Of a DNA stretch of 14,169 nucleotides, positions 1-14,169 are shown one piece after another. Location: NCBI GenBank assembly GCA_965263355.1, contig CBDHHL010000009.1:1-14169 (forward strand), given 5' to 3'. Numbering within the stretch: position 1 is the stretch's first letter; the number at the start of each line of letters is the position of its first letter. The DNA is from Leptolyngbyaceae cyanobacterium (lineage in GTDB: Bacteria; Cyanobacteriota; Cyanobacteriia; Phormidesmidales; Phormidesmidaceae). Position numbers and translations under genes: made by a program. The notes below the pieces were generated by a model. The model searched no databases. It had not been told where the DNA came from and worked only from the letters and a program-made list of their open reading frames with translations.

Positions 1-90
1 GTAGCTGTATAACAGCCCTAGTGCAAGCAGGACAATATCGTTACCCAACCAGGTAGCTAGGTGGTCCGTGAAAAAAGAGGCGTTATCCAT
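1..90 (-). CDS. 5' part of a probable small membrane protein (runs off the window)
   Basis: Read manually: ATG at 90, open to base 1: MDNASFFTDHLATWLGNDIVLLALGLLYSY; hydrophobic run IVLLALGLLY. Confidence 0.5.
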   Translation of the reverse strand, partial: MDNASFFTDHLATWLGNDIVLLALGLLYSY

Positions 91-163
91 GTCTTTTAAA
101 GCTGAAGGTTCACCTCAAGGATAACAATTTGTCCCGACGATAGTGTCAATAAGGCCGTACGCC

Positions 164-192
164 AAAAAAGAACCCCGTCGGTCGGGACGGGG
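164..192 (-). terminator. Intrinsic terminator
   Basis: Minus strand CCCCGTC-CCGACC-GACGGGG-TTCTTTTTT. Confidence 0.75.
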
Positions 193-235
193 AGAACACA
201 GGAGTATTTGTTTCGGAGATAACAAGGCCATTCTA

Positions 236-262
236 ACAAAAAAGCCAGCATTGGCGCTGGCT
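236..262 (-). terminator. Intrinsic terminator closing the ATPase operon
   Basis: Minus strand AGCCAGC-GCCAAT-GCTGGCT-TTTTTGTT, about 95 nt after the stop of 358..741. Confidence 0.75.
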
Positions 263-357
263 AAGTTAGTACTATATCTCTACTGCCACCAGAGGAAGAA
301 GTTGCCCAGTCGGTCAAAGACTCTGTGGGATGCTCCAAAATTAGTGACGAGACTATT

Positions 358-741
358 CTATCCTCCCAGTAACTCAACAGCCAACAAACCCAGTCCCATA
401 AGACAACCCCAAGACAGCATTACCCGAATCGCATCACCTCGCCATAGTTCCAACTTGCTAGGCACCCGCGTATCATTCCAAGTCCATGGCCGTTTGTTGA
501 GCCGGATTAGTCTACTTTCTGCCTCATGGATTGCATCTTTGTGCATAGTGCAGTACGCAATCCTACACCAGGGTAGCCGCTTCGCCTGGGGATATCGGTG
601 GTGGTCCTCCCATCGGCTTCGTAGGTTCACTGACTTGCCAACGTACCAAGTAATAAACAGCCAACGCACGGCGTAGAGCCCAGGCTTACTGGGGAGCCTG
701 TCACGCTTTGTCAGTGGTATTGATGGCCAAAATAAAATCAT
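358..741 (-). CDS. GIY-YIG nuclease domain protein with C-terminal transmembrane tail
   Basis: LPSKPGLY...WYVGKSVNLRSRWEDHHR...EAESRLI...WN carries the GIY-YIG Tyr, Arg, Glu and Asn positions; hydrophobic C-terminus VMLSWGCLMGLGLLAVELLGG. Confidence 0.8.
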   Translation of the reverse strand: MILFWPSIPLTKRDRLPSKPGLYAVRWLFITWYVGKSVNLRSRWEDHHRYPQAKRLPWCRIAYCTMHKDAIHEAESRLIRLNKRPWTWNDTRVPSKLELWRGDAIRVMLSWGCLMGLGLLAVELLGG

Positions 742-778
742 TTTTTGGATCGAACTGTTCCAACAGGCTTAAGGAGCA

Positions 779-2197
779 TCATGACACTGGCCTCCACTTA
801 TTGTTCACCCAAGCAATGCGCTCTGAAAGATAATCTTTATCGCCAGGATGTTGAACCCCTTTGTAATTGTCGTACACCTGCGTGAACACTTCGTCACTCC
901 AGATCACAGCATGGCCATCCACGTCGATACTGTATCCAGGCGCAATGCCAACCAACGTGGGTTCAAGTGACTTAACAGCTTTCCCATCATTAGACAACCG
1001 GCTAGCGACAATGTTAGGGGCGATGGTGTATATCGCCTGCTTTCGTTTAGTCCCGGCACTAGACAGTGTAGTGATTTTGTCGGCCAGCTTAGTGACCAAT
1101 GGCTTCATCTGTTCAGCGTATTGATTAGTTGTAGATGCTGTATAGATAAACTCATCCACAATCAATAAGCTGTGAGGGCTTTTCATAGCCTCGTCGATTA
1201 GCTCTAGTGAATCTTCAATGGCGTCTTCAGCCGTATATGCATCACAGACAGACAAGTCAGCAATTACCTTTTTGGCATGGCTCCATATATCCAATGAATC
1301 TGCCTCGGCATGACAAAGATTTATATAAAAAGTCTTTGTTTTAAGATCGGATGCCGCTAACTCCGCAGAGCAAACAGCAGCTAGCCATGTTTTTCCAGAT
1401 CGTTGAGCGCCATAAAAAGCTCTAGAAACGTACGGCCTAGCAATGATCAATTCTTGAGCTGAAGCGCGCCTGCTGGATGCTTTCGTTGCAGCGACTGGTT
1501 CTAGTGGTTCTAGCCATGGGTCTTCTTCAAATTGATCAGCATTAGGTGTGGATACAGGCTCTGCCTTGGCAGGAATTGTCCTGACTGACTTAGGCATCTT
1601 CTTTGGACGACGTTTGGGGATAGCGGGTGCTGCGTCGGGAATCGCTGAGGCAGCAATCTCTAACAAGTCCGTTCCAGCTGCCTCAGACATTAACTCTGGG
1701 TAATTCAGCCATCTCCCAGCTACGCCAATCAAGGTGTCAACCATGTTGATAGTGATGTGGTTGAACTCTTGAGGTCCTACCTGTTCAGCCAATGCTGTCA
1801 ACATATGGCCCTGATAATTTGTCAGGTAAAATCGAGCCTTATCTTCTTGGCTTAGATAATGGTGAGCTTGGACCCCTAGCTCTGGATATCCCGTTGAAAT
1901 GCCAGCATGACTATTAGCAGATCTCAAAGCATCCCAGTTATTCCAGGGCAACGGCATGAAACGCTTTGTCCTAGACGATTCGCACACCATGCAGGCGGCA
2001 TAAGTGACAGCGCCCACAGCCAAAGGAACAGCAGCCGCAGCAGACCCTAGCAACCCAGCCGCACCCACAGCTATGGTTGTTAATCCGCTTGCTTTTCCCA
2101 GTTGGGCTAACTGCCTCGTCTGGGATGCTTTATTCCTGAGGCTTCTGGCCTGAATGATGAACCTGTTTCGATACGACATAGCTAATTTTCTAGACAA
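779..2197 (-). CDS. Membrane-anchored P-loop ATPase, divergent FtsK/HerA/TraB/coupling-protein-like
   Basis: N-terminal hydrophobic hairpin (aa ~38-72), Pro/Lys-rich linker, Walker A GAQRSGKT, Walker B LLIVDE. Start is TTG 2197 (GAGG upstream) or ATG 2179. Confidence 0.75.
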   Translation of the reverse strand: MSRKLAMSYRNRFIIQARSLRNKASQTRQLAQLGKASGLTTIAVGAAGLLGSAAAAVPLAVGAVTYAACMVCESSRTKRFMPLPWNNWDALRSANSHAGISTGYPELGVQAHHYLSQEDKARFYLTNYQGHMLTALAEQVGPQEFNHITINMVDTLIGVAGRWLNYPELMSEAAGTDLLEIAASAIPDAAPAIPKRRPKKMPKSVRTIPAKAEPVSTPNADQFEEDPWLEPLEPVAATKASSRRASAQELIIARPYVSRAFYGAQRSGKTWLAAVCSAELAASDLKTKTFYINLCHAEADSLDIWSHAKKVIADLSVCDAYTAEDAIEDSLELIDEAMKSPHSLLIVDEFIYTASTTNQYAEQMKPLVTKLADKITTLSSAGTKRKQAIYTIAPNIVASRLSNDGKAVKSLEPTLVGIAPGYSIDVDGHAVIWSDEVFTQVYDNYKGVQHPGDKDYLSERIAWVNNKWRPVS

Positions 2198-3002
2198 TCA
2201 TTTGTTCCTCAACCTCGTCCCCGGTGAAGCGATCAAACAACTCAAACCCAAACACAGTTAGCAACGCATAAATCGTATTAACAATGAAGCTGCCCGCACC
2301 TGAGAAAGAGCCCAAAAAAGCACCGAATTCAACGATGTACAGCAAGCAGATGCCAGCATAACCAACGCCTACTTCACCCATCCCTTGCCGGTTATGCTCC
2401 TCTGCTCGGATAGCTGCTAGAGCAATCGCTCTAGGGTCAGCCTCAACCTTCTTCATGGAATTAGCTTTTTCGAACTGAGCTTTGGTGATCTCCGCTGATT
2501 TTTTTCTTATGAAAACAGCCTCAAACCGCTGGATCATAATGGCAGTACTAGCCGCAAGAACAAATAAAGCGGGGTTGCTCCAAACTGTCCAGAACTCAGA
2601 TTTTGCCCTTTCTCTTATAAAATCAGGCATCCACTCCCAGTCTTTTGTGACTTCGTTAACCAGCAGATTATGAAGATTAGCGATGGGCAGTAACCGCCTA
2701 ATATCGGCTCCATCATTCACTGCAAACTTAGGGACAAACCGTCGTGTCCGCCTAACGGCTTCAACGACTTCTTTGTATTCAGCCTTGGTCGTGAATTCAG
2801 AGCGCTGAGGGTGATTGACAGGCACAGCTACCATGACACTTTCAATAGACAAAAGAGCACAGTAGGTAGTCGCCACATGCGCTACCAGGCCAAACCCTGG
2901 CACGCTAGATAAATAGCGGTAGCTACGAGTGGCGGCTCTAAAAGGAGCTGCCCCAACGGCTACCCAAATGTTGTCATCTTTAATTGGTCTGGATGCTGTC
3001 AT
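2190..3002 (-). CDS. Multi-pass membrane protein
   Basis: Probable start ATG 3002 (MTASRPIK) rather than TTG 3074; hydrophobic segments FGLVAHVATTYCALLSI, ALFVLAASTAIMI, VGYAGICLLYIVEFGAFL, FIVNTIYALLTVFGF; overlaps both neighbours. Confidence 0.8.
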   Translation of the reverse strand: MTASRPIKDDNIWVAVGAAPFRAATRSYRYLSSVPGFGLVAHVATTYCALLSIESVMVAVPVNHPQRSEFTTKAEYKEVVEAVRRTRRFVPKFAVNDGADIRRLLPIANLHNLLVNEVTKDWEWMPDFIRERAKSEFWTVWSNPALFVLAASTAIMIQRFEAVFIRKKSAEITKAQFEKANSMKKVEADPRAIALAAIRAEEHNRQGMGEVGVGYAGICLLYIVEFGAFLGSFSGAGSFIVNTIYALLTVFGFELFDRFTGDEVEEQMIV

Positions 3003-3357
3003 TTTCGTTACTACAAACAGGATGGAACTGGAAGTACCCGTCAGGGTGAATATTGAGCGGGTGCAGCGTGCCAATGATTAGCCGATTTTGGTCAAAAACC
3101 TTGACGTAGTCATCTACCATTGACTGCCCTTGAATATCAAACCTCGGAGGAGTTAAGTCGCTGCACACATACCCATCAATGACCAAAGCATTGTACTGAG
3201 CTTGGTTGTTATCGGCATAGGTTTGAGAGATCGAACCTTGAGCATTAATACCTTTAATAGCTCGCTCTGTTTTTCGCTCTCGCTCAGCCAGCCAACGCTG
3301 GTGGCTCCTGTCGGCAGACCACTGAGACTGAAGACTGCCAAACCCAGCTAACGCCAT
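2980..3357 (-). CDS. Single-TM protein, probably expressed as a -1 frameshift extension of 3384..3761
   Basis: Frame is open from 3603 with no ATG/GTG/TTG until 3357; that ATG lies inside the hydrophobic segment IGGIVAWGGLLGLSCIAGGFMALAGFG. Confidence 0.65.
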   Translation of the reverse strand: MALAGFGSLQSQWSADRSHQRWLAERERKTERAIKGINAQGSISQTYADNNQAQYNALVIDGYVCSDLTPPRFDIQGQSMVDDYVKVFDQNRLIIGTLHPLNIHPDGYFQFHPVCSNENDSIQTN

Positions 3358-3383
3358 GAAGCCACCAGCGATACAGCTAAGCC

Positions 3384-3761
3384 CTAATAATCCACCCCAG
3401 GCAACAATGCCGCCGATGGGGAGAGGCTTTGGGGCAAGGTTGGCACCGTGATACTCGGAGCAGACGGCAGCATCGCCTTTACTTCCTCCATGTTCACGAT
3501 CTCCAGCTTTGGGCGCTGAATCGCTCCGCCTAAGTCCAATTTGCTTAGCAACTTTCGTTCCAAGTCGTGCGCGAAAAAATCTTGCACCTGAGGAGCTAGC
3601 GTCTCAGCAATTAAATCATTCTGTGCTGCTGCGTCCTGCAATGTGGTCGAAATATTTTGAAGCTGTGCATTAGCAACGCCTTGGGCGACTAATGCTGTGC
3701 TGGTCTCTGATTGCTGAGTCTCGTCAGCATACTGAGCATTGTCAAAAACTGAATTATCCAT
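3384..3761 (-). CDS. Hypothetical protein, Q/A-rich helical N-terminal half
   Basis: ATG 2 nt after the upstream stop; contains in-phase heptamers T_TTT_TTC (3579-3573) and C_CCA_AAG (3513-3507). Confidence 0.75.
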   Translation of the reverse strand: MDNSVFDNAQYADETQQSETSTALVAQGVANAQLQNISTTLQDAAAQNDLIAETLAPQVQDFFAHDLERKLLSKLDLGGAIQRPKLEIVNMEEVKAMLPSAPSITVPTLPQSLSPSAALLPGVDY

Positions 3762-3763
3762 AG

Positions 3764-3994
3764 CTAAGAACCTTGTTGTTTACATGCAGCAAGGGCTTCT
3801 CTTTTGGACAAGCCCTTGCGAGTGTACGAACCGAATAACGCGATCGCCTCAACCTCATCAACCGTGTAAAACCGCTTCCTAATATTCAAAAAAACACGCC
3901 AGTTGTAAAACGCTGTCCTTGAAATTTCAGCGCCCACCAATTCGGTGGCGAGTTCATGGGCTTGCGTCACATTCAAGAGAGTGTCAATGGACAT
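3764..3994 (-). CDS. Small Xis/MerR-like winged-HTH DNA-binding protein
   Basis: LNVTQAHEL...ISRTAFYNWR...RFYTVDEVEAI resembles the MerR/excisionase HTH plus RxY wing; first gene of the operon. Confidence 0.65.
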   Translation of the reverse strand: MSIDTLLNVTQAHELATELVGAEISRTAFYNWRVFLNIRKRFYTVDEVEAIALFGSYTRKGLSKREALAACKQQGS

Positions 3995-4038
3995 TTAGAG
4001 AAAGGTCAACGAGAGAACCAGTGTTTTAGCGATTTCGA

Positions 4039-4097
4039 TGAACACTGGGTGAACATCCGCTGAACATGTCCTGAACGTTTCGGACATGTCCTGAACA
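4039..4097. repeat. 11-bp-phased TGAAC(A/G) direct repeats
   Basis: TGAACA at 4039, 4050, 4061, TGAACG at 4072, degenerate CGGACA at 4081, TGAACA at 4092; ACATGTCCTGAAC occurs at 4064 and 4084. Confidence 0.85.
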
Positions 4098-4105
4098 TAG
4101 TCAAT

Positions 4106-4133
4106 ACTTTAGCACAAGTGCTCATAAGTGCAA
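4106..4133 (-). promoter_or_regulatory. Leftward sigma70-type promoter for the ATPase operon
   Basis: TTGCAC-16 nt-TAAAGT with TG extension; overlaps palindrome AGCACAAGTGCT (4111-4122). Confidence 0.55.
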
Positions 4134-4150
4134 CACTGTTAGTAGATTTA

Positions 4151-4178
4151 TTGCATAAGTGAAGCACTGAGCTAATAT
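4151..4178 (+). promoter_or_regulatory. Rightward promoter for the RHH gene
   Basis: TTGCAT-16 nt-TAATAT; contains CATAAGTG, which also occurs at 4123. Confidence 0.55.
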
Positions 4179-4203
4179 TGGCTAGACGTTATCAATTGAG
4201 TCA

Positions 4204-4461
4204 GTGCCCACCCAGAAGTCACGAATATCTTTCATTGCAGACGAAAAACTGAAGTCGGAGCTAGAGGCATGGGCCGACGAAGATTTTCGAAGCCTTTCTA
4301 ATTTGGCGGAAGCTATAGTCAGGGAAGCGGTTGCCAAAAGGCAATCGCAGTCTAAGCGAAAGGCTATGGCTGAAGCACTGAAAGTGATAAAGGAAAAAGC
4401 TGGCGATGACGTCGAGATAGTCCAGGCGATCGCAGCCATAGAGAAAGGGCTCACCGACTAA
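4204..4461 (+). CDS. Ribbon-helix-helix (CopG/Arc-like) transcriptional regulator
   Basis: RISFIADEKLKSELEAWADEDFRSLSNLAEAIVREAV is a beta-strand/helix/RS.SN/helix RHH pattern. Confidence 0.85.
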   Translation: MPTQKSRISFIADEKLKSELEAWADEDFRSLSNLAEAIVREAVAKRQSQSKRKAMAEALKVIKEKAGDDVEIVQAIAAIEKGLTD

Positions 4462-4464
4462 TCA

Positions 4465-4495
4465 ATAAAAAACGAGGACCCCGCAGAGTCCTCGT
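4465..4495 (-). terminator. Intrinsic terminator between convergent genes
   Basis: Minus strand ACGAGGACTC-TGCG-GGGTCCTCGT-TTTTTAT. Confidence 0.8.
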
Positions 4496-4520
4496 CACCG
4501 AAGCTTATTTGTTTACTTTA

Positions 4521-4733
4521 TCAAGCCCAACCTTTCTCCTGATCCCAAGCTTTCCTGGCAGCATCTTCGACCATTTGCCGGATATCGCACTGCAGCCGGA
4601 TTTCGGCCCAGCCAGTAGAGTCAGCGTCTTGGATGCGATTAGCTAACTTTAATAAAAACTGAACGGCTTTAACCGCAAGCCACAAAAGGCATAGGGTAAC
4701 CAGATGAACTAAAAACTGAATTGCATTAACCAT
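4521..4733 (-). CDS. Small membrane protein (70 aa)
   Basis: Start ATG 4733 with AGGAG upstream; N-terminal hydrophobic AIQFLVHLVTLCLLWLAV. Confidence 0.65.
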   Translation of the reverse strand: MVNAIQFLVHLVTLCLLWLAVKAVQFLLKLANRIQDADSTGWAEIRLQCDIRQMVEDAARKAWDQEKGWA

Positions 4734-4851
4734 TCTTCTTCTGCTCCTGCTGTGTGGGTACTTGCGCAAACTCTGCTATTCGTCGGATCTGCCATTCAGA
4801 CATGTTGGTCCGTGCGGCCACCTCAGCAGCCTGTTCTTTACTTAATGCCAT
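4726..4851 (-). CDS. 41-aa protein, possible minimal HTH (not in ORF track)
   Basis: MALSKEQAAEVAARTNMSEWQIRRIAEFAQVPTQQEQKKNG; AAGGA RBS; overlaps the next start. Confidence 0.55.
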   Translation of the reverse strand: MALSKEQAAEVAARTNMSEWQIRRIAEFAQVPTQQEQKKNG

Positions 4852-4922
4852 TGATTTGAATTCCTTAGTGTTTACAGGCCGATCACCGAAGTGCTGTGAT
4901 CGGCAATGGATGTGGGTTGTGA

Positions 4923-5090
4923 TTAGCCGTTGAACAGCGGACGATACTCAGGGTCAAAGTTCATTGCCAAGGAGAACGATTGAGGCACTCCCCTTCGACG
5001 AGCTTTGTCAAATGCGCTTACATGGCCCTTGGCCCAGATCAACCAGACAACATCGGAGTTGTCATGATCGATCAACTGTACGTATTTCAT
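4923..5090 (-). CDS. 55-aa hypothetical protein (not in ORF track)
   Basis: MKYVQLIDHDNSDVVWLIWAKGHVSAFDKARRRGVPQSFSLAMNFDPEYRPLFNG; AGGGG upstream; 10 nt after the previous stop. Confidence 0.6.
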   Translation of the reverse strand: MKYVQLIDHDNSDVVWLIWAKGHVSAFDKARRRGVPQSFSLAMNFDPEYRPLFNG

Positions 5091-5100
5091 GGCTAACCCC

Positions 5101-5586
5101 CTATGCTGCTACTGCTTGACGACGACGGACAGGCTTACGAGTCCAGCGGATGCATGGACGGCCTGTGTATTTATCTGGGAATAACTCCACCACAGAGCCT
5201 TTAACCAGGTTGCGGGCAAAGCTAGTGGGTGTCAGCACCTCATACACTTCATCGTCCACTTGCACAGTGACAGTGACCTCGTTGTGGCTGCCAGACACAC
5301 GCCATGATGTGCGACGGTGGACGTAAGCGGGCTTACTGTCGTTAGCGATGTGTGCGACGGTGGCAATAGCGACTTCTGGCTTAGGAGACAAATCGCGATT
5401 AGCTTCTGCCTTGCAGTGGTCCAAGCTGCCAACCGCTACGACTGCTTGGCCATAAGGGTTGTACTCCCAGCGCATGGCCGTAATGTTGAATGCGATAGTG
5501 CCGACATTCTCAGTGCCACGATAAATGACGTATTGGGAATCTGATGTTTGACGGAATTGAAGTTCAGTTTTTGCTAGAGTTTTCAT
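5101..5586 (-). CDS. Hypothetical phage protein, beta-rich
   Basis: 161-aa ORF co-oriented within the leftward operon; no family recognised. Confidence 0.7.
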   Translation of the reverse strand: MKTLAKTELQFRQTSDSQYVIYRGTENVGTIAFNITAMRWEYNPYGQAVVAVGSLDHCKAEANRDLSPKPEVAIATVAHIANDSKPAYVHRRTSWRVSGSHNEVTVTVQVDDEVYEVLTPTSFARNLVKGSVVELFPDKYTGRPCIRWTRKPVRRRQAVAA

Positions 5587-5615
5587 TAGTTCGAATTGCT
5601 ATTGGTTTGAGCTGC

Positions 5616-5649
5616 AAGCCCTGGTGTAGTTGGTAGCTCCCCAGGGCTT
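5616..5649. repeat. Intergenic stem-loop with AGYTNNNARCT loop core (copy 1)
   Basis: AAGCCCTGG/CCAGGGCTT 9-bp stem, loop TGTAGTTGGTAGCTCC; flanked by direct repeat TTGCTATTGG (5596, 5649). Confidence 0.7.
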
Positions 5650-5659
5650 TGCTATTGGA

Positions 5660-5869
5660 TTAGTGTTGCTGATTGAATGCGTAGGACTGAATCTGCATCA
5701 TTCGGTCGGTTAGCAGCTGTTGATACTGCTCAGACACGCCGCTGTCCAGAGTCACCTGCAAGCGAGCGTTGGACAGTAGGTGAAGGCGCTTGGTGGTGAC
5801 CGGCCTGCCTTGCTGGTAATCGAAAATTGTGTTGTCTAGAGATTTGCAGAACTGAGGAAGGTTGGTCAT
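5660..5869 (-). CDS. 69-aa hypothetical protein, first gene of the leftward early operon
   Basis: Start ATG 5869 (MTNLPQF) with GGAG RBS; the longer track ORF crosses the promoter region. Confidence 0.65.
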   Translation of the reverse strand: MTNLPQFCKSLDNTIFDYQQGRPVTTKRLHLLSNARLQVTLDSGVSEQYQQLLTDRMMQIQSYAFNQQH

Positions 5870-5904
5870 TGGGTAGCTCCGGTGGTGTTTGCTTGCTTGA
5901 CTTA

Positions 5905-5934
5905 ATAGTAAACCACTGGTTTGTGGTTTGTCAA
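5905..5934 (-). promoter_or_regulatory. Strong leftward sigma70 promoter
   Basis: TTGACA (5934-5929)-18 nt-TACTAT (5910-5905). Confidence 0.8.
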
Positions 5935-5987
5935 CCACAAGTTTGTAATTGACGAAATAGGCAAAATTGTTTACTATTGGTTTGTAG
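5911..5987. promoter_or_regulatory. Three operator-like repeats overlapping the divergent promoters
   Basis: AACCACTGGTTTGTGG (5911), AACCACAAGTTTGTAA (5933), TACTATTGGTTTGTAG (5972); inverted repeat TTGTGGTT-TGTC-AACCACAA at 5921-5940. Confidence 0.65.
5949..5977 (+). promoter_or_regulatory. Strong rightward sigma70 promoter
   Basis: TTGACG-17 nt-TACTAT. Confidence 0.8.
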
Positions 5988-6010
5988 TTAGCGATTATTG
6001 GACTGTAGTC

Positions 6011-6277
6011 ATGCTCATGGTCATGAAAGTCCGTCGCACTCAAGAATGGGATATCCCCGATTTGCATACAAAGCTGCAAAAAGCCGCTGGGGAGTCAAGT
6101 AAGTCGATAACTCAAATATGTAAAGAGGCCGAGTTATCGACAGCATTCTGGTACGAGTTGGCGAAGGGTAGAAAAAATTCGATTAGTTTTGAGAGTTTAG
6201 AAAGGTTGTGCACAGCCTTAGGTTTAACCATTAAGGAGCTTGGCGTTTCTGATGATGAGGGTGCTAAAGATGATTAA
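6011..6277 (+). CDS. Cro/Xre-family HTH regulator
   Basis: KSITQICKEAELSTAFWYELAKGRKNSISFESLERLCTALG is an Xre HTH pattern; start is one of ATG 6011/6017/6023, downstream of the promoter. Confidence 0.85.
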   Translation: MLMVMKVRRTQEWDIPDLHTKLQKAAGESSKSITQICKEAELSTAFWYELAKGRKNSISFESLERLCTALGLTIKELGVSDDEGAKDD

Positions 6278-6887
6278 CCCAGCTGATATCCAAATTGATG
6301 AGCTGCCGTCGGTGGAGTTAGTCGACCGAGGTAGCCTCCCAGAGACACCGAGTATTTACTTTGCTGTAGATGAGCAGGGCGTTATTCAATACATAGGTAG
6401 ATCTGTTAACCCGCGACAGCGATGGAATAGACATCATCGACAACATCAGTTCGACGACATAGGTGGCGTCAAAATCGCTTACATCGACTGTCCTGAAGCC
6501 TTGCTTAACGAGGTTGAGGATGCGTTGATTGATTGGTTTAGCCCAGTTCTTAATAGGACTCAAACCTTTTCTCCCAAGCTGCACCAATCCATCGTTCCAC
6601 TGCAGCATAAACAGAGCCCTAAAAATTCGATCCAGTGGAAATTACGTCAAGTTATGGCTGATCGCCAAATGACAAATCGAGCGCTTGCTGAGCTTGTGGG
6701 GATGCACGAAACCTCAATCAGCAACATGAAGCGTCGTGATGACATGCCACGAATCGATGGGGTTTTATTGAATGGGTTGTGTGTTGCACTGAAATGCACT
6801 CCTTATGACTTAATTTTTTATTCAGCGGATGACGAGGGCGCTATCCGTGGGGGGAAGAAAGGCCCCGAACAAAAGGAGGGCTTATGA
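6270..6887 (+). CDS. GIY-YIG nuclease fused to a C-terminal Cro/C1-type HTH
   Basis: PSIYF...QYIGRSVNPRQRWNRHHR...EVEDALIDWFSPVLN, then IQWKLRQVMADRQMTNRALAELVGMHETSISNMK...LCVALKCTPYDLI; start ATG 6270 after GAGGG. Confidence 0.85.
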   Translation: MINPADIQIDELPSVELVDRGSLPETPSIYFAVDEQGVIQYIGRSVNPRQRWNRHHRQHQFDDIGGVKIAYIDCPEALLNEVEDALIDWFSPVLNRTQTFSPKLHQSIVPLQHKQSPKNSIQWKLRQVMADRQMTNRALAELVGMHETSISNMKRRDDMPRIDGVLLNGLCVALKCTPYDLIFYSADDEGAIRGGKKGPEQKEGL

Positions 6888-7636
6888 ACTTCTCTCAGAA
6901 TTTAGCCATGGTCATGGTGCAGTCTGCCGATCAGTTCCCAGTAGACTTTGACAACGCTTGGAAGTGGATCGGATGGACTAGGAAGTCTAAGGCTAAAAAG
7001 ACGTTGACCAACAACTTTGTTGAGGGTGTAGACTTTTGCGCCAGAGGGTGCAAAAGTTCAACTGGTGGGCGTTCCAGTGAGCTTATCCTTTTGACTGTTG
7101 ATTGTTTCAAGTCATTAGGGATGATGGCAGGCACCGAAAAAGGCAAAGAAATCCGCCAGTACTTTTTGAAGTGCGAAAAGCAGGTTAAAGAGATTATCCC
7201 GGCCCAAAATGCTGAGCTAGAGAAGCTGCGTTTAGAGGTAGCTTTATCGCAATCTCGTGAACGACTCGCAGCTGCCACTCAAGCATTGGAGGGTATCTGC
7301 CCTGGGCTCTCAGCACTGGCCTTTGGTAAGCCTGAGGCAATCATTGAAAAAGAACGCCCAACCACAGTAGTCCAAGACGCATATGGGAGATCTGTTACAT
7401 ATGATGGAGCAACCATAACAGAGCTGAGCAAGCGTTATGGGTTTGGGAATGGCACTAAGGCCCGCAACCAATGCCGGGAATGGATTAGGTCCATGGGGAT
7501 TGACGACGGGCAATGGGTTGAAGAACCTGCCGCAAGAATCACCTATAAGCTCCCTAAGGCGATGCTGCCTGTCTTGGACCAGTGCTTCAGTCAGGGTAGA
7601 GGACAGCGCCAAAAATTGTTAGGGGAGACCAACTAA
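6884..7636 (+). CDS. Phage antirepressor-like protein (AntA/AntB-type N-terminal domain, coiled coil)
   Basis: FPVDFDNAWKWIG...NNFVEGVDF...GGRSSELILLTVDCFKSLGMMAGTEKGKEIRQYFLKCEK; AGGAGG RBS; ATGA overlap. Confidence 0.8.
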   Translation: MNFSQNLAMVMVQSADQFPVDFDNAWKWIGWTRKSKAKKTLTNNFVEGVDFCARGCKSSTGGRSSELILLTVDCFKSLGMMAGTEKGKEIRQYFLKCEKQVKEIIPAQNAELEKLRLEVALSQSRERLAAATQALEGICPGLSALAFGKPEAIIEKERPTTVVQDAYGRSVTYDGATITELSKRYGFGNGTKARNQCREWIRSMGIDDGQWVEEPAARITYKLPKAMLPVLDQCFSQGRGQRQKLLGETN

Positions 7637-7743
7637 TGTCATTTCAACGAAACTACCGCGACATGAAAGCCATGATGGCCATTATGGAACACCACCCTGG
7701 TGCTTTGCGGGATGCTCTCACCGATGGGCCATGGGAGTCGTGA
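7636..7743 (+). CDS. 35-aa hypothetical peptide
   Basis: TAATG coupling and GGAG RBS; MSFQRNYRDMKAMMAIMEHHPGALRDALTDGPWES. Confidence 0.4.
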   Translation: MSFQRNYRDMKAMMAIMEHHPGALRDALTDGPWES

Positions 7744-7825
7744 GTTATGGGTAGAACAAAGACCAACTGTTTTGGTATGCCAGCATTATTGAAGAACTAC
7801 GTGGTGGGATGGAGGTAGCGGCGTA

Positions 7826-8149
7826 ATGGAAAGTCCACTTACAAGCAAATTACAGCAACAGTCTTCTGAGTTTGCAGAATACAGAGGCTACGAACTCGTT
7901 GCCCTTGGTGTTTACGCAAAAACCGGATGGGAGCAAAGAGAATCTTTCTACGGCATCCAAATGGGCTTAAATCTACTCAATGGCCACATGGGGCTGATAC
8001 TTGTGTGGTTCAACCAAGGCGACTTTACCGCATGTTCGAAAGAGATTGATGCGGAAAATCTGCGCAAGTTTAGAGGTGCGTTTGACATACTCGATGCAGC
8101 GATAGAAAGTATCGACAAGCTACACGACCAAAGCATGGAGGCAACATGA
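7826..8149 (+). CDS. Hypothetical protein
   Basis: GGAGGT RBS, 107 aa, ATGA overlap with the next gene. Confidence 0.75.
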   Translation: MESPLTSKLQQQSSEFAEYRGYELVALGVYAKTGWEQRESFYGIQMGLNLLNGHMGLILVWFNQGDFTACSKEIDAENLRKFRGAFDILDAAIESIDKLHDQSMEAT

Positions 8150-8454
8150 ACCTAGAAGAGCTAAAGCAAAACCTAACCGCCGCAACCATTGATCAACTAA
8201 CCAACGCGATGGGAGTTTATGCCTTTGCATTGGCCACTTACGACTGGCCGGAAGAAGCTGCTGTTGGCATGACATTGAAGTTGCTAGACGAGCTAATGGA
8301 TGTCTCAGACGAGCTTTGCTCTGGCGTAGAGAAGGAGTTCATCGACGGAGCTAAAAAGCAAACTGAGGCGACTATCGTAGAGGCACTAAGAGCCCAGCGG
8401 GAAAACATCGGTCGCATAAAATCGGCACTGGAAGAAAAGGCCAAGACTAAATGA
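8146..8454 (+). CDS. Hypothetical helical protein
   Basis: GGAGG RBS, 102 aa. Confidence 0.8.
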   Translation: MNLEELKQNLTAATIDQLTNAMGVYAFALATYDWPEEAAVGMTLKLLDELMDVSDELCSGVEKEFIDGAKKQTEATIVEALRAQRENIGRIKSALEEKAKTK

Positions 8455-8466
8455 GGAGACCAATTA

Positions 8467-9186
8467 ATGAAAAATGACAGCTTAACACTAGAGCTAGTGC
8501 GTATCCCTGGGGGCGTCTTTGCCATGGGCTCACCAGAGGGCGAACCGGAGCGTTATGAGGACGAATCGCCGCAGCATAAGGTGCAAGTTCCTGAGTTTTA
8601 TATGGGGAAGTATCCAGTAACGCAGTCCCAGTGGAAGGCGGTTGCAGCGCTGCGCCAAGTAGAACGTAAGCTAGAGGCCAATCCTTCTCGTTTCAAAGGC
8701 GATAACTGTCCTGTAGAGCGAGTTTCCTGGGATGATGCGGTTGAGTTTTGTAAGCGTCTCTCAAAGCACACAGACCGGGAGTATCGACTACCCACTGAAG
8801 CCGAGTGGGAATATGCTTGCCGAGCGGGGACGACGACTCAATATCATTTTGGCGATGCGTTGACGCCAGAGTTGGCCAATTACGACACTAATCCGACAAC
8901 GCCTGTGGGTAACTATCCTCCCAATAAGTTTGGTCTTTATGACATGCATGGCAATGTGTGGGAATGGTGCCAAGACCATTGGCATGAAAATTATGACGGA
9001 GCGCCCACGGATGGCAGCGCATGGGATGATCAAGGAAAGAATGCTAGCCGTGTACTGCGTGGCGGCTCGTGGTACGGACTCCCTAGGTATTGCCGCTCCG
9101 CCTCGCGCATCGGTGCTCAACCCGGCGTCCGCGACTTCATTATCGGTTTTCGAGTTGTTGTCGACGTTGCCGACAGAGAGATGTGA
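8467..9186 (+). CDS. Formylglycine-generating enzyme family (FGE-sulfatase / CLec fold) protein, DGR-target-like
   Basis: [68 protein letters not shown]...CRSASR...IGFRVV. Confidence 0.95.
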
Positions 9187-9253
9187 TCGCTCTACTGGCA
9201 TAAAACGGCCTAGGGGAAGGCCAAGATGTAAATCATAATGAGGAAATAACCCA

Positions 9254-9490
9254 ATGACCAAGAAAATCACCACAGTAGGGGCACAGACCTTTGATGCCAG
9301 TCAGAGAGAAATAGTTGTTGATATTGCGGCCCGCATCTACAGGATGATGGGCTATGACATTAGCAATACATCCACAATGTATTTGTTCAACAGCCAGCAC
9401 CCGACAGAAAGGGCAGTACTGCAAGTGGCCGAGGACATCTTCGAAATGTTTTGGGGAGACATCCCCGATTATGACGATGAGGAGGAGTAA
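9254..9490 (+). CDS. Hypothetical protein with acidic tail
   Basis: GAGGA RBS, 78 aa. Confidence 0.75.
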   Translation: MTKKITTVGAQTFDASQREIVVDIAARIYRMMGYDISNTSTMYLFNSQHPTERAVLQVAEDIFEMFWGDIPDYDDEEE

Positions 9491-9494
9491 CCCA

Positions 9495-9665
9495 ATGACC
9501 AAACTATCTGACGCTGAATACGAACAATGGGGGCAGCACATCTGCCCTTGCCTTAATCCATACTGTGAGCCTAAGCAGCGGGCATTGTGCATCAGTCGAG
9601 CCTATCCGCAGCATAAGGCCAGTGTGCGGGCGTGGTTGAAAGAAAAGATAAGTTGGCTACCATAG
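9495..9665 (+). CDS. 56-aa Cys-containing hypothetical protein
   Basis: Start ATG 9495 after GGAGGAG; CPC...C...C pattern. Confidence 0.6.
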   Translation: MTKLSDAEYEQWGQHICPCLNPYCEPKQRALCISRAYPQHKASVRAWLKEKISWLP

Positions 9666-9689
9666 ACCTGTAGCACTTGGAGCAACATC

Positions 9690-9773
9690 ATGATCGTAAT
9701 CGGCGGCATTGCAGGCGACACCGGCCTTATTGGTGGGGATACTGGTTATTTGGGCGGGTTCACGACGGGTTAG
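9690..9773 (+). CDS. 27-aa glycine-rich repeat peptide (not in ORF track)
   Basis: GGAG 7 nt before ATG; MIVIGGIAGDTGLIGGDTGYLGGFTTG. Confidence 0.4.
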   Translation: MIVIGGIAGDTGLIGGDTGYLGGFTTG

Positions 9774-9781
9774 CAAGTCAG

Positions 9782-10447
9782 TTAATTGCTAGAGATATCT
9801 AATAATCGCTCCACGCTCCCTACTGTCTCCAGTTGAAAACTTTCAACAGGCAAGTAAGGCAGTTTCAACGCAGAAGCAGCAGCCCGGTCGCTCTCCATGT
9901 CGCCAATCATTAGTGCCTTCACATCAATCTCCATATCCCGTTCACGTATGCCCAGGGATCTTGCCTCGGCATACTCCATCTCTTCTTGGTCTCTGATAGC
10001 GAGTTCCAGCATCCCTGGCTTTGGCTTTCGATAACCTTGAGTTTGGTAATGCGGATGGTCGTCGTTATGCTCGTGAACAACTGAATACTTTCGGAATGGG
10101 GCCAGCCAACTACCACGGGATACGCGATAAACCTCATCGCGATCGCTCATTTTACCGTTCGGGCACATATATATCCAGTCGCACCATGGGGCTATATCAA
10201 GAAAATACTTGCACTCTGCAACAGCCTGGAGATGAGTTTTATATGGCTTGCCAGTGTCAGGGTTAATATCCTCACAACCCCCTTGGTTAGTAACAGCGAC
10301 GATAACCCAATGCGCTTCTTTTAATTTTTGGCAAAGATCGCCTGTCTTTTTAATTAAAACTTGGTCCTTGGGGTATGTGGGGCACACCTGGCCTGACACC
10401 GTTGTGCGTGCAGTGCCGTCAAGATCAATCAGCAATAGTTTTGTCAT
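9782..10447 (-). CDS. HAD-superfamily subfamily IIIA phosphatase (GmhB / polynucleotide 3'-phosphatase-like)
   Basis: Motif I LLIDLDGT, II VTNQGG, III RKPKPGML, IV MIGDMESD. Confidence 0.9.
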   Translation of the reverse strand: MTKLLLIDLDGTARTTVSGQVCPTYPKDQVLIKKTGDLCQKLKEAHWVIVAVTNQGGCEDINPDTGKPYKTHLQAVAECKYFLDIAPWCDWIYMCPNGKMSDRDEVYRVSRGSWLAPFRKYSVVHEHNDDHPHYQTQGYRKPKPGMLELAIRDQEEMEYAEARSLGIRERDMEIDVKALMIGDMESDRAAASALKLPYLPVESFQLETVGSVERLLDISSN

Positions 10448-10496
10448 AATCGAGGTTTCTCGCTACCAAGACTATAGCCTAATCATCTCAGTCAAA

Positions 10497-10600
10497 TGAC
10501 CATCAAATAGCCAAAACCTTACACATGGCCAGATTCGGCATCTTTCCGTAACTCATTACGGTGACTCATCAAATAGCCTGGCACCGTAACTCATTACGGT
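10497..10600. repeat. Interleaved repeats with two identical palindromes
   Basis: CCGTAA-CTCA-TTACGG(T) at 10546 and 10584; CATCAAATAGCC at 10501 and 10567. Confidence 0.85.
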
Positions 10601-10727
10601 ACCACCCAAAACAAAACCTCAACCCTGAGACTCAATAAGCCCGCCGCCAGCCCTAGGCGTCTGATATCGCGAAAGCAGCGGGCATGGCCATTGTAGCGGA
10701 GATTCCTCAGACATAGAAAGGGAGGTC

Positions 10728-11207
10728 GTGAGAAGATTAACCTGTAAACCACTCCCTAAACAAGCAATGAATGACATTGAATCAAGGCTAGCTTCTCCTG
10801 AGGTATTGGAGGAGTATTATGACTCTAAAACAGACGATCAGCTCTCGGCACTTAATCTGCTTTGGTTAGCAGAAGTTACATGTGAATTGCCTGAAATCTT
10901 GTACAAAGACGACGATCCAAGCCTGATGCAGACTCTAAGCATGAATGACACGTTTGGATGGGCGCTGGCGATGAGTGAATACGTCCCTGACGAGGATTTG
11001 CATGAGGTCGCCAGACTTTATAAGCAGTACGGGCAAGGTGGGCTTATCTATTGGGTTAGTGAACGCAACAATCAAATGCGTAGCGAATTTCCTGCAATAA
11101 ACCGACAGATAGAGTTCGTAAGACAGGAAGAGATCTTGCGGTCTGAAGCCCCAGATTTATCCCAATGGGCTTATAGAAAATTTTCGTACTCGATTGGTGA
11201 GCAATGA
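10728..11207 (+). CDS. Hypothetical protein
   Basis: 159 aa acidic ORF; GTG 10728 (GGAGG very close) or ATG 10767. Confidence 0.75.
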   Translation: MRRLTCKPLPKQAMNDIESRLASPEVLEEYYDSKTDDQLSALNLLWLAEVTCELPEILYKDDDPSLMQTLSMNDTFGWALAMSEYVPDEDLHEVARLYKQYGQGGLIYWVSERNNQMRSEFPAINRQIEFVRQEEILRSEAPDLSQWAYRKFSYSIGEQ

Positions 11208-11223
11208 GCGCTTAGAGTGAACC

Positions 11224-11268
11224 AAAACAAAACCCACCGAGTCGAAATGCTCCAGTGGGTTTTGTTTT
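11224..11268. terminator. Bidirectional intrinsic terminator
   Basis: AAAACAAAACCCAC...GTGGGTTTTGTTTT 14-bp inverted repeat. Confidence 0.8.
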
Positions 11269-11438
11269 AGCTATAATAAGGGGAGCCAATCGCGAATGTG
11301 CCGTTCGCCAAGGCCATGGACACAAAGAGTAAACGAAACGTGTCACTACAATTCTACCAAAACCTAGAGAAGATTGCACCTTGTTTGGCCAAATAGTGGC
11401 TGGGCAGGGTTTTGTTGTGTTTGGGCGTATTCCTGAAA

Positions 11439-11924
11439 ATGTTGAAACGAATAATCTCCGGTGGTCAGACCGGAGCTGACCAAGCAGCTTTAGCAGCTGC
11501 CTATGATCAAGGCATCGAGACTGGTGGATGGTGTTCTAATCAGTGGCTTACTGAAGATGGCCCAGCACCATGGTTAGAAGAAAAGTATGGGCTTAAGGAG
11601 TGCTTAGATCCTGGGTATCCAATCCGGACTATACAGAATATACGAGACTCCGACGGGACGGTCTTGTTTGGTAACACCGAAAGTCCAGGTAGCAAGCTGG
11701 CAATCAAAAACGCCAAATTAATGAAAAAACCGATACTGCATGCCCGCTTTACCATGCAGCCCACCCCCGAAGATCTCGCTGCATGGATTGACGAGTGGAG
11801 CATTGAGATCCTTAACGTTGGTGGCAACAGAGCCAGCAAAAACAAAGCTGTCTACACGCTGACCTATACGACGCTAGCTAAGACTATTGAGATCTTGCGG
11901 CAGCCAATAATCGAACTGCCGTAG
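11439..11924 (+). CDS. SLOG-superfamily protein (putative molybdenum carrier / cpYpsA-like)
   Basis: IISGGQTGADQAAL, GGW, YPIRTIQNIRDSDGT, ILNVGGNRAS; start ATG 11439. Confidence 0.85.
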   Translation: MLKRIISGGQTGADQAALAAAYDQGIETGGWCSNQWLTEDGPAPWLEEKYGLKECLDPGYPIRTIQNIRDSDGTVLFGNTESPGSKLAIKNAKLMKKPILHARFTMQPTPEDLAAWIDEWSIEILNVGGNRASKNKAVYTLTYTTLAKTIEILRQPIIELP

Positions 11925-12125
11925 CATGACCCACCCCGCCACCATACGCATACATAGCCGACCGCTTGACTGTGGCCAGGAGTGTGCCCGCCTATGGCAT
12001 TTTCTTAGGACTATTGCGCAGGCATAGCATCCCATATGTCGAGCTGACTCTTTTCTACTAGCGACACATTCACGGACGGTTCACTCTGTCCTCAAGCCCT
12101 GACGACGAACTATATCAATAGCCCA

Positions 12126-12155
12126 ACAAAAAACGCAGCCTCGAAAGACTGCGTT
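12126..12155 (-). terminator. Intrinsic terminator of the right leftward operon
   Basis: Minus strand AACGCAGTCT-TTCG-AGGCTGCGTT-TTTTG. Confidence 0.85.
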
Positions 12156-12180
12156 ATCTATCCATCAGGTTGGCTTTATT

Positions 12181-12363
12181 CTAGCTTGGGGTTCCTGACT
12201 CCCAGGAAAGTATCAGCTGTAAAACAACCTGCCCTGCCCCAGCGCTGATTAGACTGTCGGGAGTGCTGCCCTCTAGTGCTCTGTGCGGGGTTTTTAGCCA
12301 CTCTTCAGCGGTCGTGTTGTTGTGGCCACACTTTATTAGTTCGGCTTTGATTCGTCGTCTCAT
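12181..12363 (-). CDS. Stand-alone MbcA/ParS/Xre antitoxin C-terminal domain (DUF2384-like)
   Basis: AEEWLKTPHRALEGSTPDSLI...GQVVLQLI fits the family pattern A..Wl..P...L.G.tP..ll....G...V..ll; ATGA coupling. Confidence 0.75.
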   Translation of the reverse strand: MRRRIKAELIKCGHNNTTAEEWLKTPHRALEGSTPDSLISAGAGQVVLQLILSWESGTPS

Positions 12364-12536
12364 ACTGTCTCCAAACTCGCAAACTGAAAATTAAGCATTG
12401 AGCCGTTGGCGAATCTCACTCTGGCTGTTGTCAGGCCAACGCTAACAACAGTACCTGTCTGACCTGCGTACCGGGCTTGCCACCGAGTCAGCCTTGTAGT
12501 GTCGGAGTCTATAGTCACTGTGTCGCCTGGGCTCAT
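12360..12536 (-). CDS. Small SH3/KOW-like beta-barrel protein
   Basis: PGDTVTI...YAGQTGTVVSV...ARVRF; start ATG 12536 with GGAGG RBS and ATGA overlap. Confidence 0.65.
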   Translation of the reverse strand: MSPGDTVTIDSDTTRLTRWQARYAGQTGTVVSVGLTTARVRFANGSMLNFQFASLETV

Positions 12537-12730
12537 CGACTTGCCCCTCCTAGCGCACATTCCCCGCAGGGTTCGGGCGCCTGATCGTCGTCTGTGGGCC
12601 AGAATTCAGCCCTAGGACAAGACCGTGCACTGCAGAGTACGTCATCACTTGGTAGCCCTTGCCGGGTTTCAGCTATAGCTGGGTTTGCGGCTGTTAGTAC
12701 TAGCATGGTCACGCATAATAGTCGTATCAT
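12533..12730 (-). CDS. Small secreted Cys-containing protein
   Basis: Signal peptide MIRLLCVTMLVLTAANPAIA; AAGGAAGG RBS. Confidence 0.6.
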   Translation of the reverse strand: MIRLLCVTMLVLTAANPAIAETRQGLPSDDVLCSARSCPRAEFWPTDDDQAPEPCGECALGGASR

Positions 12731-12757
12731 CGATTTATCCTTCCTTTGTGGTGGGTG

Positions 12758-12788
12758 CCCGGTGGTCAGCTGTCAACTCCCCACCGGG
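12758..12788. repeat. Intergenic stem-loop with AGYTNNNARCT loop core (copy 2)
   Basis: CCCGGTGG/CCACCGGG stem, loop TCAGCTGTCAACTCC. Confidence 0.7.
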
Positions 12789-12794
12789 ATGAAA

Positions 12795-12935
12795 TTAAAC
12801 TTTTTCTATCGTCGAGTTTGGATAATCGGCTTTAGCTTCTCGAAAAGCTTGGCCGATATTTTCGTGTGAATATTTCACAACCAATCCGTCAATCAGAAAG
12901 CTGTACGTTGTTGTCTGTTGTCTTGCTTGACTCAT
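12795..12935 (-). CDS. 46-aa hypothetical protein (not in ORF track)
   Basis: MSQARQQTTTYSFLIDGLVVKYSHENIGQAFREAKADYPNSTIEKV; fills a gap in the operon. Confidence 0.5.
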   Translation of the reverse strand: MSQARQQTTTYSFLIDGLVVKYSHENIGQAFREAKADYPNSTIEKV

Positions 12936-13068
12936 AAGTCTTTCCAAAAAGTTCAAGCAGTAGCGACTCCGAAGAAATCACTTCTGGCTTTGCCTCCGCA
13001 TCGACAGCAGCACGATTTAACGCCGCCTCGATGCTCCTTCCTTCCAACAAAGAGCTGAGTAGTTCCAT
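12889..13068 (-). CDS. Hypothetical protein (59 aa)
   Basis: Start ATG 13068, TAATG-coupled to the upstream stop. Confidence 0.5.
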   Translation of the reverse strand: MELLSSLLEGRSIEAALNRAAVDAEAKPEVISSESLLLELFGKTYESSKTTDNNVQLSD

Positions 13069-13352
13069 TAAATAAACTTCCCCGTCCCCTCTTTGGACCC
13101 GCGAGTCCGAGTTGTCCTCCAACGGCCCTCATATTTGTTAGGGTCGCCGAATGGGAGGGGCTTCGGAGTGGGCAGGGGCTTGGTGATCGATTGCTGAAGA
13201 ATGCCGATCTGCCTTAAAGCGGCTTCATCCCACCAACGGCCATAGAGAAAGGCTTCTCCAGTGGTTCGGTCAAAGTCGAGGTTGATAATGTCACCTGAGC
13301 TATTTCGATAGGGTCGCTGGATGACCCTGGGTGTGTTTTGTTGTTGTTCCAT
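13068..13352 (-). CDS. Hypothetical protein
   Basis: 94 aa, starts 3 nt after the upstream stop. Confidence 0.6.
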   Translation of the reverse strand: MEQQQNTPRVIQRPYRNSSGDIINLDFDRTTGEAFLYGRWWDEAALRQIGILQQSITKPLPTPKPLPFGDPNKYEGRWRTTRTRGSKEGTGKFI

Positions 13353-13355
13353 AGT

Positions 13356-13562
13356 TCAATTGAATAGTTGTGGATAATCTGCGATCGCCCGTCGGACCAC
13401 TCTGCCGCGTTCTTCTAGTGTTTCTGATGGCAGTTTGACCAGCGATGCGTATACGTTTATCGATTGGTCCAGGGCCTGTTCACTCCCAGTTGGCCCTATG
13501 TTCTGGGCCATAGTCTGGGCCACCTGCTTCTTCCGCTGCTCAGGGCTAAGAGTTTTTGCCAT
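13356..13562 (-). CDS. Hypothetical protein
   Basis: 68 aa, GGGGG upstream of ATG. Confidence 0.65.
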   Translation of the reverse strand: MAKTLSPEQRKKQVAQTMAQNIGPTGSEQALDQSINVYASLVKLPSETLEERGRVVRRAIADYPQLFN

Positions 13563-13634
13563 GCTGCCCCCGTTGAATTTCAGGCTGCTCTACCACCCCA
13601 TTGGTTGGGGGCGTAATTGGTTTGTTTTGCATAT

Positions 13635-13808
13635 TCAACCCCACTTGCTAGAGACACGTTGCATTAATCCAGATAGGACGACTTTTGAGTACCAATCTGG
13701 GGGGTATTGTTGGTCTCTGACTTTTTTGATGTCGTCGCAAACTTTATTCCAAGCGTCCTCAGTCGCAGCTTCACGCAAGGACTGAATCTCTTTTTCGGTG
13801 ATATTCAT
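13635..13808 (-). CDS. 57-aa hypothetical protein (not in ORF track)
   Basis: AAGGAGA RBS; MNITEKEIQSLREAATEDAWNKVCDDIKKVRDQQYPPDWYSKVVLSGLMQRVSSKWG. Confidence 0.7.
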   Translation of the reverse strand: MNITEKEIQSLREAATEDAWNKVCDDIKKVRDQQYPPDWYSKVVLSGLMQRVSSKWG

Positions 13809-13846
13809 ATGTTCTCCTTGTTCGTCAATTCTCCCTTTTCAGGGAA

Positions 13847-13952
13847 TGCCTCATGCAGGATTCGAACCTACGACTTCCTGGCGAACGATTAAGGCAATCT
13901 CCTCAACTGAGTTATTGCGCACCAGTTACTCTACCAACTGAGTTAATGAGGC
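13847..13952 (-). tRNA. tRNA-like RNA with a 40-nt expanded anticodon loop (isotype undetermined; Thr/Phe-like acceptor)
   Basis: Acceptor GCCTCAT/ATGAGGC+A73, T8A9, D arm ACTC-AGTTGGTA-GAGT, stem CTGG/CCAG, variable AAGTC, T arm GTAGG-TTCGAAT-CCTGC; no encoded CCA. Confidence 0.8.
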
Positions 13953-14005
13953 AAGGCTGGGCTTCTGCCCAGCGGTTACTTATCGAGATACGACTATGAC
14001 TGTTT

Positions 14006-14169
14006 TCAGTCCCATCCTCCAATATCTAAAACTTTCCCGTCGTAACCTGAATCCTGTAATGCTTTATAAGCAGGTTGACAAGTTTCGCCCCAGTGAGCAT
14101 AGTCAACAACACTAAAGCAATTTTTCGTAGCTTCCTGCATTTCCCCAACACCTTGCACCCCATTTACAA
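14006..14169 (-). CDS. 3' end of a hypothetical protein entering from beyond the window
   Basis: Open frame ending ...CFSVVDYAHWGETCQPAYKALQDSGYDGKVLDIGGWD*. Confidence 0.5.
   Translation of the reverse strand, partial: VNGVQGVGEMQEATKNCFSVVDYAHWGETCQPAYKALQDSGYDGKVLDIGGWD

Follow-up and report, generated by a model that had tools for sequence, protein, structure and literature searches.

We analysed a 14,169-nt stretch of DNA from a Leptolyngbyaceae cyanobacterium (contig CBDHHL010000009.1), hereafter referred to as the window, and focused on its minus strand, where a 76-aa putative helix-turn-helix (HTH) gene (3764..3994) is followed by ORF1 (3384..3761), ORF2 (annotated at 3357-2980), ORF3 (2190..2996) and a gene for a P-loop ATPase-like protein (779..2197). 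The putative HTH gene, assigned from by-eye resemblance and a weak plasmid-protein match, stops 2 nt ahead of the ORF1 ATG. ORF1 has a zero-frame product of 125 aa, for which the structure model (pLDDT 58) predicts a long helix (residues 4-74) and then a disordered tail. ORF2 as annotated is also 125 aa long and starts at an ATG (3355..3357) with GGTG(G) 4-5 nt upstream; its frame is open over 207 codons (2980..3603, minus strand) and encodes a linker, a membrane helix (about 3423-3345), a coiled helix and a small beta domain with two invariant Cys. ORF3 encodes a 268-aa membrane protein, and its start, which has no Shine-Dalgarno (SD) motif, overlaps the last 17 nt of ORF2. The P-loop protein combines an N-terminal hydrophobic segment with a P-loop ATPase-like C-terminal domain; its profile matches were all below the Pfam cut-off (ATPase_2 in the window, DUF87 and FtsK_SpoIIIE in relatives), and it had no sequence match in the PDB.

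A ribbon-helix-helix (RHH) regulator is encoded divergently (4204..4461, plus strand; RHH_5, above cut-off). The genes of the window encode RHH and HTH regulators, an antirepressor, two GIY-YIG-like proteins, FGE-sulfatase, PNK3P and cpYpsA, and an odd tRNA is also present. This gene content and the tRNA suggest a phage- or plasmid-like element, and proteins identical or nearly identical to those of the window were found on contigs of 42-81 kb. ORF1 belonged to no known family; neither ORF1 nor ORF2 had a Pfam or PHROG match or a usable match in the ESM Atlas, and ORF3 and the ATPase had no PHROG match. Rfam returned nothing at the locus, where a promoter and terminator scan gave only chance-level signals.

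Overlapping frames and sequence integrity

The original prediction placed ORF2 in the -1 frame of ORF1, with 82 open codons above ATG 3357 that contain no ATG, GTG or TTG, and put this ATG inside a transmembrane helix. Our analysis bore this out: the frame relation was confirmed, TGA 3606-3604 marks the upstream limit of the open stretch, and the best 19-residue hydropathy value is 1.77 (from 3423), compared with 0.56 for the annotated 125-aa ORF2 and 0.71 for ORF1. Because the hydropathy peak starts at 3423, upstream of the ATG, the annotated start lies within the helix. The open stretch holds near-cognate codons only (ACG 3558, ATT 3540, ATC 3417, ATT 3408 and ATC 3372). The two slippery heptamers proposed for the overlap, T_TTT_TTC (3573..3579, minus strand) and C_CCA_AAG (3507..3513, minus strand), are likewise in place and in phase, as is the weak hairpin described after the former, and a shift at either would give a product of 260 aa.

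We next asked how unusual this arrangement is. The -1 frame stayed open over the last 72 ORF1 codons in 1.2% of 20000 random synonymous recodings, and over the sub-stretches of codons 85-100 and 101-125 alone in 18% and 44%, respectively. Eight in-phase XXX_YYY heptamers occur in the 2854 codons of 16 window genes, and only at T_TTT_TTC (197 codons) and C_CCA_AAG (175 codons) does a shift lead into a long -1 frame, compared with at most 40 codons at the remaining six.

Sequence integrity was examined at the contig level, and none of three sequencing runs carried an indel (at most two samples of one study, possibly the window's own source, with the third run missing 3530-3545). Among cluster members on the 42-81 kb contigs, ORF1 was 125 aa in 5/5 and ORF2 was 125 aa in 3/3. 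ORF2 is under purifying selection, with four of the five SNPs in its frame being silent; the sole SNP between the ORF1 stop and ATG 3357 is silent in that frame. A continuous ORF1-ORF2 protein was absent from 227 candidates of 113-363 aa.

Candidate shift site and stimulators

The original prediction proposed that a programmed -1 frameshift yields isoforms of 125 and 260 aa. We found this to be the best explanation of the locus, with the shift assigned to C_CCA_AAG and not to T_TTT_TTC; judged from sequence anatomy, a programmed -1 frameshift at 3513-3507 is likely. From C_CCA_AAG, which spells Pro84-Lys85 of ORF1, 175 codons of the -1 frame are open and reach a conserved coding region with no canonical start. 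In the 14 kb window, the motif CCCAAAG has only two copies; both lie here, 80 nt apart, and they precede the two strongest hairpins among 10 XXXAAAG sites. The site falls in the part of ORF1 predicted to be disordered, just past the helix.

SD-like motifs were judged against the anti-SD core. One of them, GGAG (3524..3527, minus strand), is a candidate 5' stimulator that lies 10 nt upstream of C_CCA_AAG in the window and is compatible with the protein sequences of relatives. PMC5009743 lists C_CCA_AAG among the highly shift-prone heptamers in E. coli and gives 9-14 nt upstream as the distance at which SD elements stimulate -1 shifting, a range that includes the spacing of GGAG. On the 3' side, a stem-loop (3445..3500, minus strand) begins 6 nt past the heptamer, with a 14-bp core pairing 3500-3486 with 3460-3445 (-25.5 kcal/mol over 72 nt, z -2.67, 1/200 shuffles). 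Its pair probabilities are 0.87-1.0 in a wider sequence context; among 74 nearby windows, however, its z comes only 6th. A pseudoknot, in which the loop would pair over ~13 nt with 3415-3403, was rejected by hand inspection, as L98F/A117V and A96E in relatives would break the pairing.

We then compared ORF1 with its relatives at 98, 64, 60 and 45% identity, the last three being P0022, P0023 and P0024, and read nucleotide conservation at the heptamer and stem back from protein residues. Pro84-Lys85 is invariant in 4/4 lineages (100-45% identity) directly after six variable residues, within a region where 8/36 positions (residues 73-108) are invariant, and the preceding residue can end in C in all four lineages (compatible codons, as read from proteins only). 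In P0022 and P0023, I88V with V106A and N90D with I104T each force an A-U to G-C exchange in the stem, and P107L leaves a G-U pair. Broken lower-stem pairs numbered 0/17 in P0022 and in P0023 and 3/17 in P0024. Re-dealing the same number of substitutions (20000 trials) gave joint p values of 0.0025 (P0022), 0.0022 (P0023) and 0.08 (P0024); these values are post hoc, and the P0022 and P0023 changes count as one shared event. Among 150 back-translation shuffles, hairpins as good as the native one arose in 10 for the window, 4 for P0022, 30 for P0023 and 127 for P0024. P0024, the most distant of these relatives, thus lends the stem poor support. Slid-register controls also favoured the stem and were not counted, because the structure was taken from the window itself and the controls are thus biased.

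The same relatives bear on the start of ORF2. An NTG codon in the -1 frame requires a zero-frame codon that begins with TG (Cys, Trp or TGA). Cys and Trp are absent from the overlap in P0022, P0023 and P0024 (3/3), so these lineages cannot encode a canonical ORF2 start there, with the possible exception of an NTG concealed by a TGA stop of ORF1 at the extreme end of the overlap. The gene calls of the ORF2 relatives P0002 and P0003, paired with P0022 and P0023 on the basis of carrier contigs of equal size, also begin within the helix; an ORF2 partner of P0024 was not found. P0022 and P0023 terminate at the same point as ORF1, and most of the substitutions in their tails affect second codon positions and are silent in the ORF2 frame; for P0022, silent changes made up 6/9 from residue 101 on versus 10/36 in residues 11-100 (p 0.05). 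These observations indicate that the arrangement is old and maintained. Since the changes in the 3' arm of the stem are also silent in the ORF2 frame, stem compensation and ORF2-silent changes are not independent signals. Searches of genome, viral and metagenome contigs, of phages and, with ORF3, of plasmids returned no DNA of close relatives spanning the site, and the ORF1 profile A2 matched 0/172 genomes. One genome-contig match (L001) was dropped, as only 34 hydrophobic residues matched.

The second CCCAAAG (3427..3433, minus strand) is in phase with the ORF2 frame, has GGTG 10 nt upstream, and is followed directly by a hairpin (3393..3424, minus strand; -16.9 kcal/mol, z -1.37, not beyond chance). 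Its wobble bases are fixed by Leu109-Ser112 of ORF1, residues that do not vary in 4/4 lineages; the GGTG is not kept in relatives. Like the GGAG and the 14-bp stem, this copy did not feature in the original prediction. A further -1 slip at this copy would, by computation, reach a stop 16 codons on. Shifted ribosomes could thus meet a second C_CCA_AAG in their new frame and three isoforms of 125, 260 and about 128 aa would result, a cascade that we consider doubtful; if it exists, the membrane form would be made at a rate given by the product of two probabilities, which would gate the ORF3 and ATPase genes. The second copy may instead be a mere by-product of dual coding of the family's Lys-Pro motif.

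Distant relatives and rival explanations

A search with ORF2 against 1.84 billion representatives gave 8 matches, six of which are proteins of 135-142 aa that start at a Met a few residues ahead of a Lys-Pro-like motif and a hydrophobic helix. Another match, P0017, is a 1457-aa repeat protein, which was left out of the comparison together with the weak match H3 (E 0.04). Six genome loci with ORF2 were found in 5/172 genomes of the order of genome G001, in addition to one named plasmid, and ORF3 and ATPase relatives lie downstream of ORF2 in all six. Loci with ORF3 occurred in 11/172 genomes of this set and in 1/90 and 0/57 genomes of two other orders, and the ORF2 profile matched 1/401 genomes in a phylum sample. 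In the alignment of the family, the two Cys are invariant in 15/15 rows and all full-length distant members carry an N-terminal hydrophobic helix; members begin 3-14 residues before the Lys-Pro motif. In the window, this N-terminal motif and helix are encoded in the tail of ORF1, above the annotated ATG. The ORF2 structure model (pLDDT 65, pTM 0.38) predicts a helix at 15-83 followed by a small beta domain; Foldseek gave no match to this model at E 0.001, and the VIA fold rows for the whole model contained generic coiled coils with Z under 7.

The distant relatives for which DNA was available had their own ATG in 7/7 cases, most with a clear SD, and in one (L085) the ORF2 relative overlaps its upstream gene by 83 nt, yet still has its own ATG. 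Independent starts in homologs had been named as evidence against the original prediction. That evidence was found in these seven relatives, where the upstream genes differ from ORF1, and the combination of an own ATG with other upstream genes implies that the ORF1-ORF2 fusion is clade-specific rather than absent. The 7/7 count also suggests that ORF2 was ancestrally a stand-alone anchored protein.

We also found a syntenic sister clade in which the end of the ORF1-like gene carries T_TTT_TTG, in phase and invariant in 4/4 copies (L108, L109, L110 and L112, from 3 genomes). Past this heptamer, a basic stretch and then a conserved membrane helix are encoded in the -1 frame; in L112 a -1 stop lies upstream of the T-run and none after it, and 3/5 changes from the T-run to a GTG that could serve as a start are silent in the -1 frame. 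No strong hairpin follows T_TTT_TTG. An hhalign comparison of these genes with ORF1 gave weak homology (E 0.027, probability 1.8%), and for this reason, together with the missing hairpin and the chance that GTG is the real start, we treat the clade as a lead only. Speculatively, this family of small helical proteins might repeatedly use -1 shifting to add a membrane anchor, which, like the cascade, we consider doubtful. Two further loci (L104 and L105) resemble the window by position, with a divergent small gene followed by HTH-like, ORF1-sized, ORF2-like, ORF3 and ATPase genes; their ORF2-like gene has its own ATG.

Several alternatives to a shift at C_CCA_AAG were weighed. Translation of ORF2 might begin exclusively at ATG 3357 and give 125 aa that lack a membrane helix, with the coding capacity for the upstream helix being a relic. 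The GGTG(G) motif (-4.7 kcal/mol), the conservation of this Met in 4/4 close relatives and the choice of gene callers, which picked ATG 3357 or a Met 8 codons up, all favour such a start; however, the product would lack the hydrophobic segment with which every full-length distant member begins, most ORF1-tail changes and the SNP above the ATG are silent in the ORF2 frame, and the stem would be left unexplained, so we regard it as unlikely. A minor independent start at ATG 3357, driven by the same motif, may nevertheless operate beside frameshifting. ATG 3473, which has the strongest SD, was rejected as a source of ORF2, being in the ORF1 frame, buried in the stem and missing in P0024. Somewhat less likely again is an independent start at a near-cognate codon within ORF1 (ATC 3417, ATT 3408 or AAG 3429): such codons are present in the overlap, family members begin close to the Lys-Pro motif and L085 offers a precedent for overlap, albeit with its own ATG. 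Against it, ATC and ATT come after the Lys-Pro motif and within a hairpin, no good SD is seen, and the heptamer, the stem and its compensation would have no explanation.

Other alternatives retain the two frames and differ in how they are joined, or attribute the split to damage. T_TTT_TTC is very improbable as the main shift site. It is in phase, it lies 8 codons into a -1 frame that then remains open (about 14% by chance for codons 63-84), Phe62 is invariant, Asp/Asn-Phe-Leu could still spell T_TTT_TTA/G, and the sister clade has T_TTT_TTG. Yet its hairpin is weak (z -0.70), with 1, 1 and 2 of its 6 pairs broken in the three relatives, its SD-like motif is only 5 nt away and thus outside the 9-14 nt range, and a shift there would cut the predicted long helix of ORF1; U-rich heptamers are, moreover, weaker than A_AAA_AAG in E. 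coli, according to PMC5009743. Still less credible is a bypass in which the ribosome takes off at CCA AAG (3512-3507), skips the hairpin and resumes at a second CCA AAG, identical to the first and 80 nt further on; the product would have about 233 aa. An 8-nt direct repeat with this spacing flanks the stem, and both copies are conserved at the amino-acid level. In T4 gene 60, however, bypass is triggered by a stop codon after the take-off site, and no such stop follows here; two-copy 8-nt repeats often arise by chance (7 families in 501 nt), and the -1 frame is open between the copies, which bypass does not need. Lowest in our ranking, and largely refuted, is an assembly error or recent indel that split one gene or severed ORF2 from its start. 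Lengthening the C4 run after TTG 3437 by a single C would indeed create a family-like start, and distant ORF2 genes start nearby. Against this stand the concordant sequencing runs, the purifying selection on ORF2, the lack of a continuous protein, and the ORF1 end point and tail, which are the same in lineages at 60-64% identity.

Proposed mechanism and known recoding systems

Taken together, we propose that ORF1 and ORF2 form one gene recoded at C_CCA_AAG. Ribosomes translating ORF1 would stall at the stem-loop 6 nt beyond 3513-3507, while the SD-like GGAG 10 nt upstream would put tension on the ribosome, and a fraction would slip back by one base. Unshifted ribosomes would yield the 125-aa soluble helical protein. 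The 260-aa product of shifted ribosomes would keep the ORF1 helix (85 aa) on the cytoplasmic side, joined by a flexible linker to a single membrane helix and, beyond it, an outer domain with the two Cys. The slip, its rate and the membrane topology are inferred from sequence anatomy and protein-level conservation. Because the SD-less start of ORF3 overlaps the end of ORF2, the shift may also throttle the downstream membrane genes. A comparison of the ATPase with FtsK/HerA-type DNA translocases gave P-loop, DUF87 and FtsK matches that were all sub-cut-off; together with a ParM/StbA neighbour on one plasmid, they suggest plasmid DNA transfer or partition. We therefore tentatively picture ORF2, ORF3 and the ATPase as a plasmid-type membrane complex for one of these processes, in which the shift could tether a share of ORF1 and limit the expression of the membrane genes.

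To our knowledge, apart from IS elements and phage structural genes, bacteria offer few well-supported cases of -1 frameshifting (dnaX, copA and csoS2). The heptamer of both copA and csoS2 is C_CCA_AAG. We compared the ORF1-ORF2 signal with known systems; this comparison also drew on PMC3711429 and PMC10861913. By its sequence, the candidate signal has the heptamer, open frame, stem and SD of an IS911/dnaX-type -1 frameshift: IS911 and other IS3-family elements and E. coli dnaX likewise use an X_XXA_AAG heptamer, an SD-like element 9-14 nt upstream and a 3' stem-loop, and in IS elements the shift also joins two overlapping ORFs into a fusion (PMC5009743). Unlike in those systems, no transposase or polymerase domain is present here, the heptamer is C_CCA_AAG, and the added part would be a membrane anchor with an outer domain. 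An OrfA/OrfAB transposase was rejected, as neither Pfam nor PHROG gave a catalytic domain in ORF1 or ORF2 and ORF2 is predicted to be a membrane-anchored helix with a small beta domain. Phage tail chaperones of the lambda G/GT type also pair a short zero-frame protein with a longer -1 fusion, at G_GGA_AAG-type sites (PMC5009743); this identity was rejected as well, with no tail genes adjacent, no PHROG match and a product predicted to be membrane-anchored.

The closest parallel in outcome is E. coli copA/CopA(Z), where one gene also gives a soluble and a membrane product through a -1 shift (PMC6771820, PMC9548414). Its polarity is opposite: in copA the zero frame encodes the membrane protein and the shift truncates it, whereas here the shift would add the anchor. 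The copA signal uses a pseudoknot (PMC6182138), which is not supported here, and the proteins are unrelated. In alpha-carboxysomes, csoS2 also undergoes a -1 shift, about 50% efficient and with a 3' stem-loop, that sets an isoform ratio in a complex (PMC5009743, 10.1101/2023.07.07.548173); it differs in being a chromosomal carbon-fixation gene with a truncating shift and no SD stimulator. A truncating shift of the copA/csoS2 kind was rejected for ORF1, since the -1 frame continues for 175 codons and only the second CCCAAAG would truncate. In the mobile element ICEMlSymR7A, FseA (msi172-msi171) is likewise encoded by two ORFs joined by a frameshift, which limits transfer, and single-ORF and two-ORF variants coexist (PMC4755241); the possible rationing of downstream genes by the shift proposed here is reminiscent of it. 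FseA is, however, an alphaproteobacterial transcription activator made by a +1 shift at UUUC (PMC4755241), and recoding of this type was set aside given the -1 frame relation and the predicted membrane anchor.

The open-access literature searched contained no account of this module, nor of a frameshift of this kind in a cyanobacterial plasmid or phage. If the proposed shift is real, it would add a -1 frameshift in a cyanobacterial mobile element that reverses the copA logic, with a compact signal. It would also correct the annotation, as the 125-aa ORF2 call is without its helix in every close relative. Because distant relatives keep ORF2 stand-alone, the locus would also offer a datable case of a gene that lost its start codon and was captured by its neighbour's frameshift. 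The findings further draw attention to an unstudied plasmid module of cyanobacteria that combines regulator, membrane and ATPase genes. The same ORF2-ORF3-ATPase order is found on the named plasmid (pMIC7113.06, WP_015186328-326), where the ATPase relative sits beside ParM/StbA, and at L084-L089 and L104-L107. There, ORF2 has its own ATG, upstream genes that mostly differ (ParM/StbA in the case of the plasmid) and no C_CCA_AAG fusion, and in the nearer set ORF3 is 44-48% identical to that of the window.

Heptamers and overlapping frames in related loci

In the sister clade that shares the window's layout, an in-phase T_TTT_TTG lies at the end of the ORF1-like gene and is invariant in four loci (L108, L109, L110, and L112); at locus L097 it occupies positions 399-405, with the -1 frame at 288-605. 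Past this heptamer, the -1 frame of the same four syntenic loci is a conserved ORF with a membrane helix. The heptamer and this ORF are a candidate second frameshift system. The window's putative HTH gene (3764-3994, minus strand) also carries an in-phase T_TTT_TTG, at codon 35, after which the -1 frame is shut within 2 codons.

At locus L095 (reverse strand 314-1273; the same as L104), the ORF2-like frame contains no stop over 319 codons; roughly 70 of these overlap the ORF1-like gene and lie in its -1 frame. The stretch above its ATG resembles helical protein, and no canonical heptamer was found in the overlap of the two frames. At L085 (genes at 1185-1583 and 1501-1887), a distant ORF2 relative has its own ATG and Shine-Dalgarno (SD) sequence despite an 83-nt overlap with its upstream gene.

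Motifs, a possible internal start and RNA folding around the candidate shift site

Aligned protein sequences of the ORF1 relatives revealed P-K-P-L-E-V at the shift site (window 3512-3495, minus strand), which resembles K-P-L-E-Y, the N-terminal motif of the distant ORF2 relatives, as well as the window's own P-K-P-L-P-I 80 nt further on (3432-3415, minus strand). Both heptamers may have originated in an old tandem duplication. In the loop region of the stem, all three relatives (P0022, P0023, and P0024) carry Phe-Pro-Lys at the residues aligned to ORF1 98-100, where the window has Leu-Pro-Ser; at the DNA level, Phe-Pro-Lys could be another C_CCA_AAG.

Among the SD sequences scanned, the strongest was GGAGG ahead of ATG 3473 in ORF1's frame (window 3489-3471, minus strand), which is predicted to be hidden within the 5' arm of the frameshift stem. 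Several 72-nt windows at about 3639-3854 (minus strand), spanning ORF1's start and the 3' half of the HTH gene, outfold this stem (z -2.8 to -3.6), and translational control by this folded stretch is possible.

Other genes of the window

A stand-alone GIY-YIG-like gene (358-741, minus strand) is the last of the operon, while a GIY-YIG and HTH_26 fusion (6240-6887) and an AntA-like antirepressor (6884-7636) are encoded on the opposite, plus strand. A tRNA-like gene at 13847-13952 (minus strand; Rfam, 50.4 bits) was not called by ARAGORN, and its anticodon loop measures 39 nt versus 6 in the Rfam model. An 11-nt segment of the D-arm recurs in the insert of this loop, so the gene may be a degenerate tRNA or may carry a partial duplication or an unusual intron.
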